A DNA stretch of 64,000 nucleotides, taken from NCBI GenBank assembly GCA_015055975.1, contig SVHF01000001.1, positions 134,752 through 198,751 of the forward strand. Direction: 5' to 3'. The DNA comes from Clostridiales bacterium (GTDB lineage Bacteria; Bacillota; Clostridia; Christensenellales; UBA3700). Shown here in pieces: positions 1 through 64,000 of this stretch (positions are counted from its first letter, which is position 1; the number at the start of each line of letters is the position of its first letter). Below the pieces are notes generated by a model. It was given only the letters and a program-made list of their open reading frames with translations. It made no database searches and had not been told where the DNA came from. The position numbers and the translations under genes are program-made.

Positions 1-1
1 A

Positions 2-598
2 TATTTGGTTTTTGATAAAGAAAATTTAGACAAAATTATTGCTCAATCTCAAGCGATTGCAATAGGTATGGGAATGGGCCCAAAATACGAAGAAAACAAA
101 AAGATTATAAAATATGTGATTGAGAATTTCAAAGGGCCAATTTTGATTGACGCAGATGGCCTAAATGCCTTTAAAGATGATATTTCTTATCTTTTAGATA
201 AGGAAAACGTTTTATTAACTCCTCATCCAAAAGAATTGGCAAGATTATGTGGTAAAGAAATCCAAGATGTTTTAGAAGATGAAATAACATATTTAGATGC
301 TTTATTAAAAGACAAAAAAGCAACTATTTTGTTGAAGGGCGCATCAAGTGTTATTGCAACATCAAAAGATAAATATATTGTGACAAATGGAACGCCAGCT
401 TTGGCAAAGGGAGGTTCTGGAGATACGTTATCTGGAGTTATCTTAGGGCTTTTGGCTCAAGGTATAGATATTCCACGCGCGGCTTATATGGGGGCGTACT
501 TATGCGCTAAAAGTGCTAGCGATTTACAAAAAGATTATTCAGTATATGGCGTTTTAGCCTCAGATGTCGCAAAAAATATTTCTAATTATGTGAAATAA
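2..598 (+). CDS. nnr: NAD(P)H-hydrate dehydratase domain (YjeF/Nnr C-terminal, carbohydrate-kinase fold); 5' end lies outside the window
   Basis: Frame is open to the window edge. LLTPHPKE, ILLKGA and C-terminal GGSGDTLSG motifs are typical of YjeF_C. Stop at 596-598. Confidence 0.75.
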   Translation, partial: YLVFDKENLDKIIAQSQAIAIGMGMGPKYEENKKIIKYVIENFKGPILIDADGLNAFKDDISYLLDKENVLLTPHPKELARLCGKEIQDVLEDEITYLDALLKDKKATILLKGASSVIATSKDKYIVTNGTPALAKGGSGDTLSGVILGLLAQGIDIPRAAYMGAYLCAKSASDLQKDYSVYGVLASDVAKNISNYVK

Positions 599-610
599 TT
601 TAATTCTTCA

Positions 611-639
611 TTGAACGCAATATTTATGTGTGTTATTAT
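611..639 (+). promoter_or_regulatory. Candidate sigma-A promoter TTGAAC-17-TATTAT for the symporter gene
   Basis: TTGAAC 611-616, 17 nt spacer, TATTAT 634-639, about 30 nt upstream of the AGAGGG RBS and ATG 671. Confidence 0.4.
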
Positions 640-670
640 ATTATTATAAATATAAATAAAGAGGGCAATT

Positions 671-2305
671 ATGACTGACACAACAAAACCAAAGTTTTTT
701 GACAAGATCCTTGGAGTTGATCCAACAGACAAAAATTCAATGCAATCTAAAGAAGTTATATCTTATTCAATTGCAGGCTTAGGCCAAAACATTATTTGCC
801 AATTAGTTACAACATTCTTCATGTATTATTTAACAACTGCATGTGGAATTAATGACGATGGCATTATGTATTTAGCTTACATGTTCTTATTCGCAAGATT
901 ATTTGACGCTTTCAACGATCCAATCATGGGTACAATCGTTGATAGAACAAAGTCTAGGTGGGGTAAGATGAGACCATATTTATTGTTCTCTCCAATTCCA
1001 ATTGCGATATTTACAGTATTGTTATTTACAACGCTTCCAGGAGAAGTATCTCAATCTGCTAAATTAGCATATTCAACAATTATTTATCTATTGTGGGGTA
1101 TTGCATATACATCTGTTGACGTTCCATATTGGGGACTTGCATCTTCAATGACATCAGATACAAATAAGAGAAATACAATGTTAACCGTAGCTCGTTTGTT
1201 CTGTACAATCGGTTCTGGATTAGTTTCGGTTGTAATTCCTATCATTACAGGAAATTTAGGAACGGATGCTAGTGTATTGAAAACTGCTTATTTAATTATT
1301 GCTATTGTTTCTGTATTAATTGCAGTTCCTCCATTCTTCCTAGGATTTAAGAATACAAAAGAAAGATACTTTGAAGCTAACAAAGAAAAAGAATCTCTAA
1401 AAGATAATATCAAGTTGTTATTCAAGAACAAGCCAATTCTATTAATGATTGCAATTGGTGTTGTTGGCTCTTTAAGAACTATTTATATGACAACTGCTTT
1501 ATACTATGCATCAGTTAACCTTGGAAATACAGCCTTAGCATCAGCTATGTTTATGTTAGTTGTTCCTGGTGGTTTAGTTGCAACACTTTTAACACCATAT
1601 CTTTCTAAGAAGTTTGGAAAGAGAAATGTATTCCTATGGTCTCACCTTGTCGGGGGTATTTTACTAATTGGTTTGTATTTCTTAGGATACAATTCAGAAG
1701 CAGGTGCATTTGATGGTACTACAAACTTAGCAATAATTATGTTCTATATTATTATCATTCTTGCTGGTATCCCAACAGGATTTAGTAACATCCTTACATA
1801 CTCAATGATTGGTGATAGTATTGACTATCTAGAAGATAAGACAGGAAAGAGAGCAGAAGGTATTTGCTACGCAATGCAAACACTTATCTCTAAAATTGGT
1901 ATGGCATTAACAGCTTTCGTTACATTATTGGTTTTAGGTAAAGCTGGTTATGCTACAGTTACAGCTGGCGGACAAATTTCAGCAGATTCACCTGAATTAG
2001 CTGCAGTTGTACTTACTGTAAAATCTAACATTTGGTTAGTAACAACTCTTGCTTGTGGTATTTCTATGGCCGCTTGTGCAATTCCTCTATTGTTCTATGA
2101 TTTCAATGAAAAAGAACAAGCTGAGGCTGTTGCTAGAGTCGCTGCTAGAAAGGCTGCAATGAATCAACAAGCTGAAATGGTTGAAGCTACAGTTACTGTC
2201 GATGAACAAAATGAAGCTAAGGGTTTAGAAGCTGGTGTATCTGAAATTATTGGAGATATCATTAGCGACGAACCTACAAGCACTGACGATACAAAAAAAG
2301 AGTAA
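671..2305 (+). CDS. Glycoside-pentoside-hexuronide (GPH/MelB-family) cation symporter
   Basis: 544 aa polytopic membrane protein. Loop DAFNDPIMGTIVDRTKSRWGKMRPY matches the GPH family signature. Acidic, non-membrane C-terminal tail. Confidence 0.75.
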   Translation: MTDTTKPKFFDKILGVDPTDKNSMQSKEVISYSIAGLGQNIICQLVTTFFMYYLTTACGINDDGIMYLAYMFLFARLFDAFNDPIMGTIVDRTKSRWGKMRPYLLFSPIPIAIFTVLLFTTLPGEVSQSAKLAYSTIIYLLWGIAYTSVDVPYWGLASSMTSDTNKRNTMLTVARLFCTIGSGLVSVVIPIITGNLGTDASVLKTAYLIIAIVSVLIAVPPFFLGFKNTKERYFEANKEKESLKDNIKLLFKNKPILLMIAIGVVGSLRTIYMTTALYYASVNLGNTALASAMFMLVVPGGLVATLLTPYLSKKFGKRNVFLWSHLVGGILLIGLYFLGYNSEAGAFDGTTNLAIIMFYIIIILAGIPTGFSNILTYSMIGDSIDYLEDKTGKRAEGICYAMQTLISKIGMALTAFVTLLVLGKAGYATVTAGGQISADSPELAAVVLTVKSNIWLVTTLACGISMAACAIPLLFYDFNEKEQAEAVARVAARKAAMNQQAEMVEATVTVDEQNEAKGLEAGVSEIIGDIISDEPTSTDDTKKE

Positions 2306-2368
2306 TATTAAAACTTAAAAGGAGAGTTCTGCCGCTCTTAAATTGAGCGGCAGACTTAACATATACAT

Positions 2369-3874
2369 ATGGCATATACATCACTTTATCGTAAATATAG
2401 ACCACAAACTTTTGATGCTATGATTGGACAACATCATATTCGTCAAACACTAAAGAATGTTGTTTTGACGGGTAATATTGCCCATGCATATCTATTTACA
2501 GGTTCTCGTGGTACAGGAAAAACTTCAACAGCTAAGGTTTTTGCTAAAGCAATTAACTGTTTACATCCAAAAGAGGATGGATCACCTTGCTGTGAATGTG
2601 CTGTATGTAAAACATTATCAAAAGAAAACAACTTAGATATCATTGAACTAGATGCTGCATCAAATAACAGCGTAGAGAATATTCGTTCGGTTGTAGAAAA
2701 AGTTAATTATGCGCCAACAGCTGGTAAGTATAAAGTATATATAATCGACGAAGTCCATATGTTATCTGCATCTGCATTCAATGCATTTTTGAAGACATTG
2801 GAAGAACCACCTGAACACGTTGTGTTCATTTTGGCTACAACTGATGTTCAAAAACTACCAGCTACAATTATTTCAAGATGTCTAAGATTCGATTTTAGAT
2901 TGATTCCAAACGATGAATTAATTGCTCATCTAAAATACATCTTCAATCAAGAAGGGAAAAGATATGAAGATGAAGCGCTAGCAGCTATAGCTGAAGCTGG
3001 AAATGGTAGCGCAAGAGACACATTATCTATCGCCGATATGGTTCTATCTTATTGCGGCGACAATATTATTGACTATAAATCTGTACTTGAAGTTTTAGGT
3101 GCTTCATCTCCAGAAAACATATATGAAATTTGCGATAACATCGTAATGGGAAGAGTAGATAAAGCTTTGGCTTTAACAAACAAGTTAATTAACCTTGGTA
3201 AAGATGTAAGAGTAATTGCATCAGATCTTGCCAAAATGTTAAATAACATTTTATATATCAAGAATTGCCAAGATGCTAAAGATGTATTATCTGTTCCAAG
3301 TGAGCTATATCTAAAGATGAAAGATACATCTATATCGGCAGATAACTCTAAGATTTATAGATCGGCCGAAATCTTCGCGTTAATTGATAATTCGTTGAGA
3401 TATTCATCTCAGCCAAAAGTTGTGCTAGAAGCGTCGGTAGCGAAGGCATGCGATATATCTACAAGTATAGATGATGCAACAATCTCTAGACGTGTAGCAG
3501 ATTTGGAGGCTTTCAAAAGAACATTCCAAGGAATGGATACAAAAGAAGGCACAACAGTTACTGCTAGAAAAATCTGGGGAGACTTGATGAACTTTATGAC
3601 AACAGATAAATCAACAGCTCACTATGAGAGAATGGTTTGCGAAGATGCTCATAAAGATGCGAACACAAAAATCGAACTTGTAAATAAGGAGATTTGGATT
3701 TCAACTAAAAACGATCAAATCTTAAACGAATTACTAAGATATAAGAGTGTAATTCTAAGAGAAATCCAAGCATTCTATCCAGAGATCCAAGTTTTAAAAA
3801 TTACAAAAGAAGTAGAAAAACTAGAAGAAACAATGAACGAAATTAATTCATTGTTTGATAAATCAACAAAATAA
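2369..3874 (+). CDS. dnaX: DNA polymerase III subunit gamma/tau
   Basis: YRPQTFDAMIGQ N-terminus, Walker A GSRGTGKTS, Cys module CLHPKEDGSPCCECAVC, Walker B IIDEVHML, sensor ISRC. Conserved dnaX-ybaB-recR order. Confidence 0.95.
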   Translation: MAYTSLYRKYRPQTFDAMIGQHHIRQTLKNVVLTGNIAHAYLFTGSRGTGKTSTAKVFAKAINCLHPKEDGSPCCECAVCKTLSKENNLDIIELDAASNNSVENIRSVVEKVNYAPTAGKYKVYIIDEVHMLSASAFNAFLKTLEEPPEHVVFILATTDVQKLPATIISRCLRFDFRLIPNDELIAHLKYIFNQEGKRYEDEALAAIAEAGNGSARDTLSIADMVLSYCGDNIIDYKSVLEVLGASSPENIYEICDNIVMGRVDKALALTNKLINLGKDVRVIASDLAKMLNNILYIKNCQDAKDVLSVPSELYLKMKDTSISADNSKIYRSAEIFALIDNSLRYSSQPKVVLEASVAKACDISTSIDDATISRRVADLEAFKRTFQGMDTKEGTTVTARKIWGDLMNFMTTDKSTAHYERMVCEDAHKDANTKIELVNKEIWISTKNDQILNELLRYKSVILREIQAFYPEIQVLKITKEVEKLEETMNEINSLFDKSTK

Positions 3875-3888
3875 CCGGAGGTATACAT

Positions 3889-4224
3889 ATGGGATTTGGT
3901 CCTTATAGAGGTGGCGGCGGTGGCATGGGTAACATGCAACAATTAATGAAGCAAGCCCAAAAGATGCAACAAGATTTGCAAAATGCACAAGAAGAATTAA
4001 AGGAACTTGAAGTTACAGGTAGTGCTTCAAATATGGTTGAAGTTACAATGACTTGTGATGGAAAGCTTACAGGTATTCATATTAAGCCTGAAGCTGTTGA
4101 TCCAGATGATGTAGAAATGTTAGAAGATTTAATTACGGCAGCATTTAACGATGCTATGGATCAAGTAGAAACAGAGAAGAACGAAAGACTTGGTCAATTC
4201 TCTAATATGGGATTAGGATTCTAA
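3889..4224 (+). CDS. ybaB: Nucleoid-associated protein YbaB/EbfC
   Basis: 111 aa. MQQLMKQAQKMQQDLQ...EL motif. Sits between dnaX and recR. Confidence 0.9.
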   Translation: MGFGPYRGGGGGMGNMQQLMKQAQKMQQDLQNAQEELKELEVTGSASNMVEVTMTCDGKLTGIHIKPEAVDPDDVEMLEDLITAAFNDAMDQVETEKNERLGQFSNMGLGF

Positions 4225-4225
4225 T

Positions 4226-4810
4226 ATGAACGAAATTGATTCACTAAATTCATTAGTAGCTCAATTTACAAAGCTTCCTGGTGTTGGCAAAAAGACAGCA
4301 CAACGCTATGCATATTCAATTATTAATATGTCTAAAGAAGATGCAAAATTATTTGCAGATTCAATTATGGACGTAAAAGATAAGGTTCATTATTGCTCAG
4401 TTTGTGGAAACTATACAGATGGAGATGTTTGTGAAATTTGCAAAACAAGAGATGCATCAACAATTTGTGTTGTTAAAGATCCAAAAGATATTGAAGCTTT
4501 CGAAAAGACAAAGGATTATAAGGGAGTTTACCATGTTTTACATGGTACGCTATCTCCATTGTCAGGAATTGGTCCTAATGATATTAGAATCAAAGAATTG
4601 CTTGCAAGACTTAACGATGTTAAAGAAGTTATACTAGCTACAAACCCAGATGTAGAAGGGGATGCAACAGCTATGTATATAGCAAGACTTATAAAGCCAA
4701 TGGGCATTAAAGTTACAAGAATTGCATCTGGCGTTTCTATGGGTTCAGATATCGAATATACAGATGAAGTAACGCTATCAAGAGCGCTTCAAGATAGAAA
4801 AGATATCTAA
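4226..4810 (+). CDS. recR: Recombination protein RecR
   Basis: LPGVGKKTAQR helix-hairpin-helix, Cys4 finger CSVCGNYTDGDVCEIC, Toprim segment ILATNPDVEGDATAMY. Confidence 0.95.
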   Translation: MNEIDSLNSLVAQFTKLPGVGKKTAQRYAYSIINMSKEDAKLFADSIMDVKDKVHYCSVCGNYTDGDVCEICKTRDASTICVVKDPKDIEAFEKTKDYKGVYHVLHGTLSPLSGIGPNDIRIKELLARLNDVKEVILATNPDVEGDATAMYIARLIKPMGIKVTRIASGVSMGSDIEYTDEVTLSRALQDRKDI

Positions 4811-4825
4811 AAATCTATGGCATAA

Positions 4826-6650
4826 AAAATGGGGCTGTTCGAAAACCTAAAAGTTTAGAACAGCTCTTTTTCTATGCTCATTTTTATGAAGATTTAGTAA
4901 CCGAACAATCTTAGATTGTTCGAAAACCTATTTAGCCTGATAATTCTCGATCATTTTTCTATTTATCTTTAACCCCTTTTTAGATAGACGTTTCCAACTT
5001 GGTTTTCTAAAGTGTTCTGGTTCAATGTAATCTGATGCTTCCCAGAATCTATTAGTTGTTCCTGTTTCATAGAATCTAAATAGTTTTGATATATTAATGC
5101 CAAGGTAGTTTAGCATAGATTCAGTAGACACTTTATTTAATCCTCTTCTTCTAAATCTTGTATATCCATAGTCTTGTTTTTCGATTCCGAATATACCTTC
5201 AACTTGTATACTACGATTCACTCTCATTTCTATTCCTTTAATAGAGCATAGATTATCTTGTGCTTGGTATTTAAATCTTTCCAATTCTTTTATTACTTCG
5301 AATATTTTAAAATCTTCATCTTGGCGAAACATATATTTTTTACAGAATGGACGCCAATGACAAGAATTACACCCATCGATTCTAAAGAAGACAGATTCTG
5401 CTTTTCTAGGATGTCTATTTGGTAGCAATACTTCATGGCCTACAAAACCATTTAAACAAGTTATTGTGCCATCTTCATTTAAATGATAACAATCCGGATT
5501 TCTTGCAGATTTGTTTCCTTCCCAAGACTGATGCTTTACGAAGTTTTCTATATTATGTTTGTTTAGATAGCGATAATTCTCTAAAGATCCATACCCAGCA
5601 TCGGCGCATATTCTTTTAGGGAATTGCTTATACATTTTAGAGAAAACATCGATAATTCCGATAAAATCTGTAATATCTGTTCTTGATTGAGATACATAAT
5701 ATGCAAAAACAATTCCTTTTATTACCAATATTTGCACATTATATGCGGCATGCATATTACTACCTAAACCAGAATAGTAATCTGCTTTAAGAGTCATAGC
5801 TGTAGCGTCATGATCGGTTTTGAAATATGATTTTCTATTTGGTCCAATAATATCTTCTTTTTCTTCGTATTCTAACACCTTTTGTAAAAGCCCAAATAAA
5901 GCTTTAATTGTATGGTCATATGTTATTTCAGTTAAAGTATTTCTTTTTGTTCTTAATCCATCTATTGCTAAGGTAAGAGTACTACTTCTAATAAATTCTT
6001 CTTCGCGATAATTGGGAATTAAAGAAAACTGTTTTATTATATTTGAAGATTTAACAGATAACCTCTTATGATGCTTAGTAGGTTTCCAGACAAAGTTATA
6101 TTTGTTTGCATTTGCTTCGAACTTACTTCCATCAATAAAGGCATCGTCAAATGATATATTTAATTCTTTAGCTATTTCTTGAGATATCTTAGCAAATATT
6201 TCTATTTCATTAGGGACTATTACTTTGTTGATAAAGTCGCAAAACTTTGTGTATATTGGTCGCTCTTGTTCCATGAGATAAATATATCTAAGATCGAATT
6301 GGCAAGCATCTGCTAATTCTCTTAGTGTGCATTTTGTAAACGCAAATCCATATACTATTGTTGCAAACAAATTGTAATAGTTATATCCTGGACGGCCACC
6401 TTTTTCTGTTTGGTTCTTTACGTAACGAGCTATTATTTCTCCGACTCCAGAATTCTCTAAAAGCAGTAAAAATCTATCCATTTTTGCCTGTTCCTTAACC
6501 TCTAGGTCGAAGGAAGGCAGCATGAACACTTTTCTTGTAGTAAAATATGCCATAAGTTTTTCTCCATATGGCATTATTTTAACAAAAATGGTTATTTCTG
6601 TATGAAAAAGGGACTGTTCTTAAATTTTAGGTTTTCGAACAGCCCCATTT
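4826..6650 (-). mobile_element. IS1182-family insertion sequence with about 28-33 bp imperfect terminal inverted repeats
   Basis: Left end AAAAATGGGGCTGTTCGAAAACCTAAAAGTTTAGAACAG (from 4826). Right end, reverse-complemented from 6650, is AAAAATGGGGCTGTTCGAAAACCTAAAATTTAAGAACAG. One 548 aa transposase ORF lies between them. Exact ends are uncertain by a few nt. Confidence 0.8.
4928..6574 (-). CDS. IS1182-family (IS5-like DDE) transposase
   Basis: N-terminal InsH/DUF772-like GGRPGYNYYNLFATIVYGF...LRELADAC. C-terminal VEGIFGIEKQDYGYTRFRRRGLNKV...LGINISKL is typical of IS5/IS1182 transposases. Size of about 550 aa fits IS1182. Confidence 0.75.
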   Translation of the reverse strand: MPYGEKLMAYFTTRKVFMLPSFDLEVKEQAKMDRFLLLLENSGVGEIIARYVKNQTEKGGRPGYNYYNLFATIVYGFAFTKCTLRELADACQFDLRYIYLMEQERPIYTKFCDFINKVIVPNEIEIFAKISQEIAKELNISFDDAFIDGSKFEANANKYNFVWKPTKHHKRLSVKSSNIIKQFSLIPNYREEEFIRSSTLTLAIDGLRTKRNTLTEITYDHTIKALFGLLQKVLEYEEKEDIIGPNRKSYFKTDHDATAMTLKADYYSGLGSNMHAAYNVQILVIKGIVFAYYVSQSRTDITDFIGIIDVFSKMYKQFPKRICADAGYGSLENYRYLNKHNIENFVKHQSWEGNKSARNPDCYHLNEDGTITCLNGFVGHEVLLPNRHPRKAESVFFRIDGCNSCHWRPFCKKYMFRQDEDFKIFEVIKELERFKYQAQDNLCSIKGIEMRVNRSIQVEGIFGIEKQDYGYTRFRRRGLNKVSTESMLNYLGINISKLFRFYETGTTNRFWEASDYIEPEHFRKPSWKRLSKKGLKINRKMIENYQAK

Positions 6651-6667
6651 TTGCATTTAATCAATTA

Positions 6668-8203
6668 TTAATCCTTTAAAGATAATCCTTCTTTTAAGAA
6701 CTTATCAAAGGCTGCTTGGCCAACTTCAGTATTTTTAAATACTGCAGTGCATTCCAAAATCTCTTCGCAAGCTGCGTTTACATACTTTGTAATAACGCCT
6801 TTTGCCTTAACTGAATTGCAAGATGTACCGTTATCATTAACTAGTTGTGCAATCATGCCAAAGTGCTTAGATAATGGGTTTTCTGGATTTGTTAATTCCT
6901 TTGGATCAAATGGAGTTTTTCCAGTTAGGATATCTTCGATTCCAGCAAATTCTTTTTGTAATCTTCCTGGAAGAATGAATAGACCCATAACTTCGATTAA
7001 GCCAATACCTTCTTTCTTAATGTTATGAAGATGTGGGGCAGCGTGGAAAATGCCATCTGGGAATTCTTTATTTGTTCTATTATTTCTTAGAATCATATCG
7101 ATGATATATTTGTTGCCTTCCTTTCTTACGATTGGAGTAATTGCGTTATGTGGTTCTTCTTCTTTAGCAATAATGCCAACAGATTCATCTGAATAATTGA
7201 ACCAGTTATCTAATACTTCTTTTGCTTGCTTTGTAATGTTTTCTTTGTTTTCAGATTCTAATCTTACAACAGAGTTGTACCAATTGATTGTATAGATTTG
7301 AACATCCTTATATTTTAGGTTTTCATATCTATGCTTATTCTTTGCTGCAAACATAGGTAGAACTTTAGCACCACCTTGGTAGTGGTCATGAGATAGAATT
7401 GATCCACCAACGATTGGTAAAGATGCATTTGATCCCAAGAAATAATGAGGGAATAAATCAACGAAATCTAACAATCTCTTAATTGTATCGATTGTAACGT
7501 TCATTGGTCTATGCTCATTGCAAAGAGCAATTAGGTGTTCTTCAAAATATTGATATGGGCTGTATTGTAATGACCAAGCTTCGTTATTTAGAGTCATTGG
7601 AATTGTACGTAGAGTTTGACGAGCAGGGTGTGAAATATGTCCTGCATATCCTACGTTTTCTAGGCATAATAAGCAAGCTGGGTATCCAGATTTTGGTCTA
7701 GATTTTTCAAGTGCAATTTGCTTTGGATCCTTTTCTGGCTTAGATAGATTGATAGTAATATCAATTTTCCCAAGTTTTCCATCGTGAGACCACTTGATAT
7801 TTTTTGCTATATCTTTAACTCTAATATAGTTAGAAGCTTTAGATACATTAAAGAACCAATCTGTTGCATCTTTAATTGTACCATTTGCTGCTATAGCATC
7901 GAATTTTTCAATAGTTTGAGATGGAAGAAGAGAAACCATACCCATAATTTTTGTTTCGAATAATAGTTTTTCGTTTTCTTCAATCATCTTGTTTTCTACA
8001 GCATATTGAACAATCTTATCTAATACTTCTTCTTGGAAGTTTTCTGGATATGATGTTGCTTTTTCAGCTGGAGAATCAAAATGGAACAAATCGATTAATT
8101 GGTTTGTGATGTAATTGACATCAGCATCTTTAATAGATAAGTTCTTTTGAGCGTATAATACTAATTCTTGTAACTTTTGTTTAACTTCTTGTTGTGAAAT
8201 CAT
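6668..8203 (-). CDS. galT: UDP-glucose--hexose-1-phosphate uridylyltransferase (Gram-positive type 2 GalT)
   Basis: About 510 aa with the SHDHYQGG active-site motif and CLLCLEN. Start is placed at ATG 8203 (GAGG 6 nt upstream), not the upstream TTG of the ORF track. Confidence 0.85.
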   Translation of the reverse strand: MISQQEVKQKLQELVLYAQKNLSIKDADVNYITNQLIDLFHFDSPAEKATSYPENFQEEVLDKIVQYAVENKMIEENEKLLFETKIMGMVSLLPSQTIEKFDAIAANGTIKDATDWFFNVSKASNYIRVKDIAKNIKWSHDGKLGKIDITINLSKPEKDPKQIALEKSRPKSGYPACLLCLENVGYAGHISHPARQTLRTIPMTLNNEAWSLQYSPYQYFEEHLIALCNEHRPMNVTIDTIKRLLDFVDLFPHYFLGSNASLPIVGGSILSHDHYQGGAKVLPMFAAKNKHRYENLKYKDVQIYTINWYNSVVRLESENKENITKQAKEVLDNWFNYSDESVGIIAKEEEPHNAITPIVRKEGNKYIIDMILRNNRTNKEFPDGIFHAAPHLHNIKKEGIGLIEVMGLFILPGRLQKEFAGIEDILTGKTPFDPKELTNPENPLSKHFGMIAQLVNDNGTSCNSVKAKGVITKYVNAACEEILECTAVFKNTEVGQAAFDKFLKEGLSLKD

Positions 8204-8340
8204 GTAGAACCTCAATAAATTTATTTAGTATTTTAATTATACAAAGTTAAAATATTAAAAGCAATGGGCACGCTTCTATTATATTGCGCGTGTAATATAT
8301 TTGTGCTAAAATCTAAACAGCACTATAAAGGAGTCTACTT

Positions 8341-9597
8341 ATGGGCATTACAGCAAAAGATCTACTTGAAAATAAGAAATTTTTAGCATCAACGAAGTTG
8401 CTTTATGGGGATAATAAAGAAGAATATCAAGCAAAAAGATATGAAAATCTTTATAACATTCACAAAAAGACTTATGGAGATAATTGCACATTTTTCTCAT
8501 CTTCAGGAAGAATAGAAGTTTGTGGAAACCATACAGATCACAACAACGGTAAGGTTTTATGTGCATCAATTTCTGTAGATACTATTGCTTGTGTTACTCC
8601 ACTTGAAGGAAAGATTATTATTGCTTCTATTGGATACCCAGTAGTTGAAGTAGATATAAGCGATTTGAATGTTCACAAAGAAGAATTTGGAAAGAGCGAA
8701 GGCCTTGTTCGCGGCGTTTTAGCATACTATAAGCAAAACGGATATAAAATCGGTGGCTTTGCTGCAACAACTACATCTGATGTTTTTAAAGGTGCAGGTG
8801 TTTCTTCATCAGCTTCTTTTGAACTTTTAGTTGCGGAAATTTTGAACGTAATGTTCAATGATGGAAAAATCGATGTAATAACAAAAGCAAAAGCTGCTCA
8901 TATGGGAGAAAGTGACTACTTCGGAAAGCCATGTGGTCTTTTAGATCAAAGCGCTATCTCAATTGGCGGAGTAAGCTATATTGATTTTAAATCAACTAAA
9001 GATCCTAAAGTTGAAAAAATCGATTGGCCATTCAATGATTTGGCTATCGTTATAACAAATACAGGTGGCGACCACTGTAATTTAACAGGTGAGTATGCGG
9101 CAATTAGGGAAGAAATGGAAGCTGTTGCTAAATTCTTCCACAAGAAAGTACTAAGAAAAGTAAAAGAAGAAGAATTCTATGAGAACATCTCGAAATTAAG
9201 AGAAGTTGTATCAGATAGAGCAATCGAAAGAGCAATACATTATTTCAACGAAAATAGACGTGTAGATATTGCTAAAAAAGCATTGCAAAAAGGACAAGAA
9301 AAGAAATTTATTGATATGATAAATCAATCTGGTATCAGTTCGTTAACAATGTTGCAAAACTGTTTCCCAAATGGTGCAGTTGCTCAACCAATTCCATTAG
9401 GAATTGCGCTATCTAAGCAAATAAAAGGCGTAAAGGCAGTTAGAGTTCACGGGGGTGGATTTGCTGGAACTATCATAGCTTATGTAGAAAAGAGTGAAGT
9501 TAAAAATTACGTTAAAGAGATGTCTAAAGTATTTGGAGATGAAAATGTGTTCCATATTGAAGTTAGAAATATTGGAGCATGTAAGGTAGAACTATAA
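8341..9597 (+). CDS. galK: Galactokinase-family GHMP kinase
   Basis: GRIEVCGNHTDHNNG (galactokinase signature variant), GHMP ATP loop GAGVSSSASF, C-terminal GGGFAGT. Divergent from galT. Confidence 0.75.
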   Translation: MGITAKDLLENKKFLASTKLLYGDNKEEYQAKRYENLYNIHKKTYGDNCTFFSSSGRIEVCGNHTDHNNGKVLCASISVDTIACVTPLEGKIIIASIGYPVVEVDISDLNVHKEEFGKSEGLVRGVLAYYKQNGYKIGGFAATTTSDVFKGAGVSSSASFELLVAEILNVMFNDGKIDVITKAKAAHMGESDYFGKPCGLLDQSAISIGGVSYIDFKSTKDPKVEKIDWPFNDLAIVITNTGGDHCNLTGEYAAIREEMEAVAKFFHKKVLRKVKEEEFYENISKLREVVSDRAIERAIHYFNENRRVDIAKKALQKGQEKKFIDMINQSGISSLTMLQNCFPNGAVAQPIPLGIALSKQIKGVKAVRVHGGGFAGTIIAYVEKSEVKNYVKEMSKVFGDENVFHIEVRNIGACKVEL

Positions 9598-10613
9598 TGA
9601 ACAGTATTTTAGGATTTGATCCTATAGCATTTTCAATCGGTAATATCGATGTCGCATGGTATGGGATTATTGTAACAACAGGTATTATTTGTGCCTTTTT
9701 AATGTTTTTACATATGGGAAAACAACAAGGCCTTATTATTGATTTCACGCTAGAAACTTTTATTTGGGTTCTAGTTTTAGCAGTTATATTCTGTAGAGTA
9801 TTTTATGTTGTCCCAAGAATAGGAACGGAGTACACCGACTTTATCGATATGATAAACATAAGAAATGGTGGCTTAACTATCGTTGGTGGTATTTTTGGCG
9901 GACTATTAGGCATTGCTATTTCTGTTCTTAAAAATAGACAATATCATTTTGTTAGAGTATCTGACGCAGCCGCTCTTCCAGTTTTAGTTGGACAAATCAT
10001 CGGTCGTTGGGGAAATTTCTTTAACCAAGAATTATTTGGATTACCAATTACAAATCCATCTTTCCAACATTTTCCATTTGCTGTATATATTGAAAACCCA
10101 GCAAGATTCTATCCAGGATATGAACCAGGTTGGTATAGTGCATTATTCTTCTACGAAGGTGTTATAAACCTTATAGGTTTAGTTGTTGGATATGTTCTAT
10201 ATAGAAAATTCAAAGATAAGATGAAGCCAGGTACTATTTCTCTATATTATCTTGGATGGTATGGATTAGTTAGAGGTTCATTAGAATTCTTAAAGATAGA
10301 TAATGCGAAAATTGGTAGTTCAAACGTAGGTATGATACAAGTTATAAGCTATGTAATGGCTGCTGTTTGTATCGTGCTTATGGTATTACTTTATACAAAC
10401 AAAATACATTTTGAATCAAAACGCTTTGATGATATAATCGTGGCGCACACAAAAAAGATGCAAGAAAAACTAGCAGCTAAAGGGAAGCTAGTAGTTGTTG
10501 AAGAAGCAGCAACGCAAGAAGTTATAAATGAAGATAAAACGGAAACTACGGTTTCTGAGGCCGAAGCGAATAATGTAGATGTGAATGCTGAGGATAAGGA
10601 TAAAAATAAATGA
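9597..10613 (+). CDS. lgt: Prolipoprotein diacylglyceryl transferase, with acidic C-terminal extension
   Basis: Polytopic. GRWGNFFNQELFG signature. VRGSLEFLK-type C-terminal motif. Confidence 0.9.
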   Translation: MNSILGFDPIAFSIGNIDVAWYGIIVTTGIICAFLMFLHMGKQQGLIIDFTLETFIWVLVLAVIFCRVFYVVPRIGTEYTDFIDMINIRNGGLTIVGGIFGGLLGIAISVLKNRQYHFVRVSDAAALPVLVGQIIGRWGNFFNQELFGLPITNPSFQHFPFAVYIENPARFYPGYEPGWYSALFFYEGVINLIGLVVGYVLYRKFKDKMKPGTISLYYLGWYGLVRGSLEFLKIDNAKIGSSNVGMIQVISYVMAAVCIVLMVLLYTNKIHFESKRFDDIIVAHTKKMQEKLAAKGKLVVVEEAATQEVINEDKTETTVSEAEANNVDVNAEDKDKNK

Positions 10614-12037
10614 GAGATTTAACTTTATTAACAGATTTGTATCAACTTACAATGATGTATGGCTATTCTAAAAATGGCCAAATGAACAAGCAAGCAGTAT
10701 TTGATGTTTTCTATAGAGGTATAGGGAATAATTACGCAATTGCTTGTGGTCTTGAACAAGTCGTTGACTACATCATGAATTTAAAATTTTCAGATGAAGA
10801 TATCGATTATCTAAGATCTAAGAATTTATTCGATGAAGAATTTTTGAGCTTGTTAAAAGATTTTAAATTTACTGGAGATATTTACGCAGTAAAAGAGGGA
10901 ACAGTAGTATTCCCACAAGAACCAATTCTAACAGTTAAAGCAAGACTATTTGAAGCACAATTGGTTGAAACAGCAATACTTTGTATTTTGAATCACCAAA
11001 CATTAATCGCTACAAAAGCTGCAAAGGTAATTTACGCCGCAAATGGCGCAAAAGTCGCAGAGTTTGGGCTAAGACGTGCGCAAGGTCCAGATGCCGGTAT
11101 TTATGGCGCTAGAGCAGCCGTAATCGCAGGATGCGCATCAACATCTAATGTTCTTGCTGGCAAAATGTTTGATGTTCCAATTTCAGGAACACATGCTCAC
11201 GCTTGGGTTATGAGCTTTAATAGTGAATATGACGCTTTCAAGGCATATGCAGATATGTATCCAGATTCTTGCTTATTATTAGTAGATACTTATGACACTC
11301 TAAGGAGTGGTGTTCCAAATGCAATTAAAGTATTTAAAGAATTAAGAGCGTCAGGTCATGAGCCAATTGGTATTAGATTAGATTCCGGAGACTTATCTTA
11401 TCTATCTCAACAAGCAAGAAAAATGCTAGATGAAGCAGGATTTGAAAAAGCTATTATTTGTGCATCTGGCGATATCGATGAAACCGTATTGATGTCTTTA
11501 AATGCTCAAGATGCAAAAATTGATACATATGGTATTGGTACAAAGCTTATAACATCTATGGATTGTCCATCATTAGGTGGTGTATACAAAATGGCAGCTA
11601 TTGAAGAAAATGGCAAACTTGTTCCAAAGCTTAAGATGTCAGATACACCAGGAAAGATTACAAACCCTGGATTTAAAAAGATTGTAAGAATTTATGATAA
11701 TAATTCTAAAAAGGCTCTTGCAGATTTGATTTGTTTGCAAGAAGAGAAGTTTGATGGACTAAACGAATTAGAAATCTTCGATCCAAACTTTACTTACAAG
11801 AGAAAGACAATTACAGACTTTTATACTAAAGAATTAACTACATTAATCATAAAAGGTGGTAAACTAGTATACGATTTGCCAAAGGTTAAGGAAATCGCAG
11901 CTTATCATAAAGAAGCTATAAATGAATTCTGGAATGAATATAAGAGACTTTTAAATCCACATATTTATAAGGTCGATTTATCTCAAAAGCTTTATGATAT
12001 GAAACAAAACTTGCTAAATCAATATTCTAAAAGATAG
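10610..12037 (+). CDS. pncB: Nicotinate phosphoribosyltransferase
   Basis: LLTDLYQLTMMYGY N-terminus, FGLRRAQG, GTHAHAW, about 475 aa. Confidence 0.9.
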   Translation: MRDLTLLTDLYQLTMMYGYSKNGQMNKQAVFDVFYRGIGNNYAIACGLEQVVDYIMNLKFSDEDIDYLRSKNLFDEEFLSLLKDFKFTGDIYAVKEGTVVFPQEPILTVKARLFEAQLVETAILCILNHQTLIATKAAKVIYAANGAKVAEFGLRRAQGPDAGIYGARAAVIAGCASTSNVLAGKMFDVPISGTHAHAWVMSFNSEYDAFKAYADMYPDSCLLLVDTYDTLRSGVPNAIKVFKELRASGHEPIGIRLDSGDLSYLSQQARKMLDEAGFEKAIICASGDIDETVLMSLNAQDAKIDTYGIGTKLITSMDCPSLGGVYKMAAIEENGKLVPKLKMSDTPGKITNPGFKKIVRIYDNNSKKALADLICLQEEKFDGLNELEIFDPNFTYKRKTITDFYTKELTTLIIKGGKLVYDLPKVKEIAAYHKEAINEFWNEYKRLLNPHIYKVDLSQKLYDMKQNLLNQYSKR

Positions 12038-12062
12038 GAAATAGTTTAGGTTTACAACGCCA

Positions 12063-12097
12063 GAAGCTGTTATGGAAACATAACGGCTTCATTTTTT
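12063..12097 (+). terminator. Rho-independent terminator after pncB
   Basis: GAAGCTGTTATG / CATAACGGCTTC 12 bp stem (one G-U), GAAA loop, then ATTTTTT. Confidence 0.8.
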
Positions 12098-12186
12098 ATT
12101 GTTTTTTTGGCAAAAAGAACAATGGGGCATATCTTTTTATATGATAAAATTTACTTGTTAGTAAAATTATTTTATTGGAGGTATAT

Positions 12187-12990
12187 ATGCCACTATTTGA
12201 CGGACTAGAAGAATTTGCAAATGTATCACCAGCATTACAATGGGCAATATTTATTGTTGGCGCTCTAATTATTGTTGTAGCTATGGTATCTGTTGTAATT
12301 TCAATTTGGTTAGCAATTAAATACATAAAATACAATATAAGAACAAACTCTAGTAATCTATGCGGTGGAGATGCTGCAAGAAAGGTTCTAGATGATAACG
12401 GATTACAAAATATTAAAGTATCTGTTGTAGGTTCTATGTTGTTCGGAAACAGTTATTCTCATTACTTTAAAAAGGTAAGAATTAGAAGAAGAACAAATAA
12501 AAAGCCAAGTATTACATCACTTGCAATCGGTGTAGAAAAAGCAGCTTTAGCGGTATTGGATAAAGAGGGCGATCCAGATATGAAGGCAAGAGTTCGATTG
12601 ACTCCACTTGTTTATCTTGGACCTTTTGCTTTCATTCCACTACTTATTATTGGTATAGCAATCGATGTAATATTGTTTAATTTCTCAGGCATCGCTACTG
12701 TTATATCGGTAGTTTTAGGTCTTTTGTTCTATGTTATTTCTTTCGTTTTGTCTATTATGACACTAAAGACAGAAGTTAAAGCTCAAAATAGAGCTTGTGA
12801 TATTATGGAACAAGAGGGAATGGCTACAAGTGAAGAAATCGAAATGATGAGAGAATTGTATAAACTATACAATATTCAATATATCAACGATATTATTTTA
12901 GAATTCTTACAATTACTTCTAAAGGTTCTAGAAATTGTAGCAAAGATTCAAAATGGATCTTCAGCAAGCGCAAGTAGTTCTAGCGATTAA
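12187..12990 (+). CDS. Membrane protein related to YugP/Zn_peptidase_2, apparently lacking the HExxH zinc site
   Basis: GGDAARKVLDDNGLQNIKV and SITSLAIGVEKAALAVLD align by eye with the YugP family, where the second block reads ...AAHExGHAxQ. TM helices at N-terminus and centre. ATG 12187 follows GGAGG. Confidence 0.5.
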   Translation: MPLFDGLEEFANVSPALQWAIFIVGALIIVVAMVSVVISIWLAIKYIKYNIRTNSSNLCGGDAARKVLDDNGLQNIKVSVVGSMLFGNSYSHYFKKVRIRRRTNKKPSITSLAIGVEKAALAVLDKEGDPDMKARVRLTPLVYLGPFAFIPLLIIGIAIDVILFNFSGIATVISVVLGLLFYVISFVLSIMTLKTEVKAQNRACDIMEQEGMATSEEIEMMRELYKLYNIQYINDIILEFLQLLLKVLEIVAKIQNGSSASASSSSD

Positions 12991-13005
12991 TTGATATTTG
13001 CATAA

Positions 13006-13049
13006 TTAAAATGAGGTTGCTAAGTTTTCTTAACAACCTCATATTTTTA
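13006..13049. terminator. Bidirectional terminator between convergent genes
   Basis: ATGAGGTTGCTAAG / CTTAACAACCTCAT stem, flanked by an A-run upstream and a T-run downstream. Confidence 0.75.
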
Positions 13050-13064
13050 TAGCATTAATCTAGA

Positions 13065-14992
<1,928 letters not shown>

Positions 14993-15011
14993 TTTTATGC
15001 CTCCTAATTTT

Positions 15012-15038
15012 TTAGCACTCGCACATTTCGATTGCTAA
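15012..15038 (-). promoter_or_regulatory. CIRCE (HrcA) operator upstream of groES
   Basis: TTAGCACTC-N9-GATTGCTAA against consensus TTAGCACTC-N9-GAGTGCTAA (one mismatch). A TATAAT lies just upstream on the minus strand (about 15048-15058). Confidence 0.9.
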
Positions 15039-15189
15039 TTTTCAAAAAGTATTATACTATATTGGTGTTGAGTTGTAAACATTAAATTTAATAAATTTAT
15101 ATTTATGGCAAAAATGCAGAAATATGCATAGCATATTATATAAAATATGGTATAATCAACACGTAACAAATTTGTGTGAGGTGAAAATT

Positions 15190-15642
15190 ATGAACAAATG
15201 GGACAATAGATTTATGGATATGACTAACTTAGTTTCTACATGGTCATCATGTATAAGAAGACAAGTTGGTGCAATTATCGTAAGAGATAAAAGAATATTG
15301 ACAACAGGATATAATGGAGCTCCAGCAGGTGTTAACTCTTGTAAAGATAAAGGACAATGTTTAAGAATTAATCAAAACATTCCATCGGGCACACGTCAAG
15401 AAATGTGTTATGCAGTGCATGCTGAACAAAATGCAATTTGCCAAGCAGCTAAACTTGGATTATCTTTAGATGGTGCAACATTATATTGTACTCATCAACC
15501 TTGCACAATTTGCGCTAGATTAATAATAAACGCAGGAATAAAGAAGGTAGTATACGATCAAGGATACCCAGATGATTTCTCTTTAGAGTTATTCAAAGAA
15601 GCTGGTGTAGAAATTGTTAAGTATGCGGATTTGGAAAAATGA
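15190..15642 (+). CDS. comEB: dCMP deaminase / ComEB-type zinc cytidine-deoxycytidylate deaminase
   Basis: HAEQNAI ... PCTICARLIINAGIKKVVY zinc motifs. ATG 15190 follows GAGGTG, and the ORF-track start 15124 lacks an RBS. Confidence 0.85.
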   Translation: MNKWDNRFMDMTNLVSTWSSCIRRQVGAIIVRDKRILTTGYNGAPAGVNSCKDKGQCLRINQNIPSGTRQEMCYAVHAEQNAICQAAKLGLSLDGATLYCTHQPCTICARLIINAGIKKVVYDQGYPDDFSLELFKEAGVEIVKYADLEK

Positions 15643-16424
15643 AAATAAAGAAAATACCAAAAGCTAATGAATTGATGTGGGTGCTAGGGGTCATTTTCGT
15701 GGCCCTTGGCGTTAGTATATGCTCAAAAGCAGACTTGGGCGTATCTATGATTGCAGCGCCTGCATTTATCATAAATGATGCAGTACATAGCCTTTGGGAT
15801 GGTTTTTCTGTAGGGATGCTAGAATACTTAGTCCAAGGAGTAATGCTTATTATTCTTTGCATAGTAGTTCGTAGATTCAATTGGAAATATCTACTAGCAT
15901 TTTTAGTTGCTATTATATATGGATACGTTCTTGATTTATGGTTATTAATATTTAAAGACGTATACTTTGAAGAAATCTATATGCAATGGATAATGCTAAT
16001 TGTAGGAGACGCAATAACAGCACTTGGGGTTGCATGCTTTTTTAGAACATATCTACCACTACAAGTTTATGAATTATGTGTTGCTGAAGTATCAGATAGA
16101 TATGGTTTTAAAATTAATAAAACAAAGTGGGCATTTGATGGATTATGCTTAACGGTATCAATTATTCTTGCTTTTTCGCTATCTCAAGATGCAAGCGAGT
16201 TCGATTGGTCTACAATATATAAGGCAAGTTTCCATCATCTAGGACTTGGAACAATTATAACAACTCTTATAAATGCTCCAATTATTGCAGGATGTGGATG
16301 GTTGTTAGATAAGTGCTTTACTTATGAACCATTATTGCCTATAGTAGAAAAATACGTTGGAAGAAATTCAAAAAAAGATATAGAAGTTATTGAAAGCGCG
16401 GAGGTAGAAAATGATCAAAATTGA
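15639..16424 (+). CDS. Polytopic membrane protein (YczE/YitT-like)
   Basis: About 6 TM helices. N-terminal VLGVIFVALGVSICSKADLGVS resembles YczE-type proteins. Start overlaps the comEB stop (ATGA). Confidence 0.4.
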   Translation: MKIKKIPKANELMWVLGVIFVALGVSICSKADLGVSMIAAPAFIINDAVHSLWDGFSVGMLEYLVQGVMLIILCIVVRRFNWKYLLAFLVAIIYGYVLDLWLLIFKDVYFEEIYMQWIMLIVGDAITALGVACFFRTYLPLQVYELCVAEVSDRYGFKINKTKWAFDGLCLTVSIILAFSLSQDASEFDWSTIYKASFHHLGLGTIITTLINAPIIAGCGWLLDKCFTYEPLLPIVEKYVGRNSKKDIEVIESAEVENDQN

Positions 16425-17592
16425 TGTTATATCAGGTTTTTTAGGCGCAGGCAAAACTACGTTAATTAAGAAGTTATTTGAATCTAAAAAGTTCAAAGAA
16501 GAAAAAATTGTTATTATTGAAAACGAATTTGGTGAAATCGGTATCGATGGAACTTTCTTAAAAGATTCAGGAGTTCAAATTAAAGAAATCAATGCTGGAT
16601 GTATTTGTTGTTCTTTAGTTGGCGATTTCGAATCATCAATAAAAGAATTAGTAGAGAAGTTTTCTCCAGATAGAATCATTATTGAGCCATCTGGTGTAGG
16701 TAAACTATCAGATATCATTGGAGCTATAAATAAGGTTCAAGGTCTTGACCTTGAGATTAATATTTTAGCAACAGTTGTAGATGCTGCAAAGACAAAGTTA
16801 TATTTAAAGAATTTTGGTGAATTTTTCAATAACCAAGTAAAAGCTGCAGATACAATCGTAGTTGGTAAAGTAGATAAGGTAAATGAAGAAAAATTACAAG
16901 ATGCAGTAAATGCAATTCGTCAAGTAAATGAAAATGCAAACATCATTACAACAGCTATTGCAGATTTAGATGGAGACAAGATTTTAGCGTTCTTAGAAGA
17001 AAAAGCTTCACTTCGTGAAGAATTGTTAGAAAAGCTACAAAAAGAACACGAAGAAGAATCAGAACACGAGCATCACCACCATCACCATCATTATGATGAA
17101 AACGGAGTATGTTCTTGTGGCCATCATCATGACGATGACGACGATGATGACGATGAAGATGAGCACGAACACCACCATCATCACGATGAAGACGAAGACG
17201 AAGATGAATGCTGCCACCATCACCACCACGATGATGACGACGATGGCGATGAAGATGAGCATGAACATCATCACCATCACCACCATCACCATGGACACGA
17301 TGCAGATGAAATCTTTGAATCTTGGGGCGTAGAGACAGCTCGTTCTTATTCTAAAGAAGAGTTAACAAAGATTTTGGATACTCTTTGTGATGAAAATGCA
17401 GGCTTGGGTATAATCTTAAGATCAAAGGGAATAATTAAAGCTTCAGATATGAATAAGTGGTATTATTTTGATTTAGTAGCTGGAGATTATGATATTAGAG
17501 AAGGTGAACCAGATTACACAGGAAGATTGGTAGTTATTGGTTCTAAGCTAAACGAAGAAAAGATTGAGAACTTGTTCTCGAAGAAGGTATAG
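16411..17592 (+). CDS. COG0523 (CobW/ZigA/YciC-type) G3E metallochaperone GTPase with a His/Asp-rich insert
   Basis: Walker A GFLGAGKTT, metal motif GCICCS, IIEPSGVG, VGKVD. About 90 aa His/Asp/Cys tract at residues 211-299. CobW_C-like tail. Confidence 0.85.
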   Translation: MIKIDVISGFLGAGKTTLIKKLFESKKFKEEKIVIIENEFGEIGIDGTFLKDSGVQIKEINAGCICCSLVGDFESSIKELVEKFSPDRIIIEPSGVGKLSDIIGAINKVQGLDLEINILATVVDAAKTKLYLKNFGEFFNNQVKAADTIVVGKVDKVNEEKLQDAVNAIRQVNENANIITTAIADLDGDKILAFLEEKASLREELLEKLQKEHEEESEHEHHHHHHHYDENGVCSCGHHHDDDDDDDDEDEHEHHHHHDEDEDEDECCHHHHHDDDDDGDEDEHEHHHHHHHHHGHDADEIFESWGVETARSYSKEELTKILDTLCDENAGLGIILRSKGIIKASDMNKWYYFDLVAGDYDIREGEPDYTGRLVVIGSKLNEEKIENLFSKKV

Positions 17593-17593
17593 T

Positions 17594-18550
17594 ATGGAAG
17601 AACAAAGACAAAGAATCCCCGTATTTTTTGTAGATGGATTCTTGGATTCAGGAAAAACGTCTTTTATTATTGATACAATCAAAAATGATTCAAAAGATTA
17701 CAATGTTAGATCTTTATTACTTTGTTGTGAACAAGGCGAAGTTGAATATGAAGAGCAATTCTTAAAAGACACTCTAACTACAGTTAAATATTTCGAATCA
17801 CAAGATGAATTCGATTATAGAAAGATTAGTGAATATATCAAAGAATCTAATCCAGATAGGGTAATTGTTGAATTAAATGGTATGTGGGATTTAACAAAAA
17901 TCCAATTGCCAAGAATTTTGCAAGTAGTACAATTCATGACATTGTTTGATGCACAAACATTCCCAGAATATTTCAACAATATGAGACAAATGGTCGTTGA
18001 TATGATTAAGCGTAGCAGTGTAGCTTGCTTTACTAAATCAACAAGTGATGACTTTATTAAGCCTTATGAGAGTGCTTTGAAGCTTGCTTCAAGTAAATGC
18101 ATGTACATGATAGCTGACAAGGATTTCCAAGGCCATCCAGCCTTTGAAGAAGCTATGCCATATGATTGGGAAGGTGATACTATCACACTTAAAGATGATG
18201 ACTATCCTCCTTTCTATATCGATACATTTGAGCACAAAGAAAGATACGAAGGAAAAGTGTTGGATTTTGATTGCGTAGCAGTAAAGAGCAAAATACTTGC
18301 AAAGAATCAATTTATTGCAGGTAGATTCATTATGAACTGTTGTGCAAATGATATTCAATTATACGGATTCTTGGTAGACGGAGATTTAGGTCTAAAGATT
18401 AAAGATAGAGCTACAATGCATGTAAAAGCAAAGATAGAATATGTTTGGTCAGATGAATACAAAGAAGAAGAATTGGTTTTGAAACCAATTGAACTTATAG
18501 AAGTTCGAGGAAAAGACCTATCTAAAGTATTAGACTTAACAGGGAATTAG
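17594..18550 (+). CDS. Divergent COG0523-like G-domain fused to a DUF1980/TIGR03943-like C-terminal domain
   Basis: GFLDSGKTS P-loop, LLCCEQG, VELNGMWD. C-terminal GRFIMNCCANDIQLYGFLV resembles the CCxxD motif of YcgQ/DUF1980 proteins. ATG 17594 lies directly after the upstream stop. Confidence 0.5.
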   Translation: MEEQRQRIPVFFVDGFLDSGKTSFIIDTIKNDSKDYNVRSLLLCCEQGEVEYEEQFLKDTLTTVKYFESQDEFDYRKISEYIKESNPDRVIVELNGMWDLTKIQLPRILQVVQFMTLFDAQTFPEYFNNMRQMVVDMIKRSSVACFTKSTSDDFIKPYESALKLASSKCMYMIADKDFQGHPAFEEAMPYDWEGDTITLKDDDYPPFYIDTFEHKERYEGKVLDFDCVAVKSKILAKNQFIAGRFIMNCCANDIQLYGFLVDGDLGLKIKDRATMHVKAKIEYVWSDEYKEEELVLKPIELIEVRGKDLSKVLDLTGN

Positions 18551-18551
18551 C

Positions 18552-18586
18552 AAAAAAATTGGACGCTCGAAAGCGTTCAATTTTTT
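18552..18586. terminator. Bidirectional terminator shared by the COG0523 operon (+) and the SRP RNA (-)
   Basis: A7 - ATTGGACGCT cgaa AGCGTTCAAT - T6. Confidence 0.8.
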
Positions 18587-18594
18587 AGTGCAAG

Positions 18595-18862
18595 ACTGTG
18601 CATCCTTTTTCGATAGTATATACCCAAGTGGTACAAAAGTAGTTAACTCCCTTAAAGCTACCTCGTGGCACATCGAACAATCTGCTTAATGCTGCTGCGA
18701 TCAAGCCCTGACATGGTTCACAGCGTTCAATTGCACAAGACCTTAATATCAACATCACTTGCTTAAGGCAAACCTTACATATATAAAACCTAGAAAGGCA
18801 TTCGGTCCTGCTAGAGCGGATTGCAGATACAGGGCACCGCTAACTCCCCACCTAGCACAGTA
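18595..18862 (-). ncRNA. ffs: Signal recognition particle RNA, long Bacillus type with Alu domain (scRNA/ffs); ends approximate
   Basis: The reverse complement reads GTGCTAGGTGGGGAGTTAGCGGTGCCCTGTATCTGCAATCCGCTCTAGCAGGACCGAATGCC and TGAACCATGTCAGGGC...GCAGCAGCATTAAG. As I recall it, this closely parallels B. subtilis scRNA. 5'/3' pairing ACTGTGC/GCACAGT. Confidence 0.85.
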
Positions 18863-18867
18863 TCCAT

Positions 18868-18897
18868 ATTATAGTGATTTTGACCTTTAAATGTCAA
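18868..18897 (-). promoter_or_regulatory. Promoter of the SRP RNA gene
   Basis: On the minus strand, TTGACA (18897-18892), 18 nt spacer, TATAAT (18873-18868). Confidence 0.7.
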
Positions 18898-18944
18898 TAA
18901 TGTTGCGTGTGAGACAATAAAATATTATTATATAAAAGCAACGT

Positions 18945-19020
18945 AGGGGTATCGCCAAGTTGATAAGGCATGGGATTCTGACTCCCACATTCGCAGGTTT
19001 GAGTCCTGCTACCCCTGCCA
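18945..19020 (+). tRNA. tRNA-Gln (anticodon CTG), CCA encoded
   Basis: Hand-folded cloverleaf. Acceptor AGGGGTA/TACCCCT, anticodon stem TGGGA/TCCCA with loop TTCTGAC (CTG at 18978-18980), T arm GCAGG-TTTGAGT-CCTGC, discriminator G + CCA. D arm GCCAAG..GGC is typical of tRNA-Gln. Confidence 0.85.
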
Positions 19021-19032
19021 AAATAATCTTCA

Positions 19033-19065
19033 AGAGTTGATGCAAAGTGTCAACTCTATTTTTTT
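19033..19065 (+). terminator. Rho-independent terminator after tRNA-Gln
   Basis: AGAGTTGA / TCAACTCT stem followed by ATTTTTTT. Confidence 0.8.
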
Positions 19066-19240
19066 ATAAATTATTTAATATCTTTAACTAAAATTTAAGT
19101 AGGGGCAAGAAAATATAGTTGCATCAAGCAAATAAAAGCGAGATTAAATAACCCCTCAACATTATTTTTTCAGAAAGTTTGGCTCATATTGGGCCAAATT
19201 TTTTTGCAATAAATAAGGGCTGATTTCTCAGCCCCGAATA

Positions 19241-19960
19241 TTAAGCTTCTTCAAGTTTTTCAATAGATTTGATATAAGGCGTATCGCTTACAATTTTATA
19301 TAATGCTTCTGGAGTCCAAGGTTCATATGAAATTGCTTCAAGTTGAGCAATAGTTGTACCTTGTTCATCTTTTGATGTTCTAAATCTTTCTATTCTTACA
19401 ATCTTCAATAAATCATGAAGAGCAGAGATGTTATTTTCTTCACCTGCGTCAATGGTAATTTTTAATAAACAAGATTCTCTACGTTTTACATATTTACCAA
19501 CTCTATGCAAAATTAGTTGCATAGCAACTAGTAGTATTGTTGCTATAATACCAGTGATTATCATGCCAGCACCTATTGCAAGACCAATTCCGGCTGTTGC
19601 CCAAACGCCAGCAGCTGTTGTCAAACCATGTAATAGATCACGTTTGTAGAAGATAATGCCTGCGCCTAAAAAACCAATACCAGATACAACTTGAGCTGCA
19701 ATACGAGCAGAGTCAGCACCTCTAACTCCTGTTTCTGTTGCACCTAGTGGTAAATCTGCAAATGCATATTTAGATACCATCATCATTAAAGCAGCAGCAA
19801 AACATACAATAGCGTGAGTACGCATGCCTGCTTCTTTAGAACGAGCCGTTCTTTCAACACCGATTGTTAATCCGCAAAGAGCAGCGATAAATAAACGCGC
19901 TAGCCAAATTAAAACGTCGGAATTCCAATCTAAAACAAATAAGTCAATTCCTAAAATCAT
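19241..19960 (-). CDS. mgtC: MgtC/SapB family membrane protein
   Basis: GLTIGVERTARSKEAGMRTH motif, 4-5 TM helices, soluble ACT-like C-terminal domain. Confidence 0.85.
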   Translation of the reverse strand: MILGIDLFVLDWNSDVLIWLARLFIAALCGLTIGVERTARSKEAGMRTHAIVCFAAALMMMVSKYAFADLPLGATETGVRGADSARIAAQVVSGIGFLGAGIIFYKRDLLHGLTTAAGVWATAGIGLAIGAGMIITGIIATILLVAMQLILHRVGKYVKRRESCLLKITIDAGEENNISALHDLLKIVRIERFRTSKDEQGTTIAQLEAISYEPWTPEALYKIVSDTPYIKSIEKLEEA

Positions 19961-20129
19961 ATGTCGCCTCGTAATTTAAGAATACATATATTTTATTTTT
20001 AATATATATTTTTGTCAATATGCGCTTTTTACAATAACCTATATATATAACTAATCAACAACAAATATTTTAAAATCTTGAATATATTACGCGCAATATG
20101 TTAAAATATTTTAAGAAATCGAGGAAGAT

Positions 20130-20849
20130 ATGGTTACTCTTGAAGAATTAGAAAAAAATATTAATACTTGTAAGGAAAAAATTGAAGCTGCATTAATTAG
20201 AGCCAATAGAAAAGATAAAGTTATTTTAGTTGGCGCTACAAAGACTCAACCTAAAGAATTAATTCAAATGATTCAAGAACACAAACTACTTGATGTCGTA
20301 GGCGAAAACCATGTGCAAGAAATCGTTGAGAAATACGAAACAGGTGATAAATTAACCTGGCATATGATTGGGCAACTACAATCTAACAAAGTTAAGTACA
20401 TCATAGATAAAGTAGCTCTTATTCATTCTTTAGATAGAGAATCACTAGCTCAAGAAATTCAAAAGCAAGCAACAAAACATAACAAAGTTATGGATTGTTT
20501 AATTGAAATTAACATGGGGAGCGAGATTACAAAGGGTGGTATAGACAAAACAGAATTGTTTAACTTTATGCAAATGCTTCAAAAATATCCTGCAATTAGG
20601 ATTAGAGGCCTTATGAGTGTGCTTCCAAATCTTCAAGATAGACAAGCTTTAAAGCAAATGTACATTGAATTAAATGCTTTGTATGAAGAATTGAAAATTA
20701 AAGCAGATAAAAATCATCAAATAGATATTTTGTCTTGTGGTATGACAAATGACTATGAAATGGCTATAGAATATGGCGGCTCAAACATGGTAAGACTAGG
20801 GAGAGTTTTGTTTGGGGAAAGAAATTATGGAGGAACAATAAATGGATAG
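20130..20849 (+). CDS. yggS: YggS/YlmE family pyridoxal-phosphate homeostasis protein
   Basis: LVGATKTQ (PLP lysine), HMIGQLQSNKVKY, SCGMTNDYE, VRLGRVLFG. Precedes sepF, as in ylmE-ylmF. Confidence 0.9.
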   Translation: MVTLEELEKNINTCKEKIEAALIRANRKDKVILVGATKTQPKELIQMIQEHKLLDVVGENHVQEIVEKYETGDKLTWHMIGQLQSNKVKYIIDKVALIHSLDRESLAQEIQKQATKHNKVMDCLIEINMGSEITKGGIDKTELFNFMQMLQKYPAIRIRGLMSVLPNLQDRQALKQMYIELNALYEELKIKADKNHQIDILSCGMTNDYEMAIEYGGSNMVRLGRVLFGERNYGGTING

Positions 20850-21546
20850 AATGGACGGTTTTAATAACAATAATAACGATGCTTTCGATAGAAACTTCGG
20901 AAGAATTAATCCATACGCAGAAAAATATGGAACTCAAAATCCACAAGAGCCTGGATTTAATCCTCAAATGCGTCCACAACAAGATCCTCGTGTTGCTCCA
21001 AGACCACAAATGCAAACTCCATATCCACAATATACTCCTTATCAACAACCACAAATGCCACCACAACAATCACAAATGCCACCACAATTTATCCAACAAC
21101 AAGGACAAATATCTCAACAAGATTTCGAGGATCAATTTGATTATCAAAGAGCTGGCATGCAACCAATAGGCATGCAAATGCCTCCTCAACAAATGATGCC
21201 TCCACAACAAATGGTTCCACCACAACAACCTAAAAAGCGTGGTTTCTTCTCATTTATGAGTAAAAAACAAGAACCAGTTGTTCAACAACCTATGTATGCT
21301 CAACAATTTGTAAATTTACAAACACCACAAACAATTAGCGATATAAAGGGAATTATTAATATGCTAAAGGCTGGGGATACAGTTTTGGTAGATTTTGCTA
21401 AGGCTGGCGATCAACAAAGCCAAAGAATGTTAGATTTCTTAGCAGGTGCTTCTTTTGCACTAGGTGGTTTGATGCAACAAATGGGAGAAAAGAAGTTTAT
21501 ATTAACACCTCCAGGAACAGGTATTAGAGGTCAACTAGATAAATAA
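20842..21546 (+). CDS. sepF: Cell division protein SepF with a long Q/P-rich N-terminal region
   Basis: C-terminal SepF core IINMLKAGDTVLVDF...SQRMLDFLAGASFALGG...FILTPPG. Residues 1-135 are low-complexity P/Q/M repeats. Confidence 0.85.
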   Translation: MDRMDGFNNNNNDAFDRNFGRINPYAEKYGTQNPQEPGFNPQMRPQQDPRVAPRPQMQTPYPQYTPYQQPQMPPQQSQMPPQFIQQQGQISQQDFEDQFDYQRAGMQPIGMQMPPQQMMPPQQMVPPQQPKKRGFFSFMSKKQEPVVQQPMYAQQFVNLQTPQTISDIKGIINMLKAGDTVLVDFAKAGDQQSQRMLDFLAGASFALGGLMQQMGEKKFILTPPGTGIRGQLDK

Positions 21547-22112
21547 TGAAGAAGTATTTAAGATATATCCTAGAAGTATTGTTTTTCGGCGCACTAATAG
21601 GCGTAGATTTAGGAACTAAAGCAATAGTTTTTGATTTGTTTGAAAACAAATCATCTTTTGTTGTTTTGGATAAAATCTTCGCAATAACTCTAGCTAGAAA
21701 CACTGGTGCATCTTTTAGTATTTTATCTGGCAAATTAACATTTTTAACAATCATGCCAATGATAGCAATCATTGCAATTATTGCTTTGTTGATTATCCGT
21801 CCTAATCTTCCAACAAATCTAAGATTGGGAGCGATTATGATTGCGGGCGGTGCTCTTGGAAATTTAATAGATAGATTAGCTTTTGGCTATGTTCGTGATT
21901 TTATAGATTACGTATTTTTAGATACATTCTTTGGTATTAACTTCGCAATTGGAAACGTTGCAGATCTGTTCTTATTGATGGGCGTTATAATGCTTATCGT
22001 TTATATAATCTTTGAATTTAAAGATGAAGATTTTTATTCTAAAAAGAAGTTAGCAAAACTTCATGCCGAAGAAGTTAGAGACGAATTATATTCAAACGAT
22101 AACGAGGCATAA
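21546..22112 (+). CDS. lspA: Lipoprotein signal peptidase II
   Basis: ARNTGASFS, GGALGNLIDR, GYVRDFIDY, FAIGNVADL motifs. Confidence 0.92.
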   Translation: MKKYLRYILEVLFFGALIGVDLGTKAIVFDLFENKSSFVVLDKIFAITLARNTGASFSILSGKLTFLTIMPMIAIIAIIALLIIRPNLPTNLRLGAIMIAGGALGNLIDRLAFGYVRDFIDYVFLDTFFGINFAIGNVADLFLLMGVIMLIVYIIFEFKDEDFYSKKKLAKLHAEEVRDELYSNDNEA

Positions 22113-22113
22113 C

Positions 22114-23028
22114 ATGGAGACAAGAACAATAGTTGTTTCTCCTGAAGATGCTAAAAAGAGAATAGATATCTTCTTGAATGAAGAATTAGATTTATCTCGT
22201 TCATATATTAAAACTCTAATTGAAAAACAAAACATTTTAGTTAATTCTCAGGAGATTAAAAAGGCTGGATATGTTGTCAAAGACAACGATGTTATTACAA
22301 TAACCATTCCAGAGGCCGAAATCCTTAATTTAGAGCCCGAAAATATAGATATCGACATAATTTACGAAGACGATGATTTTGCCGTTATAAATAAGCCTCA
22401 GGGGATGGTAGTTCATCCAGCGCCTGGTGCATATGAACACACGCTTGTTAATGCGCTTTTATATCATCTTAAAAACCTTAGTGATATAAATGGTGTTGTA
22501 AGGCCGGGAATCGTTCATAGATTAGATAAAGATACATCTGGTCTTATTGTCGTTGCAAAGAACAATGAAGCTCATTTGGATTTGCAAGAACAAATTGCTA
22601 CAAAAGCAGCAAAAAGATATTACAAGGCACTAGTTGATGGAATTGTTAAAAAAGATGAAGGCGTTATAAATACGCTTATAGATAGATCTAAAAAAGATAG
22701 AAAAATGATGGCGGTATCTAATGATACAGGTCGTATTGCTATAACACATTTTAAAGTACTAGAAAGATTTAGAAATTATACATTTATGGAATATGAATTA
22801 AAAACGGGTAGAACTCATCAAATAAGAGTACATTCAAAATTCATTGGACATCCAGTTGTTGGAGATCCAGTTTATGGTGGTTCTAACAAGTTTAATTTAA
22901 ATGGGCAATTGCTTCATGCATTCAAGCTTGAACTTACTCATCCAAGAACAAAAGAGCACATGGAATTTTTTGCGCCTCTTCCTAAATATTTTGAAGATGT
23001 GTTGGATAAATTAAGAGAAAAACAATAA
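22114..23028 (+). CDS. rluD: RluA-family 23S rRNA pseudouridine synthase (RluD-like)
   Basis: S4 domain (KRIDIFL), HRLDKDTSGLIVVAKN catalytic motif, TGRTHQIRVH. ATG 22114 follows the lspA stop. Confidence 0.9.
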   Translation: METRTIVVSPEDAKKRIDIFLNEELDLSRSYIKTLIEKQNILVNSQEIKKAGYVVKDNDVITITIPEAEILNLEPENIDIDIIYEDDDFAVINKPQGMVVHPAPGAYEHTLVNALLYHLKNLSDINGVVRPGIVHRLDKDTSGLIVVAKNNEAHLDLQEQIATKAAKRYYKALVDGIVKKDEGVINTLIDRSKKDRKMMAVSNDTGRIAITHFKVLERFRNYTFMEYELKTGRTHQIRVHSKFIGHPVVGDPVYGGSNKFNLNGQLLHAFKLELTHPRTKEHMEFFAPLPKYFEDVLDKLREKQ

Positions 23029-24750
23029 TTATTTTAAATACTCTTTGTGATCAAGAGGCATTACATTTGCAGTTTTGTATACTTCGTATAATACCATTCC
23101 AGGGTTCTTATTTGGGTGACGTTTTACGTTCTTTCTTTGAGTATAATCTACTTCAACTTTAGAATTGTTATCACAATCTGAATAATATGCACAAACTTCA
23201 GCTGCAAACTTTATAACATCGTCGTTTATTTCGTTTCCTTCTAAGCAGATAATTGTGTGGCTTCCATGGAAAGCTTTTGTGTGTAGCCAAATATCTCCAC
23301 CATTTGCGATTTTAAATGTTAATTTATCATTTTGAAGATTATTCTTTCCAACATATATATTGAATCCTTTATATAGATAGTGAATAGGTGGTGCTTCAAC
23401 AGGCTTTTTATTTCCTTTTTGACGATGCGCTTTAAGCGCTCCGATATTTTCGAGTTCGCGTTGTAGTTCTAAGATTTCTTGTGGAGTATTAGCACGTGAA
23501 ATATATGGTTCTATTGTAGATAGATAATCCATTGTTTCTGTTAATTCTTTAATTTGCTCAAGAGCTATTTCTTCTGTATGCTTTAATTTATTGTATTTTT
23601 TAAAGAACGCTTGTGCATTTTGTTGAGGAGATAAAGTTTCATCTAAAGATATTGTTACATCTGGCATAGATTCTTCATAATAATTTTGAAGTGTAACTTT
23701 TGAATCTCCCTTGTTTATTCTATATAAATTTGCAAGAATTAATTCTCCATATATTCTATATGTTTCTTTAGAAGAGCTTTCTGCTAATCTTTGATTAGAT
23801 TTTTCTAAACGCTTTTTGCATTTTGATAAGAATGCGTTATATGCTTTTTGGAGATATTTAGTCTTTTCTTGTTGACGCATAATATCGTCTTTTTGCATTA
23901 AGCAATTTTCTATAGCGTTATTTAATGTTTCGTATTTTCTATATTCAGATATTGTTGCATATTTTGTAACATAAAAATCTTGTGGATTTCCATTAACAAT
24001 AGATACACAAGGCATGAATAAAGATGATTGATAGATGTTATCAAAAGTTGCTATGGCATCTAATATTTTGTTTATATCTTCATTTGTTAAATCTTGTTTT
24101 GTATCATCAATTGAAGCTACATGTACAATTTCTTGAGCAGTAGATTTTGCAATACCAGAAATATTGTTCGCAAGACATGTAGATATAGATGTGCCTGAAT
24201 AGTTATTTAGCAAAGCTAAAATCTTATCTTTTTCAGAAAGTTTTATCTTTGGTTGTTCTGGAACAATATATTTTGCAGATGGAACTAGTGTTCTTTTAGT
24301 CATAACATCAAATGGCACTTGCTTTAGAGCATCGGTTATGATGTCTTTATCGTTTACCATAATAATGTTTGAATATCTTCCCATCATTTCTGTTATCAAT
24401 TTAAAAGAAACAGTATCTCGCATTTCGTTTTTAGATAGAACTTCAATAACAATAATTCTATCTTCATTTAATGTATAAATATCTTGAATGTTTCCGTTTT
24501 GAAGATATTTTCTTAAATGCATACAAAATGCAGGAGCTGTTATTGGGGAAATCTTCTTTTGGTGTGTCAAATGGATCTTTGGATTTGATGCATTACAAGA
24601 AATAGCAAGAGTGTAGTTCTTGTTATTTGCGCGAATCATTAGATTAACTTCATCTTTTTCAGGCATCGTAACTTTGTCGATTTTTCCGCCCTTTAAGAAG
24701 TTATCTAACTCTTTTGTTAATGCTTTTATAGTTATATAATCATTTGGCAT
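23029..24750 (-). CDS. rqcH: Ribosome quality control factor RqcH (NFACT / FbpA family)
   Basis: NFACT-N (LKGGKIDKV, MGRYSNIIMV), central coiled coil, NFACT-R (IWLHTKAFHGSHTII). Start at ATG 24750 (MPNDYI). Confidence 0.85.
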   Translation of the reverse strand: MPNDYITIKALTKELDNFLKGGKIDKVTMPEKDEVNLMIRANNKNYTLAISCNASNPKIHLTHQKKISPITAPAFCMHLRKYLQNGNIQDIYTLNEDRIIVIEVLSKNEMRDTVSFKLITEMMGRYSNIIMVNDKDIITDALKQVPFDVMTKRTLVPSAKYIVPEQPKIKLSEKDKILALLNNYSGTSISTCLANNISGIAKSTAQEIVHVASIDDTKQDLTNEDINKILDAIATFDNIYQSSLFMPCVSIVNGNPQDFYVTKYATISEYRKYETLNNAIENCLMQKDDIMRQQEKTKYLQKAYNAFLSKCKKRLEKSNQRLAESSSKETYRIYGELILANLYRINKGDSKVTLQNYYEESMPDVTISLDETLSPQQNAQAFFKKYNKLKHTEEIALEQIKELTETMDYLSTIEPYISRANTPQEILELQRELENIGALKAHRQKGNKKPVEAPPIHYLYKGFNIYVGKNNLQNDKLTFKIANGGDIWLHTKAFHGSHTIICLEGNEINDDVIKFAAEVCAYYSDCDNNSKVEVDYTQRKNVKRHPNKNPGMVLYEVYKTANVMPLDHKEYLK

Positions 24751-24795
24751 AGATTTATTATAACAAATTATAATAATATGTGCTAAAATATTGAT

Positions 24796-25947
24796 ATGCA
24801 TTTAGTAGATTATGTTTTATCTGTATCAACAAAGACCTTTTCACAATTACCATTCAACGAAGTTGATGCATTGGTATTTGCGCAAATTTCATATTATGAT
24901 TATTCAGTATTTGAAGATGGGATTTCATTTGAAGAAATAAGAGGACACAAGAATCTATTTAAAGCAACAGATTTGAAAAATCTTATTGGCAAAGAGGATG
25001 AAAAATTATTCAATGTAGTAATAGGATCTAGAAGATACGAAAAAACAATTGTTAAAAATCATAAACATATATTAGACCAATCTATACCAACTCAATTTTG
25101 TGCAACAACCTTTATTAATAAAAAGAAAGCAATTATTGCATATAGAGGAACAGATGGCACAGTTATTGGTTGGAATGAAGATATGAATATGACATATCAA
25201 TTTCCAATTGAAGGACAAGTTCTAGCTCAAAAATATATCAATAAAGTTTTGCCAGAATTAAAATCATACGATGTTAAAGTTGTTGGCCACTCAAAGGGTG
25301 GTAATCTTGCTATTTATGCATCAGTTATGGCTAATAAAAAATATCAAGATCTTATATCTGGTGTATACAATTTTGATGGTCCAGGATTTGTAGAAGCATT
25401 TTATGCTTTAGATGCTTTTAGTGCTATAAAGGATAGAATTCACAAATTCGTTCCTGTTCAATCAACTGTTGGAAAGATGATGTTAAACCAAGGCAACTAT
25501 AAAGTTGTTAAATCGGATAAAGCTCGAGCAATGCAGCACTGGGCGCATTCTTGGCTTATAGATGGAACACATTTTGATTATGCGGATGAAACTGACTTTT
25601 TCTCAGCATCAGCAGAAGCTGCAACAGATAATGTGCTTGTTAGTATGACTAAAGAAGAAAGAAGAGATGCCGTGACTGAAATGTTTAACATATTATATAG
25701 TACAGAATGTCATTACATGGACGATATTATTAAAAACATGGATGGCATATTGTATTGTTTAAAAGAATATATTGGCTTAAAAGAAAGAGGCGCTAATGTT
25801 AAAAAGCTATTTTTAGAACTTGTTAAGCCAATGGTTCAATCTTACTATCAAAAAGAAAAAGATATTGCTACTGCAAAATTTTCAGAGAAGAAAGATGAAT
25901 TGGTCGAAAAAGTTAAGAACTTTTTCAAAAAAGACGAAAACAACTAG
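24796..25947 (+). CDS. Mbeg1-like/DUF2974 alpha/beta-hydrolase-fold protein
   Basis: PFNEVDALVFAQISY N-terminus, AYRGTDGT, nucleophile elbow VVGHSKGGNLA. Confidence 0.7.
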   Translation: MHLVDYVLSVSTKTFSQLPFNEVDALVFAQISYYDYSVFEDGISFEEIRGHKNLFKATDLKNLIGKEDEKLFNVVIGSRRYEKTIVKNHKHILDQSIPTQFCATTFINKKKAIIAYRGTDGTVIGWNEDMNMTYQFPIEGQVLAQKYINKVLPELKSYDVKVVGHSKGGNLAIYASVMANKKYQDLISGVYNFDGPGFVEAFYALDAFSAIKDRIHKFVPVQSTVGKMMLNQGNYKVVKSDKARAMQHWAHSWLIDGTHFDYADETDFFSASAEAATDNVLVSMTKEERRDAVTEMFNILYSTECHYMDDIIKNMDGILYCLKEYIGLKERGANVKKLFLELVKPMVQSYYQKEKDIATAKFSEKKDELVEKVKNFFKKDENN

Positions 25948-25982
25948 AACACGCACAAAACTATCTATATTGGAGGGTTATT

Positions 25983-26912
25983 ATGGAATTAAACGGAAAG
26001 AAGATTCCAAATGTTATGGTTGGAACTTGGGCGTGGGGCTCAGGACTTGCTGGTTCAAGATTTATTTTTGGTAAAACTTACGATGCTCAAACACTAAAAG
26101 ATACTTTTAATGAAGCATACAATGCTGGATTAACATTTTTTGATACAGCTATGGTTTATGGTGCAGGAAGTTCAGAAAAGTTGTTAGGAGAGTGCATAAA
26201 AGGTAAAGATGTATTTGTTGCTACAAAGCACATGCCAAATATGACATATACATATGGTGAAGCAAAAGAAGGGCTTAGAAAATCACTTGAAAATTTGGGT
26301 AGAGATTATGTTGATTTATACTGGGTTCATAGACCAAAACAATTAGTAAAAACCCTTGAAGAATTAGCAGAATGCGTAAAGGAAGGAAAGGTTAAATCAA
26401 TAGGTGTTTCTAACGTTACTTTAGAGCAATTAATCGAAGCTCGTGAAACACTTAAAAAATATGATTTAGACGTTGCTGCAGTTCAAAATCACTATAGCTT
26501 ATTAACCTTCAAAGATGAGGCTGAAGTGCTTGAATATTGTAAAAAACACAATATTTTATATTGTGCATACATGGTTTTGGAACAAGGTGCGCTATCTGGA
26601 CACTACAACGAAAAGCATCATTTTAAGTTGTTTACAACACGTGGTTTTCAATTTAAGAAAAAGCAATTTAAACAAATTGGAGCACTACTTGGATATATAC
26701 AAATTTTGGCTCAAAAGTACGAAATTGATACATCTCAAGTTGCAATTGCTTGGGCTATAGCAAAGGGAGCAATTCCTATCGTTGGATTGACAAAGCCATC
26801 TCATGCAAAAGCGCTTGCAAAAGGCTGTACGGTAAAGCTTGAAGATATAGAAGTTGAAGAGCTTGAAAGATTAGCTGTTGAATCTGGTGTAGGTCCAATT
26901 ATTTATACTTAA
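25983..26912 (+). CDS. Aldo/keto reductase
   Basis: GTWAWG, FFDTAMVYG, VDLYWVHRP, IGVSN motifs. Confidence 0.88.
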   Translation: MELNGKKIPNVMVGTWAWGSGLAGSRFIFGKTYDAQTLKDTFNEAYNAGLTFFDTAMVYGAGSSEKLLGECIKGKDVFVATKHMPNMTYTYGEAKEGLRKSLENLGRDYVDLYWVHRPKQLVKTLEELAECVKEGKVKSIGVSNVTLEQLIEARETLKKYDLDVAAVQNHYSLLTFKDEAEVLEYCKKHNILYCAYMVLEQGALSGHYNEKHHFKLFTTRGFQFKKKQFKQIGALLGYIQILAQKYEIDTSQVAIAWAIAKGAIPIVGLTKPSHAKALAKGCTVKLEDIEVEELERLAVESGVGPIIYT

Positions 26913-27028
26913 TACCATACTAAAAATTATATTTTTAATAATTTGCATATTTCGTTTTGCAAATTGCTTGCTCTATGCTAAAATATTACACGTTAATTAT
27001 TTATATATAAAATCTAAGGAGATTAGAC

Positions 27029-28315
27029 ATGAGTTACACAAAAGAATTGTTAGAAAAAGATCAAGTTAAATTAACATTTGACGTTCCAGAAGCTGATTGG
27101 AAAGCAGCTCTAGATGAATCTTTTAACAAAAACAAGAACAAGTTTTCTGTAGAAGGTTTCCGTAAGGGTCACGTTCCAAGAAAGGTAGTAGAAAGAGTTT
27201 ATGGTATCGGAGTATTATTTGATGATGCTTTAGATATCGCTATGCAAAAAGAATATGAAGCTGCTTTAGAAGCAGAAAAAGATATTATTCCAGTAGATCA
27301 ACCAGAAGTTCAAATCACAGCAATTTCTGATGCTACTTTAAAGTTCACAGCTGTTATTCAAAACGAGCCAACAGTAAAGCTAGGTGCTTTCACAGGATTA
27401 GAATTCAAGAAAGACAAGGTTAAGGTTACAGCAACTGAAATCAAAGCTGAAGTAGACAAGGCTATTGAACAAGCTGGTGCTTGGGAAGATATTAAAGATA
27501 GAGCTTGCGAAAAGGGTGATAAGGTTATCATCGACTATTCAGGTTCAATCGATGGAGTTAAATTCGATGGTGGTACAGCTGAAAAGCAACCACTTGAGTT
27601 AGGTTCTAACACATTCATCCCAGGATTTGAAGATCAAGTTGTTGGTATGAACATCGGTGATGAGAAAGATATTACAGTTAAGTTCCCAGAAGATTATGGC
27701 GCTAAAGAACTTGCAGGAAAAGAAGCTGTATTTGCAATCAAATTACATGAAATTTCTCATAAGAACACTCCAGCATATGATGATGAATTCGTAAAGGATG
27801 TTTCAGAATTTAACACAGTTAAAGAATATGAAGCAGACATCAAGAAGCACATCACAGAAGAAAAGGAAAAGCAAGCTGAACAAAAGCTAGAAAATGATAT
27901 GATCGAAAAGATCGCATCTTTAGCTACAGTTGATGTTCCAGAATGCATGATTAAGAACCAAGCTGCTGATATGGTTAACGAATTCGAATATGGTTTAATG
28001 TACAGAGGTCTAAAGGCTGAAGATTACTACAAGTACATGAACACATCTAAAGAAAAGTTAATGGAACAATATCATGACACAGCTAAGAAGAACGTTTTAT
28101 ATAGATTAGTTTTAAAGGCTATAATGAAGCAAGTTGAAATCCCAGTTTCTGACGAAGATATCGACGAAGCAATCGCTAAGATGGCTGAAGATGCTAAGAT
28201 GCCAGTTGAAGACTTTAAGAAGAACGTTAACGAAGAGTATAAGAACTATATTCGTAACGATATCATCACAACAAAATTATTTGATTACTTAAAGAACAAC
28301 AACACAATTAACTAA
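27029..28315 (+). CDS. tig: Trigger factor
   Basis: 428 aa. EGFRKGHVPRKVVE ribosome-binding loop, FKBP domain (IDYSGSIDGVKFDGG). Precedes clpP-clpX. Confidence 0.95.
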   Translation: MSYTKELLEKDQVKLTFDVPEADWKAALDESFNKNKNKFSVEGFRKGHVPRKVVERVYGIGVLFDDALDIAMQKEYEAALEAEKDIIPVDQPEVQITAISDATLKFTAVIQNEPTVKLGAFTGLEFKKDKVKVTATEIKAEVDKAIEQAGAWEDIKDRACEKGDKVIIDYSGSIDGVKFDGGTAEKQPLELGSNTFIPGFEDQVVGMNIGDEKDITVKFPEDYGAKELAGKEAVFAIKLHEISHKNTPAYDDEFVKDVSEFNTVKEYEADIKKHITEEKEKQAEQKLENDMIEKIASLATVDVPECMIKNQAADMVNEFEYGLMYRGLKAEDYYKYMNTSKEKLMEQYHDTAKKNVLYRLVLKAIMKQVEIPVSDEDIDEAIAKMAEDAKMPVEDFKKNVNEEYKNYIRNDIITTKLFDYLKNNNTIN

Positions 28316-28340
28316 TCAATATTTGTCTAAGTGTGACAAA

Positions 28341-28385
28341 AGCGCCTTCTTATTTTATAAAATATTTAGGCGCTATTTTATTTTT
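28341..28385 (+). terminator. Probable terminator after tig
   Basis: AGCGCCT / AGGCGCT 7 bp stem with a 20 nt loop, followed by a T-rich run. Confidence 0.5.
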
Positions 28386-28432
28386 AATATAAAAAGTGTA
28401 TAATAATTGAACAATGCAAGGAGGATATTAAA

Positions 28433-29029
28433 ATGAACGAGAAAAATAGTGCATTAATTCCATACGTTGTCGAGAAGACTAGCGCAGGCGAAAGATCATA
28501 CGATCTTTATTCAAGATTATTAGAGGACAGAATCATCTTTTTATCTGGAGAAATTGATGATGCTTTAGCAAACACAGTTGTTGCTGAATTATTATTCCTA
28601 GAAAGCAAAGATTCAGATAAGGATATCGTATTATATATTAACTCACCAGGCGGAAGTGTAACTGCTGGTATGGCAATCTACGATACAATGAACTTCATTA
28701 AGTGTGATGTATCAACAGTTTGTATCGGTATGGCTGCATCAATGGCTGCATTCTTATTATCATCTGGTAAGAAGGGTAAGAGATATTGCTTACCAAATTC
28801 TGAAGTTATGATTCACCAACCATTAGGTGGAGCTCAAGGACAAGCTTCAGATATTATGATTACAGCAAATCATATCCAAAAGATTAAAGAAAAGATGACA
28901 AAGATATTAGCTGAAAATACAAATCAACCATATGAAAAAGTATTAGCTGATACAGATAGAGATAATTACCTATCTGCTCAAGAAGCTTTAGAATATGGAA
29001 TTATTGATAAAGTATACGACAAGAGGTAG
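28433..29029 (+). CDS. clpP: ATP-dependent Clp protease proteolytic subunit
   Basis: [19 protein letters not shown] (catalytic Ser), MIHQPLGG (His). Confidence 0.97.
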
Positions 29030-29032
29030 TAA

Positions 29033-30271
29033 GTGGATTTATTAAAAAAGTGTTCTTTCTGCGGAAAGGGAGAAGATCAAGTTTCTAAAATGTTTGTTAG
29101 TAATTTAACTGGCAATTGTATTTGCAGTGACTGTGTTAAAAATTGCGGTGAAGAACTAAAGAACTTGGAAGAAATTGAGGGAGTAGAAGAAACCAAAAAA
29201 CATAACAAATTAACTTTGTTAAAACCAAAGGAATTAAAGGCCAAATTAGACGAATATATAGTTGGGCAAGATGAAGCAAAGAAAGTGCTTTCTGTTGCTG
29301 TTTATAACCACTATAAGAGAGTAAATTCAATCGATGATAAAGATGATGTAACTTTAGATAAGTCTAACATTTTGCTTTTAGGGCCAACAGGTTGCGGTAA
29401 AACATTACTTGCTAAAACATTGGCAAAGATTTTAAACGTACCATTTGCAATAGCTGATGCTACTACAATTACAGAAGCAGGCTATGTAGGTGATGACGTT
29501 GAAAATGTTTTATTAAAGTTAATTCAAGCAGCTAAGGGAGATATCTCTAGAGCTGAGCTTGGTATTGTTTATATCGATGAAATCGATAAGATTTCAAGAA
29601 AAGGCGAAAATACATCTATAACAAGAGATGTAGGCGGCGAAGGTGTTCAACAAGCTTTATTAAAGATTATTGAAAGCACAACAGCATCTGTTCCTCCTCA
29701 AGGAGGAAGAAAGCATCCTCAACAAGAATGCATACAAATCAATACAACAAACATTTTGTTTATTTGCGGCGGTGCATTTGTAGGATTGGATCAAATTATT
29801 GATAATAGACTTCATGGCCACAGAATGGGCTTTGGCGCAAGCTTAAAATCTAACGAATTACAAAGCTATTCTAAATTGATTTCATCAATTGGACCAGAGG
29901 ACTTAATAAGCTATGGATTAATCCCAGAATTCGTTGGAAGATTGCCAATCGTTGTAGGTGTTGATGCTTTAGATGAAGAAGCTTTAATAAAGATTCTTAC
30001 AGAGCCAAAGAATGCTACGGTTAAGCAATACAAAAAGTTATTCAAGCTTGACGGTGTAGACGTTGAATTTGAAGACGATGCTTTACGTGCAGTTGCGCAA
30101 AAAGCAATTAAGCTAAATACAGGCGCTAGAGGACTACGTTCAATTCTTGAGGGAATCATGCTTGATTTGATGTATGAGATTCCATCAGATAACACAATCG
30201 AAAAGATAGTTGTCACAAAAGATGCAATCAATAAGATTGCAAAGCCTACAATTATTAAGAAGGCTGCTTAA
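29033..30271 (+). CDS. clpX: ATP-dependent Clp protease ATP-binding subunit ClpX (GTG start)
   Basis: Zinc finger CSFCGK...CICSDC, Walker [26 protein letters not shown]. Confidence 0.97.
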
Positions 30272-30291
30272 TTTTTGAAGAATTATAAGTG

Positions 30292-30325
30292 GGTGTGACA
30301 GCAATTCGTCACACCTATTTTTTTT
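30292..30325 (+). terminator. Rho-independent terminator after clpX
   Basis: GGTGTGAC / GTCACACC stem followed by TATTTTTTTT. Confidence 0.85.
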
Positions 30326-30381
30326 GTTCAAAAATTCGCCATATAGTTGAATAAAATTTAAATATTTATTATTATAAATGT

Positions 30382-30966
30382 ATGCGTATAATTAATGCGA
30401 AATTCGTAACATCAGTAGCTGATCCAAAACAAATCAAAGATTTTGGTATTAAAGAAATTGCTATTGCCGGAAGATCTAATGTCGGCAAATCGTCTTTCAT
30501 TAACTTTTTGACAAATAACAAGAATCTAGCCAAAACCTCATCTACGCCTGGACGTACGCGCTTGCTTAATTATTTTAATATCAACAACGAACTTATCCTT
30601 GTAGATTTACCAGGATACGGTTATGCAAAAGTTGGCGGAGATGATAAAGATAATTGGGATAAGTTGATTGGTGGGTATCTTCAAAACTCACAAAATTTAG
30701 TTGCTGTTGCTATATTAGTTGATATAAGACATGAACCAACTCCATTAGATTTACAAATGGTAGCTTTTGCGCATCATTATCAAATTCCGTTCTTTATTGT
30801 AGCTACAAAAGCAGATAAATTATCTAAGGCACAAATTCAAAAGCAAAAACAAGTTTTAGCTACAGGGCTTAAATTGGGAGTAGAGAATATCGTTGTAACA
30901 TCAGCTTTAAAGAAGATGGGGCTTTCTGAAGTTCTTCAACAATTTGACAAGTTTTTAGCCAATTAA
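30382..30966 (+). CDS. engB: Ribosome biogenesis GTPase YihA/YsxC (EngB)
   Basis: EIAIAGRSNVGKSSFIN, DLPGYGYAK, ATKADK. Confidence 0.92.
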   Translation: MRIINAKFVTSVADPKQIKDFGIKEIAIAGRSNVGKSSFINFLTNNKNLAKTSSTPGRTRLLNYFNINNELILVDLPGYGYAKVGGDDKDNWDKLIGGYLQNSQNLVAVAILVDIRHEPTPLDLQMVAFAHHYQIPFFIVATKADKLSKAQIQKQKQVLATGLKLGVENIVVTSALKKMGLSEVLQQFDKFLAN

Positions 30967-31028
30967 TTGAATACATATATTCATTTAAGCACGAAATAGT
31001 TTAAAAATTATAATAATTATTTTGCCCA

Positions 31029-31275
31029 ATGGCGCGCGTAATGCGCGTTTTATTTGTATCTTATTTTATGTGCACAAAGGTTTTGCGTACATACATACAT
31101 CAGGTGTACGTGCGATTTATTTGTTTCTTATTACTATATTGCGAATTTTCGCAATATTTATGCCTTCGCAGGCGTACGGGCACTCAATTTGATACTTATT
31201 ACTATTATGCAAAAAATCTATGGCGAATTCGCTCTTGCGCGCGTAATGCGTATGTAATTTGTTTCTAATGCAATT
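31029..31275 (+). repeat. Four degenerate tandem units (67-70 bp period), each a GC-rich GCGTA(A/C)-type segment followed by ATTTG(T/A)(T/A)(T/A)CT(T/A)AT(T/G)
   Basis: 14-mers at 31052-31065, 31119-31132, 31187-31200 and 31257-31270. GCGCGCGTAATGCG occurs at both 31032 and 31237. Palindromes ATTGCGAATTTTCGCAAT (31139-31156) and GCGAATTCGC (31223-31232). Confidence 0.6.
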
Positions 31276-31309
31276 GCGCATTAAATATTTCTTTGATAAT
31301 ATTATACAC

Positions 31310-32005
31310 ATGAACGTATATGCAATTAGTGATCCGCATCTATCTACAGTAGTAAATAAGCCAATGACTATTTTTGGAGAACATTGGAATAATTATTGGG
31401 ATATTATTACTAAAGATTGGAAAGAAAAAGTTAAAGAAGATGATATTGTTATTGTCTCTGGAGATATTTCATGGGGAATTTCTCTAGAAGAAGCTAAACC
31501 AGATATCGATCTAATTGCTGCGCTTCCAGGAAAGATAGTTATTGGGAAAGGTAACCATGACTATTGGTGGCCAAGTATGAATAAACTAAAGAATTGGTTG
31601 CCATCTAATATTTATCCTCAATTCAATAACTGTTTAAGATTTGATAATATTTTAATCTGCGGTTCAAGACTTTGGAATATCGGGCCAAACACTACTGCAG
31701 AAGATAAAAAGATTTTAGAGGGTCATGAGATTCCAAGACTTCAAAGATCTTTAGATTTAATGCAAGCAGAAAGAAAAGAAGGTGACATAGTAATAGCTAT
31801 GACACATTTTCCACCATTCGATTTACAAAAAAATCCATCTCAATTTACTAAGATGTTCGAGGACTATAATGTCGACAAGGTAGTGTATGGACACTTGCAC
31901 GGTGACATTTTTATCCCTAAAGATACTCATTGTGTAATTAACGGGATAGACTATTATTTGACAGCTTGCGATCAGGTTAACCATCATTTGGTTAAAATCA
32001 TTTAA
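31310..32005 (+). CDS. Calcineurin-like metallophosphoesterase
   Basis: ISDPHLS, SGDISWG, GNHDYWW, HFPP, GHLHG motifs. ATG 31310 is preferred over the ORF-track start 31259. Confidence 0.8.
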   Translation: MNVYAISDPHLSTVVNKPMTIFGEHWNNYWDIITKDWKEKVKEDDIVIVSGDISWGISLEEAKPDIDLIAALPGKIVIGKGNHDYWWPSMNKLKNWLPSNIYPQFNNCLRFDNILICGSRLWNIGPNTTAEDKKILEGHEIPRLQRSLDLMQAERKEGDIVIAMTHFPPFDLQKNPSQFTKMFEDYNVDKVVYGHLHGDIFIPKDTHCVINGIDYYLTACDQVNHHLVKII

Positions 32006-32027
32006 GAAAAATATCTAAAAATATGCG

Positions 32028-32057
32028 AATTTGCAGTTCACGCTGCAAATTTTTTTT
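32028..32057 (+). terminator. Rho-independent terminator
   Basis: AATTTGCAG / CTGCAAATT stem followed by a T run. Confidence 0.85.
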
Positions 32058-32218
32058 GCTACAATATAGGAAATCCCACTTTTTACCACGAACCCCAAAA
32101 TTTAGGTGTGAATAAGTGGATAACTTTGTGGATAACTCGACATTTAGACCAATTTAGGCTAGACACTTTTTATCTAAATCGACACATAACACATAAAATT
32201 CGAAAAAATAGGGCGATT

Positions 32219-32243
32219 TGGAAAAAAGTGGAAAAAAATGGAA
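32219..32243 (+). promoter_or_regulatory. Candidate MraZ operator: three direct TGGAAAAAA repeats at exact 10 nt spacing
   Basis: TGG at 32219, 32229 and 32239. A further GTGGATAACT x2 lies at 32115-32138. Lies just upstream of the dcw promoter. Confidence 0.65.
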
Positions 32244-32261
32244 AAAATTTTAGCAAAACTC

Positions 32262-32290
32262 TTGATTTTGACCTCGATGTATTATATAAT
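32262..32290 (+). promoter_or_regulatory. dcw (mraZ) promoter TTGATT-17-TATAAT
   Basis: TTGATT 32262-32267, TATAAT 32285-32290. Confidence 0.65.
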
Positions 32291-32322
32291 GTATGTGAAA
32301 TCTCGTGGAAGGAGGGCGCATT

Positions 32323-32820
32323 ATGAGTTATTTATTCTCTGGTTCAGTTGAAGTTACTGCTGATGACAAGAACCGTTTTAGATTCCCAGTAAAGTATAAA
32401 GATGCTTATGCTGTAGCTGATGATGCCGCTACTTCTGAAGTTTATGTTTTGAAGACAATAAACGCTAAGTACTTAACAATCCTACCAAAGTCAGTTGGGG
32501 AAGATTTTGTAGCTCAATTAAATTCTATGTCTACATTACACTCATCTAGAGATTCTCAAATCGCTGATTGGTATTTGCAAAACCTAGAACTTTGCAAAGT
32601 AGATGGACAAGGTAGATTTATTGTTCCTCAAAAGCAAGCTAACCAAATTGGATTAACAAAAGATGCTGTTATTTCTGGTGCTGGTGCAAAATTAAGAATT
32701 TGGAATAAGGCTGACTTCATTGCAAATGAAAATGCTAAAGAAGCTGAACTTGAAAAATTACTAGCAGCTACAGATATGGAAAGAACAGATCTAGACAACT
32801 TAGTATTTGGTGTAAATTAA
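32323..32820 (+). CDS. mraZ: Transcriptional regulator MraZ
   Basis: Two DxxxR repeats ([18 protein letters not shown]). GGAGGG RBS before ATG 32323. Followed by rsmH. Confidence 0.9.
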
Positions 32821-33752
32821 TGGAATTCAAACATGTCCCTGTAATGCTAAATGAATGTATTGAGGGGCTAAATATAAAGCCAACTGGAATTTATCTAGAC
32901 GGCACACTTGGAGGCGCTGGCCACTCAAGTGAAATAGTAAAAAGATTAACAACTGGAAAATTAATAGCAATAGATAAAGATGAAGAAGCTTTAGCCGTTG
33001 CTAAAGAAAGATTAAAAGAATATAGCGATAAGATTATCTTTATACATGATGATTTTAAAAATGCTATAGAGAACCTTGACAAACTTGGTATAGGAAAGAT
33101 TGATGGAGTATTACTAGATTTAGGAGTTTCTTCTTATCAATTGGATAACGCAGAAAGAGGTTTTTCATATAACTCAGATGCGCCACTTGATATGAGAATG
33201 GATCAATCTCAAAGTATGAATGCTTATGAAGTAGTAAATAACTACTCAGAAAAAGAACTAGCAGATGTGCTTTGGAAGTATGGTGAAGAAAAGCTATCTA
33301 GAAAAATTGCATTTAACATCGTTAAGGCAAGACAAAAGGCTCCTATTAAAACAACACTTGAGCTTGCTCAAATCGTGTTAGATTCATATCCAGCTAAATT
33401 GAGATGGAAAGGCGGGAATCCTTGTAAAAGAACATTCCAAGCAATAAGAATCGAAGTAAACGGTGAGCTAAGAGGATTAAGTGAAGCAATTGAAGCATTA
33501 ACCTTAAGGTTAAATGAGGGCGGAAGGATATGTGTTATAACATTCCATTCTTTAGAAGATAGGATAGCGAAACAAATATTCGTGTACTTAGAAAAGGATT
33601 GTATATGTCCACCTGAACAATTGATATGTACCTGTAACAAGCGTAGGGATATAAAAATAATAACAAAACATCCGATTCTACCAACAGAAGAGGAACTTGA
33701 CATAAATACAAGATCGCAAAGCGCTAAGCTAAGAATTGCGGAAAGAATATAA
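32820..33752 (+). CDS. rsmH: 16S rRNA (cytosine1402-N4)-methyltransferase
   Basis: [35 protein letters not shown]. Confidence 0.95.
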
Positions 33753-33764
33753 AAGGAGGTAATT

Positions 33765-34496
33765 ATGAACGCATCAGTATTAGACAGAGAACAAGCAAAT
33801 ACACAATCTCGTATGCCAAATCCTGGATATACAAGTTTGTATTCGCAAAGAGTGCAACCTATCTCTAGACCTGTTCAAGATATGACACCTAATCGTATGC
33901 CAAGTTATCAACCACAAAACGATTATTATACAAATGTTCAAAGCGATAATATTGATATGGGTGTTAGCGCATATGACATGCAAAACATGATCCAACATAA
34001 TGCTGCTCAATTCGCTCAAACTTATAGTTACAATCCTTATTACTATGAACAACAATACTATAACAATGTTAGTGCAAACGTAGAAACTCATCCAACGAAC
34101 TTCTACCAACCTGTACAAACAAATGATTATATGTATTACCAAGCTCCACAAATGGGACAAATCAATCAAGAATACGAATATGAAAAGACAATCCCACAAA
34201 AGAGCAAGGCTAAAAATAAGACAACTAAGGCTCTAATTGCTGTTTATTTCTTGATCGTTGCTATAGCAGCTGCATTAATAATTGTTAATGTTGTTGCTGC
34301 TGCAAGTGCTGCTACAGTTACTGCTGCAACAGTTGAAACAGCTGCTGCTTCTGAAGATGCTGTATATTATACAGTTGATGATAATGGTTCAATTTCAGAA
34401 ATGGCTAAGTCAGAGCAAGTAGTTGATTATGTATATGATACATCTACTAACTGGTTTGATAGATTGTGCGATAAGATAGGCAATATCTTAGGCTAA
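33765..34496 (+). CDS. Single-pass membrane protein with an N/Q/Y-rich cytoplasmic region, in the position normally held by ftsL
   Basis: Residues 1-145 are low-complexity (Y, Q, N, P). One TM (ALIAVYFLIVAIAAALIIVNVVAAA). About 60 aa external tail. No recognisable family. Confidence 0.4.
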   Translation: MNASVLDREQANTQSRMPNPGYTSLYSQRVQPISRPVQDMTPNRMPSYQPQNDYYTNVQSDNIDMGVSAYDMQNMIQHNAAQFAQTYSYNPYYYEQQYYNNVSANVETHPTNFYQPVQTNDYMYYQAPQMGQINQEYEYEKTIPQKSKAKNKTTKALIAVYFLIVAIAAALIIVNVVAAASAATVTAATVETAAASEDAVYYTVDDNGSISEMAKSEQVVDYVYDTSTNWFDRLCDKIGNILG

Positions 34497-34588
34497 AGAA
34501 AAAAGAAATTAAATGTGTTGTAAGCTATCAAAAAGTTATTAGTTGAGAAGGCTAGTAACTTTTTGTTGAATAAGGAAGGGTATATATA

Positions 34589-35350
34589 ATGAACAAAAAG
34601 CTTATAGGCGTTATTATCGGCGTTTCTGCACTAGTAGTTTTGATTATAGTGCTTGCTGTTACGTTTACTATTAGAAATGTAGTTATCGATACCACTTCAA
34701 CATTATCTCTAACATCAGAACAACAACAAGAATTAATTTCAGATAGTGGAATTAAGATGAAATCTAGTATTTTTAGCGTTGATGAATCAATTGTCGTTAG
34801 AAATATTGAACTAGCTCATCCTTCATATAAAGTTATATCTGTTGAACGTAAATTTCCGAACACGGTTTGCGTTAATTTAACAAATCGTACACCTGTTTAC
34901 TCAATGAATATATATGATGGCACACATGCGCTAGTAGATAGAGAGCTAAAAATTGTTGATATAGTTGAAAGCGATGAAAACGTGAATTATATCACAAGAA
35001 TTAGCGGTTATGAATTGAAGAACACTGTACAAAAAGGTGGTTTTCTAAACATTAACTTTTTACGTGAGATTACGGCTGAAGCAGAGAAGCTTTCTTTTGT
35101 AAATCAAAGAATGTCTAGCTTCATCCCATCTATTGAATATTCAAATGTGGATAATAATGTTAACAATATTTTGTTAAAAACAAATACTGGTGTAATTCTA
35201 GTTATAAAAGAAGTACAAGGATCTATGGGTACATATTTTAACTATGCTTACACAAAGTATTACACTGAACTAACTGAACACCAAAAAACAACAGGATATG
35301 TTTACCTAACAGATGAAAACATCTGGACTTGGTCAAATACGTTAGATTAG
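34589..35350 (+). CDS. ftsQ: Cell division protein FtsQ/DivIB-like (POTRA domain)
   Basis: N-terminal TM. POTRA-like IVVRNIELAHPSYKVISVERKFPNTVCVNLTNRTPVY. Lies immediately before ftsA. Confidence 0.65.
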   Translation: MNKKLIGVIIGVSALVVLIIVLAVTFTIRNVVIDTTSTLSLTSEQQQELISDSGIKMKSSIFSVDESIVVRNIELAHPSYKVISVERKFPNTVCVNLTNRTPVYSMNIYDGTHALVDRELKIVDIVESDENVNYITRISGYELKNTVQKGGFLNINFLREITAEAEKLSFVNQRMSSFIPSIEYSNVDNNVNNILLKTNTGVILVIKEVQGSMGTYFNYAYTKYYTELTEHQKTTGYVYLTDENIWTWSNTLD

Positions 35351-35405
35351 TAAAATTTTTAAAAAAGTTGTTGACTTTCATTATAATATTAATTATAATG
35401 AAAAT

Positions 35406-36545
35406 ATGGGTAAAGATGTTGCGATTTTAGATATCGGATCATGCAAATTAGTATTTGCGACTGGCCATAAGAACTCAATAGGTTCTTGTGACATTACTTC
35501 TTTTTCCTGGATTCCTTATGATGGATATTATGATGGCGAATTTTTAAACTTAGATGGTTTATTAGATGATGTTACAAAAGTCTTTAAACAAGCTAATGTC
35601 CAAAAATTGCCAAAATGTCTATATGTTGGTGTTCCAGCAGAGTTTTCTAGAGTCGAAACAAAAGCATACGCCTTAAATTTTGGTAGAGAAAGATTGATTT
35701 CTTCATCAATTGTAGATGAATTACATTCAAAGGGAGATCAATATTCTGCTATTGAAGGATGGCAAGTATTCTCAAGTTCAGCTATAAGCTATTTGCTTGA
35801 TGAAGAAAGAAGTGTAGTTGACCCATATGGAGAAAGAGCAAAAACAGTTAAAGCTATTCTCTCATACATTTATGTCAAGAATATCTTCGTAGAATTGTTT
35901 GACATAATTACAAGAGAGTTTGGCTTTGAAGAAGTTAAATATATATCTGCACCTTGGGCGGTTGGTACAAGATTTGTCGATGAAGATGCAAGATTATATG
36001 GAGCTTTGAGTTTAGATATTGGCTTTGGAAGTACTTCTATATGTTACATGAAGGGAAACGGAATAGCCAAAATGGCTACAGCGCCTTTAGGCAAAGGTAG
36101 CATATATGGAAAATTAGCACAACAACTAAATGTTTCATTTGAAGAAGCATTAAGTATAGAGAAATCTATCAATTTAGATTTCGAAGCATTAGAAGGAGCT
36201 TTATATACGATATTTGCAGAAAAGCAAGTAAAGACATATAGAGCTAAGGATGTTAACAACGCTATAAGTGCAAGAATTAAAGAAATTGCAGACTTTGTAA
36301 ATGCGTTTGCATCTGAAGATAAAGGATTAATTGCTGATACAACTACTTTATATCTAACAGGTGGCGGTATCGCAGGAATAAAAGGCGGACTTATAACTTT
36401 AGAGAAGAATCTAAAGAGAAAAGTAAGGGGTAGAGCCCCAGGAATAAACAACTATGATAAACCATACTTCGCATCAATGTATGCATTACTAGATGTGGCG
36501 TGTGAGATATACGAAAATCAAAACATTTGGAAAAAGCTATTCTAA
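35406..36545 (+). CDS. ftsA: Cell division protein FtsA (divergent)
   Basis: Actin-fold phosphate loops ILDIGSCKL, LDIGFGSTS, LYLTGGGIAGIKG. C-terminal amphipathic NIWKKLF. Precedes ftsZ. Confidence 0.8.
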   Translation: MGKDVAILDIGSCKLVFATGHKNSIGSCDITSFSWIPYDGYYDGEFLNLDGLLDDVTKVFKQANVQKLPKCLYVGVPAEFSRVETKAYALNFGRERLISSSIVDELHSKGDQYSAIEGWQVFSSSAISYLLDEERSVVDPYGERAKTVKAILSYIYVKNIFVELFDIITREFGFEEVKYISAPWAVGTRFVDEDARLYGALSLDIGFGSTSICYMKGNGIAKMATAPLGKGSIYGKLAQQLNVSFEEALSIEKSINLDFEALEGALYTIFAEKQVKTYRAKDVNNAISARIKEIADFVNAFASEDKGLIADTTTLYLTGGGIAGIKGGLITLEKNLKRKVRGRAPGINNYDKPYFASMYALLDVACEIYENQNIWKKLF

Positions 36546-36569
36546 TAGAATAGATAAACGGAGGGTAAT

Positions 36570-37856
36570 ATGTCGGAGATTCAACCAAGAAATGCTAGAA
36601 TTCTAGTAATGGGCGTAGGCGGCGGTGGCTGCAACGCAGTAAACAGTATGATCGCATCAGGAGTAAACAGCGCAGAATTCGTTGCTGTTAATACAGATGC
36701 ACAAGCTTTAAATATGTCTAAAGCAGACATCAAAATTCCAATCGGAACATCTATAACAAGAGGTTTAGGTGCAGGATCAAGACCAGAAGTTGGTAAGCAA
36801 GCTGCAGATGAATCTCGTAATGAATTGGATAAGGCATTAGATAATGTTGATATGCTATTTGTAACTGCTGGTATGGGCGGCGGTACAGGAACAGGTGCTG
36901 CTCCAGTAATCGCTCAAATCGCAAGAGAAAAGGGCATAGTAACAGTTGGTGTCGTAACAAAGCCATTCGCTTTCGAAGGAAAGATCAGAGGTAAGAATGC
37001 TGAAGAAGGTATTTCAAATCTTAAGAAGGCTTGCGATACAGTAATTGTTATTCCAAATGATAACTTACTAAAAGTATTGGGACCAAAAGCAACAATGTTA
37101 GAAGCATTTAAGCATGCAGACTCAGTTTTAAGAGATGCAATTAAGGGCTTATCTGATTTGATTGCTGTTCCATCTATGATTAACGTTGACTTTGCTGACG
37201 TTAAGACAATTATGAAAGATAAAGGTATGGCTCACTTAGCTGTTGGCGTAGCAGAAGGCCCAGATAAGATTAAGTTAGCTGTTGATAGAGCTATCATGAG
37301 CGACCTATGCAATACAAATATTTCAGGTGCTACAGGTATCTTATTAAATGTAGTTGGTGGCCCATCATTAGGTATGATGGAAGCTATTCAAGCTTCAGAT
37401 CTTGTAAGACAATGCGTAGCTCCAGATGCATTAATCATCTTCGGTTTCGGTATTGAAGAAGATTATGGTGACAAGGTTCAAGTATTACTTGTTGCTACTG
37501 GATTTGAAGAAAATGCACAAATGGGAAGATTCGGTGCTACTAAGTACACAGGTGGTGTACCTCTAGATAACCAAGCATTTAAGTCTAAATATGGTTTACA
37601 ATCAGAACCACAAGTTCAACCAAGACAAGAAATGGTAGCTGATGCTAATCAATATGTTGCTCAACCAAATCAACAAATGCAACAAGCACAACCAGCTCAA
37701 CCACAAATGCAACCAACTCAACCACGTCCTCAATATTCATATGCATCAATATTCGGGACTCAACCACAACCACAACAAGCTCAACCAGCACAACCACAAC
37801 AATCTGGTAAAAAATTACCACCATGGTTTGCTAGATTAAGCAACAGAAACGTTTAA
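36570..37856 (+). CDS. ftsZ: Cell division protein FtsZ with a Q/P-rich C-terminal linker
   Basis: GVGGGGCNAVN, GGGTGTGAAPVIA tubulin signature, NVDFADV. Tail of QPQ repeats ending KKLPPWFARL. Confidence 0.97.
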   Translation: MSEIQPRNARILVMGVGGGGCNAVNSMIASGVNSAEFVAVNTDAQALNMSKADIKIPIGTSITRGLGAGSRPEVGKQAADESRNELDKALDNVDMLFVTAGMGGGTGTGAAPVIAQIAREKGIVTVGVVTKPFAFEGKIRGKNAEEGISNLKKACDTVIVIPNDNLLKVLGPKATMLEAFKHADSVLRDAIKGLSDLIAVPSMINVDFADVKTIMKDKGMAHLAVGVAEGPDKIKLAVDRAIMSDLCNTNISGATGILLNVVGGPSLGMMEAIQASDLVRQCVAPDALIIFGFGIEEDYGDKVQVLLVATGFEENAQMGRFGATKYTGGVPLDNQAFKSKYGLQSEPQVQPRQEMVADANQYVAQPNQQMQQAQPAQPQMQPTQPRPQYSYASIFGTQPQPQQAQPAQPQQSGKKLPPWFARLSNRNV

Positions 37857-37888
37857 TACAAGTTTACAACAACATATATACCCAAAAA

Positions 37889-37930
37889 GGAAGGAAGTGT
37901 CTTTCTAGATGCTTCTTTTCTTTTTTTTTT
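37889..37930 (+). terminator. Rho-independent terminator after ftsZ
   Basis: GGAAGGAAG / CTTCTTTTC 9 bp stem (two G-U pairs) followed by T10. Confidence 0.7.
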
Positions 37931-37946
37931 GCGAAAAAATCCAATA

Positions 37947-37975
37947 TTGACTATAAATATTAATAATATTATAAT
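37947..37975 (+). promoter_or_regulatory. Promoter TTGACT-17-TATAAT for the seven-gene operon
   Basis: TTGACT 37947-37952, 17 nt spacer, TATAAT 37970-37975, 36 nt before ATG 38012. Confidence 0.65.
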
Positions 37976-38011
37976 TTTTATAGTGGCAATATGTATTATT
38001 GACCACAATAT

Positions 38012-38785
38012 ATGGTGGTTATGATAGATAAAAGAACTAAAGTTATCGGATTAAAGGAATTAGAACTTACTAATGACGATTTGTTTGTTAGAAAATCTAT
38101 CACGGGCATTTCAGAAGATTCAAAAGTAATAGTGGATGAAACTCATGTAGCAATATTGTTAAAAGATGGTATTGCGCTTGAAACATTAAGACCTGGTATT
38201 TATCCAATTTATTCAAAAAATACTTTATTTTCTAAATCAACAAAACTAGATACAACAAGACTTGAATTGTTCTTCATTTCGAAAACTGCAAAAGTTAGGA
38301 TTTTATGGGGTACTCCAGCACTTTTTGATATACATGATCCAATTTCTGGTATTGCAGCAAAGATGGGAGCTAGTGGAGAAATCGAAATTAGAATCAAAAA
38401 TCCAAGACAATTCTATATTGAAGTTGTAGGGTCAAATGCAAAGTTTACTGTTGAAGATTTAAAAGAAAGATTAAAGGGTGTAATTTTATCTAGAATTGAG
38501 CCAACAATTTCATCATATATTGAAGTTGATGAAGTACCTTTAGATAGAATCGGAGAAGAAAAACTATCTATTGCAAGATACTTACAACAAGATTTAAAGC
38601 GTGAACTTAGTCTAAATTATGGGCTTGAAGTTAGCAATGTTATAGTTAGCAATGTAAATATTGCGGATAAATACAAAGAAGAAGCAGCTACAAAACTAAG
38701 AGGCGAGATGGCATGTCCTCATTGTGGCGTAAAACTTGTTCCAGGAAGCAAGTTCTGTAATAACTGTGGTATGAAGGTGAGATAA
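38012..38785 (+). CDS. SPFH/Band-7 (COG4260, YdjI-like) protein with a C-terminal zinc ribbon
   Basis: Beta-rich N-terminal half and SPFH-like core (GASGEIEIRIKNPRQF..., LNYGLEVSNVIVSNVNI). C-terminal CPHCGVKLVPGSKFCNNCG. No TM helix. Confidence 0.65.
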   Translation: MVVMIDKRTKVIGLKELELTNDDLFVRKSITGISEDSKVIVDETHVAILLKDGIALETLRPGIYPIYSKNTLFSKSTKLDTTRLELFFISKTAKVRILWGTPALFDIHDPISGIAAKMGASGEIEIRIKNPRQFYIEVVGSNAKFTVEDLKERLKGVILSRIEPTISSYIEVDEVPLDRIGEEKLSIARYLQQDLKRELSLNYGLEVSNVIVSNVNIADKYKEEAATKLRGEMACPHCGVKLVPGSKFCNNCGMKVR

Positions 38786-39129
38786 TGGGTTTATTTTCAA
38801 AGAAAGGAATCAGTATAGATTTATCTAATGCTCATATCGCAAAGGTATTAGAGGTAAGACAAACGCTTGAAGCAAATGCTAATAAATTAAAGGCTATAAT
38901 GTTCCAAGCATCAGATAGCGAGAAAAAGATATTGGCTCAAGCTTATATAGATATCAAATATGCAAATCCATTAGTTGATGAAAAAATCGCACAAATAGAT
39001 GACGAAATATCAAAAACTTTAGATGATTTAAAGTTAAACTATGCTAGACGTGTTAAAAGTGAATTAACTATTGCGAATAAAATTAATAGTTTATTGGAAT
39101 TAATACAACAACGACAAGCGTTGGAGTAG
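38785..39129 (+). CDS. Small (114 aa) coiled-coil protein starting MGLFSKK
   Basis: All-helical heptad-like sequence. Shares the MGL(F/L) N-terminus with the next two genes. ATG overlaps the upstream stop (TAATG). Confidence 0.4.
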   Translation: MGLFSKKGISIDLSNAHIAKVLEVRQTLEANANKLKAIMFQASDSEKKILAQAYIDIKYANPLVDEKIAQIDDEISKTLDDLKLNYARRVKSELTIANKINSLLELIQQRQALE

Positions 39130-39140
39130 TAGGAGGATAA

Positions 39141-39767
39141 ATGGGATTATTATCATTTTTTAGATTTAGAAAACTAAAGAGAGAAGATGTTGTTGAATCA
39201 ATCGTAAAACTTGAAAAGCAACAACAAGAAATCGAAGATGGCATCGTAGACAAAGAGGCTCATATTCAAGAACTTTTAGCAAAAGGTAAGAAAGAAAAGT
39301 CTCAAGAAATACGTTTAATGTATGCTAAACAAATTAATTATCTAAAAGAACAAAAAACTAGAGATGCAAAACGTGGCATGTATTTAACATATAACATCAA
39401 CATGATGAACAAGTTAAAAGATGCTATGGAAGATAAAGAATTCTTTACTACATCTAGCAAGATCCAATTAAACAAGTTGCTTGCTGATCAAAAGGGCTTA
39501 GCTAGATACCTAAATAAGGCATTGAAGGTAAGAATTAAAGAAGAAGATGTATTAACTAATGCAGATGAAACATTCAACGAAGTTGCATCTATGTATGAAG
39601 ATAATGACACAATTTATGGAGCAGGCAAGACAGATGACCAATTATTGGCTATGTTTGAAGAAGGCGATGCTGCAGATGAATTAGAAACAATACAAAATAT
39701 AGATGAAAAGGGCGAAGCTGCCTTATTATCAAAAACATTTGAGGAGACAGACAATGGGACTATTTAA
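39141..39767 (+). CDS. ESCRT-III (Snf7/CHMP4-like) superfamily protein
   Basis: 208 aa. MGLLSFFRFRK N-terminus. Basic helical hairpin (ESIVKLEKQQQEIEDGIV...ELLAKGKKEKSQEIRLMYAKQINYLKEQ) parallels Snf7 alpha1-alpha2. Acidic C-terminal third. Confidence 0.6.
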   Translation: MGLLSFFRFRKLKREDVVESIVKLEKQQQEIEDGIVDKEAHIQELLAKGKKEKSQEIRLMYAKQINYLKEQKTRDAKRGMYLTYNINMMNKLKDAMEDKEFFTTSSKIQLNKLLADQKGLARYLNKALKVRIKEEDVLTNADETFNEVASMYEDNDTIYGAGKTDDQLLAMFEEGDAADELETIQNIDEKGEAALLSKTFEETDNGTI

Positions 39768-40341
39768 GAGCAAAGAAGAAAAACAAATCGAAGCAAAAAT
39801 GAAGGTCAAACAAACAATTAATAAGTTTAACAAGCAAATTTCTAAATTTGAAGAGCAAAAGAAGGTATATCTTGATGCTGCAAAGCGTGCTAAAAGACTT
39901 GGCCTTCCAGATGAAGTTAGATTAGCAATTACTGGATACCTATTGACAACAAATCAACAAAAGAGAGCACAAAAGATGCTTCTAAACTTTGAGATTGCTG
40001 CTCAAATGAAAGATATGGAAGTTATGAATGCTGAATTCTTGAAGAGCTTAGGCGATGTATCTAAGGATATGATAAAGCTTACAAACAATAAGGATTTTGC
40101 AAAAGTTCAAGCTCAATTTGAAAAGGCTATGGCTTTATCTCAAACAAGAGCAGAACAAATGGATATGTATCTTGAGTCTTCTCAAACAGAATTTGCAGCT
40201 CAAACAGGCGATGCAAGTTCAATTTCTGATGACGAAATCGATTCACTTGTTACAGAACTTGCTTCTCAAGACGAAATCAATGAATCTACAATTGATGCTC
40301 AATTAGAAAAGATTCACCAAAAAATGTCTCAAACATCATAA
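39754..40341 (+). CDS. ESCRT-III (CHMP3/Vps24- or Vps2-like) superfamily protein with a MIM-like C-terminus
   Basis: MGLFKSKEEK (compare human CHMP3 MGLFGKTQEK). KFEEQKKVYLDAAKRAKRLG...QQKRAQKMLLNF...MKDM...LGDVSKDM follows the CHMP helix pattern. Acidic tail ends IDAQLEKIHQKM. GAGGAG RBS. Starts 14 nt inside the previous gene. Confidence 0.65.
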   Translation: MGLFKSKEEKQIEAKMKVKQTINKFNKQISKFEEQKKVYLDAAKRAKRLGLPDEVRLAITGYLLTTNQQKRAQKMLLNFEIAAQMKDMEVMNAEFLKSLGDVSKDMIKLTNNKDFAKVQAQFEKAMALSQTRAEQMDMYLESSQTEFAAQTGDASSISDDEIDSLVTELASQDEINESTIDAQLEKIHQKMSQTS

Positions 40342-40348
40342 GAGGATT

Positions 40349-41785
40349 ATGGAAGATATAACAATTTTAAGAGATAAATATGACATTCTTTTAAAGAAAG
40401 CCGAAACAGCTGATGCTATGGGCAATTATTCTATTGCGTATAGAAATTATATGTTAGCTGCAGAAACTATGCTTAAAATTGCAAAAACATCTACGCCAGA
40501 ACTAAAGAAAGTTCAAATTAAGCGTGCAAATGATTTAGTTGCAAGAGCAGAACTTCTAGGCAATCCACCACAAACTCCAAAAAGATCTGCATCTCAACCT
40601 CAAGCTAAAGGTCAAGAAACTCAAAGAAATGAGGAAGAAGATACAGGAAAAGAGTGGGTAGGAGCTGAGATTCCAAATATCAAGTTCAAAGATGTAGCAG
40701 GATTGGATGAAGTTAAAAAGACTGTCATGACTAGAATGATAAATCCAGTTTTGTATCCAGATAAGTATGCAAAATATGGTAAAAAGGTAGGCGGTGGCGT
40801 TTTACTATATGGGCCTCCAGGAACAGGTAAGACATTTATCGCAAAAGCAATCGCCGGTGAAGTAGGCGCAACATTCTATGCAATTAAAGGCTCAGATATT
40901 ATGAGCAAATATGTAGGCGAATCAGAAAAGAACATTTCTTCTTTATTTGAAGCTGCTAAAGAACAAAAGTTATCTATCATCTTTATTGATGAAATGGATT
41001 CATTATTTGGAGAAAGAGGAAAAGATACACATAACGATAAGCGTGTTAATGAATTCCTACAACAAATCGATGGATTTGCTTCAAAGACGGATAACTTATT
41101 AATCTTGGGTGCTACAAATAGGCCATGGGATGTAGATTCAGCTGCAGTTAGATCTGGAAGATTTTCAGAAAAGATCTATGTTCCACTTCCTGATGAAAAG
41201 GCAAGAGAGTTTATGTTCAAGCATAACCTTGAAAATGTGCCACTAGGAAACGATGTAGATTTTGATAAATTAGTAGGCTTAACAGATGGCTATTCTGGTG
41301 CAGATATTGCCGAAATTTGCGATAGAGCAAAAGAAGATCCACTAAACATCTATATTAAAACAGATGTTGAAGAACCAGTATCTATGAAATACATAGAAGC
41401 TGCAATAAAGAAAGTAAAACCAACAGTTAGCAAGCTAGAAATCAGAAGATTTGAAGAATATGCAGGCATTAATAGAGATGAGGAAAAACCACAAGCTCCA
41501 ACTAAAGAGAAATGTGATGTTAAATTTGCAAGTACTCAAATTCAACTTTTACCAAATCAAAAGCCAGTATTAGAATTCACGCTATCTCGCGATTTTGATA
41601 AGGTGTATTTAGCTATTGATGGTTCTAACTATATTTGTAATAAAAAATTAGCATCATGGGAAAGCGAGCCTCTTAATATCAAAGATGCTGGCACTTATGA
41701 TGTAGAAATCACGTCGAATAACTTTAAAGCCGTAGGGAGAATTTCATTTATTAAAGGACTAGAAGAAGACGATCTAGGCCTATAA
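40349..41785 (+). CDS. Vps4/CdvC-like AAA ATPase: N-terminal MIT domain, one AAA cassette, extra C-terminal beta-rich domain
   Basis: MIT: KAETADAMGNYSIAYRNYMLAAETMLKIAK...IKRANDLVARAELL (compare Vps4 KAGNYEEAL..Y..A......K...I..K...YLDRAEKL). Walker A GPPGTGKT, Walker B IIFIDEMD, SRH GATNRPWDVDSAAVRSGRF. Confidence 0.8.
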   Translation: MEDITILRDKYDILLKKAETADAMGNYSIAYRNYMLAAETMLKIAKTSTPELKKVQIKRANDLVARAELLGNPPQTPKRSASQPQAKGQETQRNEEEDTGKEWVGAEIPNIKFKDVAGLDEVKKTVMTRMINPVLYPDKYAKYGKKVGGGVLLYGPPGTGKTFIAKAIAGEVGATFYAIKGSDIMSKYVGESEKNISSLFEAAKEQKLSIIFIDEMDSLFGERGKDTHNDKRVNEFLQQIDGFASKTDNLLILGATNRPWDVDSAAVRSGRFSEKIYVPLPDEKAREFMFKHNLENVPLGNDVDFDKLVGLTDGYSGADIAEICDRAKEDPLNIYIKTDVEEPVSMKYIEAAIKKVKPTVSKLEIRRFEEYAGINRDEEKPQAPTKEKCDVKFASTQIQLLPNQKPVLEFTLSRDFDKVYLAIDGSNYICNKKLASWESEPLNIKDAGTYDVEITSNNFKAVGRISFIKGLEEDDLGL

Positions 41786-41793
41786 GGTGAGTT

Positions 41794-43233
41794 ATGGCAG
41801 AAGTAGTAGCAAAATTAAAAGAATCATTTGATGGGATGATTGTTAAAAAGTCATCTTTGCAAGGTGTATTTTCATCATTGAATTTACCTGCGTTTATTAG
41901 AGATTGGTTCTTAAAAAGGTACGCAGATAAAGATGGTAGCGTTAATGTTAATTTTGTACTTGAAAAGATTAAAGACGTAATGCCAAGAAAGGATGAATGG
42001 AATTCTTATCTTGATAGACTCCTAAATGGAGAAAGGGTAAAGTTTCTAGCAAAGATTATTATTGATATCGATATAAAGACTGAAATAATAACTTTTGCGC
42101 TTCCAGATTTTGGCGTTTCATTTAAACAAACACACATTCCAAAATCTGTTTGGGATAAGCACAAAAAAGAATTGCTTGTAACAGACGGCGAGTTTTGGGG
42201 CATTTTGGATCTTGAATATAAGCAAATTCAAAATGGTAAAAAGCAAGAAGGAAAGATATCTTTAGTAGATTTTAAAGACTTTAGGCCATACAAGGTTGAT
42301 TTGGGATTCTTTAAAGAAGCAAGAAAGAACTTTGAAATTGACGAATGGATTGATGTTCTTCTTGGCGCAATTGATTACAACGCAAATGGATTTAAAGATG
42401 AAAATCAAAAAATAACAATGCTTACAAGATTGTTGCCATTTGTAGAAGAAAGATTGAATTTGATGGAACTTGCGCCAAAGGGAACAGGAAAGAGCTATAT
42501 CTTTTCTCAAATATCTAAAAAAGGATGGCTAGTTTCTGGTGGCGTTATGACTAGAGCCAAGATGTTCTATGATATGAATAAACATCAAGATGGCTTAGTA
42601 TCTTTTTATGATTATGTAGCGCTAGATGAAATATCTACAATTAAGTTCCCAGATATCGATGAGATGCGTGGAGCTATGAAAGGATATTTAGAAGCTGGAA
42701 CATATAACGTTGGAAATAAAGCAGGTTCTGGAAAAGCAGGTGTTGTTTTGCTAGGTAATATCCGTGAAGAGAAGATGGATGTTAACAACAACATGCTAGA
42801 AGAATTGCCACCACTTTTTGAAGATTCTGCATTAATTGATAGATTCCATGGATTTATCAAAGGCTGGGATGTTCCAAGAATGAACGAAGACATGAAAGTT
42901 AACGATTGGGCATTAAATACAGAATATTTCTCTGAGATAATGCATGCATTAAGAGAAGATGTTATAGAAAAAGCAATCGTTGATGAATTGGTCGAAGTTC
43001 CAAAGGATGCAGATACAAGAGACACAAAAGCAATTAAGAGAATTGCAACAGCATATGTAAAACTATTCTTCCCACACTGGACAAGTGTAGATGATGTAAA
43101 TAAGGAAGAATTTAAAAAATACTGTCTAGATAGAGCAGTAGAAATGAGAAAAATAATTAAAACTCAATTAGGAATCATGGATAGCGAATATAAAAAGCAT
43201 CCAGTTCAAGAGTTTAAGATAAAGGGAGAGTAA
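41794..43233 (+). CDS. BrxL-type (TIGR02688/PF13337-like) AAA+ ATPase lacking the Lon-protease domain
   Basis: Blocks EWIDVLLGAI, RLLPFVEERLNLMELAPKGTGKSYIF, LVSGGVMTRAKMFYDM, YDYVALDEIS and IDRFHGFIKGWDVPRM match BrxL as I recall it. 479 aa, ending before where the Lon domain would begin. Confidence 0.8.
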   Translation: MAEVVAKLKESFDGMIVKKSSLQGVFSSLNLPAFIRDWFLKRYADKDGSVNVNFVLEKIKDVMPRKDEWNSYLDRLLNGERVKFLAKIIIDIDIKTEIITFALPDFGVSFKQTHIPKSVWDKHKKELLVTDGEFWGILDLEYKQIQNGKKQEGKISLVDFKDFRPYKVDLGFFKEARKNFEIDEWIDVLLGAIDYNANGFKDENQKITMLTRLLPFVEERLNLMELAPKGTGKSYIFSQISKKGWLVSGGVMTRAKMFYDMNKHQDGLVSFYDYVALDEISTIKFPDIDEMRGAMKGYLEAGTYNVGNKAGSGKAGVVLLGNIREEKMDVNNNMLEELPPLFEDSALIDRFHGFIKGWDVPRMNEDMKVNDWALNTEYFSEIMHALREDVIEKAIVDELVEVPKDADTRDTKAIKRIATAYVKLFFPHWTSVDDVNKEEFKKYCLDRAVEMRKIIKTQLGIMDSEYKKHPVQEFKIKGE

Positions 43234-45377
43234 TGAAGTTAACAGCGTTTCAATGCCCAATATGTATGAGTACGCATTTTAGAAAAGAGCAAGATGCTTA
43301 TGTTTGCGAATCATGCGGTAATACTTATACAGAAAAACAAGCAGATAGCCAAATGTTTATCGATCTTAGAATCGCAAATAGACATAGACAATTTGCTGAG
43401 TTTTCTAAAGCAAAAGAAATATATACAGAAATCATCGCAAAATACAAAGATGAAGAAGATGTTTCTTCTGCTTATTGGGGTTTATTGCTATGCGATCAAT
43501 CAGTAATGCTTGAAGTTGACAATCAAGGCCAACTATTCCCATCGTTTTATAGAGTTAAATCTATGCCAATTGAAGAAACTGATGCTTATAAAAAGTTGAT
43601 GAAATACGTCAAAAAGCATGCTGAAGAAAAGTTGGACGATTATCAAGAGAGAATAAATATCATCGAATCAGCTAGAGATAAGGCCAATGTTATAGCAAAT
43701 TCTTCAAAACCATATGATGTATTCATTTGTTTTAAGAAAACTCAACTTGATTCAGATATGGTAACTCCAGATTATGATGTAGCAAATGAAATCTATAATG
43801 AGCTATCTACAAAATATAAAGTATTCTATTCTGAAAAGTCTTTAAGAAATATTAGAGTTAGAGATTTTGAGCCAAATATCTATTATGGACTTTATACTGC
43901 AAAAGTAATGCTTATCATTTGCTCAAAGCGTGAATTTTTGGAATCTCATTGGATGAAAAATGAGTGGAAGAGATTCATGGAATTAAATAAATCTAGAGAT
44001 CAAGATTATAAGAGCATTATTCCTATCTTTATAGACAACTTTACTGAAGAAGATTTGCCAGATGAACTTGCACATAAGCAAGCTCTAAAATATGGTATAT
44101 CTTTAATTTCAGATATCGATAAAACTCTACAAAAGATTATTAACCCAATCGATAAAGATGAAGAGCAACAAAAGCAAATTGAAATGCTTATGGCTAATCA
44201 AAAGAAAATCTTAGAGGAGTGGTCAAAGCGTGAAAGCCAAACAATTGAGTTTAGCCAAGAGCAAGGAAAACCAAGATTGACTCCACAAGAAGAAAAAATT
44301 AGATCAATTTTAAAGCTAGCAAAAGTTAACATCGAAGATTTGGGTAATTTCGACGAAGCAGAAGGACAAGTTAGAAAAGCACAAGAAATTGATGCTGAAA
44401 ATTATGTAACTTGGTTCTACAAATTGATGATAGATTTCAAGGCTCAATCAATTGATGAGCTTATTATGCATGATAACTTCAGAGATAGCGTAAATTATAG
44501 ACTATTTGTTAAATATGCAAATAAAGCAGGAAAAGGCGATGATGTTCAAAAGCTTGAAGGAGCTAGAGAAGATTTCTTAAGAGCCTCAGCTCAAAAAGTA
44601 AATGATTTATTGCAAGCTTTAAAAGATAATCCAAATCCACTTGAAGAAGATGTCGGAAAGATAAAACTAGTTTACGAATCACTTCCTAAAGAAGCTCAAC
44701 AATATGTCGTTGATTTGAAAGAAACAATTTTAAACGCAAGAAAACAAATGCGTGAAAACAAAATTGGCAACTTTAAAACAAGACTAACTATGGTTAGCAA
44801 TAAAGAGCATCCAAATTACGACGATATTTTGAAGATTGAGGAAGAATATGAGAATTTGTCCGAAGATGAGCGAGATTTGGCTGGAGATGGCTATAAACAA
44901 GTCATAACGGATGCATCTAATAAGATGAAGGATGCAAAAGTTCAAAAAGTTCAACAAGCTTTGATAACAATTGATAATCAAGAGAATCCTTCTCGTGATG
45001 ATTTGATTCATATAGAGAAGATGTATAACGAATTAGAAGACAAGTCTAAAGCTTCTGTTCATGACTATAAAGAGATAATGCTAAGAGCATACGATAAAAA
45101 GTATATTAACGATGCTAAATTGTTATCTAAATACTTAACAAAATTGCCAACAGAAAAAGTTCCAAATAGAGATATCTATACGAAACTTGAAAATAGATAT
45201 AAAGCACTTCCAAAGAAATACAGATTAATGGTAGAGCATATTGAATATTTGGACGATTATTACGATAAGTTAATAGCATCTGAAGGCGGAAAAGTAACAA
45301 CTGTTGAAAAACAACAAGAAAATATAAAGACAACAAAGGGAGAGCCAGCGAAAAAGAAAAAACACTGGTTGTGGTAG
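43233..45377 (+). CDS. Zinc-ribbon / TIR-domain / TPR-like and four-repeat helical protein
   Basis: CPICMS...CESCG ribbon (residues 8-29). TIR core from YDVFICF (residue 161) to SHWMKNEWKRF with candidate catalytic Glu244 (43962-43964). Four 58-60 aa repeats at residues 466-680. Confidence 0.8.
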   Translation: MKLTAFQCPICMSTHFRKEQDAYVCESCGNTYTEKQADSQMFIDLRIANRHRQFAEFSKAKEIYTEIIAKYKDEEDVSSAYWGLLLCDQSVMLEVDNQGQLFPSFYRVKSMPIEETDAYKKLMKYVKKHAEEKLDDYQERINIIESARDKANVIANSSKPYDVFICFKKTQLDSDMVTPDYDVANEIYNELSTKYKVFYSEKSLRNIRVRDFEPNIYYGLYTAKVMLIICSKREFLESHWMKNEWKRFMELNKSRDQDYKSIIPIFIDNFTEEDLPDELAHKQALKYGISLISDIDKTLQKIINPIDKDEEQQKQIEMLMANQKKILEEWSKRESQTIEFSQEQGKPRLTPQEEKIRSILKLAKVNIEDLGNFDEAEGQVRKAQEIDAENYVTWFYKLMIDFKAQSIDELIMHDNFRDSVNYRLFVKYANKAGKGDDVQKLEGAREDFLRASAQKVNDLLQALKDNPNPLEEDVGKIKLVYESLPKEAQQYVVDLKETILNARKQMRENKIGNFKTRLTMVSNKEHPNYDDILKIEEEYENLSEDERDLAGDGYKQVITDASNKMKDAKVQKVQQALITIDNQENPSRDDLIHIEKMYNELEDKSKASVHDYKEIMLRAYDKKYINDAKLLSKYLTKLPTEKVPNRDIYTKLENRYKALPKKYRLMVEHIEYLDDYYDKLIASEGGKVTTVEKQQENIKTTKGEPAKKKKHWLW

Positions 45378-45379
45378 AT

Positions 45380-45838
45380 ATGAAGTGTATATTTTGTGGA
45401 TCAATTGAAGATAAGGTTATTGATAGTAGATTAAATGAAGATGGTACATCAATAAGACGTAGACGTGAATGCTGTTCATGTGGCAGACGTTTTACAACTT
45501 ATGAAACAATTGAATTAACTCCAATCATGGTAGTTAAGAAAAACGGAGAAAGACAAGAATATTCAAGAAACAAATTAAAACAAGGTATTGTTAATGCTTG
45601 CGCAAAGCGTCCTGTTTCTATGGAAACTATAGATAAGCTAGTTGCTGAAGTAGAAAAGAAGATAAATAATTCTTTGGAACAAGAAATCAAATCATCTGTA
45701 ATTGGTGAATATGTAATGGAAGGTTTAAAGGATATAGACGATGTTGCATATATTAGATTTGCGGCTGTATATAGAGAATTTAAAGATATTAATAGCTGGT
45801 TAAGCGAAATTAAAGACCTTGTAAAAGAGAAGAAATAA
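45380..45838 (+). CDS. nrdR: Transcriptional repressor NrdR
   Basis: MKCIFCG...CCSCGRRFTTYE zinc ribbon plus ATP-cone. ATG lies 2 nt after the TIR gene stop. Confidence 0.95.
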   Translation: MKCIFCGSIEDKVIDSRLNEDGTSIRRRRECCSCGRRFTTYETIELTPIMVVKKNGERQEYSRNKLKQGIVNACAKRPVSMETIDKLVAEVEKKINNSLEQEIKSSVIGEYVMEGLKDIDDVAYIRFAAVYREFKDINSWLSEIKDLVKEKK

Positions 45839-46836
45839 TGAAAAAAAGATTGGTTCTAATTTTATCAATATTGCTTTTGTCAATATCTTTGATATTGCCT
45901 CTTGTTTCATGCAAGAAAAATACTGATGTAGAACCAGAGAAAAAAGAAGTTATTCCATATACATTTGTAGATGGATCTTCTATATATATAAAAATGGGAA
46001 CTTATCCTCAAACTATAGCATCAGTTTCTGCTGATACGATTAAAGCAAATGGAACATATGATGAACAAACTGGATATTATACATATGAGGGAAGTTTATA
46101 TAAATTAGTTATTGCGCACCCATGCACGCAAGAGATGAGCGCTGTATTTTCAGATGGTCAAAGTGTTGTAGAAGGAAAAGAGTATGCATTTAAAGTTGAA
46201 GATATAATTTGGAAACTTATAAATAAACAACTTGAAGAAGAAGACTATTTTGCATATTCAAATAAAGTATTAGATACGGCAATCTACCAACAACAAGCAA
46301 AAATTGGAAAAGCATCAAATAATGTTTATTATCTATACGATAGTAATAATAGATTGCAAATAGAAGAAGAAATATATGCAAACAACTGGGAATATTCAGT
46401 ACTAAGATCTGCGCTTGCTCAATTCTATAACATAGCATTCAATGAAGATAATAAAACTGCAATAAAACAAGTAGATAATGTTAATTCATCTCAAGATAGT
46501 GGAGGGGATTATTTCCCATCACATCAAAACAATACAAAAGACTATGTCTTTTGCTTATCAAAAGCGCAAGCTTCAAATTCTCGTTATGGATTTACCGATG
46601 AAGATAAGGAAAGAAGATTGAGAGAAGTTACTGATTATGCGATTGCAAAGGGAGCTTTTTATATAGAAACAACAGATGGAGCAAAGTTCGGTTGGATTTG
46701 GACAAGAACTGCTGCTCAAACATCTAATTCTGTGTATAAAATTACTACAACAGGTGATATAACTGCATCTTTTATCAATAATGATGACGATTTAAAGATT
46801 GGTTATGTGCCTGCAATGCGTATAACTAAAATCTAA
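45838..46836 (+). CDS. Lipoprotein (DUF6273-like, G-x-YPQT motif)
   Basis: Signal peptide with lipobox LPLVSC. IKMGTYPQT motif shared with the 52761-53588 protein. Confidence 0.55.
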   Translation: MKKRLVLILSILLLSISLILPLVSCKKNTDVEPEKKEVIPYTFVDGSSIYIKMGTYPQTIASVSADTIKANGTYDEQTGYYTYEGSLYKLVIAHPCTQEMSAVFSDGQSVVEGKEYAFKVEDIIWKLINKQLEEEDYFAYSNKVLDTAIYQQQAKIGKASNNVYYLYDSNNRLQIEEEIYANNWEYSVLRSALAQFYNIAFNEDNKTAIKQVDNVNSSQDSGGDYFPSHQNNTKDYVFCLSKAQASNSRYGFTDEDKERRLREVTDYAIAKGAFYIETTDGAKFGWIWTRTAAQTSNSVYKITTTGDITASFINNDDDLKIGYVPAMRITKI

Positions 46837-46839
46837 GAT

Positions 46840-46869
46840 TTGACATATTTATTTATACAATGATATATT
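46840..46869 (+). promoter_or_regulatory. Candidate rnpB promoter
   Basis: TTGACA 46840-46845, then an extended -10-like TGATATATT at 46861-46869. Confidence 0.45.
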
Positions 46870-46876
46870 TACTTAG

Positions 46877-47199
46877 CAAGATGGCCAGATGATCGCAGGC
46901 CCGCAAGGGAATGAGGAAAGTCCGAGCACCACAAGGCAGAGTGCTGGTTAACGACCAGTCAAGGTGACTTGAAGGAAAGTGCAACAGAAAATAACCGCCA
47001 ACTTAGTTGGTAAGGATGAAAAGGCGAGGTAAGAGCTCACCGTCCTTAAGGTGACTTAGGGAGCCGTGTAAACCCCACTTGGTGCAAGAGAAAGCGACAA
47101 TTAGTAGCCTGCTAGTCGCGAAATCGCTTGAGCGTATTGGCAACAATGCGCCTAGACAGATGATCATCCAATACAGAACTCGGCTTATAGACCATCTTG
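46877..47199 (+). ncRNA. rnpB: RNase P RNA (compact, about 323 nt)
   Basis: GAGGAAAGTCCG at 46913-46924, ACAGAACTCGGCTTAT at 47173-47188, P1 pairing CAAGATGG.../...CCATCTTG, followed by a T run. Confidence 0.9.
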
Positions 47200-47265
47200 T
47201 TTTTTTATGCAATTATGCGTGAATATGCGTATAAATATACATTTAAGATTTTTACTAAACAATTG

Positions 47266-47294
47266 TTGACTATAATATATAATCTTTATAAAAT
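47266..47294 (+). promoter_or_regulatory. arg operon promoter TTGACT-17-TAAAAT
   Basis: TTGACT 47266-47271, TAAAAT 47289-47294. Confidence 0.6.
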
Positions 47295-47369
47295 GGGCTC
47301 AAGATAAGTATTTGAGTTCATATTTTTTAATTTGAATATTTAAGTATTTATGCAAAACGAAAAAGGACG

Positions 47370-48305
47370 ATGAAAATGACTAAAGTATTTGTAGATGGAT
47401 CTTCTGGAACAACAGGTTTAAAAATAGTTGATAGACTATCTAAAAGAAGTGATATTGAGTTAATCAAGTTATCTGATGAATTAAGAAAAGACGTAAATGC
47501 TAAAAAAGACGCCATAAATTCAGCTGATGTTGTATTTTTATGCTTGCCAGATGCTGCAGCTATTGAATCAGTATCTTTAGTTGAGAATAAGAACGTTTGC
47601 GTTATAGATACATCAACAGCTCATAGAACAAATGATAAATTTGCTTATGGCTTTGCTGAAGTAAACGATTTGCGTTCAAAGATTCAATCATCAAACCTTA
47701 TTGCAAATCCTGGATGTCATGCAAGTGGATTTATATCATTAGTTGCTCCACTTGTTAGAGCAGGACTTATAAATACAGATATTAAATTATCTTGTTTTTC
47801 TTTAACTGGTTATACTGGTGGCGGAAAGAAGATGATAGCTCAATATGAAGAAGGTTGCAATGTAGATTTAGAGGCACCTCGTCAATATGGACTTACTCAA
47901 ATGCATAAACATCTTCCAGAAATGACAAAGGTTTGCGGTATAGATAATGCGCCAATCTTCTGTCCAATTGTTGCTCCATTTGCACAAGGCATGGAAGTAA
48001 CAGTTCCTCTATTTAAGAGCGATTTAAGAGGTAATATCAAAGATATTATTGAATTATATAAGAGCGTTTATACAACAAAACTTGTACATTTTGATGAAGC
48101 AAATGAAGAAGGATTCTTAACTTCAAACAAATATGCAAATTATGATGATATGGGCGTATCTGTTTATGGAAACGATGATAGAATAATACTTGTTTCTAGA
48201 TTTGATAATCTAGGAAAGGGCGCTTCAGGCGCAGCTATACAAAATATGAATATACATTTAGGACTAAAAGAAGAAGAGTCACTAAATATTAAAGGAGCTA
48301 ACTAA
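47370..48305 (+). CDS. argC: N-acetyl-gamma-glutamyl-phosphate reductase (short form)
   Basis: VDGSSGTTG NAD loop, catalytic IANPGCHASG, about 310 aa. Confidence 0.9.
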   Translation: MKMTKVFVDGSSGTTGLKIVDRLSKRSDIELIKLSDELRKDVNAKKDAINSADVVFLCLPDAAAIESVSLVENKNVCVIDTSTAHRTNDKFAYGFAEVNDLRSKIQSSNLIANPGCHASGFISLVAPLVRAGLINTDIKLSCFSLTGYTGGGKKMIAQYEEGCNVDLEAPRQYGLTQMHKHLPEMTKVCGIDNAPIFCPIVAPFAQGMEVTVPLFKSDLRGNIKDIIELYKSVYTTKLVHFDEANEEGFLTSNKYANYDDMGVSVYGNDDRIILVSRFDNLGKGASGAAIQNMNIHLGLKEEESLNIKGAN

Positions 48306-48307
48306 AT

Positions 48308-49522
48308 ATGAAACTAATCAAAGGTGGCGTTTGCGCAGCTCAAGGATTTAGCGCATCAGGAATTCATTGTGGAATTAGAAAGAGCCGTACTAAAAGAGAT
48401 CTAGGCTTAGTGTATAGTTCTGTTCCAGCTTCTGCTGCAGCTGTTTATACAACAAACCTTGTAAAGGGTGCACCTCTATATGTTACAAAAGAACATTTAA
48501 AAGATGGTGTTGCTCAAGCTATTATTTGCAATTCAGGCAACGCAAATACTTGTAACGCAAATGGTATTGAAATCGCAAACGAAATGGCTAAAGAATTATC
48601 TAAAAAGCTTAATGTTAAGGAAAACGACGTAGTTGTAGCATCAACTGGTGTTATAGGTCTTCCTTTATCTATAGAGCCAATCGCTCAAGGTATTCCTACA
48701 TTAGTTAGCGAATTATCTACAACAGGAAATGACAATGCATCTGAAGCAATCATGACAACAGATACAATTTCAAAGCAAGTTGCTGTTGAGTTTGAAATCG
48801 GTGGAAAGACATGTAAGCTTGGTGGTATGGCAAAAGGAAGCGGTATGATCCATCCAAACATGGCTACAATGCTTGTTTTCATTACATCAGATGTTAATAT
48901 TTCATCTCAAATGTTACAAAAAGCTCTAAAGAGTGATATCCAAGATACATTTAACATGTTAAGTATTGATGGAGATACATCTACAAACGATATGGTAGTA
49001 GTTTTAGCAAATGGCTTAGCTGGAAATGAATGTATTGATAAAGATAATGATGACTTCAAGACATTTATGAAAGCTCTAAATACAGTTACAGTTCAATTAT
49101 GTAGAGAAATTGCAGGTGATGGCGAAGGCGCAACAAAGCTTTTGGAATGCAAGGTATACAATGCTTACAATATTCCAACAGCAAAGATAGTTGCAAAATC
49201 TGTTATTTGTTCATCACTTCTAAAAGCTGCTATGTTTGGTGCAGATGCTAACTGGGGAAGAGTTTTGTGCGCTATTGGATATTCAGGCGCAAATGTAGAT
49301 ATAAATAAAATTGATGTTTCATTTAAGTCTAAAAAAGGCGAGATTCAAGTTTGCAAAAACGGTGCAGGTGTTGCATTTGATGAAGATATTGCAAAGCAAA
49401 TCTTATTAGAAGACGAAATTGAAATACTTGTAGATTTGAATGATGGCGATGCATTCTCAACGGCTTGGGGATGCGATTTAACTTACGATTACGTAAAGAT
49501 TAACGGGGACTACCGTACATAA
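48308..49522 (+). CDS. argJ: Bifunctional ornithine acetyltransferase / N-acetylglutamate synthase
   Basis: Autoprocessing site HPNMATMLVFITSD, C-terminal NGDYRT. Confidence 0.93.
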   Translation: MKLIKGGVCAAQGFSASGIHCGIRKSRTKRDLGLVYSSVPASAAAVYTTNLVKGAPLYVTKEHLKDGVAQAIICNSGNANTCNANGIEIANEMAKELSKKLNVKENDVVVASTGVIGLPLSIEPIAQGIPTLVSELSTTGNDNASEAIMTTDTISKQVAVEFEIGGKTCKLGGMAKGSGMIHPNMATMLVFITSDVNISSQMLQKALKSDIQDTFNMLSIDGDTSTNDMVVVLANGLAGNECIDKDNDDFKTFMKALNTVTVQLCREIAGDGEGATKLLECKVYNAYNIPTAKIVAKSVICSSLLKAAMFGADANWGRVLCAIGYSGANVDINKIDVSFKSKKGEIQVCKNGAGVAFDEDIAKQILLEDEIEILVDLNDGDAFSTAWGCDLTYDYVKINGDYRT

Positions 49523-49536
49523 TAAGGAGATAAGAT

Positions 49537-50412
49537 ATGTTAGATAAGAATTTTACTAACGCTCAACGTGCAGAAGTATTAACACAAGCTTTACCAAACA
49601 TCAAAAAGTATAGCGGTAAAATCGTTGTTATCAAATATGGTGGCAATGCTATGGTTAATGAAACACTTAAAGAACAAGTTATGGAAGATATCGTTCTTCT
49701 ATCTTTGATAGGTGTTAAAGTTGTTCTTGTTCACGGTGGTGGCCCAGAAATTTCAGAGATGATGAACAAGCTTGGCAAAAAAGCTGAATTTGTAGATGGT
49801 CTTCGTGTAACAGATAAAGAAACCGTAGATATCGTACAAATGGTTCTTGCTGGAAAGATTAACAAGTCTTTAGTTAATTTCATCAACGTAAAGGGCGGCA
49901 AGGCTATGGGTATTTCTGGTATGGATGGAAAACTTATCGAAGCTAAGATGAAAAATGAAAAGCTTGGATATGTTGGAGAAATTACAAATATCAATATAAA
50001 GCCAGTAGAAGATTTACTTGCTAAAGGTTATATTCCAATTATTTCAACAATTGGTTGTGATGATAAAGGAAATGCATATAACATTAACGGCGATACAGCA
50101 GCAGCTCATATCGCAGGAGCTCTTCGTGCTGAAAGATTAATTATGATGACAGACGTTGCTGGTATTTTAAAGGATAAAGATGATCCATCAACATTAATTC
50201 CAGAAATATCAATTCATGAAGCTGAAGAATTATCTCAAGAAGGAATTATTTCTGGAGGTATGATTCCAAAACTTGAATGTTGTATTACAGGTATCCGTAA
50301 GGGTGTTGAAAACGTAATTATCATGGATGGTCGTGTTCCTCACGCAATATTGATGGAGCTATTGACAGACGAAGGTGCTGGTACAATGGTTAAAGGGGAT
50401 AAAAATGTCTGA
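49537..50412 (+). CDS. argB: Acetylglutamate kinase
   Basis: VVIKYGGNAM, VLVHGGGP, NINGDTAA. Confidence 0.93.
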   Translation: MLDKNFTNAQRAEVLTQALPNIKKYSGKIVVIKYGGNAMVNETLKEQVMEDIVLLSLIGVKVVLVHGGGPEISEMMNKLGKKAEFVDGLRVTDKETVDIVQMVLAGKINKSLVNFINVKGGKAMGISGMDGKLIEAKMKNEKLGYVGEITNINIKPVEDLLAKGYIPIISTIGCDDKGNAYNINGDTAAAHIAGALRAERLIMMTDVAGILKDKDDPSTLIPEISIHEAEELSQEGIISGGMIPKLECCITGIRKGVENVIIMDGRVPHAILMELLTDEGAGTMVKGDKNV

Positions 50413-51568
50413 TATTTTCGAAATAGATAAACAATATGTCGCAAATACTTACAACCGTTTTCCTGTAGATTTAGTCTACGGGAAAGGTTCTTTAATAAAG
50501 GATTCAAACGGAAAAGAGTATATTGATTTAGGTTCAGGAATTGGTGTTACAGCTTTTGGTATTCAAGATGAAGAATGGAAAAAGGCTGTAATTGAACAAT
50601 TGAATAAAATTCAACACGCTTCAAATTTGTACTATACAGAGCCATGTGCAAATCTTGCTAAATTACTTTGTGAAAAGACAGGTTTTAAGAAAGTGTTCTT
50701 TGGAAACTCTGGAGCTGAAGCAAACGAATGTGCAATTAAAGTTGCAAGAAAATATGCCGAAGATAAAGGAATCAAAGATTCTTCAATAATTACTTTAAAG
50801 AATTCATTCCACGGAAGAACAATAGCAACACTAGCAGCTACTGGTCAAGATGTATTCCATCAAGATTTCTTGCCTATAGCTCAAGGCTTTTTATACGCTG
50901 AAGCTAATAACATTAATTCTATTAAAGAATTAGTAGCAAACAATAAAGTGTCTGCAATCATGATGGAATGTGTTCAAGGTGAAGGCGGCGTTATAGCCCT
51001 AAATAAGGACTTTGTTGAAGATGTATATAAGATTTGTCAAGAAAAGGACATTTTGCTTATAATTGACGAAGTACAAACTGGAAACGGTAGAACAGGCAAG
51101 TTATATGCATATATGAACTATGATATAACTCCAGATGTTGTAACAACAGCAAAAGGCTTAGCTGGTGGTCTTCCAATGGGAGCATGCTTGCTTGGTGAAA
51201 AGGTTCAAAATACACTTGGCCCTTCTAAGCACGGTTCAACTTTTGGCGGAAACCCAATTGCAGCAGCTGGTGCTATTTCTATTATTTCAAGAATAGATGA
51301 AGCTTTATTGAATGATGTTAAGAAAAAGTCAGAATTTATTATAAATAAGCTTCAAGGAAAAGAGGGAATTTTATCTATATCTGGAATGGGATTAATGCTT
51401 GGCATTGAAACTAAAAAAGATGTTAAAGATGTGCTAAAATATTTGATGGACAATGGAGTGCTTGCTTTGAGCGCAAAAACAAAGCTAAGATTGCTTCCAG
51501 CGTTAACAATAACAATTGATGAATTAGACAAGGCTTGCGATGTTATTATTGCAGCTTGCAAGGAGTAA
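50405..51568 (+). CDS. argD: Acetylornithine aminotransferase
   Basis: Class III aminotransferase. [32 protein letters not shown] (PLP Lys). ATG 50405 overlaps the argB end by 8 nt. Confidence 0.9.
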
Positions 51569-51576
51569 AAGTAAAA

Positions 51577-52566
51577 ATGAACTTTAAAGGTAAGAGCTTT
51601 TTAAAACTATTAGACTTTACACCAGAAGAAATCGATTATTTAATCGATCTTGCTCAAGATTTAAAGAACAAAAAGAAGAATAATATCCCTCATAAATATT
51701 GTGAAGGTAAAAATGTTGCTTTAATTTTTGAAAAGACATCTACAAGAACTAGATGTTCTTTTGAAGTTGCAGCAGCAGATCTTGGAATGCATCCTGTATA
51801 TTTAGATCCTAAGAGTTCTCAAATTGGTAAAAAGGAAAGTATTGCAGATACTGCAAGAGTTTTAGGAAGAATGTTCGATGGTATTGAATATAGAGGATAT
51901 GGTCAAGAAATCGTTGAAGAGCTAGATAAATACGCTGGAGTCCCAGTATGGAATGGTTTAACAAATGAATTCCACCCAACTCAAATCCTTGCAGACTTTA
52001 TGACAATAAAAGAACAATTTGGCAAATTGAAGGGAATTAAACTTGTGTATATGGGCGATGCTAGATATAACATGGGTAATTCTTTGATGGTTGGCGCAGC
52101 AAAGATGGGAATGCATTTTGTTTCTTGCGCTCCAAAGAAATATTTCCAAAACGACGAATTAGTTGCAAAATGTCAAAAGATTGCAAAAGAAACAGGTGCA
52201 ATTTTAGAGTTTGAAGAAGACCCAATGGTTGCAACAAAAGGCGCCGATGTAATCTATACAGATGTATGGGTATCTATGGGCGAACCAGACGAAGTATGGG
52301 CTGAGAGAATTCATGATCTTTTACCATATCAAGTAAATACTAAGATTATGCATAATGCAGGGGATCAATGTAAGTTCATGCATTGCCTTCCAGCATTCCA
52401 TGATTTAAAGACAACAATAGGGGAAGAAATCCATAAAAAATATGGTTTAGATGCTATGGAAGTAACAGATGAAGTGTTCGAATCTCCAGCTTCAATTGTA
52501 TTTGATGAAGCAGAAAACCGTATGCATACAATCAAAGCTGTCATGGCAGCAACATTGATGGATTAG
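51577..52566 (+). CDS. argF: Ornithine carbamoyltransferase
   Basis: [22 protein letters not shown] motifs. ATG 51577. Confidence 0.93.
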
Positions 52567-52610
52567 TCCTATTTTATCCATAAAATTTAAACAAAAATAC
52601 ATGTATTTAA

Positions 52611-52642
52611 GGCACTTCAAAAATTAAGAAGTGCCAGTTTTT
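52611..52642 (+). terminator. Rho-independent terminator after argF
   Basis: GGCACTTC / GAAGTGCC stem followed by AGTTTTTATT. Confidence 0.8.
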
Positions 52643-52760
52643 ATTGAAAATATTTCATTTTACATTAAATTTACTTTATTTATTCATAAATCTTACAAAA
52701 AGCCTATTTTGTGCATTATTTTTAAGGTGATTTTATGTTTGAGTTAGTAGATTTAAAAAC

Positions 52761-53588
52761 ATGAAGATGATAAATCTAAAAAAATATAAACTAACTATAT
52801 CTATTTGTATTGTTTTACTTTTATCTGTATTCACGGCTTGTTCATCGAATAGTGTAAACGTACCCGATACTGTTGAATCTCCTGGGGACGTTGAGGAAAC
52901 AAAATTAGAAATAACCTCAATTTCAATTTTAAGTGCTCTCGAACCAATATTATTTGGAAAATTTCCTCAAACTATCGATGAAGAAGCGCAAGTTACTATA
53001 AATAAGAATTCAAACGGTTATTATGCAGGAAGCAACATGCAATACTATGCACAAGTCAATGGCAAGTATTACAAAGTTGAAGATGTTTTGTGGGATGCAT
53101 TCCAATTAGAAAGCGGCGATATTTTATTAGTTTCTCGAAATATATTATTCAGCGCAAGATATGATGATTATCATGATTATTTTGAAGGAGAAAGACAAAT
53201 TTTCCAAAACGATGGTTTCGTATTTACGGATGAAGAAGAAGCAAGAATTAAGAGCACTAATGTTAAATATGAACATAGAATACAATCTTCAATTTATTAT
53301 TGTGTTCAAAGATTCTTATTGAATTTTGATCAATTAAATGAATTATATCCAACAACAAATAAAGTATTGAAAAAACCAACAGATTACGCAGCAATTAAAC
53401 TAGATGTAAATGAATATGGTTATTCTTCTTGGTGGTTAGCTCCAAATAAGGGGAAGAGCCTTTATGTTTCAGATGCCGGCGTAATTAGTAATAAGGGCAA
53501 TACTTATATTGATGTAACAGAAAGTTTTGCTTATATTAGATATGCTCAACGTGGCATGGTTCCATGTATGATAATTTCAGCTGATTAA
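52761..53588 (+). CDS. Lipoprotein, paralogue of the 45838-46836 product
   Basis: Lipobox SVFTACSS. ILFGKFPQT motif and general layout shared with the other lipoprotein. Confidence 0.5.
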   Translation: MKMINLKKYKLTISICIVLLLSVFTACSSNSVNVPDTVESPGDVEETKLEITSISILSALEPILFGKFPQTIDEEAQVTINKNSNGYYAGSNMQYYAQVNGKYYKVEDVLWDAFQLESGDILLVSRNILFSARYDDYHDYFEGERQIFQNDGFVFTDEEEARIKSTNVKYEHRIQSSIYYCVQRFLLNFDQLNELYPTTNKVLKKPTDYAAIKLDVNEYGYSSWWLAPNKGKSLYVSDAGVISNKGNTYIDVTESFAYIRYAQRGMVPCMIISAD

Positions 53589-53649
53589 TCAGTATTTCGC
53601 ATATTATTTATTGAATATTAATAATTATTAAATATATTGCATTTTTTAT

Positions 53650-53686
53650 TTGACTTTATCAAAGTAAAGTGCTAAATTGATAAAGT
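53650..53686 (+). promoter_or_regulatory. his operon promoter (TTGACT-17-TAAATT) bracketed by a perfect 10 bp inverted repeat (candidate operator)
   Basis: TTGACT 53650-53655, TAAATT 53673-53678. ACTTTATCAA (53653-53662)-N14-TTGATAAAGT (53677-53686). Confidence 0.55.
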
Positions 53687-53709
53687 AATAAATTGAAAGT
53701 GAGGCAAAT

Positions 53710-53997
53710 ATGGTAGATATTCGTTCAGAATCAATTGATAGATTGTTTGAAACAATACTAAAGTTAGATAGCGTTGATGAATGCTATAAGTTCTTTGAAG
53801 ATTTATGCACAATTAAAGAAATTCAAGACATGTCACAAAGACTTGATGCTGCTATTTTATTAGACAGTGGAGAGAATTATCAAAATGTTTCTAAAAAAAT
53901 TGGTATTTCTTCTGCTACTATTTCTCGTGTTTCTAAGTGCTTAAATTATTCAAATGGATACAAGCTTGCAATTCAAAAGATAAAGGAGGGTAAATAA
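53710..53997 (+). CDS. yerC: TrpR-family YerC/YecD-like DNA-binding protein (HisR-like)
   Basis: 95 aa. LCTIKEIQDMSQRL...GENYQNVSKKIGISSATISRVSK helix-turn-helix is typical of YerC/YecD. Stop overlaps the hisZ start. Confidence 0.75.
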   Translation: MVDIRSESIDRLFETILKLDSVDECYKFFEDLCTIKEIQDMSQRLDAAILLDSGENYQNVSKKIGISSATISRVSKCLNYSNGYKLAIQKIKEGK

Positions 53998-54932
53998 TGG
54001 AAATTAATGATTCAGTACTAAATTTTGATGAAAAGATTATTTTCAACCTTCGTTCTATCTATGCAAAGGCTGGCTATTCTCAATTCAAGATGTCAAAGTT
54101 TGAAGAATACGATATGTATGTAGCAAATAAAGATTTCTTGATTTCAGATAATATCATCACATTTACTGATACAAATGGTAAATTAATGGCCCTAAAGCCA
54201 GACGTAACATTATCTATCATTAAAAACTTCAAAGAAAAAGAAGGTTTTGTTCAAAAGTTATACTATAACGAAAACGTATATAGAGTATCTAAAGGAACAA
54301 ATGCTTTTAAAGAAATTATGCAAGTAGGACTTGAATGTATTGGGGATTTAAAATCTCAAGATATTTCTGAAGTTATTTTACTTGCTGCAAAATCTTTAAA
54401 GAGCATATCAGCAAAATCAGTACTAGATATTTCAAATGTCTCACTTATATCTGAAGTATTAGATAATGTTGATGCTTCAATAAAAGGATCATTAATTAAG
54501 TGCATTTCTGAAAAGAATGCATTTGAATTACAAAAGATTTGTAAAGAAAACGATGTAGATCAAAATACAGTAGATTTATTGAAATCTTTGATTTCGTTAT
54601 ATGGAAAACCAGCTAAGGTTATTCCTGAACTAAAAAAACTATTTATATCTGATATGGCTATCGAGGCAATATCTCAATTTGAAGATATAGCAAAGCTATT
54701 TGAAAAAGAAGGATTAATTGATATGTTAAATATCGATTTTTCAGTAGTAAATACAACTAAATACTATAATGGTATGGTATTCAAAGGATTCATCGAATCT
54801 ATCCCAAATAGAGTATTATCTGGTGGTCAATACGGAAAGCTTTTAAAGAAGCTTGGCAAGAGTGCAAAGGCAATTGGATTTGCTGTATATCTTGATCAAC
54901 TAGAAGATTTAGACAATGGAGGTGAACTATAA
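53997..54932 (+). CDS. hisZ: ATP phosphoribosyltransferase regulatory subunit
   Basis: HisRS-like catalytic core without an anticodon domain (311 aa). Immediately upstream of short-form hisG. Confidence 0.85.
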   Translation: MEINDSVLNFDEKIIFNLRSIYAKAGYSQFKMSKFEEYDMYVANKDFLISDNIITFTDTNGKLMALKPDVTLSIIKNFKEKEGFVQKLYYNENVYRVSKGTNAFKEIMQVGLECIGDLKSQDISEVILLAAKSLKSISAKSVLDISNVSLISEVLDNVDASIKGSLIKCISEKNAFELQKICKENDVDQNTVDLLKSLISLYGKPAKVIPELKKLFISDMAIEAISQFEDIAKLFEKEGLIDMLNIDFSVVNTTKYYNGMVFKGFIESIPNRVLSGGQYGKLLKKLGKSAKAIGFAVYLDQLEDLDNGGEL

Positions 54933-55570
54933 TGGAATTTCTAAATGTTGCGCTTCCAAAGGGAAGATTAGGCGAAAAAGTATATGCCATGTTTGAAAAA
55001 GCTGGCTTTGAATGTCCATCTATTAAAGAAAATAATAGAAAGCTTATATTTGAAAATGAAAAAGTAGGAGTTAGATACTTTTGGGTTAAACCATCAGATG
55101 TAGCAATTTATGTAGAAAGAGGAGCTGCAGATATTGGTGTTGCGGGAAAAGATATTCTTTTAGAATATGAACCAGAAGTTTATGAACTTTTAGATTTAAA
55201 TATTGGTAAATGCAGAATGGCTGTAGCTGCTCCAAAAGGATTTAAAGATAATAAGAATAAGACTTTAAAGGTTGCTACAAAGTTTGCAAATATTGCAAGA
55301 GACTACTACACAAAGATGGGTAGAGATATAGATATTATTCACCTAAATGGTTCAATTGAGATTGCTCCAATTTTGGGTCTTTCTGACGTTATCGTAGATA
55401 TCGTAGAAACAGGAACAACTCTAAAAGAAAATAATCTTGAAGTTATTGAAACAATCGTTCCAATTTCAGCAAGATTTATAGCAAATAAGACAAGCTTTAA
55501 GTTTAAGGGTGAACAAATCGAAAAGTTAATGAAAGAATTATCAAATCAAATCGAGGTTGAAAATGATTAA
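54932..55570 (+). CDS. hisG: ATP phosphoribosyltransferase (short form)
   Basis: LNVALPKGRL, DVAIYVERGAADIGVAGKD, DIVETGTTLKEN. Confidence 0.93.
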   Translation: MEFLNVALPKGRLGEKVYAMFEKAGFECPSIKENNRKLIFENEKVGVRYFWVKPSDVAIYVERGAADIGVAGKDILLEYEPEVYELLDLNIGKCRMAVAAPKGFKDNKNKTLKVATKFANIARDYYTKMGRDIDIIHLNGSIEIAPILGLSDVIVDIVETGTTLKENNLEVIETIVPISARFIANKTSFKFKGEQIEKLMKELSNQIEVEND

Positions 55571-56837
55571 GATATTAAAATATGGTCAAGTTAAAAATGA
55601 TGAAATATTCTCTAGATGCGAAGGCCTAACAAAAGTTGACACAATTGTTTCTGACATTATTGATAATGTTAAGAAAAATGGCGACAAGGCACTATTAGAA
55701 TATGAAGAGAAGTTTGATAAAGTTAAACTAAATAGTTTAGCTGTTTCAAAACAAGAGATTGATGAAGCATTGAAATTAGTTGATGCTAAATTTATCAAGG
55801 TATTAGAACTTGCTGCTAAAAATATCAGAGAATATCACGAAAAACAACTAAGAAAAGGATTTGAAATTAAAAAGGAAAACGGAGTAGTAATTGGTCAAAA
55901 GATAACACCTATTGCAAAAGCTGGTCTATATGTTCCAGGTGGCAAGGCTGCTTATCCATCTACAGTTTTAATGGATTCTATTCCAGCAAAGATTGCAGGA
56001 TGTAAATCAGTTACTATGGTTACCCCTCCAAATAAAGAGGGTAAAATTTCTCCAGTTATCTTGGCGGCTGCATATGTAGCAGGCGTAGATAAAATATATA
56101 AAGTCGGCGGGGCACAAGCAATTGCGGCTCTAGCATACGGCACAGAATCAATCGAAAAGGTTGATAAAATCGTTGGACCAGGAAATGCTTTTGTTGCGGA
56201 AGCTAAAAAGCAAGTCTTTGGTAAAGTATCTATAGATATGATTGCAGGTCCTAGCGAAATACTTGTTGTTTCTGATTCTAAATCTAATCCAAAATATGTG
56301 GCTGCAGATTTACTATCTCAAGCAGAGCACGACCAAATGGCCAGTGCAGTATTAGTTACGGATTCTATGGAACTTGCGTTATCGGTACAAAAAGAAATTG
56401 AGGATCAATTAGGCAAGTTAGATAGAGAAGATATCGCACGCGTATCTATAGATACGAATGGTAAAATTATCGTAGCTGATGATATAAAGACAGTTATTGA
56501 TATAGCAAATGAAATAGCACCTGAGCACTTAGAATTATGTGTTGATGATCCATTTGAATATCTAGATAAGATTGACAACGCTGGTTCTATCTTTATGGGT
56601 AGAAATTGTCCAGAAGCATTAGGGGATTATCTAGCAGGACCAAACCACACACTTCCAACATCAGGTACAGCAAAATTCTCAAGCCCATTATCTTGTGATG
56701 ATTTTGTTAAAAAGACACAATATACATATTACACAAAAGAAGCACTAGGGAAAGTTAAGGACGATATAGCATACTTTGCAACACTAGAAGGCCTAACAGG
56801 TCACGCAAAGAGCGCAACAATAAGATTTGAGGACTAA
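55563..56837 (+). CDS. hisD: Histidinol dehydrogenase
   Basis: GLYVPGGKAAYPSTVLM, IAGPSEILV, SQAEHD, GDYLAGPNHTLPT. ATG 55563 lies 6 nt after GAGG. Confidence 0.93.
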   Translation: MIKILKYGQVKNDEIFSRCEGLTKVDTIVSDIIDNVKKNGDKALLEYEEKFDKVKLNSLAVSKQEIDEALKLVDAKFIKVLELAAKNIREYHEKQLRKGFEIKKENGVVIGQKITPIAKAGLYVPGGKAAYPSTVLMDSIPAKIAGCKSVTMVTPPNKEGKISPVILAAAYVAGVDKIYKVGGAQAIAALAYGTESIEKVDKIVGPGNAFVAEAKKQVFGKVSIDMIAGPSEILVVSDSKSNPKYVAADLLSQAEHDQMASAVLVTDSMELALSVQKEIEDQLGKLDREDIARVSIDTNGKIIVADDIKTVIDIANEIAPEHLELCVDDPFEYLDKIDNAGSIFMGRNCPEALGDYLAGPNHTLPTSGTAKFSSPLSCDDFVKKTQYTYYTKEALGKVKDDIAYFATLEGLTGHAKSATIRFED

Positions 56838-56840
56838 TAT

Positions 56841-57905
56841 ATGAGCAAATATTTTAGTGAAAAATATAACGATTTAATACCTTATGTTCCAGGTGAACAA
56901 CCAAAGGACATGAAGTATGTTAAATTGAATACGAATGAATCACCATTCCCACCATCTAAAAAAGCTCAAGAATATGCATCGGATGCTGCAAAGCTTTTAG
57001 CTTTATATCCAGATCCAGATTGCACAATTCTTCGTGAAAAGATGGCTGCTTTATATAATCTTGATAAAGATGAAATAGTTATAGTTAATGGTTCAGATGA
57101 AATTCTAAATTTTGCATTTATGGCATATTGCGATGATAAAACACCAGCTGCTTTTGCAGATATAACATATGGATTTTATCCAGTATTTGCAAAGATAAAT
57201 AAAGTGCCATATGTAGAGATTCCATTAAATGATAATTATGAAATAAACGTTGATGACTATATTGGAATCAATAAAACAATATTTATTGCTAATCCAAACG
57301 CACCAACAGGCATTGCTTTATCTTTAGATAACATTGAAAAAATCATTGCTTCAAATCCAAATAATATAGTAGTTATTGATGAAGCATATGTAGATTTTGG
57401 AGCACAAAGCGCAGTTAATTTAATTAGAAAATATGATAATCTTTTGGTTACTCAAACATTCTCAAAATCTCGTTCAATGGCAGGTGCTAGACTTGGAATG
57501 GGATTTGCAAACAAAAAATTAATTCAAGATATCAATACAATTAGATATTCTACAAATCCATATAATGTTAATCGAATGACAATGGCAGCCGGTATTGGTA
57601 CAATTGAAGACAACGATTATATGGTTAATAATTGCAAGACAATTATTCAAAATAGAGAATACACAATAAATAAACTAAACGAACTAGGATTTGTTACATT
57701 ACCATCAAAGACAAATTTTGTATTTACTAAAAATGAAAAATTCTCTGGAGAATATCTATACAAAAAGTTGAAGGAAAACGGGGTTTTAGTTAGATATTTT
57801 AATAAAGCTAGATTGGATAAATACTTGCGTATTACAATCGGAAGCAAACAAGATATGGATGTACTTATTGAAAAATTAATAAAAATCATGGAGGAATCAA
57901 AATGA
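56841..57905 (+). CDS. hisC: Histidinol-phosphate aminotransferase
   Basis: LNTNESP, IANPNAPTG, TFSKSRSMAGARLG (PLP Lys). Confidence 0.9.
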   Translation: MSKYFSEKYNDLIPYVPGEQPKDMKYVKLNTNESPFPPSKKAQEYASDAAKLLALYPDPDCTILREKMAALYNLDKDEIVIVNGSDEILNFAFMAYCDDKTPAAFADITYGFYPVFAKINKVPYVEIPLNDNYEINVDDYIGINKTIFIANPNAPTGIALSLDNIEKIIASNPNNIVVIDEAYVDFGAQSAVNLIRKYDNLLVTQTFSKSRSMAGARLGMGFANKKLIQDINTIRYSTNPYNVNRMTMAAGIGTIEDNDYMVNNCKTIIQNREYTINKLNELGFVTLPSKTNFVFTKNEKFSGEYLYKKLKENGVLVRYFNKARLDKYLRITIGSKQDMDVLIEKLIKIMEESK

Positions 57906-58489
57906 GAAACGCTGAAATTATAAGAAAAACAAAAGAAACAGATATTAAGTTATCACTTGAGTTAGACGGCAAGGGTGTATCAAACATTGATACAGGATGT
58001 GGCTTTTTAGATCACATGCTAACACTTTTAGCTAAACATGCTCGTTTTGATTTAGATGTATATTGCAAAGGCGATACAAATGTTGATTATCACCACACAG
58101 TTGAAGATATCGGCATAGCACTAGGTGAAGCTTTCAATAAGGCAATCGGAGATAAAAAGGGTATTACTCGTTATGGCGATACAACTCTTCCTATGGATGA
58201 AGCACTAATTTTAACTGCAGTAGATATCTCAGGTAGAGGGTGCTTAGGCTTTGATTTGCCACTTCGTGCTAAAAAGGTTGGAGATTTCGATACAGAACTT
58301 GTTGAAGAATTCTGGCTTGGCTTTGTAAGAAAGGCAAATATCGCTTTGCACATCAAAAAATTTGCAGGAACAAATACACACCATATCATTGAAGGTGCAT
58401 ATAAATCAGTTGGCCAATCTTTAAGAAAAGCTGTAAAGATTGATGAAGATTTTAAAGATGAAATCCCATCAACAAAGGGAGTGTTGTAA
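57902..58489 (+). CDS. hisB: Imidazoleglycerol-phosphate dehydratase
   Basis: TKETDI, GFLDHML, HHTVEDIGIALG, NTHHIIEG. Confidence 0.95.
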   Translation: MRNAEIIRKTKETDIKLSLELDGKGVSNIDTGCGFLDHMLTLLAKHARFDLDVYCKGDTNVDYHHTVEDIGIALGEAFNKAIGDKKGITRYGDTTLPMDEALILTAVDISGRGCLGFDLPLRAKKVGDFDTELVEEFWLGFVRKANIALHIKKFAGTNTHHIIEGAYKSVGQSLRKAVKIDEDFKDEIPSTKGVL

Positions 58490-59097
58490 TGGTTACAATT
58501 ATTGACTACGGCGTTGGTAATCTATTTTCTTTAAAAAGTTCATTTGCAGCACTAGGTGTTGATGTTCAAGTAACATCAGAAAATAGCGCAATATTGAACG
58601 CTTCTAAAATAATTTTACCTGGCGTTGGAGCATTTGAAGATGCATCTAAAAAATTGCATGATTCAGGCCTTGATGAAGTCTTAAAGACTTGTGCTAAAAA
58701 AGGCACTCCAATTATGGGTATTTGTCTTGGCATGCAAATGCTATTTGATAAAAGTTATGAAAATGGATGCTTTGAAGGACTAGGTCTTATAAAAGGTGAG
58801 GTTAGAGCAATATCTGAAGTTATTCCAAAAGATTTGAAGATTCCTCAAATTGGATGGAACGCTCTTGATATAAAAAAGGAAAGTCCAATTTTTAAATATA
58901 TTAAAGATGGGGACTATGTATATTTTGTTCACTCATACTATGCAACAAATTGTGACGAAAGCGTCATAGCAACAACTTCTTATGGAGCACCATTAACTGC
59001 AGCTGTTCAATATAAGAATGTATATGGATGCCAATTCCACCCAGAAAAAAGTGGCGATGTAGGATTAAAAATCCTAAAGGCTTTTGTGGAGGTCTAA
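58489..59097 (+). CDS. hisH: Imidazole glycerol phosphate synthase, glutaminase subunit
   Basis: ILPGVGAF, GICLGMQ (catalytic Cys), QFHPEKS. Confidence 0.95.
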   Translation: MVTIIDYGVGNLFSLKSSFAALGVDVQVTSENSAILNASKIILPGVGAFEDASKKLHDSGLDEVLKTCAKKGTPIMGICLGMQMLFDKSYENGCFEGLGLIKGEVRAISEVIPKDLKIPQIGWNALDIKKESPIFKYIKDGDYVYFVHSYYATNCDESVIATTSYGAPLTAAVQYKNVYGCQFHPEKSGDVGLKILKAFVEV

Positions 59098-59811
59098 ATG
59101 AAGATATTTCCAGCTATAGATTTATTTGATAAGAAAGCCGTTCGTCTATTTAAGGGCGATTATAACCAAATGACTGTATATTCAGAAAATCCTCTTGATG
59201 TTGCTAAGACTTTTAAAGCACTTGGAGCTACACAAATCCACCTTGTAGATTTAGAAGGTGCAAAAGATGGAACAACTCCAAATATTGAAGTTATAAAGGC
59301 TATCAAAAAAGAAACAGGACTTTTCTGCGAAGTCGGTGGTGGTATTAGATCTCTAGAGACTATAAAGACATATATTGATGCAGGAATCGATAGAGTAATA
59401 CTTGGAACGGCAGCTGTAGAAAACAGAAGTTTTTTATTAGATGCAATTGCAAAATATGGTGAAAAGATTGCTGTTGGCGTAGACATTAAAGATGGATACG
59501 TTGCCGTTAAAGGATGGGTAGAAAAATCTCAAGAAACAGCGCTAGATTTTTGCAAATTATTAGATGATATAAAAGTAAGAACAATAATTTGCACAGATAT
59601 ATCTAAAGACGGCGCCATGAAGGGCCCAAATTTGGAAATGTACAGAAATCTTGATAAATTATTCAAGTTTGATATTATCGCCTCTGGCGGTGTATCAAAT
59701 ATCGAAGATATTATTGCTCTAAATTCGCTTAATCTATATGGAGCAATTGTAGGTAAAGCATATTATGTTGGAGCTATAGATTTGAAAAAAGCAATAGAGG
59801 TAACAAGATGA
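59098..59811 (+). CDS. hisA: ProFAR isomerase
   Basis: IFPAIDL, HLVDLEGA, ASGGVS. Confidence 0.93.
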   Translation: MKIFPAIDLFDKKAVRLFKGDYNQMTVYSENPLDVAKTFKALGATQIHLVDLEGAKDGTTPNIEVIKAIKKETGLFCEVGGGIRSLETIKTYIDAGIDRVILGTAAVENRSFLLDAIAKYGEKIAVGVDIKDGYVAVKGWVEKSQETALDFCKLLDDIKVRTIICTDISKDGAMKGPNLEMYRNLDKLFKFDIIASGGVSNIEDIIALNSLNLYGAIVGKAYYVGAIDLKKAIEVTR

Positions 59812-60566
59812 TAACGAAAAGAATTATACCATGCTTGGATGTAAAACATGGAAGAGTAGTAAAAGGTGTTAACTTTAAAAACATTAATGATGTTTCATCG
59901 CCTGTTGAGCTTGCAAAATTCTATAGTGATTGTGGCGCTGATGAATTAGTATTTTACGATATTTCAGCATCATATGAAGAAAGATCTTTATTTACAGACA
60001 TCCTTTGCGAAACTGCAAAATCTGTATTTATCCCGCTTACAGTTGGTGGTGGTATTAATACTGTTCAAGATTTTGATAGAGTTTTAAAATGTGGTGCAGA
60101 TAAAGTATCTGTGAACTCAGGTGCTATTAAAAATCCAAACCTTGTATATGAAGCTGCAAAACTATATGGTAATCAATGTGTAGTTATTTCAGCCGATGTA
60201 AAAAGAGTAAATGGAGTATTTAAAGTATTTGCAAAAGGCGGTAGAGAAGAAACAGATTTAGAGGCCATTTCTTGGATCAAAAGATGTGTAGATAATGGAG
60301 CAGGAGAAGTTGTTTTAAACTCTATTGATACAGATGGTGTAAAGAAAGGTTTTGACCTTGAAATGTTAGACGCTGTTTGTAACGCTGTATCTGTTCCAGT
60401 TATTGCATCTGGCGGTGCTGGAAAGATAGATGATTTTGTTGAATTATTTAAGAAACTACCAAAGGTAGATGCTGGTCTTGCTGCTTCTATATTCCACTTT
60501 AAAGAAGTAGAAATTAAAACATTAAAAGAGGAATTAAGAAAGAACGGAATATCTGTTCGTTTGTGA
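59808..60566 (+). CDS. hisF: Imidazole glycerol phosphate synthase, cyclase subunit
   Basis: [28 protein letters not shown]. Confidence 0.95.
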
Positions 60567-60573
60567 GGTAAAT

Positions 60574-61227
60574 ATGATTAATATTGATGAATTAAAATTT
60601 GATGAAAAAGGATTAATTCCAGCTATTGTTGTAGATGCAAAATCTAAGAAGGTTTTAACACTTGCATATATGAACAAAGAAAGCTTGAAAATTTCTATGG
60701 AAAAGGGACTTACATGTTTTTGGTCACGTTCTCGTCAAGAACTATGGCTAAAGGGCGAAACAAGTGGAAATTACCAACACATCGTTTCAATTACTGCAGA
60801 TTGTGATAAAGATGCCCTAGAAATTTTAGTTGAAAAAGATGGACCTGCTTGCCACCTTGGAAATGAATCTTGCTTTGCAAACAATTTAGTTTATCAATCA
60901 GAAGATTTACATGAATTTTCTCTACAAGGTTTACTAAAACTTATTGAGGGAAGAAAAATTGAAAAGAAAGAAGGATCTTACACAACATATTTATTCGAAA
61001 AGGGATTAGATAAGATTTTGAAGAAAGTTGGTGAAGAATCTACTGAAGTTATCGTTGCTGCAAAGAATAACGACAAAGCAGAAACAATATATGAAATATC
61101 TGATTTGACATACCATGTTTTAGTTTTAATGATCCAAATGGGTATCTCAATTGAAGATATTCATGATGAACTTGCATCTCGTCATGTTATCGACCACAAG
61201 GTTAAACAAGAAAAGATGACAAAATAA
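60574..61227 (+). CDS. hisI: Bifunctional phosphoribosyl-AMP cyclohydrolase / phosphoribosyl-ATP pyrophosphatase
   Basis: [35 protein letters not shown] (HisI), then [10 protein letters not shown] MazG-like HisE half. Confidence 0.92.
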
Positions 61228-61252
61228 TTTTATTTTAATATTGGTCATTAAA

Positions 61253-61286
61253 AAGGCGCTCTAAATCGAATTAGGGTGCCTTTTTT
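61253..61286 (+). terminator. Terminator after the his operon
   Basis: AAGGCGC / GTGCCTT stem (one G-U pair) followed by TTTTTT. Confidence 0.65.
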
Positions 61287-61338
61287 GTCGCAGGCGCGCA
61301 TTGAAAATATATGTGTGTATGTGTTAATATATATAGCG

Positions 61339-62652
61339 ATGGACACATTATTTGATTTTGCAACGAAGAATATGGCACCACTTGCCGATAGAATGAGACC
61401 AACTACTTTAGATGAGTTTGTTGGACAAGAACATATTGTTGGTGAAAACATGCTACTTCGTCGTGCTATTAAAGCGGGCACACTAGGCAGCTGTATTTTT
61501 TATGGCGGTCCTGGTTGTGGTAAAACAACTCTTGCAAATATTATTGCAAATACTACTAAATCAGATTTTATAAAATTAAATGCCGTATCTTCTGGCGTTC
61601 AAGATGCTAAAAAGGCAATTGATGATGCAACTCGTAATCTTCAATTATATGGAAGAAAAACATATCTATTGCTTGATGAATGCCATAGATGGAATAAAGC
61701 ACAATCTGATTGCGTGCTAGAGGCAATCGAAAAAGGGAATATTATATTCATTGGTTCAACAACAGAAAACCCATTTGCTTCTATGACAAAAGCTATAGTT
61801 TCTCGTTGTAGAGTTTTTGAATTCAAGAAAATTGAAGATAAAGATATCATAAAACTTTTAAAAAGAGCATTACAAGATAAGACAAAAGGCCTTGGAAATT
61901 ATGATGTAGAAATTGAAGAAGATGCGCTAAAGCATATTGCTTTTGCCGCAGCTGGCGATGCAAGAAATGCACTTAATTCTTTAGAGCTTGCCGTTTTATC
62001 TACAGATCCATCAAAAGATGGAAAGATTCACATAACACTTGAAGTTGCTCAACAATCTTCTCAAAAACAAGTTTTATCTATAGATGAATCAGAATATTAC
62101 GATATGATTTCAGCATTTATTAAATCTATGCGTGGCTCTGATGCAGATGCGGCTGTATATTGGGCAGAAAGATTGATAGATTCAGGATGCGATCCATTAC
62201 TTGTTGCAAGAAGAATTATAATTCATTCAGTAGAAGATGTTGGCTTAGCAGACCCAAGAGCTTTAGTTGTGGCAACATCAGCTATGACTGCATTCCAAAA
62301 CATTGGTCTTCCTGAGGGAAAGAAAATATTACTTGAAGCTGCAATCTATGTAGCGGAAGCCCCAAAGTCTCCATCTGTTGAATTTGCAGAAGCTAAGGCT
62401 GAAGATTTAGTTAGAAATCATCCAAATGGACCTGTTCCTATTTATTTGCAAGACCCAAATTATAAATTAGAGAAAGTATCTGGGTATAAATATCCACACT
62501 CGTTTGGTGGTTGGGTAGAACAACAATATCTTCCAGATAATATTAAAGACGAAGTAATTTATGAGCCATCGCAAAATGGCGAAGAAAAATATTTGCTTAG
62601 AGCAAAAATAATGAAGAAAAATAAGGTAGAAAACAAAAAAAGAGAGGACTAA
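61339..62652 (+). CDS. rarA: Replication-associated recombination protein A (MgsA/RarA)
   Basis: PLADRMRPTTLDEFVGQ, Walker A GGPGCGKTT, LLDECHRWNKAQSD, ISAFIKSMRGSD, DPLLVARR. Confidence 0.92.
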   Translation: MDTLFDFATKNMAPLADRMRPTTLDEFVGQEHIVGENMLLRRAIKAGTLGSCIFYGGPGCGKTTLANIIANTTKSDFIKLNAVSSGVQDAKKAIDDATRNLQLYGRKTYLLLDECHRWNKAQSDCVLEAIEKGNIIFIGSTTENPFASMTKAIVSRCRVFEFKKIEDKDIIKLLKRALQDKTKGLGNYDVEIEEDALKHIAFAAAGDARNALNSLELAVLSTDPSKDGKIHITLEVAQQSSQKQVLSIDESEYYDMISAFIKSMRGSDADAAVYWAERLIDSGCDPLLVARRIIIHSVEDVGLADPRALVVATSAMTAFQNIGLPEGKKILLEAAIYVAEAPKSPSVEFAEAKAEDLVRNHPNGPVPIYLQDPNYKLEKVSGYKYPHSFGGWVEQQYLPDNIKDEVIYEPSQNGEEKYLLRAKIMKKNKVENKKRED

Positions 62653-62655
62653 ATT

Positions 62656-63453
62656 ATGGCATTAATGCAAATTTCTCACTTATCTAAAAGATATAAGAAT
62701 TCTCAAAAACTAGCAGTAGATGATATATCTTTTGAAGTAAATGAAGGGGAAGTATTCGGATTTTTAGGACCAAATGGTGCCGGAAAATCTACAACAATTA
62801 AGTGTATTACTGGTATTTTACCAATAACAGAAGGTCAAATATCAATTTGTGGTCATTCAATTATAGATGATCCAATTCAAGCAAAATTAAATCTTGGTTT
62901 TGTTCCAGATAATCACCAAATGTATGAACAACTAACAGCTCGTGAATACATTAACTTTATGGCAGATATTTACCACGTAGGAAAAGAAGATAGAAAAATT
63001 AGAGCAGATAAGATGCTTGAACTTTTCGATTTATCTTCAGTTGTAGATAATCAAATCTCAACATTTTCTCATGGTATGAAACAAAAGATATGTGTTATTG
63101 GTGCTTTAGTTCACAATCCAAAGCTATGGATTTTGGACGAACCTTTAACAGGACTTGATCCTAAATCTTCATATGAATTAAAAGAACTTATGAAAGAGCA
63201 TGTAAAAGAGGGAAATTCAGTATTCTTCTCATCTCACATGCTAGAAGTTGTTGAAAAAGTTTGCGACAGAATCTCAATCATAAATGGTGGAAAGCTAGTT
63301 ATGACAGGTGATTTAGACGAAATTAAATCTAAATCTTCAGATTCATCACTTGAAGAAATCTTCTTATCTATTACTGGTGTTAAAGAAGAAGGCTCAAATT
63401 CTGAAACAAAAGAGGAAGTAAAGGACGTATTTGCAAATGACACAAACAAGTAA
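62656..63453 (+). CDS. ABC transporter ATP-binding protein
   Basis: Walker A GPNGAGKST, signature FSHGMKQK, Walker B LWILDEP. Confidence 0.9.
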   Translation: MALMQISHLSKRYKNSQKLAVDDISFEVNEGEVFGFLGPNGAGKSTTIKCITGILPITEGQISICGHSIIDDPIQAKLNLGFVPDNHQMYEQLTAREYINFMADIYHVGKEDRKIRADKMLELFDLSSVVDNQISTFSHGMKQKICVIGALVHNPKLWILDEPLTGLDPKSSYELKELMKEHVKEGNSVFFSSHMLEVVEKVCDRISIINGGKLVMTGDLDEIKSKSSDSSLEEIFLSITGVKEEGSNSETKEEVKDVFANDTNK

Positions 63454-64000
63454 TTTAGCAACTTTAATAAAGTTCAATTTTAAATACTATCTAAAACCTA
63501 GATTCGAAACTAAGAAAGATAAGCGTAGATATTATATTTTAATGGGCATCATTGCAGCTTGCTTATTAGTACCACTTGTTTCGTTAATTGTAGGGATTTA
63601 TGCTTTGATAGTATCTTCACAAAATATAGAAGCAACAAAGGGCTTATTGTCATCGTTGTTTTCTGCATCTCAAATAGCAACATTAATATTTGGATTAACT
63701 ACATATCTTCAAGTTATGTATTTATCTAAAGATAAAGAGATTTTAGCAACGCTACCAGTAAGACCATCTGAAATCTTTATTTCTAAATTGTTGACAGTAA
63801 CTGTCATGGAAGGATTAATTTCAACAGTTTTGGTTATTCCATCAACTATAGTTATTGCTATAGCTCTAGGATCAATCGGGGCTCCAGTTGGAATTGCATA
63901 CTATTTATTAATTCCTGTAGCAGTTATTACATTGCCACTATTAGTTATATTGTTGATTTCAATCATAGCGTTCCCAGCAATGAAGTTCTATTCATTCTTA
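63437..64000 (+). CDS. ABC exporter permease, 3' end outside the window (not in the supplied ORF track)
   Basis: Hand translation from ATG 63437 (MTQTSNLATLIKFNF...) stays open for 188 codons to the window end. Several hydrophobic helices. Overlaps the ATPase gene end by 17 nt. Confidence 0.6.
   Translation, partial: MTQTSNLATLIKFNFKYYLKPRFETKKDKRRYYILMGIIAACLLVPLVSLIVGIYALIVSSQNIEATKGLLSSLFSASQIATLIFGLTTYLQVMYLSKDKEILATLPVRPSEIFISKLLTVTVMEGLISTVLVIPSTIVIAIALGSIGAPVGIAYYLLIPVAVITLPLLVILLISIIAFPAMKFYSFL

What the first reader, a model, noticed from the sequence alone, without database searches (positions are those of the whole stretch)
41794..45377. Lon-less BrxL-type ATPase translationally coupled to a zinc-ribbon/TIR protein: a candidate two-gene defence core
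Seen in the sequence:
- The 479 aa product shares successive blocks with BREX BrxL (EWIDVLL, ELAPKGTGKSYIF, LVSGG..T.A.MFY.M, ALDEIS, DRFHGFIKGWDVPRM), by comparison with BrxL as I recall it. It stops before the Lon-like protease domain.
- Its stop overlaps the ATG of a 714 aa protein at 43233. That protein has an N-terminal CxxC..CxxC ribbon and a TIR core (43713-44102) containing the SHWMKNEW block. The Glu at 43962-43964 sits where NADase TIRs carry their catalytic glutamate.

Established knowledge:
- BrxL is an MCM-like DNA-binding AAA+ protein in type I BREX.
- A shorter stand-alone family (TIGR02688) exists with no assigned function.
- Bacterial TIR proteins act as NAD+-consuming or signal-producing defence components (Thoeris, TIR-STING, AVAST and others).

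Inference: the BrxL-like protein is a nucleic-acid sensor or motor and the TIR protein is an effector or signal generator. The pair could function alone, or could feed the upstream membrane module.
Basis: partly seen in the sequence, partly recalled or inferred. Interest (0 to 1): 0.75.

Follow-up and report, generated by a model that had tools for sequence, protein, structure and literature searches.

The report
BrxL and TIR on bacterial ESCRT-like operon
The short BrxL ATPase and the TIR protein are real, but they are the last two genes of a conserved seven-gene operon built around ESCRT-III-like proteins and a Vps4-like ATPase, a pairing that recent reviews say bacteria do not have.

Summary
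ORF 41794-43233 is a Lon-less BrxL and ORF 43233-45377 is a zinc-ribbon/TIR protein. The TIR fold matches NADase-type TIRs and Glu244 is invariant in 55 homologues.

- The short BrxL family (TIGR02688) is not an orphan. It is the BrxL of type 4 BREX: 68 of its 80 best genomic relatives sit in brxP-brxC-pglZ-brxL operons.
- The pair is not a two-gene core. In every non-BREX relative sampled, BrxL-short lies in one operon with an SPFH/YdjI-like zinc-ribbon protein, three small coiled-coil proteins and a Vps4-like AAA+ ATPase (MIT, AAA and Vps4_C domains). One small protein matches Pfam Snf7; a second resembles ESCRT-III in a predicted structure.
- That core also occurs with TIR but no BrxL, with BrxL but no TIR, and with a degenerate TIR. 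BrxL and TIR are therefore accessory subunits.

The operon sits at a fixed core-genome position (ftsZ to nrdR) in Christensenellales-like Clostridia. It is absent from viral contigs.

I found no published description. My best reading is a membrane-associated conflict or stress system. A housekeeping membrane-remodelling role is a serious rival.

The parts
37884..37925 (+). Terminator-like stem-loop with a T run after ftsZ; the upstream boundary of the operon
   Evidence: 19-pair stem followed by a T tract. ftsZ ends at 37856.
37947..37975 (+). Sigma-70-like promoter (TTGACT, 17 nt, TATAAT) ahead of the first gene
   Evidence: 11 of 12 matches, tied with one other site as the best in 37700-47400. 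A consensus match only.
38012..38785 (+). SPFH/Band-7 protein of the YdjI type with a C-terminal zinc ribbon (257 aa); the likely membrane-proximal scaffold
   Evidence: PF13421 Band_7_1, E 4e-19, and PF13240 zinc ribbon, E 5.5e-7. Present in nearly all related loci.
38785..39129 (+). Small coiled-coil protein (114 aa) starting MGLFSKK; fold not established
   Evidence: No Pfam, NCBIfam or PADLOC match. Conserved in this position in related loci.
39141..39767 (+). ESCRT-III-like protein (208 aa) starting MGLLSFF, with a conserved IYG..DDxLLAMFE motif and an acidic tail
   Evidence: AlphaFold2 with 45 homologues: pLDDT 75.6, short N-terminal helix followed by a long helical hairpin. Top Foldseek PDB matches are CHMP1B, Asgard ESCRT-IIIB, Vipp1, CHMP2A-CHMP3, Shrub and PspA, but E is only 0.1-0.3. 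No sequence-level match to Snf7.
39754..40341 (+). Snf7/ESCRT-III-family protein (195 aa) starting MGLFKSK, with a C-terminal helix (IDAQLEKIHQKM) resembling a MIM1 motif. The conserved start is 39754, not the 39703 given by the ORF list
   Evidence: PF03357 Snf7 matched by 6 of 8 family members, best E 1.7e-6. The window copy matches residues 13-178 to profile positions 1-158 of 171, E 0.87. Start and C-terminal motif are conserved. The MIM1 resemblance is from my own knowledge.
40349..41785 (+). Vps4-like AAA+ ATPase (478 aa): MIT domain, one classical AAA domain, Vps4_C, and a C-terminal beta-rich domain
   Evidence: PF00004 E 2e-42; PF04212 MIT E 2.8e-5; PF09336 Vps4_C E 2.2e-5. NCBIfam CdvC NF041006, 215 bits over residues 17-371, below its cut-off of 650. 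The N-terminal 110 aa match only the VPS4B MIT domain in the PDB, E 0.025. The AAA core is closest to p97/Cdc48 D2.
41794..43233 (+). Short (Lon-less) BrxL: BrxL_N DNA-binding region plus an MCM-like AAA+ domain. Walker A Lys233 is at 42490-42492; Walker B is D278/E279
   Evidence: The motifs are invariant in alignment A1 across both genomic contexts. The ESCRT-linked copies form one clade apart from the BREX type 4 copies.
43233..45377 (+). Zinc-ribbon, helical, TIR and helical-tail protein (714 aa)
43713..44102 (+). TIR domain; catalytic-position Glu244 at 43962-43964
   Evidence: PF13676 at residues 164-287. Glu244, Trp240, Trp245 and Arg247 are invariant in 55 sequences. The fold matches NADase TIRs. 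Aligns with RUN1 WCLDEL.
45351..45374 (+). C-terminal KKKKHWLW tail: a probable peripheral membrane anchor (inference)
   Evidence: KKKK[HR]WLW, or a KKK..W[FL]W variant, is conserved after a variable linker in orthologues P0001-P0020. Paralogues carry true transmembrane helices instead.
45380..46836 (+). Context: nrdR (45380-45838) and a DUF6273 lipoprotein gene (45838-46836). They follow with a 2-nt gap and a 1-nt overlap and with no terminator, so they are probably co-transcribed
   Evidence: TIGR00244 NrdR E 1e-57; PF19789 DUF6273. No terminator-like site between 45377 and 46836 on the + strand. Same order in L004, L007, L010 and L015.

Best explanation
What is shown: the two genes are accessory subunits of a seven-gene operon (38012-45377). 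Its constant core has three kinds of protein:
- an SPFH/YdjI-like zinc-ribbon protein;
- three small coiled-coil proteins, at least one of the Snf7 family and one with an ESCRT-III-like predicted fold;
- a Vps4-like ATPase with MIT, AAA and Vps4_C domains.

The short BrxL was recruited once from the type 4 BREX lineage. The TIR protein belongs to a family of Clostridial proteins with a cytoplasmic zinc ribbon and TIR domain and a membrane-anchored C-terminus.

Proposed mechanism (inferred):
1. The SPFH protein recruits the ESCRT-III-like subunits to the inner face of the membrane, by analogy with YdjI and PspA. Their MGLF N-termini would bind lipid.
2. The Vps4-like ATPase binds their C-terminal MIM-like helices through its MIT domain and remodels or recycles the polymer.
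3. The TIR protein is held at the same membrane by its KKKKHWLW tail. It is clustered on this platform, which switches on NAD+ cleavage at Glu244, acting either as an effector or as a signal generator.
4. The BrxL ring loads on DNA at the membrane (incoming, foreign or trapped DNA) and supplies the nucleic-acid input.

Overall I read it as a membrane-associated infection or stress response (conflict) system.
For: One operon:
- Gaps of 11 nt or less, or overlaps, from 38012 to 45377.
- One promoter-like site upstream and a terminator-like site after ftsZ.

Conserved association with shuffled order:
- Seven-gene order kept at 56-77% TIR identity (L004-L015, L093).
- TIR sits upstream of the SPFH gene in L016, L017, L019, L020 and L062, and between a protease gene and brxL in L021, L023 and L110.

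Identity of the core.

The short BrxL is otherwise a BREX type 4 gene, and the ESCRT-linked copies are monophyletic.

The TIR looks catalytically competent.

Membrane tethering.

Features typical of conflict systems:
- The accessory set is TIR, BrxL and a trypsin-like protease that matches PADLOC retron RT-protease and LmuA models.
- TIR C-termini are highly variable: helical repeats, TPR, LRR_5, and total lengths from 447 to 1590 aa.
- Accessory genes are gained and lost between lineages.
Against: - No experiment exists on any component of this operon.
- The locus behaves like a core-genome operon. It has the same ftsZ...nrdR position across relatives whose FtsZ is only 55-58% identical, and its proteins are about as conserved as FtsZ.
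- Flanks in other lineages are housekeeping genes. No integrases or other defence genes were seen.
- None was found in viral contigs.
- The TIR catalytic Glu is lost in at least three lineages that keep the protein: Ile in L016/L105, Gln in L062, Phe in L094/L112. So the protein also has a role that does not need NADase activity.
- BrxL is present in only 2 of 8 full-length loci retrieved through the Snf7-like gene.
- The ESCRT-III assignment of the 208-aa protein rests on weak Foldseek E-values. The fold of the 114-aa protein is unknown.
- The AAA core is as close to Cdc48 D2 as to Vps4.
Confidence: 0.5

Rival explanations
1. Housekeeping membrane-remodelling machine. The SPFH, ESCRT-III-like and Vps4-like core would perform membrane scission or repair in division, sporulation or vesicle release. 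BrxL would handle chromosomal DNA at the closing membrane. The TIR protein would be a membrane adaptor or scaffold rather than an immune effector.
For: - Fixed position directly after ftsQ-ftsA-ftsZ, or after ftsZ-spoIIGA-sigE-sigG in L010 and L014, and before nrdR.
- Conservation comparable to FtsZ.
- Housekeeping flanks everywhere and no mobile-element genes.
- Loss of the TIR catalytic Glu in three lineages with the protein retained.
- Paralogues of the TIR protein carry cell-wall-binding LysM or SH3 ectodomains.
- ESCRT-III with Vps4 drives division in some archaea (PMC10936438).
Against: - These bacteria keep a full FtsZ divisome.
- TIR with an invariant catalytic Glu, BrxL and a trypsin-like protease is a typical immune toolkit.
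- Accessory genes come and go between lineages, and the operon's genomic position differs between deeper lineages.
- TIR C-termini are hypervariable.
Confidence: 0.3
2. One reading: BrxL-short and TIR form an autonomous two-gene sensor/effector defence module that merely sits next to an unrelated membrane operon.
For: - The two genes are adjacent, with an overlapping stop and start.
- Both are defence-type domains.
- They are also adjacent, in the order TIR then BrxL, in L021, L023 and L110.
Against: - No BrxL+TIR pair was seen without the core among 80 genomic relatives.
- Each occurs without the other but with the core: L109, and L101, L102 and L113.
- In five loci the two genes lie at opposite ends of the cluster.
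- There is no internal terminator, and the only strong promoter-like site lies upstream of the first gene, at 37947.
Confidence: 0.07
3. Decayed BREX: the BrxL gene is a remnant of a type 4 BREX locus that lost brxP, brxC and pglZ, and it has no function in its present place.
For: The protein is 52-61% identical to BrxL proteins of type 4 BREX operons.
Against: - The ORF is intact and all ATPase motifs are invariant.
- It is 77-91% identical among orthologues, which is better conserved than FtsZ.
- The ESCRT-linked copies form one old clade.
- There is no trace of brxP, brxC or pglZ in the window.
Confidence: 0.02

Closest known systems
BrxL of type 4 BREX (TIGR02688; brxP-brxC-pglZ-brxL operons)
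   Same: Same domain layout (BrxL_N plus an MCM-like AAA+ domain, no C-terminal Lon or HKD domain), 52-61% identity and identical ATPase motifs. PMC12839542 describes this layout for type 4 BrxL.
   Different: No BrxP, BrxC or PglZ in the locus. It belongs to a separate clade linked to the SPFH / ESCRT-III-like / Vps4-like cluster.
Archaeal ESCRT systems, especially the Methanobacteriales 'Meth_adaptin' type (Makarova et al. 2024, PMC10936438)
   Same: A Vps4 with an MIT domain, several ESCRT-III paralogues, and an SPFH protein with coiled-coil and zinc-ribbon parts, all in one locus.
   Different: The host is bacterial. No adaptin-appendage, wH or ProX components were identified. It has TIR, BrxL and protease add-ons. 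Common descent or transfer from archaea was not tested.
Bacillus subtilis ydjFGHI (PspA with the SPFH protein YdjI)
   Same: A Band_7_1 SPFH protein with a zinc ribbon, encoded next to ESCRT-III-superfamily proteins in a Firmicute (PMC11237479; PMC10936438).
   Different: The small proteins match Snf7 rather than PspA_IM30. A Vps4-like ATPase is present. There is no YdjG or YdjH.
NADase TIR immune proteins (SARM1/TIR-1, plant RUN1, TIR-STING, SPARTA TIR-APAZ, Thoeris ThsB)
   Same: TIR fold with the S-x-W-x-x-x-E motif and an invariant Glu.
   Different: No ThsA, STING, Argonaute or STAND partner. No PADLOC model matches the protein. It has an N-terminal zinc-ribbon/helical module and a membrane tail, and its partners are ESCRT-like proteins.

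Membership tests
BrxL protein family (PF20442 + PF13337; TIGR02688) | BrxL_N domain followed by the BrxL MCM-like AAA+ domain, scoring above the curated cut-off | tested here: met
   TIGR02688 439.9 bits against a cut-off of 329.3; PF13337 E 1.7e-116; PF20442 E 4e-27.
BrxL protein family (PF20442 + PF13337; TIGR02688) | Intact Walker A and Walker B motifs | tested here: met
   GTGKS at residues 230-234 and LDE at 277-279, invariant across 12 diverse members.
BREX system (type 4) | BrxL encoded together with PglZ, BrxC/PglY and BrxP | tested here: not met
   tblastn of the type 4 partners from L027 against the window gave no hits. The partners are also absent from all ESCRT-linked loci.
BREX system (type 1) | BrxL carries a C-terminal Lon-like (or HKD) domain and is encoded with BrxA, BrxB, BrxC, PglX and PglZ | tested here: not met
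   The long model TIGR02653 is matched only at positions 4-455 of 675. No partner genes are present.
ESCRT system (ESCRT-III + Vps4) | At least one Snf7/ESCRT-III-family protein | tested here: met
   The family of the 195-aa protein matches PF03357 in 6 of 8 members, best E 1.7e-6. The window copy itself is weak, E 0.87, but aligns over the full length of the profile. The 208-aa protein has ESCRT-III proteins as its top structural matches, at weak E-values.
ESCRT system (ESCRT-III + Vps4) | Vps4-type ATPase: N-terminal MIT domain, a single AAA domain and a Vps4_C element | tested here: inconclusive
   The architecture is present: MIT E 2.8e-5 (24.6 bits, below the gathering score of 30), Vps4_C 24.8 bits (above 21.3), and a match to the VPS4B MIT domain. 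However, the CdvC model scores 215 bits against a cut-off of 650, and the AAA core is equally close to Cdc48 D2. No phylogeny with archaeal Vps4 was made.
ESCRT system (ESCRT-III + Vps4) | MIT-MIM interaction, membrane polymerisation and ATP-driven disassembly | not testable with these tools
   The only evidence is a MIM1-like C-terminal helix (ID.ELE.L.KKI consensus) in alignment A2.
NADase-type TIR | TIR fold | tested here: met
   PF13676 E 8e-11. The AlphaFold2 model has pLDDT 88 and Foldseek probability 1.0 to SARM1, RUN1, TIR-STING and SPARTA.
NADase-type TIR | Catalytic Glu in the S-x-W-x-x-x-E motif | tested here: met
   Glu244 is invariant in 55 homologues and aligns with the RUN1 WCLDEL Glu. 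It is lost in some relatives linked to the same core.
NADase-type TIR | NAD+ hydrolase or cyclase activity | not testable with these tools
   Needs an enzyme assay.
Thoeris | ThsB-type TIR encoded with ThsA (SIR2 or Macro with SLOG) | tested here: not met
   No PADLOC model matches the TIR protein, and no ThsA-like neighbour is present.
Psp / YdjI-type system | PspA_IM30-family protein next to a Band_7_1 SPFH protein | tested here: inconclusive
   The Band_7_1 SPFH protein is present. No PspA_IM30 match was obtained for any small protein at E up to 10. PspA and Vipp1 do appear among the weak structural matches.

The most novel reading that the evidence does not exclude
Clostridia of the Christensenellales group carry a genuine ESCRT machine: an SPFH scaffold, several ESCRT-III subunits, and a Vps4 with an MIT domain. 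It may have been acquired from co-resident methanogenic archaea. It has been wired to an NADase TIR protein and a BREX-derived DNA motor. That would make membrane remodelling part of a bacterial immune or cell-death pathway, as ESCRT-III is in animal cells.
Probability: 0.3. Interest if true: 0.9.

Novelty: new variant of a known kind. Interest (0 to 1): 0.8.

Why it matters
[quoted passage not shown] This operon puts a Snf7-family protein, a second ESCRT-III-like protein and a Vps4-like ATPase with an MIT domain side by side in many Clostridial genomes, so that claim can be tested directly.

It also shows a BREX component, the short BrxL, working outside BREX. That separates its function from DNA modification. 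In addition, it links a TIR NADase to membrane-remodelling proteins, a combination not described in bacterial immunity in the papers I could search.

Tried and rejected
- Sequence profiles of the 195-aa and 208-aa families against PDB sequences found no ESCRT-III protein.
- A profile-profile comparison of the two families was not significant (probability 0.7%), so I do not claim they are paralogues.
- Pfam scans of 45 members of the 208-aa family gave no Snf7 or PspA match.
- Scans of viral contigs with both small-protein families found nothing.
- A self-comparison of the TIR protein's C-terminal half found no significant internal repeats, despite repeat-like stretches visible by eye.
- Literature searches gave no description of this cluster: TIGR02688; BrxL/TIR/Vps4; ESCRT with anti-phage; ESCRT with Christensenell-; Vps4/ESCRT-III with Clostridia; TIR/SPFH/anti-phage. 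The library is incomplete.
- I considered and rejected the BREX-remnant idea.
- dN/dS was not attempted because the available orthologues are too diverged.
- I did not test the archaeal-origin idea. The 120 best relatives of the Vps4-like protein that carry names are all Clostridia, which neither supports nor excludes an old transfer.

Full report
**1. The observation**

The two ORFs are as described.

The 479-aa product of 41794-43233:
- It carries BrxL_N (PF20442, E 4e-27) and the BrxL ATPase domain (PF13337, E 1.7e-116).
- It passes the curated cut-off of TIGR02688 (439.9 against 329.3 bits).
- It fits PADLOC's 482-residue BrxL model end to end (680.8 bits).
- Models of the long form are matched only up to about position 455-467 of 675-698, so there is no Lon-like domain.

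The gene junction: the stop codon shares one base with the ATG at 43233 (TAATG), behind a Shine-Dalgarno-like AAAGGGAGAG.

The 714-aa product of 43233-45377:
- It has a CxxC...CxxC ribbon at residues 8-28 and a TIR_2 domain at residues 164-287 (E 8e-11).
- An alignment of 55 homologues shows Glu244 (43962-43964), Trp240, Trp245 and Arg247 invariant.
- phmmer aligns SHWMKNEW with SRWCLDEL of the grapevine RUN1 TIR. That this Glu is RUN1's catalytic residue is from my own knowledge.
- An AlphaFold2 model of residues 1-320 (pLDDT 88.2) matches TIR-1/SARM1, TIR-STING, RUN1 and SPARTA TIR domains with probability 1.0.

**2. The short BrxL is not an orphan**

A scan of one genome per species with an alignment of short BrxLs returned 80 loci. 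Clustering their ORFs gave the following.
- 68 loci have the same operon. Profile scans name it 390-aa protein / BrxP (PAPS reductase) / BrxC / PglZ / BrxL-short / cysteine desulfurase. This is type 4 BREX.
- The window holds none of these partners.

**3. What the pair belongs to**

Upstream on the same strand lie five more genes. The gaps are 11 nt or less, or the genes overlap. There is one strong promoter-like site (37947-37975) and a terminator-like hairpin after ftsZ. The five genes are:
- an SPFH protein of the YdjI type with a zinc ribbon;
- three small coiled-coil proteins of 114, 208 and 195 aa, beginning MGLFSKK, MGLLSFF and MGLFKSK;
- a 478-aa AAA+ ATPase with an MIT domain, one classical AAA domain and a Vps4_C element. 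It aligns along the full length of the archaeal CdvC model, though well below that model's cut-off. Its N-terminal 110 residues match nothing in the PDB except the MIT domain of VPS4B.

Evidence on the small proteins:
- The family of the 195-aa protein matches Pfam Snf7 in 6 of 8 members (best E 1.7e-6). The window copy aligns over almost the whole profile.
- Its C-terminus (consensus ID.ELE.L.KKI) resembles the MIM1 helices that bind MIT domains (my own knowledge).
- The 208-aa protein has no sequence match to ESCRT-III.
- Its AlphaFold2 model, built from 45 homologues (pLDDT 75.6), shows a short N-terminal helix followed by a long helical hairpin.
- The model's best PDB matches are CHMP1B, Asgard ESCRT-IIIB, Vipp1, CHMP2A-CHMP3, Shrub and PspA. 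The E-values are weak (0.1-0.3).
- The 114-aa protein remains unassigned.
- None of the seven proteins has a hydrophobic segment typical of a transmembrane helix.

**4. Comparative evidence that this is one system**

The seven-gene order is kept in relatives whose TIR protein is only 56-77% identical. It always lies between ftsZ (or ftsZ-spoIIGA-sigE-sigG) and nrdR.

In deeper relatives the same genes recur in other orders:
- TIR / SPFH / small proteins / Vps4-like / trypsin-like protease / BrxL in L017, L019 and L020;
- the same order without the protease in L016 and L105;
- SPFH ... Vps4-like / protease / TIR / BrxL in L021, L023 and L110.

Searching metagenomes with the Snf7-like family, which is blind to BrxL and TIR, gave 16 loci. 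Eight of them have full flanks:
- all eight have the SPFH protein, the small proteins and the Vps4-like ATPase;
- two have BrxL;
- four have a TIR protein with the Glu motif;
- four have instead a 1273-aa homologue of the TIR protein (BLASTP 2e-8), in which the motif reads IKNFYDRY, so the Glu is lost.

Sampling through the Vps4-like protein added L109 (BrxL, no TIR) and L113 (TIR, no BrxL).

The catalytic Glu is also replaced in L016/L105 (Ile) and L062 (Gln).

In a neighbour-joining tree (no support values), the ESCRT-linked BrxLs form one clade separate from the BREX type 4 BrxLs.

Hence the SPFH, ESCRT-III-like and Vps4-like genes are the core. The zinc-ribbon/TIR(-like) protein is a near-constant partner. 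BrxL and the protease are optional. No BrxL+TIR pair was seen on its own.

**5. The TIR protein family**

Its N-terminal 300 residues are shared with many Clostridial proteins. In these proteins a transmembrane helix follows the TIR domain, and the C-terminus carries LRR_5, LysM, SH3 or DUF6273 domains. This is a receptor-like topology.

The window protein and its orthologues have no transmembrane helix. They end in a conserved KKKK[HR]WLW tail, which I interpret as a peripheral membrane anchor (inference).

**6. Setting**

- The rest of the window is housekeeping: dcw genes, arg and his biosynthesis, Clp, GroEL.
- Flanks of distant loci are also housekeeping and differ from lineage to lineage.
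- Both small-protein families are absent from viral contigs.
- The 208-aa family has only 93 clusters at 50% identity among 1.84 billion representatives.
- All named relatives of the Vps4-like protein are Clostridia or Christensenellales.

**7. Mechanism**

Shown: operon membership, domain identities, an intact TIR active-site motif, and the accessory status of BrxL and TIR.

Inferred: the SPFH protein recruits the ESCRT-III-like polymer to the membrane. The Vps4-like ATPase remodels it through MIT-MIM contacts. The membrane-tethered TIR protein is clustered there and cleaves NAD+. BrxL supplies DNA recognition or motor activity.

The defence reading rests on three things: the accessory genes are typical immune parts, the TIR C-termini are hypervariable, and the accessory genes turn over between lineages.

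The housekeeping reading rests on the fixed core-genome position, conservation similar to FtsZ, the absence of mobile-element or defence neighbours, and repeated loss of the catalytic Glu.

I put these at about 0.5 and 0.3.

**8. Novelty**

Makarova et al. [quoted passage not shown] They also describe an SPFH protein with coiled-coil and zinc-ribbon parts in the Methanobacteriales type (PMC10936438).

A 2025 review says a Vps4-like ATPase appears absent in bacteria (PMC7619361).

Ravi et al. 2024 note transfers of Vps4-like ATPases to bacteria, but with snf7 displaced. They also note some bacterial PspA or Snf7 associations with AAA+ ATPases of other compositions (PMC11237479).

The BREX survey does not mention ESCRT, Vps4, TIR or SPFH.

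Within the searchable literature, this cluster and the BrxL-TIR-ESCRT link are undescribed. I rate it a new variant of a known kind: an ESCRT-like system, in bacteria, with immune-type add-ons.

Noticed in passing
window 45838-46836; proteins P0025, P0038, P0049, P0060: A DUF6273 lipoprotein gene lies two genes after the TIR gene, with no terminator between, and it is conserved there in orthologous loci. In other Clostridia, DUF6273 is fused to the C-terminus of zinc-ribbon/TIR proteins of the same family. This hints that the lipoprotein is functionally linked to the TIR protein.
   Followed up: partly
proteins P0023, P0027, P0033, P0044, P0054: A family of Clostridial proteins has a cytoplasmic zinc ribbon and TIR domain, then a transmembrane helix, then extracellular LRR_5, LysM or SH3 domains. 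This is a Toll-like-receptor-like topology in bacteria. Most members are not next to the ESCRT-like cluster.
   Followed up: partly
L062:7066-8151: The 208-aa-type protein is fused through a proline-rich linker to the C-terminal beta-rich domain of the Vps4-like ATPase. The AAA core is missing from the locus, and the TIR Glu is replaced by Gln. This looks like a degenerate or rewired version of the system.
   Followed up: no
window 39703-40341: The mechanical ORF starts at 39703, but all orthologues start at the MGLFKSK codon at 39754. From there the gene overlaps the end of the preceding gene by 14 nt.
   Followed up: yes
window 45371-45838: The listed GTG start of nrdR at 45371 overlaps the TIR gene. 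Gene calls for the orthologous loci give a 152-aa NrdR, so the start is the MKCIFCG codon at 45380, 2 nt after the TIR stop.
   Followed up: yes
L002:3018-4453: In one otherwise identical metagenome contig, the Vps4-like gene is split into ORFs of 250 and 190 aa. This is either an assembly error or a disrupted allele.
   Followed up: no
L022-L092 (for example L027:2-12811): Type 4 BREX operons in many phyla carry a conserved 390-aa protein upstream of brxP. In 43 of the 80 loci a DndA/SspA-like cysteine desulfurase lies directly after brxL, which agrees with the 2026 BREX survey.
   Followed up: partly
L106:1621-5573: A distant Vps4-like and Snf7-like gene pair lies next to a 730-aa protein that combines a RuvB-like AAA+ domain with a TnsA-like endonuclease N-terminal domain.
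   Followed up: no
L010:1914-4454 and L014: In one sublineage, spoIIGA, sigE, sigG and a PRC-barrel gene lie between ftsZ and the operon. In the window they are absent from this position.
   Followed up: no
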